Shown: piece by piece, positions 1 through 44,037 of the stretch
Numbering within the stretch: the first letter of the stretch is position 1
How the letters are laid out: the number at the start of each line of letters is the position of its first letter
Source of the DNA: a virus
IMG/VR virus record: IMGVR_UViG_3300045988_088460
DNA length: 44,037 nucleotides
Reading direction: 5' to 3' (one strand)
Translations under genes and position numbers: made by a program
The notes under the pieces: model-generated
What the model was told of the DNA's origin: nothing
Databases searched by the model: none
What the model saw: the letters and a program-made list of their open reading frames with translations, nothing else

Positions 1-49
1 GGACCTGCAAGCCAAACGAAAGGCAGAACTGGAGGCAGAGGCAGAAAAA
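1..49. repeat. Terminal direct repeat, copy 1 (circular closure of the contig)
   Basis: nt 1-49 (ggacctgcaagcc...ggcagaaaaa) are identical to nt 43989-44037. The ORF starting at 43528 stays in frame through it. Confidence 0.95.
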
Positions 50-109
50 GAGGCGAGAAAAAGGGCGGAGCTGGAGCAGAAGCAAATTTCCATGTTTGAT
101 GATGACTGA
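2..109 (+). CDS. 3' end of the junction-spanning Cys-rich ORF (continuation of 43528..44037 on the circle)
   Basis: The frame enters at nt 2 (GAC CTG CAA ...) and ends ...KQISMFDDD-TGA at 107-109. nt 2-49 duplicate the window end. Confidence 0.6.
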   Translation, partial: DLQAKRKAELEAEAEKEARKRAELEQKQISMFDDD

Positions 110-124
110 AAACGGGGTGAAGCC

Positions 125-307
125 ATGCAGAGCAAAAAGAACATGCGCCGGATCAGCGTCCTGGTGACCGCACAGACGGCCTATAACCTGGATAAGCTGG
201 CGGCCATGTGCTGCTACCGGGAGCGGGGCCATGTGATCGACAAGCTGGTGAGAGAAAAAATGCTGCAACTGAACGGAGGAAAGCGACATGAACAAGACGA
301 AAATTGA
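125..307 (+). CDS. Small hypothetical protein, possibly ribbon-helix-helix-like
   Basis: 60-aa ORF. RRISVLVTAQTAYNLDKLA looks like an RHH beta-strand plus helix. It overlaps the next gene by 20 nt. Confidence 0.45.
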   Translation: MQSKKNMRRISVLVTAQTAYNLDKLAAMCCYRERGHVIDKLVREKMLQLNGGKRHEQDEN

Positions 308-1091
308 CTGGGCCACCATGAGCTGGAACCCTGTAACCGGGTGCCGCCATGGGTGCCCATACTGCTACGCAAGACGGACCGCCCACCGCTTTGACGCCGG
401 GTGTGTGGATCCTGACCCGCTGGCTGACGGCCTCCATGTGCTGGAGGAGAAGATCAAGGCCACGCCATACCCATACGGATTTGAACCCACCATGCACAGA
501 TACCGCCTGAACCAGCCGGAACGCCAAGCGGAGCCGCAGACGGTTTTTGTGTGCAGCATGGCGGATCTGTTCGGGCGCTGGGTGCCAACCTCCTGGATCG
601 CGGAGGTCCTGGACGCCTGCCGCCGCGCTCCGCAGCACCGCTATTTGTTCCTGACGAAAAACCCGGCCAGATACCTGCAACTGGACTACATGGGCTTACT
701 CCCGCATGAAAATAATTTCTGGTATGGGTCCACGGTGGCCAATGAGGACGCAGCGGCCATGTACACCATGCAGGGCGTGGCAATCAACAGCTTTTGGTCT
801 ATGGAGCCGCTGCTGGGGCCGGTGGACATGAGCGCGGCGGAGGGCCTGCCCCAGTGGGTGATCCTGGGGGCCGAAACCGGGAACCGGGCGGACAAGGTGG
901 CACCGCGGCGGGAGTGGGTGGACCAGATCACACAATTCTGCGCGGAGAACGAAATCCCGGTTTTCTACAAGGACAACCTGCGGGCGCATTTCCCGGATCT
1001 CCCGCCCTCCGCCTCCCCGTGGGATGACCGGGAGGACGCAACAGCGGAATGGGCCGCCCATTACATGGGGCGCTTTGAAAGGCAGGTATGA
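288..1091 (+). CDS. Phage Gp37/Gp68 family protein (DUF5131)
   Basis: 267 aa with a GGAGGA SD. The N-terminus KIDWATMSWNPVTGCRHGCPYCYA matches the conserved start of the DUF5131 family. Confidence 0.8.
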   Translation: MNKTKIDWATMSWNPVTGCRHGCPYCYARRTAHRFDAGCVDPDPLADGLHVLEEKIKATPYPYGFEPTMHRYRLNQPERQAEPQTVFVCSMADLFGRWVPTSWIAEVLDACRRAPQHRYLFLTKNPARYLQLDYMGLLPHENNFWYGSTVANEDAAAMYTMQGVAINSFWSMEPLLGPVDMSAAEGLPQWVILGAETGNRADKVAPRREWVDQITQFCAENEIPVFYKDNLRAHFPDLPPSASPWDDREDATAEWAAHYMGRFERQV

Positions 1092-1094
1092 CCC

Positions 1095-1343
1095 GTGGAA
1101 AAAATCGAAATTGGCTACACCGTGGAGAAAGAGCGGTGGCTGGAAGCGTCGGAAAATTTGCACGAGTTTGGCCAGATCATGGCGCGGAACCTGCGGAACA
1201 TGAACAGAGACGGGTGCGGACAGGAGGCCGCGGACGATCTCATGGCGGACATTATGCTGGCCTGTGCGGCCATCGGATATGTGGCGGAGTTTGCCGTGGA
1301 TAAATGCCGGTTTATTCCTATGCCGGGAGGTGGCCAGAAGTGA
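1095..1343 (+). CDS. Hypothetical protein
   Basis: 82-aa ORF with a GTG start just after the upstream stop. No recognisable motif. Confidence 0.45.
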   Translation: MEKIEIGYTVEKERWLEASENLHEFGQIMARNLRNMNRDGCGQEAADDLMADIMLACAAIGYVAEFAVDKCRFIPMPGGGQK

Positions 1344-1585
1344 CCGAGCAGAAAAGGCCGCAACAATGTGAGGGCTGCGCGCTGGCAGAGCATGACGCAT
1401 ATATTTGTGCCCGCTGGCGCCTGTCCTATGCGGTGAATGAGCTGAAAAAGGCCATTCCTATGGTGCGGAGGACGGCGGTGGAAAATATGAAATGCCCATA
1501 CCACTACCCCGCCAGCCTTTTGGGAACCGGGGTGGTGATAATGGACGAAATAGGGCCATGGCCGCCAAAAGGAAAGGGGCGCTGA
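1340..1585 (+). CDS. Hypothetical protein
   Basis: GTG 1340 is preceded by GGGAGGTGG and overlaps the upstream TGA. ATG 1304 is an alternative start. No family recognised. Confidence 0.4.
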   Translation: MTEQKRPQQCEGCALAEHDAYICARWRLSYAVNELKKAIPMVRRTAVENMKCPYHYPASLLGTGVVIMDEIGPWPPKGKGR

Positions 1586-1986
1586 CTGTGCGGGCGGTGC
1601 TTTTGAGCATAAAACCGGAATGGTGGGAGAAGATCCTGGCTGGGGAGAAAGACCTGGAAATCAGAAAGACGGTCCCGCGGGGCGGAGCCGGAGAGCCGGA
1701 ACCGTGGCCGCTGCTGGTCCTGGCGTATGTAAGCGGGACCGGGGCCGTGCTGGGGCAATTTCTCTGCATGGGGTGGGTGAAAAGCAACTGCTGGCGGTAT
1801 CTGTCCTCCCGATCCTGCGTACCGGAGGAGGATCTGAAAAAATACGCCGGCGGAAAATCGCTGTATGGCTGGATTGTGGGAGAGGCGGAGGCATACGACA
1901 CCCCCAGCCCGCTGGCAGAGTTCGGGCTGAACCGTCCGCCTATGTCGTGGCAATATGTGGAGATCCCGGACCCGGAGGACGAATAA
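1558..1986 (+). CDS. ASCH (PUA-like) domain protein
   Basis: LSIKPEWWEKILAGEKDLEIRK is a typical ASCH N-terminal motif. Start is ATG 1558, with GTG 1588 as an alternative. Confidence 0.7.
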   Translation: MAAKRKGALTVRAVLLSIKPEWWEKILAGEKDLEIRKTVPRGGAGEPEPWPLLVLAYVSGTGAVLGQFLCMGWVKSNCWRYLSSRSCVPEEDLKKYAGGKSLYGWIVGEAEAYDTPSPLAEFGLNRPPMSWQYVEIPDPEDE

Positions 1987-2459
1987 TGGCCATCAATCTT
2001 TCGGACCTGCCGCCCAAATATCAGCGGCAGGCCGTGGAAAAGTACATGAAGCAGCAGAAGCGGCGGGGGCCTGCGCCCTCCGCCGCCGCTGTGCAGAATA
2101 CAGACAGGGCGGCGAAATATCGCAACACCCCCACCGAGCGGGTCACCGCCTCCGGGGCCGTTCTCCGCTTTGACAGCCAAAAAGAGGCCCGGAGATATGA
2201 CCACCTGACCCTACGACAGCAAGCCGGAGAAATCCATGATCTGCGCCTCCAGGTGGATTTTACTTTGCAAGAGGCATACACAGACCAGGAGGGGCGGAGA
2301 GTACGGGCCATCCGCTACCGGGCAGATTTTACATACAGGGAGCGGGACGGGCGGCTGGTGGTGGAGGATGTAAAAAGCAAGCCCACCAGAACGCGGGAAT
2401 ATCTGATCAAGCGAAAGCTGATGAAAGAGCGGCGCGGAATTGACATAACCGAGGTGTGA
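1986..2459 (+). CDS. DUF1064 family protein (putative nuclease/resolvase-like)
   Basis: The ATG overlaps the upstream TAA. KYRNTPTE..., FDSQKEARRY, RYRADFTY and VVEDVKSKPT follow the DUF1064 pattern. Confidence 0.7.
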   Translation: MAINLSDLPPKYQRQAVEKYMKQQKRRGPAPSAAAVQNTDRAAKYRNTPTERVTASGAVLRFDSQKEARRYDHLTLRQQAGEIHDLRLQVDFTLQEAYTDQEGRRVRAIRYRADFTYRERDGRLVVEDVKSKPTRTREYLIKRKLMKERRGIDITEV

Positions 2460-2461
2460 AC

Positions 2462-2989
2462 ATGAAGCAGCAGACAACGGGCGGGGCCACCCGCGAAGCC
2501 GTAAAAGAATATTTACAGCAGTACCACATGGCGCGGGAGCGGCGGCGCATACTGGAGCGGCGGCATGATGTACTGGCGCGGGAGCTGAACGCCCCGGCAC
2601 CGGGGACTACATACAGGACCATGCCGGCCTCCCGCCCTGCGGCAGACAGCGAGGGGGCCGTGTCCGTTGTCTTTCGCTTGTCAGAGGTTGAGGAGCGCAT
2701 AGAAGCCCAACGGGTGGCCATGGGCCGGGCCATCACCATGGTGATGGATCTCATTGACCTGCTACCGGAGAACAGCATGGAGCGCACCGTGGTGGAACTG
2801 CGGCACATAGATTGCAAGAAATGGGAACGGATCTGCAAAGAGGTCCACATGAGCAGGTCAAGGGTAAATGTTTACTACAACGCCGCCCTGGATATTATTC
2901 TATCCAATGCACGGGCGCAGAAGTTAGTACAAGAGTTTGAGCAAGGGCAGACACCAGAGATATGCACAGAAAAAAATAGGCCATCTTGA
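2462..2989 (+). CDS. Sigma-70 region-4-like late transcription regulator (ArpU/RinA/DUF1492-like)
   Basis: ATG 2462 follows GAGGTG (the track start GTG 2456 is also possible). The C-terminal ERTVVELRHIDCKKWERICKEVHMSRSRVNVYYNAALDII resembles a region-4 HTH. It is the last gene before the packaging module. Confidence 0.5.
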   Translation: MKQQTTGGATREAVKEYLQQYHMARERRRILERRHDVLARELNAPAPGTTYRTMPASRPAADSEGAVSVVFRLSEVEERIEAQRVAMGRAITMVMDLIDLLPENSMERTVVELRHIDCKKWERICKEVHMSRSRVNVYYNAALDIILSNARAQKLVQEFEQGQTPEICTEKNRPS

Positions 2990-3076
2990 AAAGACAGGAC
3001 ACAACAGGACATTCACCTGTGGTATTCTGGTATCGTGGAAAACGACAGGGGCAAGAGCAAAGCCCCAGCCAAATAG

Positions 3077-3120
3077 AGAAAGGCCGCCAGGGCGTGAGAA
3101 CCTGACGGCCTTTCTGTTTC
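3077..3120 (+). terminator. Possible intrinsic terminator ending the early operon
   Basis: 10-bp stem AGAAAGGCCG/CGGCCTTTCT (3077-3086 / 3106-3115) with a 19-nt loop, followed by GTTTC. The large loop and weak U-tract lower confidence. Confidence 0.35.
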
Positions 3121-3378
3121 CACACCATGGGCCGGGGAGCAGAACCGCAGGGACTTTTCTCCTTTCCCCCTGCCCCGCCGCATTGTACACGAGCGCAGCG
3201 GGCTGGCCCAACCCCGTTGCCCTGGGCCGCTCATGCCGAGGGGTGGCCCAGGGCCTCCCTTGTGATTTTACCACCCCCTCCCCCATTTGGGTCCTTTCTG
3301 AAAAATAAATCTTTGCGGGGCAAGTGAAGTCCGATTATTTTCCACAAAAAATCAAAAATTTTCAGGGGTGTTTCGTTA

Positions 3379-3479
3379 CGCTTTTTCAAAAAGCGGGAAA
3401 GCCATACCCCCTAAAGGGGGTATCAGGCGGAAAGGGGATGAAGAAAACGCGAAATCGCCCACGCCTAAAAAGCGAAATC
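3379..3479. promoter_or_regulatory. Palindrome and direct-repeat cluster upstream of terS (candidate cos/terminase-binding or late promoter region)
   Basis: 17-nt palindrome CGCTTTTTCAAAAAGCG (3379-3395). Inverted repeat ATACCCCCT-AA-AGGGGGTAT (3404-3423). Direct repeats AAAAnGCGAAATC (3444-3456 and 3467-3479). Confidence 0.3.
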
Positions 3480-3519
3480 CGGCAGGACGGGGCGAACCGG
3501 GCCAGCGGCACAAAAGGAG

Positions 3520-4134
3520 GTGCAGCCGGTGGCGGAGAAAAAAGGGGCCGGAAAGGCCAAAACAGGGGCGGCCAGTAAGGCGGCGAAAGCGCCGGCGGCC
3601 CTGAATACAGTCCCGGAGTGGGCCAGCACCACGGCGGTGGCCAAGCTGCTGGGGAAAACCACCCGGCGGATCCAGCAGCTCACCCAGGACGGCGTGCTGG
3701 AAACCGAGGTGCCGCCCGGCGGCGGCGCCCGAAAATATAAAACCTGCGAAACGATCCAGCGTTATATTGCCCACATCGAGCAAAAGGCCCAGGAAACGGC
3801 GGCGGCCAGCTCCACCGCGGAGCTGAACCTGCGGAAGCTGGAGGCGGAGGTAGAGCTGAAAGAAAGCCAGGGCCAGCTCCACAAGCTGAAAACCGCCATT
3901 GCCGAGGGGAAATACATCAAGGCCGAGGAGGCCACCAGGGATCTGGCGGACTTCATGGCCATGTTTAAGAAATTCGCCATGAACATCCCACCCCGCGCCG
4001 TGAAATCCATAGCCGGATATGCGGACCCGCAAACGGCCAGGGCCATGGAAAGGGCAATGCGCAAGGAGCTGGAGGATATGCTGGCCGTATTCGTTGACGC
4101 GGCGGAGATCGGACCGGAGGAGGCGGAGCCATGA
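3520..4134 (+). CDS. terS: Terminase small subunit
   Basis: 204 aa. GTG 3520 is the track start, but GTG 3529 has better spacing to AAGGAGG. HTH-like EWASTTAVAKLLGKTTRRIQQLTQDGVL is followed by a coiled coil. It overlaps the terL start. Confidence 0.65.
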   Translation: MQPVAEKKGAGKAKTGAASKAAKAPAALNTVPEWASTTAVAKLLGKTTRRIQQLTQDGVLETEVPPGGGARKYKTCETIQRYIAHIEQKAQETAAASSTAELNLRKLEAEVELKESQGQLHKLKTAIAEGKYIKAEEATRDLADFMAMFKKFAMNIPPRAVKSIAGYADPQTARAMERAMRKELEDMLAVFVDAAEIGPEEAEP

Positions 4135-5963
4135 GGCCGTACAGAGCAAAGCCGTACACGGTGCCGTCGTGGATCCACCGGGCGCTCCTGTCTATGCGGC
4201 CAGCGGAACGCCTGCCGGTTTCCAAATGGGCGGAGAAATGGCGGGTCCTGCCCGACACCAACGCCATACCGGGGCCATTCCGCAACAGCGTGACCCCGTA
4301 TTTGGCGGAGATCATGGACGCCTTCTCCAACGAGGATGTGGAGCGGATCGTATTTGTAAAGCCCACCCAGGTGGGAGGCACCACGGCCCTGGAGAATATG
4401 CTGGCCAGCGCCATTGACCAAGACCCGGCACCGACTATGATCGTCTACCCCTCCAAGGAACTGGCAGAGCGGACGGTGGAGGCGAAGCTGGAGCCGATGA
4501 TCCGGCAATGCAAACCGCTGGCAGCCAAGTACCGGGAGGCGGAAAGCCAAAAGCTAAAGCTGAAATTTGAAACCATGTTCGTTTTTCTTTCGGGAGCAAA
4601 CAGCCCGGCCTCCCTGTCCTCCACCCCGATCCGGTATTTGTTTCTTGACGAAGTGGACAAATTTCCGGGAGCCTCCAAAAAAGAGGCGGATCCGGTTTCC
4701 CTGGCCATAGAGCGCACCAAGACCTACACCACAAACCGCAAGATCTTCATGGCCTCCACCCCCACGCTGAAATCCGGCCACATCTGGAAAGCCAAGGAGG
4801 AGGCGGAAGCGGAAAAGCATTACTTTGTGCCATGCCCCCATTGCGGGGAGTACATCGAATTTGTATTTGCACAGCTGAAATGGCCGAGCAAGGACGATGT
4901 GCCGGACAGCGCCGAGCGGGCGGAAATGGCAACCTATGTCTGCCAAGCCTGCGGGGCCGTGATCACTGACCAGGACAAGGGGAAAATGCTGGCCGCCGGC
5001 AGGTGGCAGACGGTCCGGCAGACCGCCGCCAGGCCCTCCAGCGTGGCCTATTGGCTAAACACCCTGTACTCCCCTTTCACGCGGTTTTCAGAGATTGCCA
5101 AGGAGTTCCTGCGGTGTAAGGATGACCCGGAGCTGCTGCAAAACTTTGTCAACAGCTGGCTGGCGGAGCCATGGGAGGACACCAAACTGCGGACCAATGC
5201 GGAGCTGGTGCTGGAGCGGCAGACCGAGGTGGAGGCATACGCCCTGCCGAAGTGGGCGAAGCTGATCACCGCCGGCATAGATGTGCAGGAAAATTGCCTG
5301 TACTGGACGATCCGGGCCTGGGGCGATTACATGACCAGCCAGAACATTGCCCACGGCCAGGCGCTATCCATGAACGAGGTGGCGCAGATCATGAACACCG
5401 AGTTTATACACCCGGACGGGCAAAGGCTTTTGGTGTCGCTGGCCCTGATGGACAGCGGCGACCAGACCGAGGAGGTCTACGAGTTCTGCGCCCTAAATGC
5501 GGACTGGGTGCTGCCGTGCAAGGGCGTACCCACCATGCTGTCCCACTATCGCCTGTCAAAAGTCAACAAGGCCGGCAGCAATGCCTACGGCATGGACCTG
5601 GTGCTGGTGGACGGCGGGAAGTACAAGGACATGATCGCCGCCCGCATGAGGAAGCCAAACGGAAGCGGATCCTGGATGGTCTACAAGGGCTGTGATCTGG
5701 AGTATGCGGAGCAGGTCACCGCGGAACATAAAGTAACCGAGCGGGCCAACGGGAAAGTGGTGCAGAAATGGGTGCCGAAAACCACCCACGCAGACAACCA
5801 CTATCTGGACTGTGAGGTGTACGCCGCGGCGGCGGCGGACATGCAGGGCGTCCGGTCCCTATACCTGCAAAGCCGGGAGCCGGAAAAGCCAAAGAAGCCA
5901 AAGCCGGAGCCTGCACCGACCCCGGAGGAAAACTGGATCCGGCAAAATGAGAGCTGGGTATAA
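4131..5963 (+). CDS. terL: Terminase large subunit, lambda GpA family
   Basis: 610 aa. The N-terminal LPVSKWAEKWRVLP...PYLAEIMDAFS...VFVKPTQVGGTTALENML and the overall size fit the GpA family, and the gpW-portal gene order follows. Confidence 0.9.
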   Translation: MRPYRAKPYTVPSWIHRALLSMRPAERLPVSKWAEKWRVLPDTNAIPGPFRNSVTPYLAEIMDAFSNEDVERIVFVKPTQVGGTTALENMLASAIDQDPAPTMIVYPSKELAERTVEAKLEPMIRQCKPLAAKYREAESQKLKLKFETMFVFLSGANSPASLSSTPIRYLFLDEVDKFPGASKKEADPVSLAIERTKTYTTNRKIFMASTPTLKSGHIWKAKEEAEAEKHYFVPCPHCGEYIEFVFAQLKWPSKDDVPDSAERAEMATYVCQACGAVITDQDKGKMLAAGRWQTVRQTAARPSSVAYWLNTLYSPFTRFSEIAKEFLRCKDDPELLQNFVNSWLAEPWEDTKLRTNAELVLERQTEVEAYALPKWAKLITAGIDVQENCLYWTIRAWGDYMTSQNIAHGQALSMNEVAQIMNTEFIHPDGQRLLVSLALMDSGDQTEEVYEFCALNADWVLPCKGVPTMLSHYRLSKVNKAGSNAYGMDLVLVDGGKYKDMIAARMRKPNGSGSWMVYKGCDLEYAEQVTAEHKVTERANGKVVQKWVPKTTHADNHYLDCEVYAAAAADMQGVRSLYLQSREPEKPKKPKPEPAPTPEENWIRQNESWV

Positions 5964-5978
5964 AAACGGGAGGACGAA

Positions 5979-6206
5979 ATGGAAAGCACACAAATGAAGC
6001 CGGCGGAACTGCTGGAGCAGGTCAATAAGGCCATTGCGGCGGTGCTGGTGGGCGGCCAGTCCTACAAGATCGGCAGCCGGTCCCTGACGCGGGCGGACCT
6101 GTCCATGCTGAAAGCCATGCGGGATGATCTGGAGGCCCAGGTGGCGGCAGGAACCCCCTCCCACCTGCTGGATCGGACCTTTGTGGCCTACTTTGACGGG
6201 AGGTGA
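5979..6206 (+). CDS. gpW-like head-tail joining protein
   Basis: 75 aa between terL and the portal, as in lambda. AELLEQVNKAIAAVLVGGQSYKIGSRSLTRADLSMLKAMRDDLE fits the gpW pattern. Confidence 0.65.
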   Translation: MESTQMKPAELLEQVNKAIAAVLVGGQSYKIGSRSLTRADLSMLKAMRDDLEAQVAAGTPSHLLDRTFVAYFDGR

Positions 6207-6215
6207 CCGTGCCGC

Positions 6216-7775
6216 ATGGGATTTTTGGATAACATCATCACCGCAATTTCGCCGGAAAGGGGCTACCGGCGGGAGGCATGGCGGCAAGCCCTGGAGGAGC
6301 TGCGGGGATATGACGCGGCCAGCCATGGGCGCCTAAATGCCGGGTGGCGGGTTTTCAACGAAAGCGCGGAATTAACAGACCGTTACAGCCGGGATGTGAT
6401 CCGCGCACGCGCACGCGACCTGGAACGCAACAGCGACATTGCCCAGTCTGTGATCCACGCCTTTCGGCGGAATGTGATCGGGAAAGGCTATAAGCTCCAG
6501 GCAAAGACGGAAAGCGAGCTGCTAAACGACCAGCTGGACAAGCTGTGGAAGCAATGGTGCCGCAAGGAGAACTGCGACATAACCGCGTCCCAGTCTTTCA
6601 ACCAGATTATGCGCATGGCCGTAACGCGGAAGCAGGTGGACGGCGGGATCCTGTTCATCAAGCGATACACGAGGGGCGGCCTGGTGCCGTTCAAGCTCCA
6701 AATGATCGAGGTGGACGAACTGGACACCACCGCCTCCATCCCCAGGCACAAGGGAAACACCGTGGTGGGTGGGATCGAGTACGACCCGGCCCGCCGGGCG
6801 GTGGGCTATTTCATCCAGCAGTACGATGTGGAGGGCTGGAAGCTGACCACCCCGGTGTACATCGAGGCCAAGCATGTGATCCCATACTGGACCAAGCACC
6901 GCCCCAGCCAGCTGCGTGAGGTTTCGGACCTGTCCCCCACCATTACGCGGGTACGGGACACAAACGAATTTATAACCGCCGTTTCCGTCAAGGAGCGGAT
7001 CGCGGCCTGCCTGGCCGTGTTCATCAAGCGATCAACGCCAACGGGCGGGTTTGGCCGCGGCGGCGTGGTGGCCGGCGGGGACCGGGTGACCTACGAGGGC
7101 AAGAGCCTGACCCCCGGCATGATCAAGGAAATGAATGTGGGGGACAGTATCGAAACTGTGGAGCCGAAAAGCGCGGGATCGGACGCCTCCCAATTCCTGA
7201 AAATGCAATGGCGTCTGATCGGAGCCGGCCAGGGCATGAGCTACGAGGCCACCAGCCGGGACATGTCGGAAAGCAATTATTCCAGCGCACGGCAGGGAGC
7301 GAATGAGGATGAAGCCACATTCGCGGCGGAGATCGAGCTGCTGATCGAGATCATGAGCGAGATCTACGAAACTTTTGTTATTTCCTGTTATCTCACCGGG
7401 CTGATCAACCCGCCCGGATTTTGGGATAAAAAGGCGGATTACCTGGCGCACAAATGGGTGCAGGCACCGAAAAAATGGATCGACCCGGCCAAGGAAACCA
7501 CCGCCACCAAAACCGCCCTGGCAACGGGCCAAAAGACATTCCAGGATGTCGCAGCCGAACAGGGCAAGGACTGGAAAGAGGCCGTGGACGAAATGGCCGA
7601 GGTCCTGAAATATGGCCGTAAAGCCGGCATTGAGATGGGAGGTGTAATTTATGGCCAAGGAGCAGCAGCACAGCAGAACGCCGGAACCCAGGGACAAGAG
7701 CCGGGGAACCAGGAGCATGGGGGAAATCCTGATCCGACAGGAGGAGGGGCAGGACAGCCGCCGGAGAACAGTTAG
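6216..7775 (+). CDS. Portal protein (lambda type)
   Basis: 519 aa with a GGGAGGTG SD. Assigned by its position after gpW and by the motif YSRDVIRARARDLERNSDIAQS. Confidence 0.85.
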   Translation: MGFLDNIITAISPERGYRREAWRQALEELRGYDAASHGRLNAGWRVFNESAELTDRYSRDVIRARARDLERNSDIAQSVIHAFRRNVIGKGYKLQAKTESELLNDQLDKLWKQWCRKENCDITASQSFNQIMRMAVTRKQVDGGILFIKRYTRGGLVPFKLQMIEVDELDTTASIPRHKGNTVVGGIEYDPARRAVGYFIQQYDVEGWKLTTPVYIEAKHVIPYWTKHRPSQLREVSDLSPTITRVRDTNEFITAVSVKERIAACLAVFIKRSTPTGGFGRGGVVAGGDRVTYEGKSLTPGMIKEMNVGDSIETVEPKSAGSDASQFLKMQWRLIGAGQGMSYEATSRDMSESNYSSARQGANEDEATFAAEIELLIEIMSEIYETFVISCYLTGLINPPGFWDKKADYLAHKWVQAPKKWIDPAKETTATKTALATGQKTFQDVAAEQGKDWKEAVDEMAEVLKYGRKAGIEMGGVIYGQGAAAQQNAGTQGQEPGNQEHGGNPDPTGGGAGQPPENS

Positions 7776-8268
7776 TTTCTCCAGCGAAACGCCATACCGC
7801 CGCTATTTCGGCATGGAGATCCTGGACCATGCGGAGGGTGCCGTAGACCTGGGGCGCCTGAACAGCGTGGGTGTCCTGCTTTTCAACCATGATGTGGACA
7901 GGGTGGTGGGCCGCGTGGTCCGCGCCTGGGTGGAAAACAACCGCGGCATGGCAGAGGTGGAATTTGATACCGACGCGGACGCGGAAAAGATTTTCAGCAA
8001 GGTGCAGAGCGGGACCCTGAAAACCACATCGGTGCGGTACAGAGTGGACAGCTGGGAGGAAGTCCGGGCCGGGGCTACATCGGCAGACGGACGATTTACC
8101 GGACCATGCAGTATCGCCAGGCGTTGGACGCCCATGGAAATCTCCGTTGTTTCTGTGCCGGCGGACGCCACCGTGGGCGTGGGCCGATCCAGTGAAAGCG
8201 CAGACACACCGGACCTGTCCGCATACGAGCGGCAGATCCAAATCAATCAAAATACTTTTAGGAGGTAA
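7651..8268 (+). CDS. Prohead maturation protease (HK97 family)
   Basis: VLLFNHDVDRVVGRV and GTLKTTSVRY are typical of the family. ATG 7651 has a GGGAGGTG SD but overlaps the portal by 125 nt. ATG 7717 is an alternative. Confidence 0.75.
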   Translation: MAKEQQHSRTPEPRDKSRGTRSMGEILIRQEEGQDSRRRTVSFSSETPYRRYFGMEILDHAEGAVDLGRLNSVGVLLFNHDVDRVVGRVVRAWVENNRGMAEVEFDTDADAEKIFSKVQSGTLKTTSVRYRVDSWEEVRAGATSADGRFTGPCSIARRWTPMEISVVSVPADATVGVGRSSESADTPDLSAYERQIQINQNTFRR

Positions 8269-8274
8269 AGAGTA

Positions 8275-9834
8275 ATGACCATTCAGGAAATGATCGCCAG
8301 ACAGCAGGCGATTGTGGCCGGCGCCCGGAACGAGGGCCGGGGCCTGACCCGCGAGGAGCAGGCGGAGTTTGACCAGCTCCAGGGAAAGATTGACGCCGCC
8401 CGGAACGCGGGAGGCCAGGACGGCCACCAGGGCGGCGGAGAACCCCCTGCGGAGGGCAACCGCGGAGCCGGTGAGCCTGCCGGCGCAGAGGGCCAGGACG
8501 GCGGAAACGACGCAACCCGACAGGCGGCGGTGCAGGCAGAACGCCAGCGCAACAGCGACATTGTAGCCCTGTGCCGGCAGGTGGGCATGGATCCGGCGGA
8601 GTACATCCGCGGCGGCCAGACCATGGACCAGGTGCGCCAGGCGGCGGTGGAGTTCATGATCTCCCACGGTGGCCCCGTGGGCACCCGGACCGATGACGGC
8701 CAGGGCGATGAGTTCCGCAACGCGGCGGTGGACGCCCTGTTGCTGCGTGCCGGCGTCCCTGTGAGCAATCCGGCCAGAGAAGCGGACAGCCTGCGCGGCA
8801 TGTCTGTGCGGGATCTCATGATCGAGTGCATGGCCCGGAGCGGCGAGGGGTCCACCACCTCCCTGCTGCGCATGGGCAAGAACGACCTGTGGGACATGGC
8901 GGTGCGCCAGTTCCTTTCCCCCACGGCCTCTTTCCCCGCTATTCTGGATCAGGCTATCCAGAAATCCATTGTACATCAGTACCAGCTTGTGCCCACCACC
9001 TATGACCTGTGGACCAGCAAGGGCAGCCTGCCGGACTTCAAGCCCAGCAAGGCCCATGAATACACCATCGGCGGCGGCCAGTTCGACAAAGTGACCGAGG
9101 GCGGAGAGCTGAAGCACAGCACCCCGGACACCAGCATGAACCCCCTGCGCAAGCTGGACACCTACGGGACCCAGTTCACCATGACCCGTGAGGCGTTCAT
9201 CAATGATGATATTGGCTTTTTGTCCGAAATGCCGGGCCAGTACGCCCGCGTGGCAAAGCGGAAGATCAACAAGCAGGTGTATGAGGTCATCGTGAAGAAC
9301 CCCGCCGTATATGACGGTGTGACCCTGTTTGAAGCCGACGCACACAAGAACCTGATCGCCACCGGCACCGCCCCCACCATTGAGAGCGTCCAGAAAATGA
9401 TGATGAAGCTGCTGCGCCAGACGGATCCTTTCGAGGAAAGCATTATGGTACAGCCCAAGTACATCCTGGTGCCCGTGGGGTACGGTTTCCTTATGTCCCA
9501 GCTGCTTGAAACCGCACAGGTGGATGTGGAGGGCATTGGCAGCCACACCGCAAACGCGCTTTACAAGTACCGGACCCAGCTCCAGGTGGTGGAGGAGGGC
9601 GCGATCAACGCCCTGGCCGGATCCAGCGCGGTGCCCTGGTACATCGTGGGCGATAAGACCACGGCCAAGAGCGTACAGGTGGACTACCTGAACGGCGTGG
9701 AAACCCCCAGTTTCCGCCGGAGCGAAAAGGCCGGTTACCTGGGCTTTGTGTGGGACATTTGGCTGGACTGGGGTATCACCGTCATGGACTACCGGGGCAT
9801 TGTACGAAATAACGGCGTAGCTATTGCCGAGTAA
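8275..9834 (+). CDS. Major capsid protein (HK97 fold) with N-terminal coiled-coil/Gly-rich region
   Basis: 519 aa directly after the protease, with a strong AGGAGG SD. The N-terminal scaffold-like segment and large body are typical of capsid genes. Confidence 0.8.
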   Translation: MTIQEMIARQQAIVAGARNEGRGLTREEQAEFDQLQGKIDAARNAGGQDGHQGGGEPPAEGNRGAGEPAGAEGQDGGNDATRQAAVQAERQRNSDIVALCRQVGMDPAEYIRGGQTMDQVRQAAVEFMISHGGPVGTRTDDGQGDEFRNAAVDALLLRAGVPVSNPAREADSLRGMSVRDLMIECMARSGEGSTTSLLRMGKNDLWDMAVRQFLSPTASFPAILDQAIQKSIVHQYQLVPTTYDLWTSKGSLPDFKPSKAHEYTIGGGQFDKVTEGGELKHSTPDTSMNPLRKLDTYGTQFTMTREAFINDDIGFLSEMPGQYARVAKRKINKQVYEVIVKNPAVYDGVTLFEADAHKNLIATGTAPTIESVQKMMMKLLRQTDPFEESIMVQPKYILVPVGYGFLMSQLLETAQVDVEGIGSHTANALYKYRTQLQVVEEGAINALAGSSAVPWYIVGDKTTAKSVQVDYLNGVETPSFRRSEKAGYLGFVWDIWLDWGITVMDYRGIVRNNGVAIAE

Positions 9835-9848
9835 GGAGGTACAGAGAA

Positions 9849-10286
9849 ATGAACGCAAGATACTGGCAGAGAGGCGAAACCCTGGACTACACCGCCGAGG
9901 AGGCCGTGGCAAACGGCCAGGTGGTAAGCCTGGGAAATCGGATCGGCGTGGCCGGGAATGACATTGCGGAGGGCGCAACCGGCGCCCTGCATGTCACCGG
10001 CGTGTATATCATGGACAAGAAAGCCTCCGAAAAGATCACCATGGGCGCCCCGGTGTACTATGACGCCGCGGCGGACGAAATCACCGCCACCGAAAAGGGC
10101 AATGTCCCCGCCGGCTACGCAGCCGCAACGGCGGAGGCCAGCGACGCCACCGTTCTGGTGAATATCGGGGACCCGGACGGCGCCCCGGCGGTCCACAACA
10201 GTCTGGCCCTGAAAGGCGAGGACGGAAAGGTGTACGACATTACCGTGGCCACCGGCGGAACGCTGAAAGCCACCGAGCGGACATAA
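9849..10286 (+). CDS. DUF2190 head decoration/cement protein
   Basis: GQVVSLGNRIGVAGNDIAEGATGALHVTGVYIM...GAPVYYD matches the DUF2190 pattern. It follows the capsid gene. Confidence 0.7.
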   Translation: MNARYWQRGETLDYTAEEAVANGQVVSLGNRIGVAGNDIAEGATGALHVTGVYIMDKKASEKITMGAPVYYDAAADEITATEKGNVPAGYAAATAEASDATVLVNIGDPDGAPAVHNSLALKGEDGKVYDITVATGGTLKATERT

Positions 10287-10300
10287 GGAGGGCGGGAGGC

Positions 10301-10732
10301 ATGAAAAAGCTGATCGCCAAGCGCCCCGTGCTTTACCTGGGGAGGATGTACGACAAAGGGGACACCCTCCCCGCCAACGACCAGAAGATGGTCACCGCAT
10401 GGCTGAACGCCAAGAGCGCCGCCTGGGATGGTCAGGAGGCCGAGGAAAGCCGACAGGAGGCCCAGGAGGGCGCCGGACAAGCGGACGGGTCCCAGGATAG
10501 CCAGAACCGGAACGGGGGCCAGGAGGCCCAGGAAAACGGCCAGGAGGCGGGAATGGTGGAGGGGCACCTGGACCCTGACCAGCTGGCCACCATGAGAAAG
10601 GCCGATCTGGAAAAGCTGGCCGACCAGATGGGCGTGGATATTTCCGGCGCAAAGAACAACAAGGAACGGGCGGAGCTGATCGCGGCGGCCCCCGTTCAGC
10701 CCCCCGCAAATGAAACAGGGGGCGCCCGCTGA
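10301..10732 (+). CDS. Hypothetical head-module protein with HeH/Rho-N-like motif
   Basis: 143 aa. The centre is Q/E/G-rich low complexity (CAGGAGGCC x4). The C-terminal motif is LATMRKADLEKLADQMGVDISGAKNNKERAELI. Confidence 0.5.
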   Translation: MKKLIAKRPVLYLGRMYDKGDTLPANDQKMVTAWLNAKSAAWDGQEAEESRQEAQEGAGQADGSQDSQNRNGGQEAQENGQEAGMVEGHLDPDQLATMRKADLEKLADQMGVDISGAKNNKERAELIAAAPVQPPANETGGAR

Positions 10733-11067
10733 TGGGCGCCCCCAGCTTCAAGGACCTGGTGGCGACTGACATTTCCGCCGTGTATCTGAATGACCAGGAG
10801 TTCGCGGACACCCACACCATAGACGGCAAGCCCATGACCGTGGTGGTGGATGAAAACGAGCTGCTGGAGCGGGACAAGTCAAAAATGGGGATCCAGGTGG
10901 ATGGGACCTACAAGGCCCGCCGGCTGATCTATGTGGCCAAGGAGGAATACGGCCCGCGCCCGGCCCATGGGAAACAGCTTAATTTTGACGGGCGCCTGTT
11001 CCGGGTGGCCGATTGCACCGAGGAGGCCGGTATGCTGGCCATTACGCTGGAGGCGGTGAGATCGTGA
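10732..11067 (+). CDS. Putative head-tail connector/adaptor
   Basis: 111 aa. The ATG overlaps the upstream TGA. Assigned by position only. Confidence 0.4.
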   Translation: MGAPSFKDLVATDISAVYLNDQEFADTHTIDGKPMTVVVDENELLERDKSKMGIQVDGTYKARRLIYVAKEEYGPRPAHGKQLNFDGRLFRVADCTEEAGMLAITLEAVRS

Positions 11068-11663
11068 GCGAAAGCGTGATACAGATTGACACCCAGGCGG
11101 AGATTGAAAAGATCATCCGGCAACTGGACACCCTGCCCAACCGCCTGAAAGCCCCCGATGTACTGGCCAGCGCCCTGAACGCGACAGCCAACGAAATGAA
11201 GAAAAAAATAGGGCAAAGGACCAGGAAACGCTATGCAATCAGCAACAAGAAGATCCTGACTGACAGGAAAATGGGGGGCATGTACACGAAAAAGGCCACC
11301 GGGTCCAATGGTGAGGCCACCCTGTTCTCCAGAGGCGGTATGCTGGAAGTCATGAACTACATGACACGGAAGAACACCGAAACCACCGCAGCCATGCTAA
11401 AAATTTTGAATGACAGCCCCATGACCGCGCTGGAGGTGGATAGGCGGAAAGCCTTTGAAGCCACATTTCAGAGCGGCCACACGGCCATTGTGCAACGCAT
11501 GAGCAGCGCCAGACTGCCCATAAAAAAACTCATGGCCCCGGCGGTGCCTATGCTGTACGGCAAGACCTACGAGGAGGCCACCCAGGATTATTACTCCATC
11601 CTGCAAAAGCACATCCAGCGAGAGGTGGAGCGGGTCCTGGACGGTTTCGGGAGAGCGGCATAA
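11064..11663 (+). CDS. Putative head-tail joining/tail completion protein (HK97 gp10- or gpZ-like)
   Basis: GTG 11064 overlaps the upstream TGA. 199 aa. Assigned by position plus the N-terminal IEKIIRQLDTLPNRL pattern. Confidence 0.4.
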   Translation: MSESVIQIDTQAEIEKIIRQLDTLPNRLKAPDVLASALNATANEMKKKIGQRTRKRYAISNKKILTDRKMGGMYTKKATGSNGEATLFSRGGMLEVMNYMTRKNTETTAAMLKILNDSPMTALEVDRRKAFEATFQSGHTAIVQRMSSARLPIKKLMAPAVPMLYGKTYEEATQDYYSILQKHIQREVERVLDGFGRAA

Positions 11664-11688
11664 AAAAGCGGCCCCGCAGAGGGGCCGC
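11662..11688 (-). terminator. Intrinsic terminator of the reverse-strand moron (may also stop + strand transcription)
   Basis: 8-bp GC stem GCGGCCCC/GGGGCCGC (11668-11675 / 11681-11688) with loop GCAGA. It is followed on the - strand by T6 (11662-11667). Confidence 0.7.
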
Positions 11689-11692
11689 AAAA

Positions 11693-12253
11693 TCAGCAAC
11701 TATAAAAATCGTCGCTGGTGTAGCCCATTTGCAGGGCAAGGAAATAAATGTGCTTGCACGGTTTACTGCGTTTATCAAAATCCGGGCAAGAGCAATAGTC
11801 CAGCGCGGTGGTGTATTCTGTGCCGGTGGAGCCGCTGATTTTTGCCGTTCCGCTGTCAACATCATAGCTAATCAGCCCCAACCCCTCATGGCCTGCCTTT
11901 TCAAAGCGGTCAGACTGGGCCGCACCACGGTGTACTTTTTCGTTCCATTCTCCAAAAGAGTGCCCAACCGGGCAACGCCGACTACGGATAGAAACAAGTT
12001 CGGTTTTTTTACGCGGAAAAATCAGGAAATACGAAACTGTTTCACGGATCGTTTTACTCCCCTCCCTCCCCTCTATCGTGTGCAGTTCGCTTGTCTTGCT
12101 TACGGGATGTTTCTTTTTCCACTGGCTATATGCAACCAGGGCAGCGGCAAGTATGACACCACCACCAAATGACTGCACCTCCCCAGTAAACAGGCACCCA
12201 AGCGCGAGAACGAGAACGACACCAGCGGCAATGTACAGCCCTTTCCCTTTCAT
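11693..12253 (-). CDS. Membrane-anchored SWIM zinc-finger protein (moron)
   Basis: ATG at 12253 (MKGKGLYIAAG...). Two N-terminal hydrophobic helices. The C-terminal CSCPDFDKRSKPCKH is a CxCx(n)CxH SWIM motif. It is the only reverse-strand gene in the structural arm and is visibly AT-richer. Confidence 0.75.
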   Translation of the reverse strand: MKGKGLYIAAGVVLVLALGCLFTGEVQSFGGGVILAAALVAYSQWKKKHPVSKTSELHTIEGREGSKTIRETVSYFLIFPRKKTELVSIRSRRCPVGHSFGEWNEKVHRGAAQSDRFEKAGHEGLGLISYDVDSGTAKISGSTGTEYTTALDYCSCPDFDKRSKPCKHIYFLALQMGYTSDDFYSC

Positions 12254-12322
12254 TTTACCACCCTTTCCACGCTCTTTTATGCTGATTATTACCACACTTT
12301 TCTGAATATTAACATAACCGTA

Positions 12323-12351
12323 ATTATAAGAAAGAAACGGTAAAAAGTCAA
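12323..12351 (-). promoter_or_regulatory. Sigma-70-type promoter for the SWIM moron
   Basis: The - strand reads TTGACT-N17-TATAAT (-35 at 12346-12351, -10 at 12323-12328). Confidence 0.55.
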
Positions 12352-12365
12352 GGAGGCGCAAGCAT

Positions 12366-12845
12366 GTGACCCAAGAATTTTTGCAGGACGCCATGGTGGC
12401 GGACCTAAAGGAGCTTTTCGCCCATGAGAGGCTGAAAAGTTCCCTGGGCGTCGAGCGGGAGATCCAGATCTACCCCCAGGATGTGCCGATCCGGGAAAGC
12501 GACGATGAAGCCCAGGACAAGGAGGCACCGCCGGAGCCGTATGTGGTGGTGCGCCTCCGGGGCGGAAAGACCGAAAGCGACGATGACCCGCAGATCATTG
12601 ACGCGGTGCTGGTGGCCTGTGTCTACGACCCCGATCCGGGGCGCCAGGGTTACCGGGACGCCCTGCACATCATCAACAAAATTTATCATCATTATTCCGC
12701 CTGTGCCGTGATCGGCAACCGCTGGGAGGTCCTCTACCCCATGGAATGGACCACCCAGGAGGAGGACACACACCCGTACTATTTCACGGCCATGTCCCTG
12801 CGGATCCAGGCGCCGGCGGTCCACAAGGAGGTGCCAGAAGCATGA
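12366..12845 (+). CDS. Putative tail completion/terminator protein
   Basis: 159 aa. GTG 12366 lies 9 nt after AAGGAGG. It is the first gene of the tail module, upstream of the sheath. Assigned by position only. Confidence 0.4.
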   Translation: MTQEFLQDAMVADLKELFAHERLKSSLGVEREIQIYPQDVPIRESDDEAQDKEAPPEPYVVVRLRGGKTESDDDPQIIDAVLVACVYDPDPGRQGYRDALHIINKIYHHYSACAVIGNRWEVLYPMEWTTQEEDTHPYYFTAMSLRIQAPAVHKEVPEA

Positions 12846-13102
12846 CGGCAAAGAAACAGACCAAACCGGCGGCGGAGGCCGGCACGCTGGTGTACTGCGG
12901 CCCCACGATCCCCGGAGTGGCCAAGCAATTCACATCCTACCGGGGCGGCATACCGGAGGCCCTGGCGGCGGCGCAAAAGCAAACCCCGGTGCTGGGCGGC
13001 CTGACCGTACCGCTGGACCAGCTGCCGGAGGCCATGCGCCAGCTGCGGGAGAAAACCGGCCCCATTTATGCGCTGTACCGAAAGGCGCAGAAACGAAATT
13101 AA
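12842..13102 (+). CDS. Hypothetical protein
   Basis: 86 aa. ATG 12842 overlaps the upstream TGA and follows GGAGGTG. Confidence 0.45.
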   Translation: MTAKKQTKPAAEAGTLVYCGPTIPGVAKQFTSYRGGIPEALAAAQKQTPVLGGLTVPLDQLPEAMRQLREKTGPIYALYRKAQKRN

Positions 13103-13118
13103 CAGGAGGTAAAGCAAC

Positions 13119-14585
13119 ATGGCAACCTATCAGCATGGCGTGTACAACCAGGAGCAGGCCACGAGCCTGACCACGCCGATCCGAAGCAGCGCCGCCCTCC
13201 AGGTGATTTTCGGCACGGCACCCGTTCACCTGGCGGACGATCCGACCAAAGCGGCCAACACCCCGAAGCTGTGTTACAGCTTTGCGGAGTGCCAGGCCGC
13301 TGTGGGCTATTCCGACGATTTCAAAAACTTCACCCTTTGCCAGAGCATTGACGCCAATTTCCGGGTGTTCAATAACGCCCCCATTATTCTGGTGAATGTG
13401 CTGGATCCCAGCAATTCCAAGCACACCAAGAGCAACGAGGAGGAGAGCTGCACGGTGGCCAACGGGCAGGCGGTCTATACCAAGCCCTATGTGCTGCTGG
13501 ACACCCTGGTGGTGAAGAAAGACGCCACCCCGCTGGTGGCCGAAACGGACTACACGGCGGCCCACGACGATGACGGGAGTGTGGTGATCACGCTGATCTC
13601 CGAAACAGCAAAGGAGGCGGAAAGCCTGTCTGTTTCCTCCACCAGCCTGAACCCCGCAGGCGTGACCAAGGAGGATGTGGTGGGCGGCGTGGACACCGCA
13701 ACCGGCAAGGAAACGGGCCTGGAGCTGGTGCGCCAGATCTATCCCAAGCTGGGCCTGGTGCCCGGCCTGCTGCTGGCCCCCGGCTGGTCCCACGATCCCG
13801 TGGTGGCGGCGGCACTCCAGGCCAAGACCGGCAAGATCAACGGCAATTTCGACTGCAACACATACCTGGACATTGCGGCAGACAGCACGGGCGCCACGGT
13901 GTACACCGCAGTAAAGACCGCCAAGGAAAAGCTGGGCGCAAGCTCCAACCACGCGGCGGTATTCTGGCCCAAGGGGGCGGTGGGTGAAAAGATCTATTGC
14001 CTGTCCGCCATGGCGGCGGCGGAAACGGCAGCCACCGACGCGGCCAACGGGGATGTGCCCTATGAAAGCCCCTCCAATAAGGACCTGAAAATCACCGCCA
14101 CTGTGCTGGATGACGGCACCGAGGTGGCGCTGGACCAGGAGCAGGCCAACCTCCTGAACGGCCAGGGCGTGATCACGGCCATCAATGCCAACGGCTTCAA
14201 GCTGTGGGGCAACAACACGGCGGCCTATCCCTCCACCACGGATCCGAAAGACCGCTGGCTGGCGGTGCGGCGGTTCTTTGACTGGGATGGAAATAACTTC
14301 ATTCTGACCTACTTCCAAAAGGTGGACAAGCCGGGCAACAAGCGCCTAATCCAGTCCATCGTGGACAGCCAGAACATCATTGGCAACGGGTATGTGGCCC
14401 GCGACTACTGCGCCGGGTATCGGCTGGAGTTCAAAGAGGATGAAAACCCGATCACCGACCTGCTGGACGGAAAGCTGACCACCCACACCTACCTGGCACC
14501 CTACATCCCCGCGGAGAAGATCGTGAACATCCGCGAGTACGACACCGCGGCCCTGGAGGCCGCGCTGACCGGAGGAGGCGAGTAA
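13119..14585 (+). CDS. Contractile tail sheath protein
   Basis: 488 aa (MATYQHGVY...). Assigned by size and its position immediately before the tube gene, as for P2 FI / Mu gpL. Confidence 0.88.
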   Translation: MATYQHGVYNQEQATSLTTPIRSSAALQVIFGTAPVHLADDPTKAANTPKLCYSFAECQAAVGYSDDFKNFTLCQSIDANFRVFNNAPIILVNVLDPSNSKHTKSNEEESCTVANGQAVYTKPYVLLDTLVVKKDATPLVAETDYTAAHDDDGSVVITLISETAKEAESLSVSSTSLNPAGVTKEDVVGGVDTATGKETGLELVRQIYPKLGLVPGLLLAPGWSHDPVVAAALQAKTGKINGNFDCNTYLDIAADSTGATVYTAVKTAKEKLGASSNHAAVFWPKGAVGEKIYCLSAMAAAETAATDAANGDVPYESPSNKDLKITATVLDDGTEVALDQEQANLLNGQGVITAINANGFKLWGNNTAAYPSTTDPKDRWLAVRRFFDWDGNNFILTYFQKVDKPGNKRLIQSIVDSQNIIGNGYVARDYCAGYRLEFKEDENPITDLLDGKLTTHTYLAPYIPAEKIVNIREYDTAALEAALTGGGE

Positions 14586-14588
14586 ACC

Positions 14589-15107
14589 ATGAGCAAAAAT
14601 ATTCCGACCAAGGTAAACAATTACAATGTGTACAACGACGGGGAAAAGCTGCTGGGCGTGGGGGACGAATTGACCCTGCCGGACTTTGAGGCCACCAGCG
14701 AAACGATCAGCGGCGCCGGGATCCTGGGAGAGATCGACGATCCCACAATCGGCCATTTCGGCAATATGCAGCTGGAGATCCCTTTCCGCACCCTGGACAA
14801 AGAGGCCACCAACATGATGGACCAGACCAAGGCCGTGCAGCTGACGATCCGGGGCGCCGCCCAGGAAATCGACAGCGCCGGAAACATCGTGCCCAAGTCC
14901 ATCCGGGTGGTGGTCCGTGGCCGGGCGGCAAAGCTGACCGGCGGCAAACTGAAACGAGCCAGCACCATGGACAGCGGCGTGACCCTGAACATTCTTTACA
15001 TCTTGATTGAGGTAGACGGGGAAAGCGTCGTGGAGCTGGACAAAATGAACCCCACATACAAGGTCAACGGCGTGGATCTGCTGGCCGAATACAAGGAGAT
15101 GTGCTAA
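14589..15107 (+). CDS. Tail tube protein (P2 FII type)
   Basis: 172 aa. NYNVYNDGEKLLGVGDELTLPDFEATSETISGAGILGE matches the conserved N-terminus of FII-type tubes. Confidence 0.88.
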   Translation: MSKNIPTKVNNYNVYNDGEKLLGVGDELTLPDFEATSETISGAGILGEIDDPTIGHFGNMQLEIPFRTLDKEATNMMDQTKAVQLTIRGAAQEIDSAGNIVPKSIRVVVRGRAAKLTGGKLKRASTMDSGVTLNILYILIEVDGESVVELDKMNPTYKVNGVDLLAEYKEMC

Positions 15108-15494
15108 ATGGACGAAACCAAGAACAACGCCGCCCTGGAGGCGGAGCAGACCACCGCGCTGGTCCCGACAGCCCAGGCGGAGGAGCCGGAAGAGGACAGC
15201 CTGATCCTGAAATTCCGCAAGCCGTACAAGTTCGAGGGCGTGGAGTACACAGAGGTGGACCTGTCAGGCATGGAGGACATGACCACGGCGGACCTGTGTG
15301 CTGTGGGCAAGATTATGGCCAAACAGGGCATGGTCACGCCTATGCCGGAGGTAACCGTGGATTATGCCATGTACATGGCGGCCCGCGCCTCCGGCAAGCC
15401 GGTGGAGTTTTTCAAGGGGCTACCCCCAAAGGAGGGCATTGCGCTGAAAAACATGGTCACGGGTTTTCTGTACGGCGGGGATGGAGAGGACTAA
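15108..15494 (+). CDS. Tail assembly chaperone (gpE/gpG-like), zero-frame product
   Basis: 128-aa acidic protein between the tube and the tape measure. The -1 frame is open over its whole 3' end. Confidence 0.7.
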   Translation: MDETKNNAALEAEQTTALVPTAQAEEPEEDSLILKFRKPYKFEGVEYTEVDLSGMEDMTTADLCAVGKIMAKQGMVTPMPEVTVDYAMYMAARASGKPVEFFKGLPPKEGIALKNMVTGFLYGGDGED

Positions 15495-15640
15495 CCCCGC
15501 CGGAAATTAGAAAGGCGTGTGTGGGCCTGTCCTTTCTGCTACGGACGGGGGTGGATTATTTCATGTCCCTGTCAATAGACGAACTGCAAGACATGGCAGA
15601 GGAGGCGATCAAGCTATATGGCAAAAGGAAAAACCTATGA
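15108..15640 (+). CDS. Tail assembly chaperone, predicted -1 frameshift extension product
   Basis: A slip at 15461-15467 joins the chaperone to ...LTPPEIRKACVGLSFLLRTGVDYFMSLSIDELQDMAEEAIKLYGKRKNL, ending at TGA 15638-15640. This is the conserved arrangement upstream of tape measure genes. Confidence 0.5.
15461..15467 (+). promoter_or_regulatory. Candidate -1 programmed ribosomal frameshift heptamer G GGT TTT
   Basis: An X_XXY_YYZ heptamer in the correct phase of the 15108 frame (ACG GGT TTT), 25 nt before the zero-frame stop. Confidence 0.55.
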
Positions 15641-17834
15641 GCTGGCGCTAAAGATCGCCGGCAGAGTGGACAGCTCTTTGAAAAAAGCCTGCCTGGACGC
15701 AGACGAAAACCTGGGCAAGCTGGCCAAGACAGCGGAAAAAATCGGGAAAGCCGCCAAGGTGGCCGCCGGCGTAACTGCGGCGGCGGCCACCGCGGTGGGC
15801 GTGGCCGCCGTTAAGTCCTACACAGAGCATGAGCAGGCCGTGAACAGCATGGCGGCGGCCACCGGAGCCGCCGGCGAGGAACTGGAACACCTCCAGGCCG
15901 CCATGGAGGGTGTCTATCAAAACAATTTTGGGGACAGCCTCCAGGACGCGGCGGACGCTGTGGCCATGGTGGACCGGAATCTGAAAAACATATCCCCGGA
16001 TGAAATCCAGGAGGCCACAGAGGCGGCCCTGGCCCTCCAGGACACTTTCGAGTACGGCGTGGAGGAAAGCACCCGCGCCGCGGCGGCCATCACAAAGAAT
16101 TTCGGCGGATCCGCGAAAGAGGCGTTCAGCCTGATCGCGGCGGGTGCGCAAAACGGCCTGGACTATTCCGGGGAGCTGATCGACACCATCAACGAATATT
16201 CCAGCCAGTTCTCTAAGCTGGGCTTTACGGCAGACGGCATGTTCCAACTGCTGCAAAGCGGCGCGGACAGTACGGCGTGGAACCTGGACAAAGTGGGCGA
16301 CGCCATCAAAGAGTTTTCTATCCGGGCCATCGACGGAAGCGACACCACGGTGCAGGCGTTCAAGGATTTGGGATATAACGCCAACGCCATGATGGAAACC
16401 TTTGCCGGCGGCGGTGAGGACGCAAACAAGGCGTTTTTCGATGTGTTAAACACCCTGATGGACATGGACGATCAGGTGAAGCGGGACGCCCTGGGCGTGT
16501 CCCTGTTCGGAACCATGTGGGAGGACCTGGGCACGGAGGCCATGCAGGCCATGGCGGACGCCTCCACGGCGGCCTATGACACCCAGGGGGCGCTGGAACA
16601 GATCAATTCCGTGCGGTACAACGATCTGGAGAGCGCCATGCAGGGCGTGAAGCGGCAGGCGGAGGGGATCCTGTGGACCATCGGGGAACAGCTGGAGCCG
16701 TACATACTGGACGGCCTGAACTTCCTGTCAGCAACCGTTATCCCCAATGTGCAGACCGCTGTGGAAAAGCTGGGCGGATATGTGCAAAGCAATGTCATTC
16801 CGACGATCAAGACAGCCGCCCAATGGATCGGGGAAAACAAGGACATGCTGCTGACCCTGGCCGGGGCCATCGGCACCGCCGTGGGGGCATTTATGGCCCT
16901 GCGGACAGCGGGACAAGCGGCAGGGGCCATTAAGGGGATCGGCACGGTATTGGGTACGGCGGTCAAGCAGGGCGGCCTCCTGAAAACCGTGGTGGGCCTG
17001 CTGGGCGGGCAATTCACTGTCATTATAGCGATTATCGCGGCAGTAGCCGGCGCCTTTGTGATCCTGTGGAACCGAAGCGAGAAATTCCGTACCGCGGTTA
17101 TGGGGATATGGCAAAAGGTCCAGCCACTCATACAGGCATTTGGCAATCTGGTGAGCCTGATCGCCACCAGCCTGGCGCCCGTCCTGTCCAATCTGGCCAG
17201 CGTCGTTCTGGCGGGGCTGGAGGCCGCTTTTGTGGCATTTGCCCCCTACATCGAAAACGTAATTGCCATCTTAACAAGCCTGATCGAGTTCGTAACCAAT
17301 GTATTTTCGGGCAACTGGGGCGCCGCCTGGCAAAACATTGTGGATATTTTCGGAAATGTTTTCGGAATGATCGTGAACCTGGCGAAAGTTCCCATTAACG
17401 CGGTGATCTCTGCGATCAACTGGGTTATTTCCAAGATCAACAGCATTTCCGTGACGATCCCGGACTGGGTGCCAGGCGTGGGCGGCACAACCCTGGGCTT
17501 TAATATCCCGACCATTCCGGCCCTGGCCGTCGGCGGCATTGCCACGGCCCCGACCCTGGCCATGATCGGTGAGGGCGGAGAGCCGGAGGCGGTCATGCCG
17601 CTGTCCAAGCTGGCGGCCCTGCTGGACGAATGGACCAAGCCGAAACCGCAAGGCGGCGGAGGCCCGGAGGACGGCGACGGGGACCGGATCGTGTGGTCCC
17701 CTGTGTTCAATTTCTACGGCAACACCACCAAAGAGGAGGCCGTGGAAGCCGCCCGCATGAGTTTTGCGGAGTTCAAAAAGATGTACAAGCAGATGAAAGC
17801 CGAGGAGCGGCGCAAAAAGTTTGCCCCGGCGTAA
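15618..17834 (+). CDS. Tail tape measure protein
   Basis: 738 aa, Ala/Gly-rich and helical, with central hydrophobic segments. Canonical position. Confidence 0.9.
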   Translation: MAKGKTYELALKIAGRVDSSLKKACLDADENLGKLAKTAEKIGKAAKVAAGVTAAAATAVGVAAVKSYTEHEQAVNSMAAATGAAGEELEHLQAAMEGVYQNNFGDSLQDAADAVAMVDRNLKNISPDEIQEATEAALALQDTFEYGVEESTRAAAAITKNFGGSAKEAFSLIAAGAQNGLDYSGELIDTINEYSSQFSKLGFTADGMFQLLQSGADSTAWNLDKVGDAIKEFSIRAIDGSDTTVQAFKDLGYNANAMMETFAGGGEDANKAFFDVLNTLMDMDDQVKRDALGVSLFGTMWEDLGTEAMQAMADASTAAYDTQGALEQINSVRYNDLESAMQGVKRQAEGILWTIGEQLEPYILDGLNFLSATVIPNVQTAVEKLGGYVQSNVIPTIKTAAQWIGENKDMLLTLAGAIGTAVGAFMALRTAGQAAGAIKGIGTVLGTAVKQGGLLKTVVGLLGGQFTVIIAIIAAVAGAFVILWNRSEKFRTAVMGIWQKVQPLIQAFGNLVSLIATSLAPVLSNLASVVLAGLEAAFVAFAPYIENVIAILTSLIEFVTNVFSGNWGAAWQNIVDIFGNVFGMIVNLAKVPINAVISAINWVISKINSISVTIPDWVPGVGGTTLGFNIPTIPALAVGGIATAPTLAMIGEGGEPEAVMPLSKLAALLDEWTKPKPQGGGGPEDGDGDRIVWSPVFNFYGNTTKEEAVEAARMSFAEFKKMYKQMKAEERRKKFAPA

Positions 17835-17846
17835 GGAGGCCCGCAC

Positions 17847-18059
17847 ATGGCAAAAACCTACACCACCCAACAAGGGGACGCCTGGGACGCTATCGCGCAC
17901 AAAGTATATGGAAGCGAAATATATACAGGCTGGCTTATGCAGAACAACCTCCCCCTGCTGGATATTTTCGTATTTGAGGCGGGGACGGTCCTGCAAACAC
18001 CGGACCCGCCGGAGGATGACAAGGCGGAAAACCTGCCGATCTGGAGGACGGGAGCATGA
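17847..18059 (+). CDS. Tail protein X (P2 gpX-like, LysM-like)
   Basis: 70 aa. YTTQQGDAWDAIAHKVYGSE...LMQNN...FEAGTVLQTP follows the gpX/LysM-like pattern. Confidence 0.75.
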   Translation: MAKTYTTQQGDAWDAIAHKVYGSEIYTGWLMQNNLPLLDIFVFEAGTVLQTPDPPEDDKAENLPIWRTGA

Positions 18060-19351
18060 GAACACGCAGCGCGGCGGTGGATCTGACCTGGAACGGCGCG
18101 GCAGTCAAAAGTAAAATGCTGGGCCAGACCACGGAGATCACCTACACGGACCCCGCCAGCGGAGAGGCGGACAGCCTGGATATTGCGATCCATGACCGGG
18201 ACCGCCAATGGACGGTGGCATGGCTGCCGCTGGCAGGCGATACGCTGGAGGCCATCATAAAACTTTCCGACTGGGAGCGGGAGGGCGACAGCCGCGCCCT
18301 CCCCTGCGGGTTTTTCATCCTGGACAATTTCGAGTTTGCGGGCTGGCCCATTACCGGGACCATTTCCGCCGTGTCGGTGCCGGCGGACGGCGCTTTTCGA
18401 GAAACCGAGCGGACAAAGACCTGGGAAAAGGTAACCGTCCAGGAAATCGGAAAAGAGATTGCAAGCCGGGCGGGCATTACCCTGGCCTGGGATGTGGAGG
18501 GGACCCCTTTCACGATCCAGTCCATTGAGCAGTCCGGGCAGACCGATTGTGATTTTTACATGGAGCTGTGCGACGCTTACGGCTACGCCATGAAAGTGTA
18601 CGCCCAAAAAATCGTGGTATTTGACCGGGAGGCGTACAAGAAAAAGGACCCCGTGCTGACCATACGGGAAACCGATATGGAGAGCTGGAGCTGGAAAAAG
18701 ACCATGGCCGGGACCTACACCGGCGGGGAGTACACCTACACGGACCCGATCACCGAGGAGGAGATCAAGGCCACTGTGGGGACTGGCACACGGATCCTGA
18801 AACAATCCGGCAAGGCGGACAACCTGGCCGACGCAGAGCGGCGGATCCGGGCGGCGGTGGACAAAGCGAACCACGGCGCCACCACCCTGTCCGTGACCAT
18901 GACGGGCAACGCCGCCCTGGTGGCCTCCCAGTGTGTCACTGTGGTGGGCCTGGGGCGCCTGTCTGGAAAGTATTACATAGACAGCATTACCCACCATGTC
19001 GGTGCGGGGTACACCATGGACCTGGAGCTGTCCCTGGTGGAAGCCATGACCGAGGAAGTGATCAAGGACGCCACCGAGCGGCTGGCCGCCGTGGGCGTTA
19101 TGGCCTCCCCGGAGTATTGGGTGGCCCATTACAAGGATGTGAAAAACCTGGACGGCCTGATCCTGAACATGGCAACCCGGATCAAGGTAAACCTGGGCGG
19201 GACAAGTATCACGACGGTGGACGCGGCGCTGAAAGTGCTGACCAACACCGGGGTGATCAACTCCCCGGACTACTGGGCCACCGCTTACTCCTCCCTGGCA
19301 TGGCTGGACACTCTGCTGATCAGCGCGGCCAACGCCCTGACAGCTGATTGA
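18056..19351 (+). CDS. Late control gene D-like baseplate hub protein with C-terminal 2x SP(D/E)YW repeat module
   Basis: 431 aa after gpX, as in P2. The C-terminus carries two repeats (GVMASPEYWVAHY...LDGLILNMA and GVINSPDYWATAY...LDTLLISAANAL) that also occur in the endolysin. Confidence 0.8.
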   Translation: MRTRSAAVDLTWNGAAVKSKMLGQTTEITYTDPASGEADSLDIAIHDRDRQWTVAWLPLAGDTLEAIIKLSDWEREGDSRALPCGFFILDNFEFAGWPITGTISAVSVPADGAFRETERTKTWEKVTVQEIGKEIASRAGITLAWDVEGTPFTIQSIEQSGQTDCDFYMELCDAYGYAMKVYAQKIVVFDREAYKKKDPVLTIRETDMESWSWKKTMAGTYTGGEYTYTDPITEEEIKATVGTGTRILKQSGKADNLADAERRIRAAVDKANHGATTLSVTMTGNAALVASQCVTVVGLGRLSGKYYIDSITHHVGAGYTMDLELSLVEAMTEEVIKDATERLAAVGVMASPEYWVAHYKDVKNLDGLILNMATRIKVNLGGTSITTVDAALKVLTNTGVINSPDYWATAYSSLAWLDTLLISAANALTAD

Positions 19352-19361
19352 GGAGGACCAC

Positions 19362-19757
19362 ATGGCAAATGAAATTTTCCGGGTGGGCAAGGTTTCATCC
19401 ATTGACTACGCCGCCGGCCTGGTGCGGGTGGTCTACCCCGACAAGGACAACAGCGTGACCGCCCCCCTGCCCATGCTCTGCACAGAGTACAACATGCCAA
19501 AGGTGGGGGATCCCGTCATGGTGCTGCACCTATCCAACGGGACCGAGGCGGGGCTGGTCCTGGGCCGGTATTGGTCCGGCAATAACAAACCCCCGGAGGG
19601 CGCGGAGGGCCTGTTCCGCAAGGACCTGGGCCGGACGCCGGGGGAGGCCATGATCCGGTATGACGGCAGCACCCTGACCATCCAATGCGCCGGGGCCATC
19701 CACATTGAAGCCGGCGGAGCGGTGACCATCAACGGCGCCACCATCGACCTGAACTAA
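19362..19757 (+). CDS. Baseplate assembly protein V / spike (gpV, Mu gp45-like)
   Basis: 131 aa. FRVGKVSSIDYAAGLVRVVYPDKDNSVTAPLPML...GDPVMVLHLSNGTEAGLVLG is typical of gpV. Confidence 0.75.
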   Translation: MANEIFRVGKVSSIDYAAGLVRVVYPDKDNSVTAPLPMLCTEYNMPKVGDPVMVLHLSNGTEAGLVLGRYWSGNNKPPEGAEGLFRKDLGRTPGEAMIRYDGSTLTIQCAGAIHIEAGGAVTINGATIDLN

Positions 19758-19771
19758 AGGAGGCGGGAGCC

Positions 19772-20110
19772 ATGCCGCAGGCGGCAAGAATAACCGACGC
19801 GGTGGCGGGAACCGCCGCCGGGGAACACACGGGGCATGTACCGCCCCACTCCCCGGAACCGTTCAGCGGGGAGATCTCCGGGGCGTGTTCGGGGACGGTG
19901 CGGATCAACGGCCTGGCCGCCGCTACGGTGGGGAGCATTACCACCGAGCGGGACGGGTGCTGCGGGTCCAGCCAGGGCGCCGTGGGTGCCGGGAGCGGGA
20001 CGGTGCGGATCAACGGGAAGCCGGCGGCCCGCATGGGCGACACCCTGGCCGCGCACAGCGGGAGCGGGACCGTGACGGGCGGAAGCCCTGATGTGAGGAT
20101 AGGAGGGTAA
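19772..20110 (+). CDS. PAAR-domain spike tip protein
   Basis: 112 aa with repeated GTVRING(L/K)(A/P)AA motifs, including PAARMGD. Confidence 0.75.
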   Translation: MPQAARITDAVAGTAAGEHTGHVPPHSPEPFSGEISGACSGTVRINGLAAATVGSITTERDGCCGSSQGAVGAGSGTVRINGKPAARMGDTLAAHSGSGTVTGGSPDVRIGG

Positions 20111-20113
20111 GCT

Positions 20114-20509
20114 GTGACCATTGGAACGCTGGGGCGGAAAATCGTCTTTGAGGTGAGCGACGAAACCGCCCTGATCCTCCAGGAAATGACCAGGGAAACC
20201 TCCGGGCGCTGGGCCATCCACGAAGCCATGGGAGCAAAGCCAAAGGCGGAGTTTTTAGGCCCTGGTCTCCAGACTGTAAACCTGACCATATACCTGTCCG
20301 CCGGCCTGGGGGTGCGCCCCCGGTCCGTGCTGGAGGCGGTGGAGGGCATGGTGGAAGCAGGGACGGCGGAATATTTGGTCATCGGCAACAGGCCGGTGGG
20401 GAAAAATCCGTTTCGGCTGACCGGATCAAGCGAAACCTGGTCCACCATATTCAGCCGCGGGGAGCTGGTAAAGGCCGCCCTGTCCATCACGCTGGAGGAA
20501 TACGCATGA
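20114..20509 (+). CDS. Tail protein U-like (P2 gpU family)
   Basis: GTG start after GGAGGG. VFEVSDETALILQEMTRETSGRWAIHEAMGAKPKAEFLGPGLQTVNLTIYL follows the GpU pattern. Confidence 0.6.
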   Translation: MTIGTLGRKIVFEVSDETALILQEMTRETSGRWAIHEAMGAKPKAEFLGPGLQTVNLTIYLSAGLGVRPRSVLEAVEGMVEAGTAEYLVIGNRPVGKNPFRLTGSSETWSTIFSRGELVKAALSITLEEYA

Positions 20510-20808
20510 ATATTTCACCTTTTGATTTTCAACTGCAATTCACTTTTGCCAATGACGCTATGGCGGAGCTGGACCGCAAGCTGGCCCTGCTGTATTCCAC
20601 CAGAGAGGGCACTATGCCGCTGGATCGGGAATTTGGGATCAACATGGATTTTGTGGACATGCCGCCGGAGGTGGCCAAGAGCCTTTACACGGCGGAAATC
20701 ACGAAAAAGACGGCCCAATTTATCCCGGAGGTGCGGGTGCAGTCCGTCCAATGGAGCCATGGCGGCGAGGGCGTATTTTATCCCAAGGTGGTGATCACAA
20801 GTGCCTGA
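20506..20808 (+). CDS. Baseplate wedge protein (gpW / gp25-like)
   Basis: 100 aa immediately upstream of gpJ. Contains the motif LLYSTREGTMPLDREFG. Confidence 0.55.
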   Translation: MNISPFDFQLQFTFANDAMAELDRKLALLYSTREGTMPLDREFGINMDFVDMPPEVAKSLYTAEITKKTAQFIPEVRVQSVQWSHGGEGVFYPKVVITSA

Positions 20809-21955
20809 CATGTCAGCAATCGAGAACACACCGGAAATCAGCTTTATTGACAATAAGACGGTGGAGGATGTGCGGGGCGAAATGGTGGCCGATTATGAGG
20901 ACTATATGACGCAGGCCCAGGGCGTGTCCGTGTCCCTGGACCGGGCCAGCGTCCACCGCATGATCCTGTACGCCGCGGCGGCGCAGATCTACCAGGCTAT
21001 GCAGTACATAGACCGGCAGGGCAAGCAAAGCCTATTGAAATACAGCTATTCCGACTACCTGGACAACCTGGCGCTTTTTAAGGGCGTCACCAGAAGCCCG
21101 GCCACGGCGGCAACCTGCACCCTGCGCTTTACCCTGGCGGCGGAGCGGGAAACGGCAACAGCCATCCCACAGGGCACCAGGGTGGCGTCCTCCGGGTCCG
21201 TGTACTTTGCCACGGACGAATATGCGGAGATCCCACCGGGCAGCACCGCGGTGGAGGTGGCGGCCACCTGTACCGAAACCGGAAGCGCCGGCAACGGCCT
21301 GACCGCCGGGGAGCTGTCCACCATGGTGGATCCTGTCCCCTATGTGGCCAGCGTGGCCAACACCGCAACCACGGAGGGCGGGGCGGAGATCGAGAGTGAC
21401 GCAGACCTGGCGGAGCGGGTTTTTCTGGCCCCCGGCGCCTACTCCACGGCGGGACCAGAGGACAGCTACCTATACCACGCCAAGGCATACAGCCCGGCCA
21501 TTGGGGATGTGGTGGCCACCAGCGACCAGGAGGCCGGTACGGTGGATATTGTTTTCATCATGGCCGACGGAGCAAAGCCTGGGCCGGAAATGATCAACGG
21601 GCTAAAGGGCTATCTGCAAGACAAGACGATCCGGCCCATGACGGATCTGGTCAATGTATCGGCCCCGGAGGAGGTCCCTTATACCATCGGCCTGACCTAT
21701 TACATCAACCGGAGCGACAGCGCCAAGGCCGTGACCATCCAGGCGGCGGTGGCCCAGGCGGTGGCGGATTATCAGACCTGGCAACGGGCCATTGGACGGG
21801 ACATAAACCCCTCCAAGCTGGTGGCCATGGTCATGGAGGCAGGGGCCAAGCGGGTGACCGTAACGGCCCCCACATACACCGCCGTGGCGGCCACTAAGGT
21901 GTCCGCCCTCCAGGGGGAGGCCACCGTGACTTACGGAGGGCTGGAGGATGATTAA
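20801..21955 (+). CDS. Baseplate J-like protein
   Basis: 384 aa between the gp25-like and gpI-like genes. Size and order match P2 gpJ. Confidence 0.85.
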   Translation: MPDMSAIENTPEISFIDNKTVEDVRGEMVADYEDYMTQAQGVSVSLDRASVHRMILYAAAAQIYQAMQYIDRQGKQSLLKYSYSDYLDNLALFKGVTRSPATAATCTLRFTLAAERETATAIPQGTRVASSGSVYFATDEYAEIPPGSTAVEVAATCTETGSAGNGLTAGELSTMVDPVPYVASVANTATTEGGAEIESDADLAERVFLAPGAYSTAGPEDSYLYHAKAYSPAIGDVVATSDQEAGTVDIVFIMADGAKPGPEMINGLKGYLQDKTIRPMTDLVNVSAPEEVPYTIGLTYYINRSDSAKAVTIQAAVAQAVADYQTWQRAIGRDINPSKLVAMVMEAGAKRVTVTAPTYTAVAATKVSALQGEATVTYGGLEDD

Positions 21956-22601
21956 ACTTTCCGGGAGCCGCTTTACCGACATTATGCCGGAGAACCTGGC
22001 CAGCCAGGCGGAGGTCCAGGCGATTGCCTACGCGGTGGGGCGGCAGGTGGAAAAGCTGTGCGCCTATTCCGACGCGGCCCGGACCTATGCGGCCATTGCC
22101 ACCATGCCGGAGTGGCTGCTGGATTATATGGCCGTGGAGCTGCGCACCCCGTCCTATGATGAAAATTATTCGATCAAGACCAAGCGGGCGCTGATTGAGG
22201 GATCCCTGTTGTTTTACACGCAGATGGGCACCCCGGCGGCGGTCAACCGGATCATTGAAACCATCTTTGAAACTGGGTATATCGAGGAGTGGTACGAGTA
22301 CGACGGCGATCCGCACCATTTCCGGGCCTATGTGGGGGACGGCGGCGAGGTAGGGCCGGGAGAGCTGGAGGAGTTCCGGCGGGTCCTGGCCTCCGTCAAG
22401 CGCCTTTCCTCCTGGCTGGATGATATTATCACCATTTCGCAGATGGATCCGGCGGCCCTGACCATCACGGGCGCCATGGGGCGGGGCTATATGTCCACCG
22501 CCCTGCCGGCGGCGGCCATGGACTACGGCATGGAGGCCCCGATCCGAGCGGGCGGGGTTTTCGGGACTATCACACAGACCGCCATACCGGCGGCGGAGTA
22601 A
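21948..22601 (+). CDS. Tail protein I-like (P2 gpI)
   Basis: 217 aa between gpJ and the fibre. The N-terminal MPENLASQAEVQAIAYAVG pattern is typical. Confidence 0.65.
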   Translation: MIKLSGSRFTDIMPENLASQAEVQAIAYAVGRQVEKLCAYSDAARTYAAIATMPEWLLDYMAVELRTPSYDENYSIKTKRALIEGSLLFYTQMGTPAAVNRIIETIFETGYIEEWYEYDGDPHHFRAYVGDGGEVGPGELEEFRRVLASVKRLSSWLDDIITISQMDPAALTITGAMGRGYMSTALPAAAMDYGMEAPIRAGGVFGTITQTAIPAAE

Positions 22602-22613
22602 GAGGAGGCAACC

Positions 22614-25127
22614 ATGTTTTACGGATTTGTCATTACAGAGGCCGGCAACAATCTGCTGGCCAAAATGGTGGCCGGCGATAAGCTGACCATTACCAAGGTG
22701 GTCATGGACAAGGGCACGGCGGAGAGCGCGGAGGCCGCCCGGAAGCTGACCGCCCCCATTGACCCAGGCCCCAACGGCACCAGCACCGTGCCAACGGTGG
22801 AGGGCGCCGCTGTCAACATGCTGGTGGAGTATCGCAGCGACCTGAACGGCGGATTACAGGAAGGTTTCTGGATCGGTGGCTTTGCCGTGTTCGGCAAGGT
22901 AGAGAACGGGACCGAAACCATGATCTATTATGGGTCCCTGGGGGAGCAAAAGCAGTATGTGAGCGCCTATGTGGAGGGAACCGCCCCGGATGTGCGCCGC
23001 TACCCCGTTTCCATCACCGTGACCGCCGGCGTGGAGGTGGAAGTGTCCTACCCCGCGGAGGCGTGGATGACCGCCGAGGATGTGGCGGAATACTTCAACG
23101 GGACCCTAAAGCCGCAGCTGGAGGAGAGCCTGGATGACCTGATCGACGAACACAACAAGGATCCCAACGCCCACAACGGCGCCCTGAAAGACAAGCAGGA
23201 CGCCATCAAGGTGGAGGGCCTGCTGAAAGGGACCAAGACCACCGGCGAGGGCGGGGACACCTACAAGGTGGGCGCGGCCAAGCCGGGGACGGATTACCAG
23301 CAGCCCACCAACGCCCTGCCGGCGGCGGAGGAAATGTCCACGCAGGACTTCATCCCGTTCTACGACCACGCCAGCGGCCAGCACATGCGGGCCACCCTCC
23401 AGAGCTTGAAAGAGGCCATAGGCGTACAAAGCCCCTCCATCAAGGTGACCACCTGCACGGGCGCCGCCGTGACCTGTTCGGACGGGGAAACCACCCTGGA
23501 GGGGACCGGATCCACAGAGTTTGAACTGCCCCATGTGGGGGACTGGACCGCGACGGCCACCCTGGACGGACAGAGCGCCACCCAGCTGGTGGAGGTGAGC
23601 GGCGCCCTGCTGTACGAGGTGGACCTGATGATCACCGAGGGGATCGCAGTCACCACCCAGCCCAACAAAAAGACCTATTACATCGGGGAAGCATTTGACC
23701 CGGCGGGAATGGTGGTAACTGCCACCTTTGCGGATGACACCACCGAAAATGTGACGGACGATTGCACATTCTCCCCCGCCACCATCTCCAAGGACACCAC
23801 GGCCATCACGGTGAACTATCAGCGGGGCGGGATCAAAAAGACCGCCAGCGTGGCGGTGACGGTGCGGGTGCTGGCCAGCATTGAGATCTCCAACCCGCCC
23901 ACGAAAACCGCCTACAAGTACGGGGAAGTGTTCAGCCCGGCGGGTATGGCCGTCACGGCCCGCTATACAGACGGCCAGAGCCGTGCGGTGACCGGGTACA
24001 CCTATTCCCCCACCGGCGCCCTGAAATTGAGTGATACCACTATCACAGTTTCCTACACGGAGGGGGATGTGACCAAGACCACCACCCAGGCCATCACGGT
24101 GGCCAAGGTGCTGGACCGGATCGCAGTCACCACGCCCCCCAACCGCACCAGCTACTTTTCCGGTGAGCAGTTCAGCACCGCCGGCATGGTGGTGACTGCC
24201 TACTACACCGACGGAAGCAGCGGCGCGGTGACCGGGTACACCTATTCCCCCACCGGCGCCCTGGCCGCAGGAAATACCACCATCACGGTTTCCTACACAG
24301 AGGGCGGCGTGACCAAGACCACCACCCAAGCCATCACGGTGACCACCATCAACACCACGCTAAACTCCAACAGCTGGGCCACGATCAAAGCGGTTTCGGA
24401 TGCCGGAAAGGGTGATAATTACTGGGATGTGGGCGACACCAAGACCATCACCATCAACGGGACGGTGCAGGGCTTTACATTCTCCAACCTGTCCATTGCA
24501 GTTTTCATCATCGGATTTAACCACAACAGCAGCCGGGAGGGAAACAACCGGATCCATTTCCAGATCGGCAAGATCTCCAACAAGCTGGTGGGCCTGTGTG
24601 ATAGCAATTACGGCAACTATGTGTCAAGCGGTTTCTGTATGAACACTGAACAGACTAACCGCGGCGGATGGAGCAACAGCCACATGCGGAAAACCGTACT
24701 GGGCAACAGCGGAGCGCCGTCCAGCCCGCCGGCCAACTCCCTGCTGGCGGCTTTGCCGGCGGACTTACGGGCCGTTATGAAATCCGTGTCCAAGTACAGC
24801 GACAACAACGGCGGCGGATATGACACGGCCAGCTATGTGACGGCCACCACCGACTGGCTTTTCCTGCTGGCAGAGTTTGAATACCACGGCAAACAGAGCT
24901 ACGCCAACAGCGCGGAGCAGAACTACCAAAAGCAGTATGACTACTACAAGGCGGGCAACAGCAAGGTGCATTACAGGCACGACAGCACGGGAACGGCGGT
25001 CGGTGCGTGGACCCGTTCCGCCTATTCCGGCAACGGCAACTCTTTCTGCCTTGTCAACACGGACGGCACGCCCACCAACAGCGGCGCGGACGGTTCAAGG
25101 GCGCTGGCCCCCGGCTTTGCCGCCTAA
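22614..25127 (+). CDS. Tail fibre, DGR target 1
   Basis: 837 aa. The N-terminus resembles the P2 gpH tail-collar domain (MFYGFVITEAGNNLLAKMVAG...). It has three 80-aa Ig-like repeats. The C-terminal about 230-aa lectin-fold-like domain (DUF6273-like) ends in VR1 (...AWTRSAYSGNGNSFCLVNTDGTPTNSGADGSRALAPGFAA). Confidence 0.9.
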   Translation: MFYGFVITEAGNNLLAKMVAGDKLTITKVVMDKGTAESAEAARKLTAPIDPGPNGTSTVPTVEGAAVNMLVEYRSDLNGGLQEGFWIGGFAVFGKVENGTETMIYYGSLGEQKQYVSAYVEGTAPDVRRYPVSITVTAGVEVEVSYPAEAWMTAEDVAEYFNGTLKPQLEESLDDLIDEHNKDPNAHNGALKDKQDAIKVEGLLKGTKTTGEGGDTYKVGAAKPGTDYQQPTNALPAAEEMSTQDFIPFYDHASGQHMRATLQSLKEAIGVQSPSIKVTTCTGAAVTCSDGETTLEGTGSTEFELPHVGDWTATATLDGQSATQLVEVSGALLYEVDLMITEGIAVTTQPNKKTYYIGEAFDPAGMVVTATFADDTTENVTDDCTFSPATISKDTTAITVNYQRGGIKKTASVAVTVRVLASIEISNPPTKTAYKYGEVFSPAGMAVTARYTDGQSRAVTGYTYSPTGALKLSDTTITVSYTEGDVTKTTTQAITVAKVLDRIAVTTPPNRTSYFSGEQFSTAGMVVTAYYTDGSSGAVTGYTYSPTGALAAGNTTITVSYTEGGVTKTTTQAITVTTINTTLNSNSWATIKAVSDAGKGDNYWDVGDTKTITINGTVQGFTFSNLSIAVFIIGFNHNSSREGNNRIHFQIGKISNKLVGLCDSNYGNYVSSGFCMNTEQTNRGGWSNSHMRKTVLGNSGAPSSPPANSLLAALPADLRAVMKSVSKYSDNNGGGYDTASYVTATTDWLFLLAEFEYHGKQSYANSAEQNYQKQYDYYKAGNSKVHYRHDSTGTAVGAWTRSAYSGNGNSFCLVNTDGTPTNSGADGSRALAPGFAA
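23641..24360 (+). repeat. Three tandem 240-bp (80-aa) Ig-like (Big_3-like) repeats inside the fibre gene
   Basis: Units start near 23641, 23881 and 24121. Units 2 and 3 share an identical 39-mer (23985-24023 = 24225-24263). Confidence 0.8.
24994..25118 (+). repeat. DGR variable repeat 1 (VR1)
   Basis: Gap-free 125-nt alignment with TR 25728-25852. There are 12 internal mismatches, all at TR adenines. The end carries the GC box GGGCGCTGGCCCCCGG. Confidence 0.92.
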
Positions 25128-25150
25128 TCGCCGCAGCATATCCGGCCCCA

Positions 25151-25177
25151 ATCCCGTCCCGCGGAAGCGGGCGGGAT
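25151..25177 (+). promoter_or_regulatory. Post-VR1 hairpin (candidate DGR target-recognition element)
   Basis: ATCCCG(T)CCCGC-GGAA-GCGGGCGGGAT forms 11 bp with one bulge and a GNRA-type loop. It starts 32 nt after the VR1 end. An analogous hairpin follows VR2. Confidence 0.55.
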
Positions 25178-25214
25178 GACCGGATCGCAGAAACCAAGAG
25201 AGGAGGACGCCACC

Positions 25215-25673
25215 GTGTCCGTTTTGAAAGAGAAGCGCACCACCAGCAAGGCGGAATATGTGAACACCGCAAACCAGATCTATGTGAAAACCGTGGATTT
25301 TCTTTCGCGGCTGTCCGCCCGATATTCCCGGCTGATCGCGGCGGACACCGCCCGCCTGGCCGGTCAGGTCATGGACCACGCCGAGCAGGCAAACAAAATC
25401 TTTCCGTCCGACGCGCAGAGAAAGGAGCTGCGAAAAGCGCACCACCTGGAGGCCATGGCCGCCCTGTCTGCCCTGGATGTGCGCCTGACCCACTGTTATG
25501 AAATCCTGTACTGCAACCCGCAGGGCGCTTTTACAGACAGCAAGGGAAAGAGCGTACCGCCCAAGGAGGCCGCGGAGCGGCTGGACCGCATGGCCCAAGA
25601 GCTGGGAGAGCTGATCGACCAGGAGGAAACCCTGCTGCGGAACATCATGGAGAGCGACAAGAAACGAAAATAG
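25215..25673 (+). CDS. avd: Accessory variability determinant (Avd)-like helical protein
   Basis: Located between VR1 and TR. GTG 25215 lies 7 nt after AGAGGAGGA, and ATG 25176 is the track alternative. The 152-165 aa are predicted helical and basic. Assigned mainly by position. Confidence 0.65.
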   Translation: MSVLKEKRTTSKAEYVNTANQIYVKTVDFLSRLSARYSRLIAADTARLAGQVMDHAEQANKIFPSDAQRKELRKAHHLEAMAALSALDVRLTHCYEILYCNPQGAFTDSKGKSVPPKEAAERLDRMAQELGELIDQEETLLRNIMESDKKRK

Positions 25674-25727
25674 GTCATAACTGGGTGTATTTCTGAACAA
25701 GTGCCGTGCGGCAGGGCGACACTCCGG

Positions 25728-25853
25728 CGGCGGTCAATGCGTGGACCCGTTCCGCCAATTCCGGCAACAGCAACAATTTCTGCCTTGTCAACACGGACGG
25801 CACGCCCAACAACAACAACGCGGACAATTCAAGGGCGCTGGCCCCCGGATTTT
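25728..25853 (+). repeat. DGR template repeat (TR)
   Basis: Contains 30 adenines concentrated in AAY codons. In the VR frame it reads NAWTRSANSGNSNNFCLVNTDGTPNNNNADNSRALAPGF. It is non-coding here (the track ORF 25701..25901 is out of frame). After the GC box it has A (25849) where both VRs have C. Confidence 0.92.
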
Positions 25854-26069
25854 ATAGAATGGGTTGAAAGCGGACGCCAGGCGCGTCCCGAACCCGTATA
25901 AAAGGAGAAATACTTCCCTGGGTGTAAATCCCTAAAACTGCCCACTGACGGCCTTACACGGACGCTGCTTGCATGGCGGGGTATTGCGCTATCCCCGTTT
26001 CATGTGTCGGGCCAAAGTAGTTTAGACGCGCACCAACAAGACAACTATGCGGAGGGCGAATAAAATATT
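25854..26069 (+). ncRNA. TR-RT spacer, expected part of the DGR template RNA
   Basis: 216 nt with no credible ORF and several short hairpins (for example GGACGC-CAGGC-GCGTCC). In characterised DGRs, the spacer following the TR primes cDNA synthesis. Confidence 0.35.
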
Positions 26070-27227
26070 ATGACCAGCGAGGAGCGCCGGGAGGCGCGAT
26101 ACCGACGCCGCCAAGCGCGGCGGAGAAGAAACAGACAGGCCCGCAGCGACAGCCTGGGCGGACTGGCGGGCGTTTTCAGCTATCGAAACATGTTCAAGTA
26201 CGGGAAAAAGTGCTGCAACGGCGTGCGCTGGAAAGGGTCCACCCATAACTTTGAGCTGCACCTGTTTTCCGGCACGGCCAAGCGCCGGCGCAAAATCCTG
26301 GATGGAACATGGAGGCCGGGAAAAACAATCCGTTTTCCCCTGCGGGAGCGGGGAAAGTTTCGGATCATCGACGCCCCACACATCACGGACCGCCAGATCC
26401 ACAAGGTTTTCACCAGGGAGGTGCTGGCGCCGCTCTACTGCCCCAGCATGATCTACGACAACGGGGCCAGCCAAAAGGGAAAGGGCCTGCACTTCCATTA
26501 CCAGAGGTTAAAGGAACAGCTGCGCTGGCATTACCGGCGGCACGGGAGGCAGGGCGCCATAAAGCTGGCGGATTTTCACCACTTTTTCCCGGACGCGCCC
26601 CACGCGCTGCTGTACGAACGGCACCGGCGCCTGATCCTGGACCCGGATCTGCGGGCGCTGGCGGATCTGATGGTGGCCACGGTGCCGGGAGATGTGGGCA
26701 TGTACCTGGGCGTGGAGCCAAGCCAGCAGGAAATGGTGGCCCTGCCCTCCTATCTGGACAACTGGATGAAATGCCAGCTGTCCCTCCACGGCATGGGACA
26801 CTATATGGACGATTACAACGCAATCCTGGAGAGCGCGGAGCAGGCGGAGGAGGTCCTGGAGGCCATGATCCGCAGGGCGGAGGAAAAGGGGCTGACGATC
26901 AACCGGAATAAATGCCATGTGATCAGCCTGGACAAGCCTTTCCGTTTCTGCAAAGCCAAGTTTCAAATTTTGCCCAGCGGGCGGATCATCACACACGGGT
27001 GTAGGGACGGCATGAAGCGGGCGCGGCGGAAAATGCGATATTTCCGCCAGCAGGTGGACGCCGGGGAAAAGACCGTGGAGCAGGTGGCGGAGTGGCTGAA
27101 AGGCCCCATAGCCTACTACGAGCAATCAAACGACCATGGGCGGGTGCTGAAACTGCGCCGCCTGTATTACGCCCTGTTCATCAAGGGCAAGAAAACCGAG
27201 GAGGAAAAAGCATGTATCGGATTGTAA
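26070..27227 (+). CDS. DGR reverse transcriptase
   Basis: 385 aa. It has the YMDD catalytic motif (GHYMDDYN) and the DGR-type LGVEPSQ ([ILV]GxxxSQ) motif. It lies directly downstream of the TR. Confidence 0.92.
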   Translation: MTSEERREARYRRRQARRRRNRQARSDSLGGLAGVFSYRNMFKYGKKCCNGVRWKGSTHNFELHLFSGTAKRRRKILDGTWRPGKTIRFPLRERGKFRIIDAPHITDRQIHKVFTREVLAPLYCPSMIYDNGASQKGKGLHFHYQRLKEQLRWHYRRHGRQGAIKLADFHHFFPDAPHALLYERHRRLILDPDLRALADLMVATVPGDVGMYLGVEPSQQEMVALPSYLDNWMKCQLSLHGMGHYMDDYNAILESAEQAEEVLEAMIRRAEEKGLTINRNKCHVISLDKPFRFCKAKFQILPSGRIITHGCRDGMKRARRKMRYFRQQVDAGEKTVEQVAEWLKGPIAYYEQSNDHGRVLKLRRLYYALFIKGKKTEEEKACIGL

Positions 27228-27910
27228 AAGACGGGGCCGAGCTGGCGCTGATTGAGGCCCCCAGCTATGTGCGGCAGGCCGGAAATGGGTGCTTTGTGCT
27301 GTGCCAGGAGGCGGAGGCCGCGGGGATTGCCCATAACGGGACCGTGTACCACCTCCTGGGGCGGGAGGCCCTGGAGGGCGCGGAGAGCGTGATCCTGGAA
27401 GCGGCGGACGCAGGCGCGGAGATCCAGACAACCAGGGAAAGCACGGCCAAAAACGCCAGGCTATCCGGCCAACTGTCCGCCGCGGCCCGCCTGTATGTCC
27501 AGGCGGCCACGGATGTGCCGGACGAAACGGCGCTGGAAATGCCGGATCTGTTCAAAACCTGGGAGGAAGTCCTGGCAGCGGGCGTGACCGTGGCGGAAAA
27601 TTCCATCATCAACGACGGCGGAACCCTGTACCGCGTCGTGTCCCCCGGCGGGGTTCTCCCGCAAGAACACCAGCCGCCACACGGGGAGGGTATGCTGGCG
27701 GTATATCGACCCATTGACACCACACACGAGGGAACCCAGGAGGACCCGATCCCGTGGGTGTATGGGATGGACTGCACAAACGGCCTCTATTACTCCTATG
27801 ACGCCGCCGTGTACCTGTGCAAAGCGGACATGAAACCGTGCGTATGGGCACCGGGAACCGCCGGCCTGTGGCAATGGGAGGCCGTGGACGCTGGAGAAAC
27901 GGAGGCGTAA
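27212..27910 (+). CDS. Hypothetical protein translationally coupled to the RT 3' end
   Basis: ATG 27212 follows GAGGAGGA and lies 16 nt before the RT stop. 232 aa. The C-terminus is aromatic and Cys-rich (PWVYGMDCTNGLYYSYDAAVYLCKADMKPCVWAPGTAGLWQWEAV). Confidence 0.5.
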   Translation: MYRIVKDGAELALIEAPSYVRQAGNGCFVLCQEAEAAGIAHNGTVYHLLGREALEGAESVILEAADAGAEIQTTRESTAKNARLSGQLSAAARLYVQAATDVPDETALEMPDLFKTWEEVLAAGVTVAENSIINDGGTLYRVVSPGGVLPQEHQPPHGEGMLAVYRPIDTTHEGTQEDPIPWVYGMDCTNGLYYSYDAAVYLCKADMKPCVWAPGTAGLWQWEAVDAGETEA

Positions 27911-27913
27911 CCA

Positions 27914-28315
27914 ATGGGCCGGAGGTACATTGTTAAGCAGCGGGCCAGGATCGACACCATCACCGGCCCGGTCAATCTTCCATACGGCACCGAGGTGGAA
28001 GCTGTGGAGGATTACCTGATCCACCAGGGGCGCCGGCTGTGCGCGGTAACCAGCCGAAAGGCCCACCTGTATTTTGCGCGGGATGATGACGGCCAGGGAC
28101 GGGAGCGGGGTGCCCTGACGCTGGCCATCACCAAGCGGCTGGAGAAGCGGGACAAGGACCATCAAGCCCGATGGGATCGCGTGTGGGAGGATCCCGTGTG
28201 CCAGAAGTACCGGCACCCGGAGCATGAGGATCACTTTATATGGGACCACGCATTTTTCGAGGCCCCGGTGGAGGATCTGCGGCACATTGCCGCCCTGATC
28301 GGCGCAAGGGAGTGA
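27914..28315 (+). CDS. Hypothetical protein
   Basis: 133 aa with a GGAGG SD. No motif recognised. Confidence 0.5.
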   Translation: MGRRYIVKQRARIDTITGPVNLPYGTEVEAVEDYLIHQGRRLCAVTSRKAHLYFARDDDGQGRERGALTLAITKRLEKRDKDHQARWDRVWEDPVCQKYRHPEHEDHFIWDHAFFEAPVEDLRHIAALIGARE

Positions 28316-28320
28316 CGGCC

Positions 28321-28491
28321 ATGGACAACACCAAACTGGCGGCGGATCTGTGCGCCATCATCGACAGAATGAATGTGATCATACAGGCCCAGGCCATGGA
28401 GCTGGCACAGCTCCATGCGCTCCACCATGAGGAGGAGATCGCGGCAGTCCGCCGGGACTATGCCAAGGCCATCGGGGAGGTGACATTATGA
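28321..28491 (+). CDS. Small hypothetical helical protein
   Basis: 56 aa from ATG 28321. The upstream part of the track ORF 28240.. overlaps the previous gene. Confidence 0.4.
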   Translation: MDNTKLAADLCAIIDRMNVIIQAQAMELAQLHALHHEEEIAAVRRDYAKAIGEVTL

Positions 28492-28907
28492 CAGCGGCGG
28501 AAATCGCAACCGGCGGCGGGATCCTGCTGGCCGTGCTTACAGTGATACAGATCGCCCCTATTAAAATCAATCCCTGGTCCGCGCTGGCAAAAGCCATTGG
28601 GCGGGCCATCAATGGGGAAGTGATCGCCAAGGTGGACCAGCTGGAGCGGGACCTGGTGGGAATGAAAGCGGCCCAAGAGGAGCGGGACGCAATCAACTGC
28701 CGATCCCGGATCCTCCATTTTGGGGATGAAACCATCCACGGGGTACGACACACAAAAGAACACTTTGACCAGATTTTGAGGGATATTACCACCTATGAGC
28801 GGTATTGCGACGATCACCCCAATTTTGAGAACAACACCACGGTGCTGACCTCCCAGCGGATCAAAAATATTTATGAGGACTGCCTGAAAACGGCGGACTT
28901 TCTGTGA
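28488..28907 (+). CDS. N-terminally membrane-anchored coiled-coil protein (lysis-cassette neighbour)
   Basis: 139 aa with a GGGAGGTG SD. The single N-terminal hydrophobic helix is GGGILLAVLTVIQIAPI. Confidence 0.45.
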   Translation: MTAAEIATGGGILLAVLTVIQIAPIKINPWSALAKAIGRAINGEVIAKVDQLERDLVGMKAAQEERDAINCRSRILHFGDETIHGVRHTKEHFDQILRDITTYERYCDDHPNFENNTTVLTSQRIKNIYEDCLKTADFL

Positions 28908-28913
28908 GGAGGC

Positions 28914-29336
28914 GTGTGCGCAATGAAAACGCTGCTGATCGCGGCGGCGGCCATGGCCGGAGGTGCGGCCCTGGGTTTTTTCCTGTGCTGGGCCGCCCAC
29001 CGCCTGACCAGGGGCAACTATACACCAGCCAGGCGCATGGCCGCCGCGAAAAAAAGAAAAATGGGCACCATGGACAAGGTGCTGGTCCTGGAGGCTGTGG
29101 TGCTGATCCTCTACACCGTGGCGGATCTGGTAGTATTCTGGCACACCGGGGCGGAGCCGTACACCCTGACGGGGTGCGTGTTCGCCGTGTGCGGCCTGGA
29201 AAATGGCGTCATGGGATGGATTAAGACCAACAAGGACAAGGCGGCAGAGGCCGCCAGAACGAGCGGGAGCGGCTACCAGCCCGCCCCGGAGGAACCGCCC
29301 ACGGACCGGACAGAGCCGCCGGATGTGGGCATTTAA
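28914..29336 (+). CDS. Membrane protein with about 3 TM helices (putative holin or holin partner)
   Basis: GTG 28914 or ATG 28923 after GAGGAGG. There are three hydrophobic segments and a charged C-terminal tail. It lies upstream of the endolysin. Confidence 0.45.
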   Translation: MCAMKTLLIAAAAMAGGAALGFFLCWAAHRLTRGNYTPARRMAAAKKRKMGTMDKVLVLEAVVLILYTVADLVVFWHTGAEPYTLTGCVFAVCGLENGVMGWIKTNKDKAAEAARTSGSGYQPAPEEPPTDRTEPPDVGI

Positions 29337-29349
29337 GGAGGTTTTACCA

Positions 29350-30339
29350 ATGACAGAAAACCAACTGCGGCAGAAAGTAGCCGACATTATCAACGCATGG
29401 GTGGGTGCCACCAAGGGGAGCGCAAAACACCTGGAGATCCTGGAGATCTACAACAGCCACAAGCCCCTGGCCCGCGGCTACAAAATGCAGGTGAAAGACG
29501 CATATTGCGCGGCCACGGTGAGCGCGGCATACATAAAGGCCGGGATCGCGGAGTACACCGGGACCGAGTGCGGCGTGGAGAAGTTCGTGCAGATCGCAAA
29601 GGACAAAGGCATTTGGGTGGAGAATGACGCCCATGTGTGCCATGTAGGCGGTGCCTGCGTGTATGACTGGGATGACACCGGAAAAGGTGACTGCACCGGA
29701 GCCGGAGATCATATCGGCATTGTGACCCAGGTAAACAGCGCGGCGGGCACCTTTGTGGTGACAGAGGGCAACATGAGCGGCGGCAAGGTGGGCAAGCGCA
29801 CCATGGCCATCAACGGGAAATATATTCGCGGTTTTATCTGCCCGAATTTTGCCGATATTGCCAAGAAGCTGGGCGGCAGCTCCAGCGGAACAGCCACAAC
29901 GAGCGGTCCAACTATTTACACGGTGAGATCCGGGGACACCCTTTCCAAGATTGCCAGCACCTACGGCACCACCGTGGACACCCTGGCGGAGATCAACGCC
30001 ATCCAAAACCGGAACCTGATCCGGGTGGGCCAGGTGCTTATGCTCCAGGACACCCCCCAGGCCGCGGCGGACAAGCTGGAGGCCCTGGGGGTGATCAACT
30101 CCCCGGACTACTGGGCGGACGCAGCGGAGGCCGGAAAGGTACAATACCTGGAGATCCTGCTGAAAAAGGCCGCGCAGACCATAACCAAGGCCGGGACCCG
30201 CGCCGCCACGCCGGAGGAGGGCGTGGCCGCCCTGGTGGCCGCCGGCGTGATCAACACCCCGGACTATTGGCTGGCCAACTATGACACATTCCCCTCCCTG
30301 GACCTGCTGCTGTGCGCCCTGGGCGGGGCTGTGAAATAA
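29350..30339 (+). CDS. Endolysin: CHAP peptidase + LysM + 2x SPDYW repeat module
   Basis: ATG 29350 after AAGGAGG. CHAP-like YCAATVSAAY...GDHIGIVTQV...VVTEGNMSG. LysM YTVRSGDTLSKIASTYGTTVDTLAEINAI. Two C-terminal GVIN(S/T)PDYW repeats. Confidence 0.85.
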   Translation: MTENQLRQKVADIINAWVGATKGSAKHLEILEIYNSHKPLARGYKMQVKDAYCAATVSAAYIKAGIAEYTGTECGVEKFVQIAKDKGIWVENDAHVCHVGGACVYDWDDTGKGDCTGAGDHIGIVTQVNSAAGTFVVTEGNMSGGKVGKRTMAINGKYIRGFICPNFADIAKKLGGSSSGTATTSGPTIYTVRSGDTLSKIASTYGTTVDTLAEINAIQNRNLIRVGQVLMLQDTPQAAADKLEALGVINSPDYWADAAEAGKVQYLEILLKKAAQTITKAGTRAATPEEGVAALVAAGVINTPDYWLANYDTFPSLDLLLCALGGAVK

Positions 30340-30358
30340 TTTTAAGGAGGACATATCA

Positions 30359-30697
30359 ATGGAAACCATCATGCAGTACATTCCCCTGGCGGTGTCCGCC
30401 ATCCTGCTGGCGGCCCTGATCCTGACCGTGATCACCAACATTATCACCCAGGTGGTGAAGAAAATCACCTGGGACAAGATCCCCACCAATATCCTGGCGG
30501 TGGTGGTGGCCATGGCCGTCACCCTGGTGGCGTTTTTCGCGGCCTGCCAGGTCATGGGCTGGGCCGTCACCTGGTACATGGTGGCCGGCGCGGTGGCCCT
30601 GGGCCTGTTCGTGGCCTATGCGGCCATGTTCGGATTTGATAAGCTCCGGGAGGCCCTGGAGCAGATCACGAACTGGAACAAAGACAAAACGGAGTAA
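30359..30697 (+). CDS. Holin
   Basis: 112 aa with three hydrophobic helices and a charged C-terminus (KLREALEQITNWNKDKTE). It lies directly after the endolysin. Confidence 0.65.
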   Translation: METIMQYIPLAVSAILLAALILTVITNIITQVVKKITWDKIPTNILAVVVAMAVTLVAFFAACQVMGWAVTWYMVAGAVALGLFVAYAAMFGFDKLREALEQITNWNKDKTE

Positions 30698-30703
30698 ACG
30701 GAA

Positions 30704-30736
30704 CCCCGGCACCGTGTAGGTGCCGGGGGCATTTTA
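30704..30736 (+). terminator. Intrinsic terminator ending the late operon
   Basis: 10-bp stem CCCCGGCACC/GGTGCCGGGG (30704-30713 / 30719-30728) with loop GTGTA, then GCATTTTA. It lies between convergent genes. Confidence 0.65.
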
Positions 30737-31150
30737 TACGACGCGGCTGGATATGGTGGAGGCGTCCAGCCGCATGGCCAGATCAATGATCTTTTTTCGG
30801 GTGGCGTGGTCCTTTTCGGCGGCGGGGGCAAGAGTGGAACGGACCCCGGCGGGAACGATGGAAAGCGCCCAGGCCACCAGATCCCTTTCCGCCTTTATCA
30901 ACGCCGCCCTGGCGGACATATCGGCCTTTTGCAGTTTGACGGCCTCCGGGTCCGCCTGGTACTCCACCTCCAGGGCGTCAAAAACGGCGTCGTTTTCGAT
31001 TTGCCAAAGGCACCGGGCGGGCCGCCCACGCCGGTCCGTGGCGCCCCTGGCGGCTAAAAACGCCCTTTCATGGGCGGAGGCCCTGGCCCCGGCCAATTCG
31101 CTGGCCTGCCGGGCCTGATTGTAGGCCCGTTGCTGTTCGCTGTATCTCAT
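30734..31150 (-). CDS. Hypothetical protein (reverse-strand block)
   Basis: 138 aa from ATG 31150 (MRYSEQQRAYNQ...) after GGAAAGGCAGGAAA. The composition is charged and helical. The overlapping + strand ORF 30720..31118 looks like an antisense artefact. Confidence 0.5.
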   Translation of the reverse strand: MRYSEQQRAYNQARQASELAGARASAHERAFLAARGATDRRGRPARCLWQIENDAVFDALEVEYQADPEAVKLQKADMSARAALIKAERDLVAWALSIVPAGVRSTLAPAAEKDHATRKKIIDLAMRLDASTISSRVV

Positions 31151-31190
31151 AATTTCCTGCCTTTCCACTGGGGAGCGCCTGATCCGGAGA

Positions 31191-31412
31191 TCAGGCGATT
31201 GCCTCCAGTTCCATATCTTCAATTTCGGCCCAGGTAAACCCCAAGCGGTGCATATCGTCCCCCACATCGGAGAGGACCACGCTGGCCTCCATGGTGAGAT
31301 CCGCATAGCACAGGGCGGCGAACATCTTATAGACTTCCACGGCCCGCTCCATGGTGAAAACCTGGATATTGCCAACCATGGCCCCATACTTCCCGTTTTG
31401 CTTAATCAACAT
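31191..31412 (-). CDS. Hypothetical protein
   Basis: 73 aa from ATG 31412 (MLIKQNGKYG...), 8 nt after AAAGGTGG. GTG 31424 is the track alternative. Confidence 0.45.
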   Translation of the reverse strand: MLIKQNGKYGAMVGNIQVFTMERAVEVYKMFAALCYADLTMEASVVLSDVGDDMHRLGFTWAEIEDMELEAIA

Positions 31413-31503
31413 GATTTTTACCACCTTTCAGAATTTTGCGGAACAACCGCCGGAGCGGGACGAACACCGCCACAAATATCACAAGAGAAATTATAAATTT
31501 CAT
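31402..31503 (-). CDS. 33-aa hydrophobic peptide (type I toxin-like architecture)
   Basis: Below the track size cut-off. ATG 31503 lies 7 nt after AGGAGGG. The sequence is MKFIISLVIFVAVFVPLRRLFRKILKGGKNHVD, a TM helix plus a basic tail. Confidence 0.35.
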   Translation of the reverse strand: MKFIISLVIFVAVFVPLRRLFRKILKGGKNHVD

Positions 31504-31517
31504 CGTCTGCCCTCCTA

Positions 31518-31547
31518 TTGACAAAACCGGATGATTTGTTTTATATT
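31518..31547 (+). promoter_or_regulatory. Candidate + strand promoter (antisense to the reverse-strand small genes)
   Basis: TTGACA (31518-31523) - N18 - TATATT (31542-31547). Confidence 0.35.
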
Positions 31548-31548
31548 T

Positions 31549-31576
31549 GGGGTGCGGGGTTGAGGCCCCGCACCCC
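31549..31576. promoter_or_regulatory. 11-bp GC hairpin between the two small reverse-strand ORFs
   Basis: GGGGTGCGGGG-TTGAGG-CCCCGCACCCC. Neither strand has a U-tract after it. It could be an attenuator, a processing site or a terminator-like element. Confidence 0.4.
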
Positions 31577-31708
31577 TGGCCTTTACCTGTCCAGCAATTT
31601 GAGGATTGCCGCTGTGATTAGGCCGGAAACTGTGCCCGCCAGAATGTCGGCCAGGAAGTCAACCTTTCTGGAGGGCCGCGCCGTAGGCTTTCGCCTGCGG
31701 CGTTTTTT
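31554..31708 (+). ncRNA. Predicted cis-antisense RNA (about 155 nt) covering the 44-aa ORF
   Basis: Bracketed by the promoter at 31518-31547 and the terminator at 31680-31708. It is fully complementary to 31583..31708 of the reverse-strand ORF. There is no expression evidence. Confidence 0.3.
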
Positions 31709-31717
31709 CTTGCTCAT
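31583..31717 (-). CDS. 44-aa basic peptide with C-terminal hydrophobic helix
   Basis: ATG 31717 after AGGAAAGGGGG. The sequence is MSKKKRRRRKPTARPSRKVDFLADILAGTVSGLITAAILKLLDR. It is the first gene downstream of the leftward switch promoter. Confidence 0.4.
   Translation of the reverse strand: MSKKKRRRRKPTARPSRKVDFLADILAGTVSGLITAAILKLLDR
31680..31708 (+). terminator. Canonical intrinsic terminator on the + strand inside the 44-aa ORF
   Basis: Stem GCCGTAGGC/GCCTGCGGC (9 bp including one G-U) with loop TTTC, followed by GTTTTTT. Confidence 0.4.
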
Positions 31718-31750
31718 TTCAACCGCCCCCTTTCCTCTTGAGCTGATTAC

Positions 31751-31780
31751 ATTATACACTCTATCATGTGTATAAATCAA
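31751..31780 (-). promoter_or_regulatory. Leftward switch promoter
   Basis: The - strand reads TTGATT-N18-TATAAT. The operator palindrome lies in the spacer. Confidence 0.5.
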
Positions 31781-31844
31781 TAGGCAACACACACAAAATA
31801 ATGTGTATCTTTTTATTGTTTGTGTACACTTTACAATGTGTATA
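31752..31844. promoter_or_regulatory. Operator repeats of the genetic switch
   Basis: Palindrome TTATACAC-N8-GTGTATAA (31752-31775). ATGTGTAT copies at 31766, 31801 and 31836. Palindromic GTGTACAC at 31822-31829. Confidence 0.5.
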
Positions 31845-31858
31845 TTGCGTGATAGAAT
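31830..31858 (+). promoter_or_regulatory. Rightward switch promoter
   Basis: TTTACA (31830-31835) - N17 - TAGAAT (31853-31858). The AATGTGTAT operator copy lies in the spacer. It is 24 nt upstream of the XRE gene. Confidence 0.5.
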
Positions 31859-31881
31859 AACAGTGAAAGGACGGGATCGAA

Positions 31882-32082
31882 ATGGCAATTAGCTATCAGG
31901 GCGCATTTGAGAAAATGAAAGAGGCCGGGATCTCCACATACCGGATCAGAAAAGAAAAAATAGTATCAGAGGGAACCCTGCAAAGTCTACGAGAGGGGCG
32001 GCCTGTTTCAACTGAAACCATCGAAAAGCTGTGTCTGCTGCTGGACTGCACCCCAAATGACATTATGAAGATCACCCGCTGA
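31882..32082 (+). CDS. XRE-family HTH regulator (Cro-like)
   Basis: 66 aa. ISTYRIRKEKIVSEGTLQSLREGRPVSTETIEKLCLLLDCTPNDIM is a Cro/C1-type HTH. Confidence 0.8.
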   Translation: MAISYQGAFEKMKEAGISTYRIRKEKIVSEGTLQSLREGRPVSTETIEKLCLLLDCTPNDIMKITR

Positions 32083-32239
32083 CGGTGGGGCATAGGATTG
32101 GAACCGCCGCGCCCCAATGAATAACCCTGCGCCAAAGGGCCTATAATTTTCTTGTGCTGAATATTACCACGGGTTTTGACGCCGGCCTGTGTTAATATCA
32201 AGAAAAATGTGGGCCATATCCACAACGGAGGGGCGCCGG

Positions 32240-32482
32240 GTGAAGTTTTACGAAATCAACGGGAAAAGGAATTTGTGCGGGGACCGGATCCGAGAGGCCA
32301 GGCAGAAAAAGAGGTTTTCCCAGTCCGAACTATGCAAACTGCTACAACTGCGGGGGATCATGGTGGAGCGGGATGTGATCAGCCGCATGGAGAGCGGGGC
32401 CAGAATTGTGACGGACTTTGAAGCCGTGGCCATTGCGGAGGTGCTGGAGGTCCCCGTGCTGTGGCTGCTGGGCAAAGAATAG
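32240..32482 (+). CDS. XRE-family HTH regulator
   Basis: GTG 32240 after GGAGGGG. GDRIREARQKKRFSQSELCKLLQLRGIMVERDVISRMESGARIVTDFEAVAIAEVLEVPVLWLL is a classic HTH_3 pattern. Confidence 0.8.
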   Translation: MKFYEINGKRNLCGDRIREARQKKRFSQSELCKLLQLRGIMVERDVISRMESGARIVTDFEAVAIAEVLEVPVLWLLGKE

Positions 32483-32516
32483 GCCGGCGTGGTAGAAAGA
32501 ACCACGCCGGCCTATT
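32478..32516 (+). terminator. 16-bp perfect hairpin after the second XRE gene
   Basis: AATAGGCCGGCGTGGT-AGAAAGA-ACCACGCCGGCCTATT overlaps the TAG stop. The U-tract is weak. Confidence 0.55.
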
Positions 32517-32546
32517 GTCATATTACAGAGAAAGAGAGGCCGCCCC

Positions 32547-33593
32547 ATGAAGGGATATAAGCACTTAACTGCCCATGATCGGAACAAAATGGCAAAAATG
32601 CGAAAAGAGGGCGCAACCATGCGCCAGATCGGCGCGGCCCTCCATGTGAGTGCGGCCACCGTCTGCCGGGAGCTAAAGCGCGGCACATACACCTACCTGA
32701 ACGCGGATTACATCGAGGTGACCGAATACATCCCGGAGCGATCACAAAAGAGGTACGAGGCCAACCTGGAAGCCAAGGGGCCGGGATTGAAGATCGGAAA
32801 CCATAGGGATTATGCCGAAAAGCTGGAGGAGCTGATCGTGGATTACGATTACAGCCCCTCCGCCGCCCTGCATGAAATTGAAAACCACCCGGAAATATAT
32901 GGGGAGTTCGGGGTGCGCGTCTGCCGGCAGACGCTTTATTCCTATGTGGAAAAGCGGATCTTTGCCCGCCTGACCAATAAAGACCTGCCTTTTAAGGGGT
33001 CCCGCCAGAAGAAAAAGACCAAGCACATACGCCGCATGAAATCCGCCGCAAAGGGGGACAGCATAGAGAAAAGGCCGGAGGAGGTCAACACGCGCCAAGA
33101 GCCTGGCCACTGGGAAATGGATCTGGTGGTGTCCTGCCGCGGCGGTCACAAGTGCCTTATGGCCCTAACCGAGCGGGTGACCCGTCAGGAGATCATGCGC
33201 CTAATCCCGGACAAGAGCGCCGCCAGCGTGGTGCGGGCCATGAATACGCTGGAGCGGAAATATGGAAAAATGTTCCCGGAGGTATTCAAGACCATTACCG
33301 TGGACAATGGCACGGAGTTTTCCGACTGTGAGGGCATGGAAACCTCTGTATTTAAGGCAGGCGGCCAGCGTACCAAAATGTATTACTGTCACCCATATTG
33401 CAGCAGCGAAAGAGGAAGCAATGAAAAGCAAAACCAGATGATCCGGCGAAAATTCCCAAAGGGAACCAACTTCGACAAAGTTTCCCCCAAAGAGGTCCGC
33501 GTGGTGGAGGACTGGCTGAACAGATACCCCCGCAAGATCCTGGGATGGTATAGCAGCGCGGACCTGTTCAACCAGATTTTTGGGGGCATTTGA
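32547..33593 (+). CDS. IS30-family DDE transposase
   Basis: 348 aa. N-terminal HTH (LTAHDRNKMAKMRKEGATMRQIGAALHVSAATVCRELKRG). GHWEMDLV...ITVDNGTEFS...ERGSNEKQNQMIRRKFPKG matches the IS30 catalytic core. Confidence 0.9.
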   Translation: MKGYKHLTAHDRNKMAKMRKEGATMRQIGAALHVSAATVCRELKRGTYTYLNADYIEVTEYIPERSQKRYEANLEAKGPGLKIGNHRDYAEKLEELIVDYDYSPSAALHEIENHPEIYGEFGVRVCRQTLYSYVEKRIFARLTNKDLPFKGSRQKKKTKHIRRMKSAAKGDSIEKRPEEVNTRQEPGHWEMDLVVSCRGGHKCLMALTERVTRQEIMRLIPDKSAASVVRAMNTLERKYGKMFPEVFKTITVDNGTEFSDCEGMETSVFKAGGQRTKMYYCHPYCSSERGSNEKQNQMIRRKFPKGTNFDKVSPKEVRVVEDWLNRYPRKILGWYSSADLFNQIFGGI

Positions 33594-33651
33594 AAAATTT
33601 TTTACTTTTTGTTACGCTTACCTATTGACATTTGCCATTGAAAATGCTACT

Positions 33652-33696
33652 AATAAGAGTAACAAAGCGTAAAGGCTTGTTACTCTTATTTTTTTA
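33652..33696 (+). terminator. Strong intrinsic terminator after the transposase gene
   Basis: 14-bp perfect stem AATAAGAGTAACAA/TTGTTACTCTTATT with an 11-nt loop, followed by TTTTT. Confidence 0.75.
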
Positions 33697-33720
33697 TCGA
33701 AAAACGGAGGTGAAAGGACC

Positions 33721-33981
33721 ATGAGCAACAAATATTTGGGGCCTGCGGAGCGGCAGCTGATCGCAGAGAAGTGGGCCGCTTATGCGTCGGTGCGGGAGAT
33801 CGCGGGCCTGGTAGGTGTGGCACCTAAAACCATTTACGAGGAATTGAGGCGCGGGAGCAACGGCACCCTGGACAAGAATAGCCGCAAGGCATACAACCCG
33901 GAGCTGGCCCAGCGTCGTTTCCAGGAAAGCCTCCGACGGCGCGGCAAGCCCCTGAACAGAGCGCGGGCGGCCAATGAATGA
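33721..33981 (+). CDS. IS30-like HTH-only protein
   Basis: 86 aa. YLGPAERQLIAEKWAAYASVREIAGLVGVAPKTIYEELRRG parallels the N-terminal HTH of the adjacent transposase. No catalytic domain is present. Confidence 0.6.
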   Translation: MSNKYLGPAERQLIAEKWAAYASVREIAGLVGVAPKTIYEELRRGSNGTLDKNSRKAYNPELAQRRFQESLRRRGKPLNRARAANE

Positions 33982-34661
33982 GCGACCCCACCGCCATGGA
34001 GGCGGATAAAACAAAGGAGGAAATGAAAATGGCAACCATCATCAAGCAGACGAAAGAGGAAATCAACTGGGCGGAGATCGCCAGGGCCAGAGAAATGGGT
34101 GTACTGGACAAGCTCCTGGCGGAGCGGGATGTGATCCGCTTCAATCTGCGGAGCGGCGCCGAGGTGGCCGTCATGGTGGAAAAGGTGGAGCCGGGCCGGG
34201 TATGGATGGGCTTTGTGGACGGAGTGGCCGAGCGGCCCATGTATAACCGCCTGGCGCGTCCTGTGTCCTGGAAAGAGAGCGACGCCCGGAAATGGTGCAA
34301 CACCGATCTGGTCCAGGATCTCCCGGAGGAGCTGGTGGCCATCATCACGCCCCGCACTATCCGCCAGACCATCAAGGGCGAGGAGCTGGTGACCACGGAT
34401 CTGCTATGGCTGCACAGCGTAACGGAGCTTTTTGGGCGCAAGTCCTGGGCAGATGGGGACGATCCCACGGAGGAGCAGCTGCCGGTCTATAAGACCGAGC
34501 GGGACCGCGTGAAGATGTGGGACGGGCAGACATGGCCGCATTACACCCGTTCCGCCCATTCCGGCACCAGCGACCGTTTCTGCCTTGTCGGCACGGACGG
34601 CACGCCCACCGGCGACGACGCGGACGTTTCCTGGGCGCTGGCCCCCGGCTTTTGGATCTAA
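33978..34661 (+). CDS. DGR target 2: free-standing paralogue of the tail-fibre tip domain
   Basis: 227 aa, or 210 aa from ATG 34029, which has the better AAAGGAGG SD. It is collinear with the fibre C-terminal domain and ends in VR2 (...HYTRSAHSGTSDRFCLVGTDGTPTGDDADVSWALAPGFWI). Confidence 0.85.
   Translation: MSDPTAMEADKTKEEMKMATIIKQTKEEINWAEIARAREMGVLDKLLAERDVIRFNLRSGAEVAVMVEKVEPGRVWMGFVDGVAERPMYNRLARPVSWKESDARKWCNTDLVQDLPEELVAIITPRTIRQTIKGEELVTTDLLWLHSVTELFGRKSWADGDDPTEEQLPVYKTERDRVKMWDGQTWPHYTRSAHSGTSDRFCLVGTDGTPTGDDADVSWALAPGFWI
34545..34653 (+). repeat. DGR variable repeat 2 (VR2)
   Basis: Gap-free alignment with TR 25745-25853. There are 16 internal mismatches, all at TR adenines. It carries the same GC box followed by C. 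Confidence 0.9.
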
Positions 34662-34686
34662 TCGGCGGAGCGTATCAACGGAAATC

Positions 34687-34705
34687 CCGCCCCTGCAAGG
34701 GGCGG
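34687..34705 (+). promoter_or_regulatory. Post-VR2 hairpin
   Basis: CCGCCCC-TGCAA-GGGGCGG starts 33 nt after the VR2 end. The 5' flank AATCCCG is shared with the VR1 hairpin. Confidence 0.5.
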
Positions 34706-34720
34706 AGAAAGGAGCCGGAC

Positions 34721-35185
34721 ATGGCAAAGAGAAAGGAAATCAAGTGGCGGAGAGAGGGGCGCGGCACCATGACCGGGCGCCAAGACGGGATCATTTTTCG
34801 GATCTTCCGCCCGTGGGACGCACCGGAGCAGGGCCACACCGTAAGTTGCCACGACACAAGAGGCACCGGGAGAACGATCAGCACGGCAGGACACAGGACA
34901 TTTACCTGGGAGGAAGCTGTGGAGTTCTGCCAGGCAATCGTGGCCGGAGAGATCAACCTGGAGGACCTGCGGGCGGAGTTTGCCGCAGAGGACGCGAAAA
35001 GAGAGCGGCGGGCGATCCAGCAGGCTGTGGCAGAGGCCAAGGAGTTCCGGGGCCACCTGGAGGCGGCGGGAATTTCATACAACACCCTGCTGGAGCTGGA
35101 GGCGCTGCGGGCGAACCTGGGGAGCCTGGGCCACAACGCGCTCCTGGGATTTGAGCGCGGGGAGGGCTGGCCGGATGGGACCTAA
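34721..35185 (+). CDS. Hypothetical protein
   Basis: 154 aa from ATG 34721 after AAAGGAG. The longer track ORFs would run through VR2. Confidence 0.5.
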   Translation: MAKRKEIKWRREGRGTMTGRQDGIIFRIFRPWDAPEQGHTVSCHDTRGTGRTISTAGHRTFTWEEAVEFCQAIVAGEINLEDLRAEFAAEDAKRERRAIQQAVAEAKEFRGHLEAAGISYNTLLELEALRANLGSLGHNALLGFERGEGWPDGT

Positions 35186-35570
35186 AGAGAGCGGAACCGC
35201 CCAGGCGGCGGTCTACATAGACGGCCAGCCGGTGCAATACGCCGGAGAAATCACCCTGCCGGAGCAAGTGGAGCGCCCAGCGCCGCCGATCCTTGCGTCA
35301 ATGGGCCTTACGATGGAACAGGCCGGAAAGGTGGCCAAGGTCATGGCAGAGGCTTTCCGTACTTTCTGCGTAGCGTTAGAGGAGGCCGCGGCGGCTGTGA
35401 CAAAGATATGGGGAGCCATCCAGGCGGCGGAGGAGTTCCGCAAGGCCCTGCGGTGGGCGGAGGCGGCCAACAGGCCGCTGGCCGCCCGCTACCACCGCAC
35501 CAAAAAGAAGCGGATCCGCAAGAAGTACGCCAAGCGGATCCTGACCTGGTATCGGGAGGAGATCCTGTAA
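35175..35570 (+). CDS. Hypothetical protein
   Basis: 131 aa from ATG 35175 after GGAGGG. The C-terminus is basic (HRTKKKRIRKKYAKRIL). Confidence 0.5.
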   Translation: MGPKESGTAQAAVYIDGQPVQYAGEITLPEQVERPAPPILASMGLTMEQAGKVAKVMAEAFRTFCVALEEAAAAVTKIWGAIQAAEEFRKALRWAEAANRPLAARYHRTKKKRIRKKYAKRILTWYREEIL

Positions 35571-35935
35571 TGCTGCGACTAAAAGCGAATAAAACCGCCC
35601 TGTATAAGCTGGTGGCGGATTATGTGGACAACCTCCCGCCCATGCGGAGCGGGACAGAGTTCATTAAATACCCGCGCACACCGGACTACGCCCTGAACTG
35701 GATCACCCCCGAATGGGACACGGCCCACGCCTTTTTCTCCGCCTGCATGGGCCGCCCCCTCCTGGCCATTGAGATCAAGGACGGGGAAACCGGAAAGACG
35801 GTGAGCCGCACCACCCATGCCCTGACCCTCCGGGATCTCCGGGAGCGGGGGATGGTGGAGGAGTTCGTAACGGCGGCGGAGCGCCGGCGGATAGAAAGGA
35901 GTGCCGACAATGGCGGACTTTCTCCCGCTACCTGA
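35570..35935 (+). CDS. Hypothetical protein
   Basis: 121 aa. The ATG overlaps the upstream TAA. Confidence 0.5.
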   Translation: MLRLKANKTALYKLVADYVDNLPPMRSGTEFIKYPRTPDYALNWITPEWDTAHAFFSACMGRPLLAIEIKDGETGKTVSRTTHALTLRDLRERGMVEEFVTAAERRRIERSADNGGLSPAT

Positions 35936-36497
35936 AAAGGAATACAGCGTAATTTATGCGGATCCCCCATGGGAGTACCGCCAGCACGGGACCACGGAAA
36001 AGAGCCGAGGCACGGCGCTGAAACAGTACCCAACAATGACCACCGCAGATATATGCAATCTGCCGGTACGGAAAATCTGCGGGGGGGGGGCAGCCTGTTT
36101 TCTATGGGCAACTTTCCCAAACATTGCCGAGGGGATCAGGGTCCTGGAGGCATGGGGGTTTCAGTACAAGACTGCGGCCTTTGTGTGGGTGAAGAAAAAC
36201 GCCAAGAGCGGCACCAACTTTTGGGGCATGGGCGCCTATACCCGCGCCAATGCGGAGGTGTGCCTGCTGGGCGTGTCCCCAGGCTTTAAGGCCGGGGAGC
36301 GGATCCGCAGCCACAAGGTACACCAGATCATTGAGGCCCCGTTTGAGGGGCACAGCAAAAAGCCGGACGAAACCCGCCGGCGGATCGTGGAGCTGCTGGG
36401 GGATGTGCCCCGCCTGGAAATGTTCGCCCGCCAGAGGGCGGAGGGCTGGGACGCCTGGGGAAACGAGGTGCCGCCGGAAGAAAGGAAGATCGAGTAA
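35910..36497 (+). CDS. MT-A70 family N6-adenine DNA methyltransferase
   Basis: ATG 35910 lies 8 nt after AAAGGAG. Motifs are YADPPWEY (DPPW), FLWATFP and EAWGF.YKT..VWVK. It contains an in-frame G10 tract. Confidence 0.85.
   Translation: MADFLPLPEKEYSVIYADPPWEYRQHGTTEKSRGTALKQYPTMTTADICNLPVRKICGGGAACFLWATFPNIAEGIRVLEAWGFQYKTAAFVWVKKNAKSGTNFWGMGAYTRANAEVCLLGVSPGFKAGERIRSHKVHQIIEAPFEGHSKKPDETRRRIVELLGDVPRLEMFARQRAEGWDAWGNEVPPEERKIE
36081..36090 (+). repeat. Poly-G tract (G10) inside the MT-A70 gene
   Basis: ...AAAATCTGC-GGGGGGGGGG-CAGCC. It encodes CGGGA. Confidence 0.9.
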
Positions 36498-37049
36498 ATG
36501 ACCGAGCGGGAAAGACTGCTGGAGAAGCTGGGAAAGGTCAAGGCCCTGGCGGATCGTGGCGAGGGTGGGGAAAAAGAGAGTGCGGAGCGCACCCTGGCCG
36601 CCCTTATGAAAAGGTACGGGGTCACTGAGGAGGAGCTGGAGGACACAAGGACCACCATTCACTGGATCCGCTATAAGACGGACTGGGAGCGCAGACTGCT
36701 GGGACAGCTTGCCTATATGCACCTGGGCACGGGCCACTCTTTCGGCTGTGTGGGCAGATACACAAAGAGGCCGCGCAAGGAAGTGGGAATTGAATGTACA
36801 CCGGCCCAGTATATCGAGATCGAAGCGGATTTTGCATTTTATTCCGAGGCCATGAAAGAGGAAATGGAGCTGTTTTACAGCGCATTTCTCCAGAAAAATG
36901 AGCTTTTTCCGCCGCCGGAGCTGGCGGCGGAACCGACAGAGGCGGAAAAAGAGGAATGGAAAGATGTGGAACGGGCGTGGAAAATCCACTCCATGATGGG
37001 CGGACTGGACCGGCACACGCGCCACAAGGCCCTGGAGGCCGCAGAATAG
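36498..37049 (+). CDS. Hypothetical protein with DUF2786-like N-terminus
   Basis: 183 aa. LLEKLGKVKALADRGEGGEKESAERTLAALMKRYGV resembles the DUF2786 motif. Confidence 0.45.
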   Translation: MTERERLLEKLGKVKALADRGEGGEKESAERTLAALMKRYGVTEEELEDTRTTIHWIRYKTDWERRLLGQLAYMHLGTGHSFGCVGRYTKRPRKEVGIECTPAQYIEIEADFAFYSEAMKEEMELFYSAFLQKNELFPPPELAAEPTEAEKEEWKDVERAWKIHSMMGGLDRHTRHKALEAAE

Positions 37050-37058
37050 GAGGGCAAT

Positions 37059-37313
37059 GTGGAGAGTGAAAGAAAACCGATGACCTGCGCTCAGGTTGAA
37101 CAGATCCAAAAGCCGCGCCCGGTTTGGATTGAGTGGATCGGCCTGCACCAATTACAGAAAAGCCCTGGCTGGGAGATCGCCACCCATGTCCATGCCGGGC
37201 GGCTTTGTATCAAGGGAGAGCGGGACAAAGATGGGTATTTACTGGATCTGTACGGGGTTTACTGGGTGGCATACGACACCCCGCCGGGAGAAAAGGAGGA
37301 CAAGCAGACATGA
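37059..37313 (+). CDS. Hypothetical protein
   Basis: 84-aa ORF with a GTG start after GGAGGG. No motif recognised. Confidence 0.4.
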   Translation: MESERKPMTCAQVEQIQKPRPVWIEWIGLHQLQKSPGWEIATHVHAGRLCIKGERDKDGYLLDLYGVYWVAYDTPPGEKEDKQT

Positions 37314-38236
37314 GCCAGAGAAAGGCAAAGGAGTACCGCCAGGCCATGGAGCAGTACCGGGGCGTGGTGGAAGATGTGGACGATTTGAAACGCCGGATCG
37401 GGGCCATGGAAGCCCGCCACCGCAGGGAGGACCAGCTGGAGATCAGCCGCAGGCAGGCCAGACGGGAGGCGGAGAAGCGGGAAGCCAACAGGGCGGAATA
37501 CCGGGAACACATGCGGAAGATCAATGCAGAGAAGCGGCGGAGGAAAATTGCCAGGCAGCGGATCGCTTTTCTGGCTTGCATGGCCATCCTGGCGCTGGCC
37601 CTTGTGTGCGCCCTTGTAACGGCCTGTTCGGCGCGTGGCAACGGACCGGCAGAGGAGCGGGAGATCAACAGCGCCGCCACCGTCTCCCCGCCGGTTACAC
37701 TGGTAAGCGCAGAACCGGACATGTGGGACGGCGAGGGAGAGGATCCGCTGGAGGCAGAGAAGATCGAGGAGGCCCTGCTGGCCTCCGGGTATTTCTCCAT
37801 AGCGGTGCCCATGTGCTACGAATACCAGGACTATATGCGGACCTACTGCGCGGCCTATAAGTGTCCCTATCCCCTGGCCCTGGCCGTGGCGGAGGTTGAA
37901 AGCCACTTTAATATGGAGGCCGTGGGCACCGCCGGCGAGGTGGGGATCATGCAGTTAAATCCGGGGCCGGATGGTGCCTACCACGCAGAGCTGGAGGCGG
38001 CCACGGGACTGGACCCCACCACCCCCTCCGGGAACATTGCCGCCGGGTGTTACCTGTTGGGAAAGTACATGCAGGAATACGGGGACACAAACAAGGCGGC
38101 CATGGCGTACAACATGGGAGTGAGCGGAGCAGAAAACGCCTGGGCGGAGGGTATCGCCTCCACTGACTACTCCGCCGCCGTGGTGAAGGCCATGGAGCGG
38201 TGGGAGGTCACAGTGAACGCATGGAATGGAATTTGA
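37310..38236 (+). CDS. Membrane/lipid-anchored lytic transglycosylase (SLT domain)
   Basis: ATG 37310 after AAAAGGAGGA. N-terminal coiled coil. Hydrophobic segment ending VTAC (lipobox-like). SLT motif AVAEVESHFNMEAVGTAGEVGIMQL. Confidence 0.8.
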   Translation: MSQRKAKEYRQAMEQYRGVVEDVDDLKRRIGAMEARHRREDQLEISRRQARREAEKREANRAEYREHMRKINAEKRRRKIARQRIAFLACMAILALALVCALVTACSARGNGPAEEREINSAATVSPPVTLVSAEPDMWDGEGEDPLEAEKIEEALLASGYFSIAVPMCYEYQDYMRTYCAAYKCPYPLALAVAEVESHFNMEAVGTAGEVGIMQLNPGPDGAYHAELEAATGLDPTTPSGNIAAGCYLLGKYMQEYGDTNKAAMAYNMGVSGAENAWAEGIASTDYSAAVVKAMERWEVTVNAWNGI

Positions 38237-38478
38237 ACCAGGAGGCAACGCGCACCGCAGCGGCCAGGAGGGCAAGGATCCTCCGCTGGCGTGTTCCTGG
38301 CCGCTCCAAGGTGGTCCACCCTGCCCATGGGGCCGTGGTGGTCCCCCACGCCTCCAACCTGTGCGCGATTATGAACGCGGCAGAGGTGTGGGGATGTGAC
38401 TGGGCGGAGATCCTGGACGCGCAGGTGTGGGCGGCACCAGGGGAAAAGGCGGCCCCCATGCCTACATTATATAAATAA
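38221..38478 (+). CDS. Hypothetical protein
   Basis: 85 aa from ATG 38221. It overlaps the SLT gene end by 16 nt. Confidence 0.4.
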   Translation: MEWNLNQEATRTAAARRARILRWRVPGRSKVVHPAHGAVVVPHASNLCAIMNAAEVWGCDWAEILDAQVWAAPGEKAAPMPTLYK

Positions 38479-38491
38479 AGGAGGCGGCGAA

Positions 38492-39070
38492 ATGCTGATC
38501 AATGAAAGCGGCCTGGTGCGCTGTATCAAGCGGGCCTATAAATCCGCCGGGTATGCGGTGGCCGCAGAGGGCGATTGCATGACGATCTACACAGAGCAAT
38601 GGTATATCCAATGCAAGCGGGCGGCCATCCCCCGCAAGGTGCTGGCCACCATCGTGGAACACATGGGCATGATACCGGACACAGAACCCGTGTCCATCGT
38701 AAAGGATGGAGAGCCGCAGCTGATCATGCCGGATGTGGCGGCGGATGAAATTGCACACTGGAGGACCGGGGAGCGCACCGACGCGGTGACCATGGCAACG
38801 GTTATCATGCAGGGCTACCAGATTTTCCAGCCGGACGGCGGCGGGGCCTGCTACGGGGTGAGCCTGCTTGACCTGGGGATCATGGAGCGGGAAATGGTGG
38901 AGCATGGAGCCGCTGCTGTGATCGACGGGGACCGCCTGCTGTGGCGCGGGGACACCGAGGTGGTGGCCATGGACGCAGTAAGAAAAGCCCGGTCAAGCTG
39001 GGCCAAGGAATGGGAGCGGGCCGTGTGGAACGCCCTGGAGGGCGTGGACCTCCACAAAGAGGAGGCATGA
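38492..39070 (+). CDS. Hypothetical protein
   Basis: 192 aa from ATG 38492 after AAAGGAGG. Confidence 0.5.
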   Translation: MLINESGLVRCIKRAYKSAGYAVAAEGDCMTIYTEQWYIQCKRAAIPRKVLATIVEHMGMIPDTEPVSIVKDGEPQLIMPDVAADEIAHWRTGERTDAVTMATVIMQGYQIFQPDGGGACYGVSLLDLGIMEREMVEHGAAAVIDGDRLLWRGDTEVVAMDAVRKARSSWAKEWERAVWNALEGVDLHKEEA

Positions 39071-39291
39071 CGATGGGAAAGACGAATTTTGACCGGATCA
39101 CCGCCTCCCCGGAGGCCCTGGCCTCTTTTTTGGCCTCCCTCCCCTGCCTGGACGCGCCATGGAATGACGATTTTCACCGGATTTTCTGCGACAACTGCCC
39201 CATGGAGGACTGCCCCAAGGTATGCCCGCACGAAGCGGAGCGGAACAGCCCGGCGTGGTGGCTGTCACTTTCGCCAGATCTGAACCCATGA
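39067..39291 (+). CDS. Small Cys-rich hypothetical protein
   Basis: 74 aa. The ATG overlaps the upstream TGA. Contains CDNCPMEDCPKVCPHE. Confidence 0.45.
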   Translation: MTMGKTNFDRITASPEALASFLASLPCLDAPWNDDFHRIFCDNCPMEDCPKVCPHEAERNSPAWWLSLSPDLNP

Positions 39292-39613
39292 AAAATAGAG
39301 ATAACGCCGGGTTGCACATAGAAAACCGACAGATCCAGTACATTGCCCGGATTAGCCATGGAAAGGACAGCATGAAAATGCTGGATGTGATCATTTCGAG
39401 GGGGCTAAAGCTGGATCGAATTACAACAACAGATATATGGGCAACTGAAACAATCCGCGGGGAATACCCGGAAATGGTGAAGTTCAAAGAACGGGCAGAC
39501 GAATATATCTGGCAAAAATACCGTATCGAGGTGGAACACCTGTGCGCTATGCGGAACGGCGAGAAACAGACCTATGAAAGACTGTTCTACCATGTTCCAA
39601 AGCGGAAATCTGC

Positions 39614-39621
39614 GGGGGGGG
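39614..39621 (+). repeat. Poly-G tract (G8) in the frame-overlap window of the split gene
   Basis: ...GGAAATCTGC-GGGGGGGG-CATTG. The 8 nt 5' of it are identical to those before the G10 tract at 36081. Confidence 0.9.
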
Positions 39622-39668
39622 CATTGAAAACAGGGAAAATCCTGGGTTTTCCGACCCTGTGGGGGCCG

Positions 39669-39799
39669 TGGTGCCAATCGGGCCTAAAACGCGGTGTGAA
39701 GCACCGAGCAAAAGAGTGTCTATCCACAAAGATAATTTCGGGCCGGACAGTATCAAAGGATTTCCTGTCAGCTTTACAAACAAGGGAACCTGGTGCCAA
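39669..39799 (+). repeat. 9-bp direct repeats TGGTGCCAA flanking a 122-bp interruption
   Basis: Copies at 39669-39677 (codon-aligned in frame A) and 39791-39799 (codon-aligned in frame B). The 122-nt spacing equals the frame offset. Confidence 0.8.
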
Positions 39800-40279
39800 C
39801 GCCTCAAAACCAGATTTTTAGAAAGCCCCGCCGCGAGGGGCGGTACAAATATCGTGGAATACCTGGGAATAGCAGCAGATGAACCGGGACGGTTCGGGCA
39901 ACTGAATGAACGCAAGCGCGCTCCGCTGGTAGAGTTTGGTATTGAAGAGGGCCTTTGCGGCCTGTACTGCCAGTACGAGGGTATTTTGGCCCCAAGCTAC
40001 GAAACGAGCTGCCGGGACGGGTGTTGGATGTGCCACAATCAGGGTGTAAACCAACTCCGGCAGCTACGCAAGAACCACTCGGAGCTATGGGCAATCCTGC
40101 TGAAATGGGACGCAGACAGCCCGGTAAATTTCAAGCCAGACGGGCGGACGGTCCATGACTATGAATTGCGGTTTCAATTAGAGGATGACGGCCTGTTGAT
40201 ACCAGGTGATACACGCTTTAGGTGGTCCATGCTGAATGAGCCATTAAATTACAGAATGTTTTAAGAGAAATACGGAGGC

Positions 40280-40519
40280 ATGTATATGGAAGTAACTGTA
40301 AACATGAGCGCCGAGGAGTTTCAGAAGTTCATGGACTGGAAAAAAGAACGGGACTATTACGAAAAGGAACTGGTCAAGGAAACAGATAAGAGGGAATTTA
40401 TGGCAAAGAAAACGACCTGGGCCATTGAGAAAGACCCGAAGCGGCCCGGTAAGGTCAAGATCGTGGACCAGGAACACGCGGCGGAGCTGCTGGAGCTGGC
40501 CAATGATTACCTATCATAA
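40280..40519 (+). CDS. Hypothetical protein
   Basis: 79 aa, Lys/Glu-rich, lower GC. Start MYMEVTVNM. Confidence 0.45.
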   Translation: MYMEVTVNMSAEEFQKFMDWKKERDYYEKELVKETDKREFMAKKTTWAIEKDPKRPGKVKIVDQEHAAELLELANDYLS

Positions 40520-40561
40520 AAAAACCACCTGCGCCCGGTGCTGACAACACGGCGCAGGTGG
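40518..40561 (-). terminator. Canonical intrinsic terminator readable only on the - strand
   Basis: 11-bp stem CCACCTGCGCC/GGCGCAGGTGG (40525-40535 / 40551-40561). It is followed on the - strand by T7 (40518-40524). The + strand has no U-tract. Confidence 0.6.
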
Positions 40562-40597
40562 AGCAAATGCGAGGCGGCCAAAAGGCCGTCCTGGAAT
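40518..40597 (-). ncRNA. Predicted about 80-nt small RNA (countertranscript-like) upstream of the Rep gene
   Basis: Defined by the promoter at 40604-40632 and the terminator at 40518-40561. It has an internal CGGCC-TTTT-GGCCG hairpin and no ORF. Confidence 0.35.
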
Positions 40598-40603
40598 GGC
40601 TAT

Positions 40604-40632
40604 ATTATAGCATACTCCCGGACGGCCTGCAA
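40604..40632 (-). promoter_or_regulatory. Candidate - strand promoter
   Basis: The - strand reads TTGCAG-N17-TATAAT (-35 at 40627-40632, -10 at 40604-40609). Confidence 0.4.
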
Positions 40633-40645
40633 GCCGCAAAATTCA

Positions 40646-40683
40646 ACGGGGCCGCGGCCCCGTATAGCTCCGGTAAGAGCTAT
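40646..40683. promoter_or_regulatory. Palindromes upstream of Rep (candidate replication origin/nick region)
   Basis: Perfect 18-nt palindrome ACGGGGCCGCGGCCCCGT (40646-40663), followed by the hairpin ATAGCTC-CGGTAA-GAGCTAT (40664-40683). Confidence 0.3.
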
Positions 40684-40721
40684 TAGTAAAGTGACCAGCA
40701 GGCCCAAAGGAGGAGTACAGC

Positions 40722-41471
40722 ATGGCCTATGTCCATAGGCGGGTAAAGGCTGGCCGCACCATCGAACACAGGAAAATGCAGTCATACCGGATCCACACCA
40801 AGGGGGTCCAGAGAGGCCCCAACCATGGGACCACATCGAAGAAGCAGGCCAAGGTCAACGAGCGGGTGGCAGAGGAACACCTGCGCTGGGACCTAAACGC
40901 CAACTTTGACCACCGGGATCTCCACGCCGTCCTGCACTACTATGTCAAGGACACCACTTTCCCGGAGATACTGGCGGACAAGGCCGCCTTTCTGTCCAAC
41001 CTGCGGAAGATTTGCAAAAAGCGCGGGATCAAGTACAAGGCGGTGGTGGTGATTGAAACCAAGCGCATGACAAACCCGCACATTCATGTGGTAATAACGC
41101 GCATGGACCCGGAGATCATCACCGAGGCATGGGAGAGCGTACCAAGGGGCGGCGGGGGTATCAGCTTCAAACCCCTGGACCGCAGAGGGAACCATGAGAA
41201 GCTGGCGCAATACCTGGTCAAAGAAAGCCGATCCACCATGGAGAAATACAGGGAGCTGGGGAAACGGGGAAAGCGGTACAGCAAGACCCAAAACATGGAT
41301 AAGCCCGTGATTACATACACCCCCGTGTCTGCCTCCTCCTGGCGTAAGGAGCCAAAGGCCAGCAAGGGCGCCGTGCTGTACAAGTTCGATGACGGATCCA
41401 CCACCCGGAGCGGGTGGCATGAGATCAGCGGCTACCCATACCAGGAATATTTCGAGGTTTTCAACGAATAG
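40722..41471 (+). CDS. HUH-type rolling-circle Rep-like protein
   Basis: 249 aa with an AAAGGAGGAG SD. Candidate motifs: I AVLHYYV, II NPHIHVVI (HUH), III KLAQYLVKES (Tyr). Confidence 0.5.
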   Translation: MAYVHRRVKAGRTIEHRKMQSYRIHTKGVQRGPNHGTTSKKQAKVNERVAEEHLRWDLNANFDHRDLHAVLHYYVKDTTFPEILADKAAFLSNLRKICKKRGIKYKAVVVIETKRMTNPHIHVVITRMDPEIITEAWESVPRGGGGISFKPLDRRGNHEKLAQYLVKESRSTMEKYRELGKRGKRYSKTQNMDKPVITYTPVSASSWRKEPKASKGAVLYKFDDGSTTRSGWHEISGYPYQEYFEVFNE

Positions 41472-41483
41472 GAGGACAAGCCA

Positions 41484-41786
41484 ATGAAAATTTACATAGC
41501 GGGAAAAATTGCCGGGGATCGGCGGTATCGGGCCAAGTTTCGAGAGGCGGCCAAGGCCCTGGAGGCGGCAGGCCATGTAGTCCTGAACCCCGCCACCCTG
41601 CCGGACGGCCTGGCCGACGGGGACTATATGCGGATCGCGCTGGCCATGCTGGAGGCGTCGGACCTGGCCGTGTTCCTCCCGGACTACCAGGAGAGCCGGG
41701 GCGCCATGGTGGAATGGGCCTGGTGCCAGCGGACCGGGAAAGAGTGCGCCCTGTATCTGGATATAGCTGGAGGTGGCAAAGGTTGA
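41484..41786 (+). CDS. DUF4406 protein (nucleoside 2-deoxyribosyltransferase-like fold)
   Basis: 100 aa. MKIYIAGKIAGD...FREAAKALEAAGHVVLNPA...DYMRIALAMLEASDLAVFLPDYQESRGAMVEWAWC matches the DUF4406 pattern. Confidence 0.7.
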   Translation: MKIYIAGKIAGDRRYRAKFREAAKALEAAGHVVLNPATLPDGLADGDYMRIALAMLEASDLAVFLPDYQESRGAMVEWAWCQRTGKECALYLDIAGGGKG

Positions 41787-43507
41787 GCAAGGCGCAGATC
41801 AGCATGTGGGAGGAAAAGATCGTGGACAGTTTCGCCGGCGGCGGCGGAGCCTCCACGGGCATTGAGCTGGCCACGGGCCGGGTGGTGGACATAGCGATCA
41901 ACCATGACCCTGACGCAATTTTAATGCACAAGACCAACCACCCGCACACCGTCCACTATCAGGCCAGCGTGTGGGATGTGGACCCGCTCGAAGTCACAGG
42001 AGGCAGCCCGGTGGGTTTACTGTGGGCCTCCCCTGACTGCAAGCATTTTTCCAAGGCCAAGGGCGGGAAGCCCGTGGACAAAAATATCCGGGGGCTGGCC
42101 TGGATTGTCCTGCGGTGGGCCGGGACGGTCCGGCCCCGCGTAGTCATTCTGGAGAATGTGGAGGAGTTCCAGACCTGGGGGCCGGTCCGCCGTGGGCACC
42201 CGGTAAAAGCAAAGGCCGGGCGAACATTCCGGCGCTTTATTGACCAGCTGGAGGGCCTGGGCTATGCGGTGGAATGGCGGGAGCTGGTGGCGGCTGACTA
42301 CGGGGCGCCAACAACCAGAAAGCGGTTTTTCCTAATTGCCCGCTGTGACGGGCAGCCCATTGTGTGGCCGGAGCCTACACACGCGCCGGCGGACAGCCCG
42401 GAGGTGCTGACCGGGAAGAAACTGCCCTGGCGGAGCGCGGCGGAAATCATAGACTGGAGCCTGCCCTGTCCCTCCATTTTTGAAACGCGGGAGGAAATCC
42501 GGGAGAAATACGGCATTTCCGCCCAGCGGCCACTCCGGCCCAACACCATGCGCCGGGTGGCCAGGGGCGTGGACAAGTTCGTGGTCAAGTCTGCAAACCC
42601 GTTTTTGGTGGTGGTCAACCACGCCGGAGAGTTCCGAGGCCAGGAGATTGGGGACCCGCTCCAGACCATTACAGCAAAACATGGGTATGGGGTGGCAAGC
42701 CCGGCCATGGTGCCCTGGACGGTGACCAACACCACCAACTCCACGGGCCACCCAGTCAATGAGCCAATAGACACGGCGCGGACCGGCGGCGGAGGCGGGC
42801 AAATGTTTTTGGGGGCCTCCCTGATCCAGTACCACACGGAACAGTCCGAGCATGTGAGAGGCCAGGAGATCACCGGGCCGATTATGACCATTGACGCCGC
42901 CAACCGCTACGGCCTGACGGCGGCCAGCCTGGTCAAATACTACGGGAACGACCAGCACGGCCAGGACATCCAGGACCCGCTCCACACGGTCACAGCAAAA
43001 GACCGGGAGGGGCTGACAACCGTCCACCTGGTCAAAATGAAAGGCACCAACCTGGGCGGACCGGCCACGGAGCCGGTGCAGACTATCACCGACGGCGGAG
43101 GCCATCATGGTGTGGTCACCACGAAAATCACCAGAGCGGAGCCGGGGGCGGATCTCCGACACTGGCCGGAGATCCGGGAGCTGCTGAATACATATTGCGG
43201 CTATGACCTGGGGCCGGAGGATGTGATCCTGTTCCAGATCAGCGGCGCCTGGTATTTCATGGCGGACATTGGCCTGCGTATGCTGACACCGCGGGAGCTG
43301 TACCGGGCAAACGGTTTCCCGGACGATTACAAGATCGAGCGGGACTACACCGGACAGACCTACGGGAAAAGCAAGCAGGTGGCCCGGTGCGGAAATGCGG
43401 TGCCTCCTCCCTTTGCCACGGCCCTGGTGCGGGCCAACCTGCCGGAGTGGTGCGCGGGGGTGGAGATCAACACCATGGAGGAACTGGAAAGGGCGGTGGC
43501 GGTGTGA
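41783..43507 (+). CDS. DNA (cytosine-5) methyltransferase
   Basis: TTG 41783 lies 6 nt after GGAGGTGG, and ATG 41804 is an alternative. Motif I DSFAGGGG, motif IV ASPDCKHFS, ENV, TPRELYRANGFPDDY and GNAVPPP. Confidence 0.9.
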   Translation: MSKAQISMWEEKIVDSFAGGGGASTGIELATGRVVDIAINHDPDAILMHKTNHPHTVHYQASVWDVDPLEVTGGSPVGLLWASPDCKHFSKAKGGKPVDKNIRGLAWIVLRWAGTVRPRVVILENVEEFQTWGPVRRGHPVKAKAGRTFRRFIDQLEGLGYAVEWRELVAADYGAPTTRKRFFLIARCDGQPIVWPEPTHAPADSPEVLTGKKLPWRSAAEIIDWSLPCPSIFETREEIREKYGISAQRPLRPNTMRRVARGVDKFVVKSANPFLVVVNHAGEFRGQEIGDPLQTITAKHGYGVASPAMVPWTVTNTTNSTGHPVNEPIDTARTGGGGGQMFLGASLIQYHTEQSEHVRGQEITGPIMTIDAANRYGLTAASLVKYYGNDQHGQDIQDPLHTVTAKDREGLTTVHLVKMKGTNLGGPATEPVQTITDGGGHHGVVTTKITRAEPGADLRHWPEIRELLNTYCGYDLGPEDVILFQISGAWYFMADIGLRMLTPRELYRANGFPDDYKIERDYTGQTYGKSKQVARCGNAVPPPFATALVRANLPEWCAGVEINTMEELERAVAV

Positions 43508-43527
43508 AAATACCGGACGATGTGTTT

Positions 43528-44037
43528 ATGACCCGTTGCCGCTACTGCGGGCATGGGCAGACGGGAGCAGAAAATAAAGAAATCCCGGATGATAAACTGT
43601 TTATTCACTTTTGGGCGAAGCAATCGCCGTGCGGGATCATCGGGATTGCACAATGCGATAAGGTCCAAGGCGAGTGTCTGGACTTCAAGCCTAACCCCAT
43701 GTTTGGAATTTGCGAATACTGCACTTTCACAAACAGCTTTCATCCCGGATTTTGTACGGCGCCCGGCGGGCCGGTGAACAAGCGGCGGGTATTCCTGGGA
43801 TGGAGCGGGATAGGAGATTATTACTCCGGCCACGCGCTTTTCACCTGTGACCGCTATCGAGTGAGTGAACGGTGGAAAGACCTAATCCTAAAAACCACCG
43901 TAGCGGGACGCGCACCGGCAAATTTTGACCCAGGAACATGGGAAGCCCTGAAACACATTGACGGGACAGCTACGGCAAAACGGTGGGCGGACCTGCAAGC
44001 CAAACGAAAGGCAGAACTGGAGGCAGAGGCAGAAAAA
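43528..44037 (+). CDS. Cys-rich hypothetical protein, 5' part (runs off the window end and closes at 109 on the circle)
   Basis: ATG 43528 (MTRCRYCGHG...). There is no stop before 44037, so it is absent from the ORF track. It has 10 Cys, including CRYC and CEYC pairs, and a coiled-coil tail. The in-frame GTG 43504 is an alternative start. Confidence 0.6.
   Translation, partial: MTRCRYCGHGQTGAENKEIPDDKLFIHFWAKQSPCGIIGIAQCDKVQGECLDFKPNPMFGICEYCTFTNSFHPGFCTAPGGPVNKRRVFLGWSGIGDYYSGHALFTCDRYRVSERWKDLILKTTVAGRAPANFDPGTWEALKHIDGTATAKRWADLQAKRKAELEAEAEK
43989..44037. repeat. Terminal direct repeat, copy 2
   Basis: Identical to nt 1-49. Confidence 0.95.

Follow-up and report, generated by a model that had tools for sequence, protein, structure and literature searches.

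The window, i.e., the whole stretch of 44,037 nucleotides analysed here, spans an entire circular genome, about 44 kb in size, of a phage of the Oscillospiraceae (a family of gut bacteria) that is temperate and has a contractile tail. Downstream of a Baseplate_J gene (20801-21955) and a P2 gpI-like gene (21948-22601), it carries the following genes and repeats:

22614..25127, + strand: tail-fibre gene, 837 aa, target 1 of a diversity-generating retroelement (DGR); ORF with Pfam and PHROG matches
24994..25118, + strand: VR1, variable repeat; aligns to the TR over 125 nt without gaps, each of the 13 mismatches being on a TR adenine; varies among near-identical phages
25215..25673, + strand: small accessory gene at the place of Avd, 152 aa if started at GTG 25215 (165 aa from another possible start, ATG 25176)
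25728..25852, + strand: TR, template repeat; 31 adenines; 12 codons are AAY when read in the VR frame
26070..27227, + strand: DGR reverse transcriptase (RT), 385 aa, with YMDD (D247, D248), D168 and L213-G-V-E-P-S-Q219
33978..34661, + strand: second target gene, 227 aa; ORF with DUF6273 at residues 88-215 and VR2 at its C-terminus
34545..34652, + strand: VR2; aligns in frame with TR 25745-25852, with 17 mismatches, all on TR adenines

A first-pass annotation, made from the sequence alone, had proposed a complete DGR at 22614-27227. The DGR itself is supported, but it is larger than these coordinates: it also comprises a second target, 9 kb downstream, and a structured RNA that begins ahead of the TR at 25683 and extends to 26077.

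The TR/VR1 pair was recovered by a repeat search, at the positions given by the first-pass annotation, as a 125-nt match without gaps and with 90% identity. When the two repeats are compared base by base, 13/13 mismatches fall on TR adenines, the probability of such an outcome by chance, with 31 A among 125 positions, being 1.3e-9. The annotation had counted 12 mismatches and 30 adenines: its adenine-only rule stands, re-alignment giving no other kind of TR/VR1 mismatch, but both totals are higher by one. One of the 13, the silent change of A25849 to C (GGA to GGC), is found identically in VR1, VR2 and the VR of every relative; it is thus a fixed difference at the TR/VR boundary, leaving 12 mutagenic mismatches, which are confined to 25002-25093. 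VR1 corresponds to codons 794-835 of the fibre ORF, i.e., to its very end as annotated. The codon changes listed for VR1 are correct, the same Asn-rich peptide is obtained when the TR is translated in the VR frame, and none of the 41 TR codons in this frame can be turned into a stop by adenine substitution.

The fibre is composed of an N-terminal tail-fibre domain (residues 1-196 match PHROG 7037 'tail fiber protein' at 1e-41), three Big_3 Ig-like repeats (Pfam, 1e-15) and a C-terminal DUF6273 (7.6e-7, residues 679-829) that carries VR1. As our own model of this C-terminal domain is poor (pLDDT 45), its C-type-lectin fold is taken from published models of other DUF6273 proteins. The second target also belongs to DUF6273 (Pfam, 2.4e-10) and is 43% identical to the fibre C-terminus over 91 aa. 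Its gene is present in 12 other viral contigs, with a different VR2 in each. It is well supported that the DGR rewrites, at adenine-templated positions, both the tail-fibre tip and a second small protein. If this DGR works as that of Bordetella phage BPP-1 does, a surface presumed to bind ligands could take up to about 1e17 forms, and receptor specificity could be changed accordingly.

The RT contains both motifs reported for it, YMDD and LGVEPSQ. It matches Pfam RVT_1 at 5e-10 and PHROG 1423 at 2e-64. In a profile search of the PDB, the BPP-1 DGR RT comes first (8ub7_A, chain identity confirmed, E 4e-16); group II intron RTs follow at 6e-11 or weaker, and retron-type RTs also score lower. The RT thus lies nearest to a DGR enzyme and not to the two families that the first-pass annotation had named as speaking against a DGR. 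All the refuting outcomes which that annotation had listed were checked, and each check favours a DGR. Direct alignment to the BPP-1 RT by hhalign (probability 98%, E 7e-14) places L213-G-V-E-P-S-Q219 opposite I181-G-S-L-T-S-Q187 and R98 opposite R74 of bRT.

The small gene between fibre and TR most likely starts at GTG 25215, since this codon is preceded, at 8 nt, by an AGGAGG, and most homologues share the resulting length of 152 aa and start with MSVLK. Its product (pI 8.85) is modelled by AlphaFold, with a pLDDT of 86, as four long helices forming a four-helix bundle; such bundles are common folds in general. It had been annotated as Avd, a label that is valid for position, size, fold and RT linkage only. 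No sequence match was found in Pfam (PF05635, the suggested HMM, included), NCBIfam or the PDB, profile comparison with BPP-1 Avd gave none either, and no sequence homology was found to Avd, HRDC or any annotated family. This, together with the fact that about 29% of catalogued DGRs are devoid of an accessory gene (PMC5758913), would fit an ordinary phage gene that plays no part in the DGR, the RT working alone or with a host factor. We consider this unlikely. In 81/83 related loci, spanning 43-99% identity, TR and RT are directly preceded by a member of this ORF family, none of the 83 has the family without an RT, and in two relatives (L099 and L109) the ORF is deleted along with TR and RT. 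The size, the four-helix fold and the basic pI fit Avd, and Avd genes are described in the literature as very poorly conserved. 'Avd-like protein' entries are also enriched among the best viral fold matches, at statistically weak Foldseek E-values (5e-3 to 0.2); the E-value against the PDB, where 2gsc is the most probable match, is weak as well (0.14). By analogy with BPP-1, the gene product is probably a DGR accessory factor.

The region around the TR and up to the RT is occupied by RNA elements:

25683..25694, + strand: upstream strand (GGG.GTATTTCT) of a TR-bracketing duplex, in long-range pairing with 25906-25918
25850..25857, + strand: TTTTATAG, immediately 3' of A25849; template strand of the predicted template:primer duplex, paired with 25896-25903
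25859..26077, + strand: spacer RNA, Rfam RF03077 (RT-2 RNA); cmscan 150 bits (gathering score 40), E 4e-37, full length 1-222
25861-25895, + strand: spacer hairpin within the RT-2 region
25896-25903, + strand: primer strand with the predicted priming adenosine A25903, paired with 25850-25857
25904-25905, + strand: linker GG of the spacer RNA
25906-25918, + strand: putative stop-duplex strand, paired with 25683-25694
25920-25932, + strand: short stem-loop of the spacer RNA
25933-25937, + strand: UAAAA of the spacer RNA
up to the RT start codon, + strand: multi-stem domain of the spacer RNA

The TR-RT spacer measures 217 nt, and not 216 as annotated. In 11/12 diverse relatives, the RT is directly preceded by RT-2, which begins 3-20 nt after the TR in all eight of these 12 in which a TR/VR pair was detected. 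Both duplexes covary among relatives. For the bracketing duplex (11 pairs, scored on alignment A4), 99.2% of cells are paired and 4 pairs show compensatory changes, against 51-87% paired cells in slid controls; for the template:primer duplex (8 pairs, of which 7 form in the window's own sequence; alignment A6), 96.9% of cells are paired and 6 pairs show compensatory changes. In neither case did any of 500 shuffles reach the score. These values are counted by motif types, on instances gathered with degenerate anchors, by which aberrant variants may be missed. Covariation thus supports an arrangement of both duplexes like that of the BPP-1 DGR RNA. A25849 is predicted to be the first templated base and, from the same comparison, cDNA priming is predicted at A25903.

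Three further elements are found at the targets:

25099..25114, + strand: GC-rich element GGGCGCTGGCCCCCGG, candidate IMH core, at the VR1 3' end in a three-way VR1/TR/VR2 alignment
25153..25175, + strand: GC-rich hairpin CCCGTCCCGC GGAA GCGGGCGGG with a GGAA tetraloop, from DNA folding, 34 nt downstream of VR1
34687..34705, + strand: GC-rich hairpin CCGCCCC TGCAA GGGGCGG, from DNA folding, 34 nt downstream of VR2

GGGCGCTGGCCCCCGG is repeated identically in the TR (25833-25848) and in VR2 (34633-34648). It is directly followed by CTTT in the VRs and by ATTT in the TR, the sequences diverging beyond. The IMH of BPP-1 is (GC)14 (PMC3240598), and GGGCGCTGGCCCCCGG could be its counterpart. The VR1 hairpin is kept in relatives, where its stem varies in a compensatory way (CCCGC/GCGGG, CCCAC/GTGGG, CCCAT/ATGGG) and its loop is GGAA, GAAA or GCAA; the VR2 hairpin is kept in 10 relatives, with YGYAA loops. 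The hairpin spacing is the same at both targets, and the sequences between VR and hairpin are related. Published DGR target hairpins have GC stems of 7-10 bp and 4-nt loops, and lie 4-34 bp from the VR (PMC3240598), a description that the VR1 hairpin fits as a candidate target-recognition hairpin or cruciform.

On the model of BPP-1, an RNA spanning about 25680-26077 would be transcribed together with the RT message. The eight bases 3' of the TR would pair with the spacer at 25896-25903, and the second duplex would enclose the TR as a loop. Acting with the four-helix accessory protein, the RT would then prime cDNA synthesis from the spacer adenosine A25903 and copy the TR from A25849 upstream, random bases being inserted opposite adenines, until the bracketing duplex halts synthesis. 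The mutagenised cDNA would finally replace the homologous 3' ends of the fibre and DUF6273 genes, each target being marked by the common GC-rich element and by the hairpin 34 nt downstream.

Related loci show that such diversification has taken place. In 21 of them, 278/293 VR/TR mismatches are on TR adenines, and the same pattern is found in 33 further loci; over these ~50 loci, TRs are conserved, more so than the VRs, which vary almost only at TR adenines. Among 13 close relatives, 12 distinct VR1 sequences are found, and 20/23 always-A columns vary vs 21/98 other columns (Fisher P = 7e-9). The VR1 heterogeneity on which the first-pass reading depended is thus strong, at TR-adenine positions and with conserved TRs. 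In a few relatives, some VR changes fall outside the adenines, among them a T-to-G that recurs and is not explained by the mechanism. The near-twin L012 has flanking DNA about 96% identical to that of the window and a 100% identical TR, and its VR1 differs at many adenine sites, as does its VR2 at adenine sites. Diversification is therefore more recent than the divergence of the two phages.

All these features could alternatively be relics of past activity, the targets of this phage being no longer diversified. The published relatives Lelie, Lagaffe_CP and CP11 indeed showed no read-level variation at their VRs, and the loss of the cassette in L099 and L109 indicates that loss does occur. Such a fossil state is improbable, as neither the RT nor the accessory ORF is disrupted, every catalytic and DGR-signature residue is present, the RNA duplexes are preserved along with the two hairpins, and the twin phage combines the same TR with different VRs. 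A TR that is a degenerate duplicate of the fibre 3' end, next to an RT from a group II intron or retron, is refuted: although the best NCBIfam match of the RT is a group II intron RT/maturase, at a sub-threshold 49 bits against a cut-off of 300, the mismatches are adenine-exclusive in two independent copies and in the ~50 relatives, the RT profile ranks the BPP-1 RT above every group II and retron RT, the TR is better conserved than the VRs, and the only Rfam match around the RT is RT-2, with no RNA family of group II introns or retrons. The cassette is thus very probably a complete DGR of the common target-accessory-TR-RT layout, recently active by the mechanism proposed above in a temperate, contractile-tailed Oscillospiraceae phage.

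This DGR is like that of BPP-1 (mtd-avd-TR-brt) in the order of its parts (target with a 3' VR, small helical accessory gene, TR, structured spacer, RT), in its homologous RT with the [I/L]GxxxSQ and YMDD motifs, in its adenine-only TR/VR differences, and in a VR ending in a GC-rich element followed by a GC hairpin with a 4-nt loop. The RNA order is also shared: template:primer duplex with the primer strand, 2-nt linker, duplex between upstream-of-TR and spacer sequences (stop strand), short stem-loop, and unpaired adenosines. It differs by an accessory protein without detectable sequence similarity to bAvd, by a spacer of the RT-2 and not the RT-10 family, by a predicted first templated adenine instead of G117, by a Big_3/DUF6273 fibre without sequence similarity to Mtd, by a second, non-adjacent target, and by a Gram-positive gut anaerobe as host.

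DGRs of this kind are already known, two-target DUF6273 systems having been published for Faecalibacterium prophages. The RTs of Pioen, Roos and Taranis (FP_Taranis) are 56-57% identical to ours. According to the searched passages of the paper on these prophages (PMC11792537), in which 'Avd' is absent, the targets likewise have the VR at the DUF6273 C-terminus, one TR feeds one large and one small DUF6273 target in Lelie and CP11, and activity was inferred from adenine-site variation among cognate genomes. Unlike these prophages, our phage is of another lineage, with Oscillospiraceae such as Dysosmobacter or 'Ruminococcaceae bacterium AM07-15' as host genus. One TR with two VRs of unequal length is also found in the gut-phage DGRs nd4 and nd12, whose small second targets (234-294 aa, essentially one DUF6273 with a modelled C-type-lectin fold and a C-terminal VR) are a description that the 227-aa protein fits (PMC10743442). 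The main targets differ, the tentaclin of the same paper carrying its C-lec domain at the N-terminus and its VR at the 5' end, whereas in our phage the VR is at the C-terminus of a tail fibre attached to the baseplate.

As for the spacer, it matches RT-2 RNA (Weinberg et al., 2017, PMC5737381) over its full length. In the original paper, RT-10 was the sole motif tied to a DGR, with the speculation that other RT motifs might be parts of retrons or DGRs (PMC5737381), and a text search found no later paper giving RT-2 a role. Unlike in the original description, RT-2 adjoins a DGR RT in nearly all of our relatives, shortly after any detected TR, and, unlike in the Rfam model, two segments drawn as unpaired pair here with sequences beyond the motif.

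Base-by-base comparison of the template repeat (TR, 25728-25852) with the variable repeat of the tail-fibre gene (VR1, 24994-25118), which a repeat finder returns as a direct repeat (125 nt, no gaps, 90% identity), places 13 of 13 mismatches at TR adenines, 31 of which are present in the TR (P = 1.3e-9 from composition alone). The adenine-only pattern reported in the first-pass annotation thus withstands re-alignment, its counts of 12 mismatches and 30 adenines being corrected to 13 and 31. The extra mismatch is A25849 to C, common to both variable repeats of the window and to the VR of every relative, and is thus a fixed boundary difference and not a product of mutagenesis. VR1 spans codons 794-835 of the 837 codons of the fibre ORF. 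In the fibre frame, the TR contains 12 AAY codons, adenine substitution turns none of its 41 codons into a stop, and the theoretical repertoire computed from it is about 1e17 peptides.

When the window was scanned with the non-adenine TR positions only, a third copy of the TR was found at 34528-34652, which matches from 34545 on; scanning both strands revealed no further TR-like copies. This second variable repeat (VR2, 34545-34652) differs from TR 25745-25852 at 17 positions, all of them TR adenines, and is read in the same frame as TR and VR1. It ends 3 codons ahead of the stop of its gene (33978-34661) and makes up the C-terminal end of the encoded protein, which has 227 aa and matches DUF6273 in Pfam over residues 88-215. 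DUF6273 is found in both targets, the fibre and the VR2 protein, whose C-termini are 43% identical. The VR2 gene is present in 12 other viral contigs, with a different VR2 in each; MT835543 and Dulem virus 34, which are less closely related, lack it, and no VR2 beyond these 12 contigs was found in relatives with 10 kb of flanking sequence.

The arrangement accessory gene-TR-reverse transcriptase (RT) with an adjacent target is the commonest type of diversity-generating retroelement (DGR), and non-adjacent second targets have also been catalogued (PMC5758913); the window element shares this architecture and adds a non-adjacent target in the same phage. The Faecalibacterium prophages Lelie and CP11 are described as using one TR for a large and a small DUF6273 target (PMC11792537), as in our phage, and phages nd4 and nd12 carry small single-domain DUF6273 second targets, modelled as a C-type lectin fold (PMC10743442), like the VR2 protein. 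The window DGR itself thus belongs to a known kind and is ordinary for DGR biology. It is predicted to make the binding tips of two proteins re-tunable while the rest of the phage genome is unchanged.

The RT ORF (26070-27227, 385 aa) matches RVT_1 and PHROG 1423. In a PDB profile search built from 13 relatives, the RT of Bordetella phage BPP-1, the reference DGR, comes first (8ub7_A, 100% identical to the BPP-1 brt gene by tblastn; E 4e-16). Comparison of the two by hhalign gives a probability of 98% and aligns LGVEPSQ with IGSLTSQ, YMDD with YMDD, D168 with D138 and R98 with R74, the BPP-1 residues being those to which cryo-EM work on the complex of that phage refers by name. The protein carries [I/L/V]GxxxSQ instead of QGxxxSP and a YxDD catalytic site, as is characteristic of DGR-clade RTs. 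A single-sequence PDB search with the RT gave nothing useful, and the RT profile alone succeeded among the PDB searches. These results bear out the earlier assignment to the DGR type. A group II intron or retron identity is rejected, as group II intron RTs score 6e-11 or weaker and retron-type RTs also rank below the BPP-1 enzyme, and as no intron or retron RNA family was detected by Rfam in 24900-26200, where the RT-2 RNA is the sole match.

Heterogeneity of the VR with a constant TR, which had been proposed as a check, was sought among relatives and is observed there. In the near-twin of the window phage (L012), the flanks are about 96% identical and the TR is identical, whereas VR1 differs at many adenine sites and by a one-codon deletion; its VR2 also differs from that of the window. 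Among 13 close relatives, 12 distinct VR1 sequences are found; variation affects 20 of 23 always-A columns but 21 of the remaining 98 (P = 7e-9). An ungapped estimate of divergence in the flank 5' of VR1 proved to be out of register at some loci and is disregarded. Over 21 viral loci with cognate TR and VR, 278 of 293 VR/TR mismatches fall on TR adenines, and the same adenine pattern is seen in 33 further loci, bacterial genomes included. Judging from these sequence comparisons, the element is a real and complete DGR, and the variation among relatives indicates recent activity.

One recurrent change departs from the adenine pattern. A T to G substitution, which turns CTT (Leu) into CGT (Arg) within the conserved FCLV strand, at 25785 in the TR, 25051 in VR1 and 34585 in VR2, is carried by at least 11 VRs of different lineages (VR1 of related loci L007, L012, L014, L022, L030, L031 and L070; VR2 of L099, L101, L107 and L108), with T in every TR examined. 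Adenine mutagenesis does not account for this change; selection may lie behind it, or an error that the RT makes at this site.

Both targets are also accompanied by candidate recognition elements. A 16-nt GC-rich element (GGGCGCTGGCCCCCGG) is common to the ends of the TR and of both VRs; in the VRs, related VR-specific sequence comes next, and a GC-rich hairpin lies exactly 34 nt past the end of the TR homology at both VRs. The following hairpins were delimited by fold:

25153-25175, VR1 hairpin, loop GGAA
34687-34705, VR2 hairpin, loop TGCAA

The hairpins are kept in relatives with compensatory stem changes and with GGAA, GAAA or GCAA loops. As no T-run follows either of them, they do not look like terminators. 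Known DGR target hairpins have GC stems of 7-10 bp and 4-nt loops and lie 4-34 bp from the VR (PMC3240598); the GC-rich VR end and the hairpins fit the IMH and hairpin/cruciform description of that study, as putative target-recognition elements.

The 217-nt spacer between TR and RT is a full-length match to RF03077, the RT-2 RNA (150 bits, for a gathering score of 40). Of 12 relatives with RT identities of 45-85%, 11 have RT-2 immediately 5' of the RT, and it starts 3-20 nt past the TR in the eight relatives with a detected TR/VR pair. The paper on RT-associated motifs linked only RT-10 to a DGR, that of BPP-1, and offered speculation on the other motifs (PMC5737381), and a literature text search found no later paper giving RT-2 a role. 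Two stretches that are unpaired in the Rfam RT-2 model pair with sequence beyond the motif. Both pairings were found by inspection of conserved motifs; RNAduplex on long flanks gave only giant, uninformative duplexes. The first stretch, 25896-25903 (GTATAAAA), pairs with 25850-25857, directly 3' of the TR: across 12 sequence types, 96.9% of the cells are paired, compensatory changes are found in 6 of 8 pairs and none of 500 shuffles reaches the score, while slid-register controls pair at just 31-63%. The second, 25906-25918, pairs with 25683-25694, located 5' of the TR right behind the accessory stop codon, with 99.2% of the cells paired, 4 compensatory pairs and, again, 0 of 500 shuffles reaching the score.

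The spacer is ordered as a putative primer strand, a 2-nt GG linker, a putative stop strand, a short stem-loop (25920-25932) and UAAAA. This is the order of elements along the BPP-1 RNA, in which Sp47-56 pairs with TR117-129 and, after 2 nt, Sp59-70 with avd369-379; a stem-loop comes next, and A80/A81 lie beyond it. By analogy with BPP-1, priming would take place at A25903, and A25849 would be the first base copied. The orphan Rfam motif can thereby be given a specific function, that of a DGR spacer RNA, with proposed priming and stop duplexes that are backed by compensatory changes. A promoter and terminator scan of 24900-27400 gave matches no more frequent than in shuffled sequence.

One relative, L058, contains two RT-2 copies about 2.4 kb apart (798-1065 and 3184-3408), only the second of which is directly 5' of the RT. 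The first is preceded by a short TR-like stretch and could be a duplicated TR-spacer module.

The gene in the Avd position (25215-25673) encodes a protein of 152 aa. Its homologues are mostly 152 aa long and start with MSVLK, and AGGAGG stands ahead of GTG 25215, which is thus the likely start. The family is large, with 761 clusters when grouped at 90% identity and 515 representatives when grouped at 50%; no member has an informative name or Pfam domain. PF05635 was sought by Pfam in the window protein and in 29 and 35 family members, up to E = 1-10, without any match; NCBIfam gave no Avd match either, PDB searches with the single sequence and two profiles were negative, and hhalign of the family against BPP-1 Avd gave a probability of 0.2-0.3% twice, the second time with a broader profile from a 1.8-billion-protein search. 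The AlphaFold model is a confident four-helix bundle (pLDDT 86), and the pI is 8.85, for an Avd family average of 9.5. When this model was compared by Foldseek with viral models, entries named 'Avd-like' were found at ranks 2-4, 7, 13 and 16, with probabilities of 0.80-1.00 (at least 0.99 in 5 of 6) but weak E values (5e-3 to 0.2). Against the PDB, the most probable match (0.99, with a weak E of 0.14) is 2gsc, which we take to be a member of the Avd-related PF05635 family.

The stronger argument for an Avd-like role comes from context, namely linkage to the RT, rather than from these fold matches. In 81 of 83 related loci, the RT is directly preceded by an ORF of the accessory family; such an ORF never occurs without an RT, and in two relatives the accessory gene has been lost jointly with TR and RT. 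On its predicted structure and its location, the protein is Avd-like in position, size and predicted fold, and outside the Avd sequence family. The Avd label of the first-pass annotation is consequently retained for these three properties but not for sequence membership; its DGR interpretation stands, and the element is extended to VR2 and to the spacer RNA. What is new here, and more useful as a by-product, is the assignment of RT-2, including the covarying duplexes, together with an accessory family invisible to the Avd HMM: DGR callers that require Avd would score elements with this family as accessory-less.

Two relatives, one of them from a contig of 42,279 nt, have lost most of the cassette. 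In L099 (1859-1923) and L109 (3606-3670), compared with window 25119-27178, the VR1 hairpin, accessory gene, TR, RT-2 and most of the RT are missing, the RT remnant being its last 22 codons. Their VR1 sequences are nearly identical (3 differences), whereas VR2, which keeps its hairpin, differs at about 14 sites. A related prophage in the same cell may have diversified VR2 in trans, VR1 being nearly frozen, or recombination may be responsible. Related DGRs can co-reside in a single cell, as two DGR prophages (L086 and L087, RT 69% identical to that of the window) lie on one Oscillospiraceae contig, CAUEFI010000004.1, at 72-94 kb and 115-137 kb, about 43 kb apart. A tentative and rather unlikely reading, in our judgement, is that of a separate lineage of DGR ribonucleoproteins, common among phages that infect gut Clostridia and marked by RT-2 RNA together with the four-helix protein outside PF05635. 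This lineage would initiate on template A25849 from A25903 and could act in trans between related co-resident prophages.

The window carries a direct repeat of 49 nt at its ends (1-49 and 43989-44037), and the related contig L100 reads straight through their junction, so that the assembly represents a whole circular genome of about 43,988 bp (GC 59.6%). It encodes a gpA-type terminase, a tail sheath, a tape-measure protein, Baseplate_J and a P2 gpI-like protein, with the fibre gene next. The replication/early region includes:

40722-41471, Rep-like ORF2/G2P protein
41714-43507, 597-aa protein with a C-5 cytosine DNA methylase domain

Oscillospiraceae genomes, among them Dysosmobacter and 'Ruminococcaceae bacterium AM07-15', carry relatives as prophages. 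By RT identity, the closest named phages are Dulem virus 34 (70%) and, for Faecalibacterium, Pioen, Roos and Taranis (56-57%). Re-tuning of the two targets would bear on host range within a group of gut bacteria that is poorly cultured, though abundant.

The 837-aa fibre has a PHROG 7037 (tail fibre) N-terminus, three Big_3 repeats and a C-terminal DUF6273 with VR1. The Big_3 Ig-like domains of its shaft are encoded by tandem units of about 240 nt, 72-89% identical (23867-24345). The AlphaFold model of the C-terminus is poor (pLDDT 45), and a C-type lectin fold is suggested for it by the published DUF6273 models; profile comparisons found no similarity of the C-terminus to Mtd or the PDB, and single-sequence PDB searches with it and with the VR2 protein gave nothing useful. 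The C-terminal domain (237 aa) is matched by over 4,000 separate 90%-identity clusters, many of them at 67-70% identity and on one contig each, as would fit hypervariation that divides one protein among many database clusters.

An IS30-like DDE protein (HTH_38 and rve; 32547-33593) is kept across the phage family and is probably the integrase or transposase of the phage. In prophage contigs L079, L081, L084, L100, L103 and L012/L101, homology to the window ends about 45 nt past this gene (33637-33639). If the IS30-like protein has this function, the VR2 gene would stand at the far left of the prophage, about 35 kb from the TR.

Follow-up and report, generated by a model that had tools for sequence, protein, structure and literature searches.

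The window (the whole 44,037-nt stretch of viral DNA analysed here) carries a tail-fibre gene, a template repeat (TR), a DGR reverse transcriptase and, farther along, a small stand-alone gene whose 3' end resembles the TR (Table 1). From the N-terminus, the fibre protein has a fibre region (PHROG match, residues 1-196), three Big_3 Ig-like repeats and, at its C-terminus, a DUF6273 head. The reverse transcriptase was judged to be of the DGR type by its motifs, LGVEPSQ ([ILV]GxxxSQ) and YMDD. No Avd signature was detected in the 165-aa ORF by Pfam (no match up to E 10) or NCBIfam (no match), and it is treated as a candidate Avd gene on its position only.

Table 1. Coordinates of the features discussed, as positions in the window.
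Feature	Position	Strand	Description
Tail-fibre gene, 837 aa, first DGR target	22614..25127	+	Pfam Big_3 and DUF6273; PHROG tail fiber protein
VR1	25011..25119	+	3' end of fibre gene; 97/109 bases identical to TR
VR1 hairpin, CCCGTCCCGC-GGAA-GCGGGCGGG	25153..25175	+	G+C stem, 38 nt past GC box (DNA fold)
165-aa ORF	25176..25673	+	Between target and TR, i.e. accessory (Avd) gene position; kept in relatives
TR	25745..25853	+	VR1 homology reaching 5' to ~25731
DGR reverse transcriptase, 385 aa	26070..27227	+	Pfam RVT_1
Full-length IS30-family transposase	32547..33593	+	NCBIfam transpos_IS30, 217 bits vs cut-off 80
Circle junction	33621..33673	.	Located from host/phage boundaries at 16 prophage loci
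HTH_38-only ORF, 86 aa	33721..33981	+	Pfam HTH_38; PHROG transposase N-terminus
Small stand-alone DGR target gene, 210 aa	34029..34661	+	Pfam DUF6273, single C-type-lectin-like domain
VR2	34545..34653	+	Final 36 codons of small target; same reading frame as VR1
GC box plus VR-specific C at VR2	34633..34649	+	IMH-like 3' recognition element
VR2 hairpin, CCGCCCC-TGCAA-GGGGCGG	34687..34705	+	7-bp G+C stem (DNA fold)

An earlier note, made from the sequence of the window, had placed an ORF of 210-227 aa ending in VR2 at this position, and this ORF is present at 33978-34661. Its in-frame upstream ATGs lie at 33978 and 34023; the preferred start is the ATG at 34029, 8 nt past the RBS aaggagg (34014-34020), which gives 210 aa and corresponds to the residue at which the homologue in Dulem virus 34 starts. 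A scan for a sigma-70-like promoter 5' of the small target found none. In 14 of 15 comparisons the dN/dS of the scaffold was about 0.13-0.23: the scaffold is under purifying selection, and 34029-34661 is by this measure a real gene.

Alignment of the TR with VR2 was ungapped over 109 nt, as the earlier note had claimed, with 17 mismatches, all 17 at TR adenines. Since only 29 of the 109 TR bases are adenines, an adenine-only spectrum has P = 1.6e-12 (hypergeometric). The 17 include a fixed A-to-C at 25849, directly after the GC box, which the earlier note had listed apart as the C following the box and which accounts for its count of 16. Among the 29 adenines, 27 occupy codon positions 1-2 and two occupy position 3. 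VR1 differs from the TR at 11 of the TR adenines and at one further base, which lies beyond the end of the repeat. The sites said to be hit in both VRs (25757, 25775/6, 25809, 25817 and 25826/7) are indeed altered in both, as is 25849. Beyond the 109-nt repeat identity drops at once, and the window holds three TR-like copies only. VR2 mismatches confined to adenines of the genome's own TR were also observed in Dulem virus 34 and in two further relatives (L050, L051).

Homology and predicted fold of the small target protein

BLASTP of the small protein against the fibre aligned 91 aa only, at 43% identity and mostly within the VR. Profile comparison extended the match to small-protein residues 10-209 against fibre residues ~583-836 (99.5% probability, E 6e-23), which indicates homology along the entire small protein to the C-terminal ~255 residues of the fibre. 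The collinearity with the last ~230 aa of the fibre that had been proposed is therefore confirmed, as a distant one. The term "copy" used for it was too strong: the protein, at ~20-30% identity outside the VR, is better described as a distant paralogue of the fibre tip. The absence of a signal peptide was likewise upheld, with no hydrophobic segment found in the small protein (maximum Kyte-Doolittle 0.68).

The Pfam DUF6273 match scored 41 bits (cut-off 23.5) and spans residues 88-215 in the numbering of the 227-aa form, with the VR at the C-terminal end of the domain. A structure model generated with AF2 from a diverse alignment reached a pLDDT of 96.9. Its top PDB fold match was the N-terminal domain of T. 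ramosa IgAse (9QA6, E 4.4e-4, TM 0.61), a solved structure described with a CTLD core; canonical lectins matched weakly (E > 0.1), and the predicted viral structures that matched included many DUF6273 phage proteins. The predicted fold is thus DUF6273-type and C-type-lectin-like, as the earlier note had anticipated. With full-length homology to the fibre, it answers the objection, raised in the same note, that structural similarity to the fibre tip might be lacking. A previous model built from a shallow alignment (relatives at least 43% identical) was dropped: its pLDDT was 63, the VR came out disordered and the fold search gave nothing meaningful.

The small protein is a single domain, with no Mtd-type beta-prism or beta-sandwich attachment domains. 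Neither the 50 best PDB fold matches nor a profile search of PDB sequences included an Mtd chain, and Pfam found in the 210-aa protein no Ig domain of the kind that a tentaclin would have. The family yielded 530 matches at E <= 0.001; among the 150 representatives listed, most were 200-230 aa in length and matched end to end. Each relative carries 0 to 2 copies. The gene recurs in the early arm, following a DNA methyltransferase in Dulem virus 34, in Roseburia phage Shimadzu and in three further loci (L026, L048, L051).

IS30 genes at the joined phage ends

The transposase gene is outward-facing at the right end of the prophage, directly before host DNA, and serves as the integrase of the phage. 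The HTH_38-only ORF is a truncated, inward-facing IS30 remnant and the first gene at the left end, with host genes immediately 5' of it in five loci (L003, L005-L007, L026). In other assemblies, at least seven differing host contexts were found at the right end and at least four at the left end. The right terminus ends at 33636 (...TTGACATTTGCC), followed by the spacer AT (33637-33638) and by the left terminus from 33639 (TGAAAATGCTACTAAT...). The inverted repeats at the termini do not match perfectly; an inverted repeat lies at 33601-33620 / 33654-33673, and the bases of the 2-nt spacer differ among relatives. These inverted termini enclose the whole 44-kb phage and abut in the circle across the spacer. 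A perfect outward -35 element, TTGACA, is present at the right end (33625-33630), with TGcTACTAAT at the left end 17-18 nt away across the 2-nt junction, an arrangement like that of the junction promoters of IS30-type elements.

The transposase gene and the HTH ORF represent the right and left ends, joined in the circular form, of an IS30-mobilised ("IScream") temperate phage, and the small target is the second gene from the prophage left end. Both genes lie upstream of the small target, as the earlier note had reported; the reading of them as an inserted IS, which its wording implies, was not sustained, since they are the phage's own ends. We identify the phage as an IScream-type temperate myovirus of Oscillospiraceae. 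A cultured lysogen is Flavonifractor porci P01024. Like the IScream phages described by Wirbel, Hickey et al. (Nature 2025, PMC12823448), the present phage is bounded as a prophage by an outward full-length IS30 transposase and an inward truncated IS30 ORF, and uses many integration sites in Clostridia hosts. It differs in that the first cargo gene past the truncated ORF is a DGR target, whereas that paper describes no DGR.

Recognition elements and variation of VR2

The 16-nt GC box, GGGCGCTGGCCCCCGG, occurs in identical copies at 25099, 25833 and 34633. The base that follows it is A in all 13 TRs seen and C in every VR, both in the window and at more than 20 loci, in agreement with the GC box and following C that had been noted at VR2. 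Recipient requirements were defined experimentally by Guo 2011. They include a G+C hairpin or cruciform farther downstream, its stem 7-10 bp long and its loop of 4 nt with the sequence GRNA; homing in BPP-1 was almost lost when the loop was made 2 nt larger. The VR1 hairpin, with its GGAA loop, matches this canonical form, and in relatives its stem sequence differs with pairing maintained. The VR2 hairpin begins at the same distance past the GC box (38 nt) and is kept in every relative, its stem and loop varying slightly, but its loop, (T/C)GCAA and here TGCAA, has 5 nt rather than 4. DNA folding detected no G+C hairpin after the TR.

From established DGR biology, the TR would be transcribed and copied by the adjacent reverse transcriptase with misreading of adenines, and the cDNA would replace DNA that combines TR homology, the GC box plus C and a following G+C hairpin. 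The fibre end, with VR1 0.7 kb 5' of the TR, and the small target both carry this combination. The latter lies 8.8 kb 3' of the TR in the circle and about 35 kb away in the prophage, so that the retroelement must act in trans. A single template would in this way diversify two paralogous binding surfaces independently, over 16-17 codons and ~7e15 possible peptides.

Among near-clonal (90%) clusters of relatives, 10.4-10.6 differences were counted per 38 C-terminal residues against 0.9-1.8 per the other 172. VR2 entropy was highest at AAY codons (2-3.3 bits), and 10 of 10 IMG/VR relatives had distinct VR2s. A T-to-G change recurs at the position that corresponds to 25785. The VR2 tip is hypervariable among near-clonal relatives. 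Invariance across relatives, which the earlier note had held against its own reading, is the opposite of what was found, with ~10.5 of 38 residues differing in the VR and ~1-2 of 172 outside it. By analogy with these relatives, VR2 would be active in the present phage too.

The P0003 lineage provides a control: its tip is frozen, and the retroelement has been lost in the sampled genome. In this lineage VR2 has one extra codon and is identical on 414 contigs, and L008, the sole genome sampled across the cassette site, lacks Avd-TR-RT. L008, L009 and L011 have a common frozen VR1 yet differing VR2s, and some relatives without the retroelement still have differing VR2 alleles. Around VR1 and the deletion, ~3 kb of sequence is ~100% identical, whereas the flanks of this block are 78-94% identical, which indirectly supports recombination as the source of differing VR2 alleles beside a frozen VR1. 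Diversification in trans after retroelement loss was considered for these three genomes and is unnecessary, as recombination suffices. Within-sample heterogeneity, sought from two contigs of one Dysosmobacter MAG, was discarded because the contigs are two strains, 88% identical throughout.

Ordinary gene conversion or a recent paralogue duplication, with no retrohoming, might also make VR2, TR and VR1 alike, the two proteins being paralogues in phages that recombine heavily. Such events, however, are not expected to put 17 of 17 differences at template adenines (P = 1.6e-12) or to leave a non-coding TR as the all-adenine copy, and identity collapses immediately outside the 109-nt repeat; the mismatch spectrum effectively refutes this account. 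An autonomous IS30 inserted beside the gene and unrelated to phage biology is highly improbable. The upstream transposase is a bona fide member of the family, but relatives as distant as 76% identity keep the small target and HTH ORF in the same position, the transposase is last before host DNA and the HTH ORF first after it at many insertion sites, and the layout is the published IScream architecture (PMC12823448). Terminal inverted repeats bracketing the transposase alone were not found; the termini bracket the 44-kb phage. It is also improbable that VR2 is a fossil, once diversified and now incompetent in this genome, as might be read from a hairpin loop off the 4-nt GRNA consensus and from one widespread lineage with a frozen VR2. 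In that lineage, however, L008 has lost the retroelement and carries an indel in VR2, whereas the window has an intact reverse transcriptase, TR, GC box and hairpin with zero non-adenine mismatches, and the same type of hairpin stands beside highly variable VR2s in retroelement-bearing relatives. The reading of VR2 as a second, non-adjacent DGR target, already made in the earlier note, is supported by its variability and by the homology of the protein to the fibre tip. We consider it very probable that a real gene at 34029-34661 encodes a single-domain C-type-lectin-like (DUF6273) protein of 210 aa and that VR2 is a working second target of the phage DGR.

Related systems and the role of the small protein

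The arrangement of one TR feeding a fibre and a remote small target is already known in other gut phages. The product of Shimadzu orf43 (Cornuault et al., bioRxiv 10.1101/575076) is a full-length homologue of the small target (hhalign 99.9%, E 1e-32, 199 columns; residues 7-211 against 8-209), and is likewise a stand-alone protein of ~209 aa encoded in the early/replication arm, remote from the TR. In Shimadzu, VR1 lies in a tail gene adjoining the reverse transcriptase and VR2 in orf43, reported as of unknown function; both are diversified, with 2% of reads carrying 10-15 DGR-type mismatches (bioRxiv 10.1101/575076). That phage belongs to another group, has a conventional integrase, and its orf43 follows a DNA methyltransferase, whereas the present gene comes after the truncated IS30 remnant at the end of the prophage, with diversification seen among its relatives. 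Shimadzu was reached only when more distant family members were used as queries.

In Faecalibacterium phages Lelie and CP11 (Gulyaeva 2024, PMC11792537) and in Toutatisvirus (bioRxiv 10.1101/2024.10.15.618418), one TR similarly serves a large and a small DUF6273 protein, each with the VR at the DUF6273 C-terminus, the second target being kilobases away (17.5 kb in Toutatisvirus). Some of their relatives, as here, keep both targets without the retroelement. The large target of Toutatisvirus is described as Hoc-like or a tentaclin, in contrast to the tail fibre with Big_3 repeats found here. A tblastn search of phage records with the window protein returned Dulem virus 34 only and no Faecalibacterium phage record, so that any sequence relationship to the Lelie/CP11-type targets is distant. 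[quoted passage not shown]

Wu et al. 2018 (PMC5758913) found non-adjacent targets in 45 of 372 DGRs and catalogued those of phages; the smallest targets were the C-type lectin fold alone, and 5' boundaries varied between targets of one DGR. All of these traits apply here, with no difference in kind. With the Mtd/DGR of Bordetella phage BPP-1 the system shares mutagenesis at adenines, a GC-rich IMH that closes the VR on its 3' side, a G+C hairpin beyond it, and a variable domain of the C-type lectin type that ends in the VR. It differs in that IMH and IMH* are distinguished by one base after the GC box, the VR2 loop has 5 nt, and the small protein has no Mtd match among its 50 best PDB fold hits and lacks the beta-prism and beta-sandwich attachment domains. 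In unrelated gut phages, genes of this kind are found repeatedly next to genes for DNA modification or at the edge of the prophage.

The small protein is probably a soluble module that binds a ligand and is expressed from the early arm, and it seems more likely to be an accessory or diffusible binder than to be built permanently into the tail. Less likely, but plausible, is that it is a receptor-binding tip, alternative or accessory, attached to the virion by assembly onto the fibre or baseplate, so that the particle would have two independently diversified binding heads, a reading to which the full-length homology to the fibre's own head domain lends weight, as do the usual role of phage DGR targets as receptor-binding proteins, the Mtd-like role favoured by the nd4/nd12 authors for DUF6273-only targets (PMC10743442), and the lack of a signal peptide, consistent with cytoplasmic assembly. 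Against such attachment stand the missing Mtd-type N-terminal attachment domain and Mtd fold match, the location of the gene in the early/replication arm outside the tail module, its adjacency to DNA methyltransferase genes in unrelated phages, and its presence in 0, 1 or 2 copies in close relatives, unusual for a structural part. The stricter proposal that the protein is an early-made, soluble hypervariable lectin-like binder with no part in the virion, acting inside the infected cell or post-lysis and perhaps transcribed only in the excised circle, is rather unlikely.

The locus is a well-resolved case in which a structural fibre and a free paralogue draw on one template; in some relatives the template supplies two free paralogues. 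It is apparently the first IScream phage shown to carry a DGR. The IScream class is reported to lysogenise hosts across taxonomic families (PMC12823448), and a diversified fibre together with accessory binders is an obvious candidate contributor to this cross-family lysogeny. The frozen-tip lineage, its sampled genome lacking the retroelement, is a ready control for diversification rates in metagenomes. The role of a small, anchor-less, hypervariable lectin-like early protein is a question common to this phage, Shimadzu, Lelie, CP11 and Toutatisvirus.

Template and variable repeats

[quoted passage not shown] The earlier note was correct that mismatches are confined to adenines; its count of 16 becomes 17, because it had listed the C following the GC box apart. 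A third copy, VR1, ends the 837-aa tail-fibre ORF and is changed at 11 TR adenines, eight of them also changed in VR2; no further TR-like copies were found in the window. The box GGGCGCTGGCCCCCGG is common to the three repeats, followed by A in TR and by C in VR1 and VR2. Both VRs are read in the same frame, in which 27 of the 29 TR adenines occupy codon positions 1–2, with ten AAY codons; adenine changes cannot create a stop codon, and approximately 7e15 peptides are possible.

The GC box, the VR-specific C, a TCTAATC motif and a G+C hairpin starting 38 nt after the box are shared by VR1, VR2 and the VRs of the relatives Dulem virus 34 and MT835543, while the C, the motif and the hairpin are absent at TR. 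The hairpin stems differ in sequence with pairing kept, and the loops are GGAA in VR1 and 5 nt, (T/C)GCAA, in VR2. A VR was reported to require an IMH and, 4–34 bp away, a 7–10 bp G+C hairpin with a 4-nt GRNA loop (Guo 2011), from which VR2 departs only in loop size.

Coordinates of the features discussed (window positions unless a relative's locus is named)
Feature	Position	Remark
TR	25745–25853
VR1	25011–25119	End of fibre ORF
VR2	34545–34653	End of small target gene
ORF carrying VR2	33978–34661
Direct terminal repeat, 49 bp	1–49; 43989–44037
Circle junction (IS30 region 32547–33981)	33621–33673	Mapped breakpoints: right terminus 33636, left terminus 33639
−35 hexamer	33625–33630 (with TGcTACTAAT of the left terminus, 33625–33654)	Right terminus
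Inverted repeat and T-run	33652–33696	Left terminus
Slot with two other ORFs	39222–40264
Three-target loci / small-gene sites, L051	1568; 10662; 17085
Three-target loci / small-gene sites, L026	2223–2855; 7587–8255
Three-target loci / small-gene sites, L001	35648–36313
Deletion sites	L008 3028–3125; L009 1794–1890; L011 3565–3660	Equivalent to window 25120–27180
Extended ORF, L052	495–1367

A free-standing paralogue of the fibre tip

The most likely start of the small target is the ATG at 34029, 8 nt after aaggagg, giving a 210-aa product; the homologue in Dulem virus 34 has its start at the corresponding residue. Pfam assigns DUF6273 only (41 bits vs a cut-off of 23.5), and the fibre C-terminus is DUF6273 too, after three Big_3 repeats. 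BLASTP linked the small target to the fibre over 91 aa only. A profile built from 61 diverse sequences of the family aligned with fibre residues ~583–836 over 199 columns (99.5% probability, E 6e-23). The small target thus corresponds to the complete fibre head, minus the shaft, as a distant paralogue. This comparison upholds the proposed collinearity with the fibre end, and the core interpretation, a second, non-adjacent DGR target that is a free-standing paralogue of the fibre tip, stands. Codons 1–172 are under purifying selection (dN/dS 0.13–0.23 in 14 of 15 comparisons), and the protein has no hydrophobic segment.

A structure model was poor with a shallow alignment and reached pLDDT 96.9 with a diverse one. 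In a fold search of the PDB, canonical C-type lectins were weak matches, behind the N-terminal domain of T. ramosa IgAse (9QA6), a solved structure described with a C-type-lectin-like core, which was also found by a profile search of PDB sequences with the family. Mtd was absent from the top 50 fold matches and from the profile search. The model and its match to 9QA6 support a C-type-lectin-like fold, for which the earlier note proposed a test. Residues ~60–254 of 9QA6, the sole solved structure near the family, align with the family profile A3. Among predicted viral structures the matches were DUF6273 proteins, some stand-alone (163–206 aa) and others C-termini of 400–1400-aa fibre-like proteins. 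Three giant proteins (P0134, 3404 aa; P0135, 3973 aa; P0164, 2439 aa) contain 5–9 tandem matches to the domain. Longer ORF calls of 268–321 aa occur in close relatives (P0024, P0025, P0032, P0033, P0035, P0039 and P0046), and in the contig L052 the ORF from the same upstream ATG extends ~190 nt beyond the usual stop, which suggests that close to the VR the stop was lost or the frame shifted.

Prophage ends and target arrangement

The IS30 genes, previously regarded as elements sitting upstream of the target, proved to be the phage's own ends, with host DNA adjoining both. In other assemblies, bacterial genes adjoin the DNA directly upstream of the HTH_38 ORF and, at at least seven different loci, that directly downstream of the IS30 transposase gene. 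The two termini form an imperfect inverted repeat and are separated at the circle junction by a 2-nt spacer whose bases vary among relatives; the transposase passes the NCBI IS30 equivalog model. The phage is an IS30-bounded temperate phage of the IScream type, an architecture published in 2025 without mention of DGRs (PMC12823448). The direct terminal repeat corresponds to the assembly overlap of a circular genome of 43,988 bp. Given the mapped termini, the small target is the second gene from the prophage left end. Its distance to TR is ~35 kb in the integrated prophage and 8.8 kb in the circular form, which requires action of the retroelement in trans. Genome records give Flavonifractor porci (isolate), Dysosmobacter and other Oscillospirales as hosts.

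The right terminus contains, 6 nt in from its end, a perfect, outward-facing −35 hexamer, TTGACA, and on the other side of the junction, at a distance of 17–18 nt, the left terminus has TGcTACTAAT. In the circular form the two could constitute a candidate promoter directed towards the HTH ORF and the VR2 gene. Conservation of these elements in relatives proves nothing, because this is also a transposase-binding end. Upstream of the HTH ORF, a perfect 14-bp inverted repeat (AATAAGAGTAACAA / TTGTTACTCTTATT) precedes a T-run; it is similar to a terminator, or to GTAAC sites for the transposase in repeated copies.

MT835543 has VR1 only. In Dulem virus 34 the prophage-edge slot is without the small target, and a 36%-identical homologue with its own A-only VR follows an adenine methyltransferase. 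Some relatives have three targets per template, the fibre and two paralogous small DUF6273 genes; both small genes are present in F. porci P01024 (L026) and in L051, where one TR matches three VRs, at −0.7, +8.4 and +14.8 kb. The second small gene is in every case preceded by an N6/N4 DNA methyltransferase. Another family member also lies after a methyltransferase, and so does orf43, a replication-module gene of the unrelated Roseburia phage Shimadzu. In the window, the methyltransferase and second-target slot of Dulem virus 34 holds two other ORFs, one similar to PAPS reductase (PHROG 424/28782).

Of 372 DGRs surveyed, 45 have non-adjacent targets, which in phages typically belong to the same prophage as the DGR, and the smallest targets consist of a lectin fold and nothing else (Wu 2018, PMC5758913). 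In Shimadzu, a tail gene holds VR1 and orf43 holds VR2, with 10–15 DGR-type changes in ~2% of reads at both (10.1101/575076); orf43 is a full-length homologue of the small target. Lelie and CP11 have large and small DUF6273 targets (PMC11792537), in nd4 and nd12, targets with DUF6273 as their sole domain were modelled as C-type lectins (PMC10743442), and in Toutatisvirus a second DUF6273 target lies at a distance of 17.5 kb from the template, some relatives being without the retroelement and keeping both targets (10.1101/2024.10.15.618418). Every structural feature of the arrangement thus has a precedent; the phage class (IScream) and the position at the prophage edge are new here.

Diversification of VR2 and role of its product

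VR2 use was assessed from the sequences of relatives. A protein search with the small target gave 72 matches, all DUF6273, whose 90% clusters hold 510–3125 distinct sequences. The scaffold is nearly invariant, and variation in the last 36 residues falls precisely on codons that contain A; in two near-clonal clusters, pairwise differences amount to 0.9–1.8 residues over 172 scaffold positions vs 10.4–10.6 over 38 terminal positions. Each of ten IMG/VR relatives has a VR2 of its own, and in relatives with their own TR the VR2 differences are A-only. This hypervariability across near-clonal relatives argues against an invariant, dead target, a possibility raised by the earlier note.

Three relatives (L008, L009 and L011), ~95% identical to the window, have lost the putative Avd gene, TR, RT and the VR1 hairpin and kept both VRs. 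A region of 3 kb surrounding the deletion is ~100% identical between genomes with 78–94% identical flanks, so either the block was passed on through recombination or its flanks have been exchanged. In the lineage of L008, the one genome sampled from it, VR2 is longer by one codon and has the same sequence on 414 contigs; this lineage is a natural control for VR2 diversification.

Many contigs with the small target gene are short (1–2 kb), and L048 and L049 end within ~50 nt of its 3′ end, as would be expected if within-sample VR heterogeneity disrupted the assembly graph. A non-adenine difference recurs in L013, L032, L037, L050 and L051 at the position equivalent to 25785 (codon CTT, Leu186 of the small target). 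This base is T in 13 of 13 TRs and G in many VR1, VR2 and VR3 copies (Leu to Arg), with L:R of 50:23 among 73 variants and toggling inside near-clonal clusters. cDNA rewriting upstream adenine sites should reset it; site-specific RT misincorporation, or repair protecting a G:A mismatch, is a possible cause.

A fixed structural role of the small target in the virion would fit its homology to the fibre head and the receptor binding that is the rule among phage DGR targets. We consider that role the less probable one, given that the gene lies in the early arm, recurs beside DNA-modification genes in unrelated phages and varies in copy number among close relatives, and that its product is without an attachment domain. 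With low certainty, we instead favour the small target as a putative accessory or diffusible binder.
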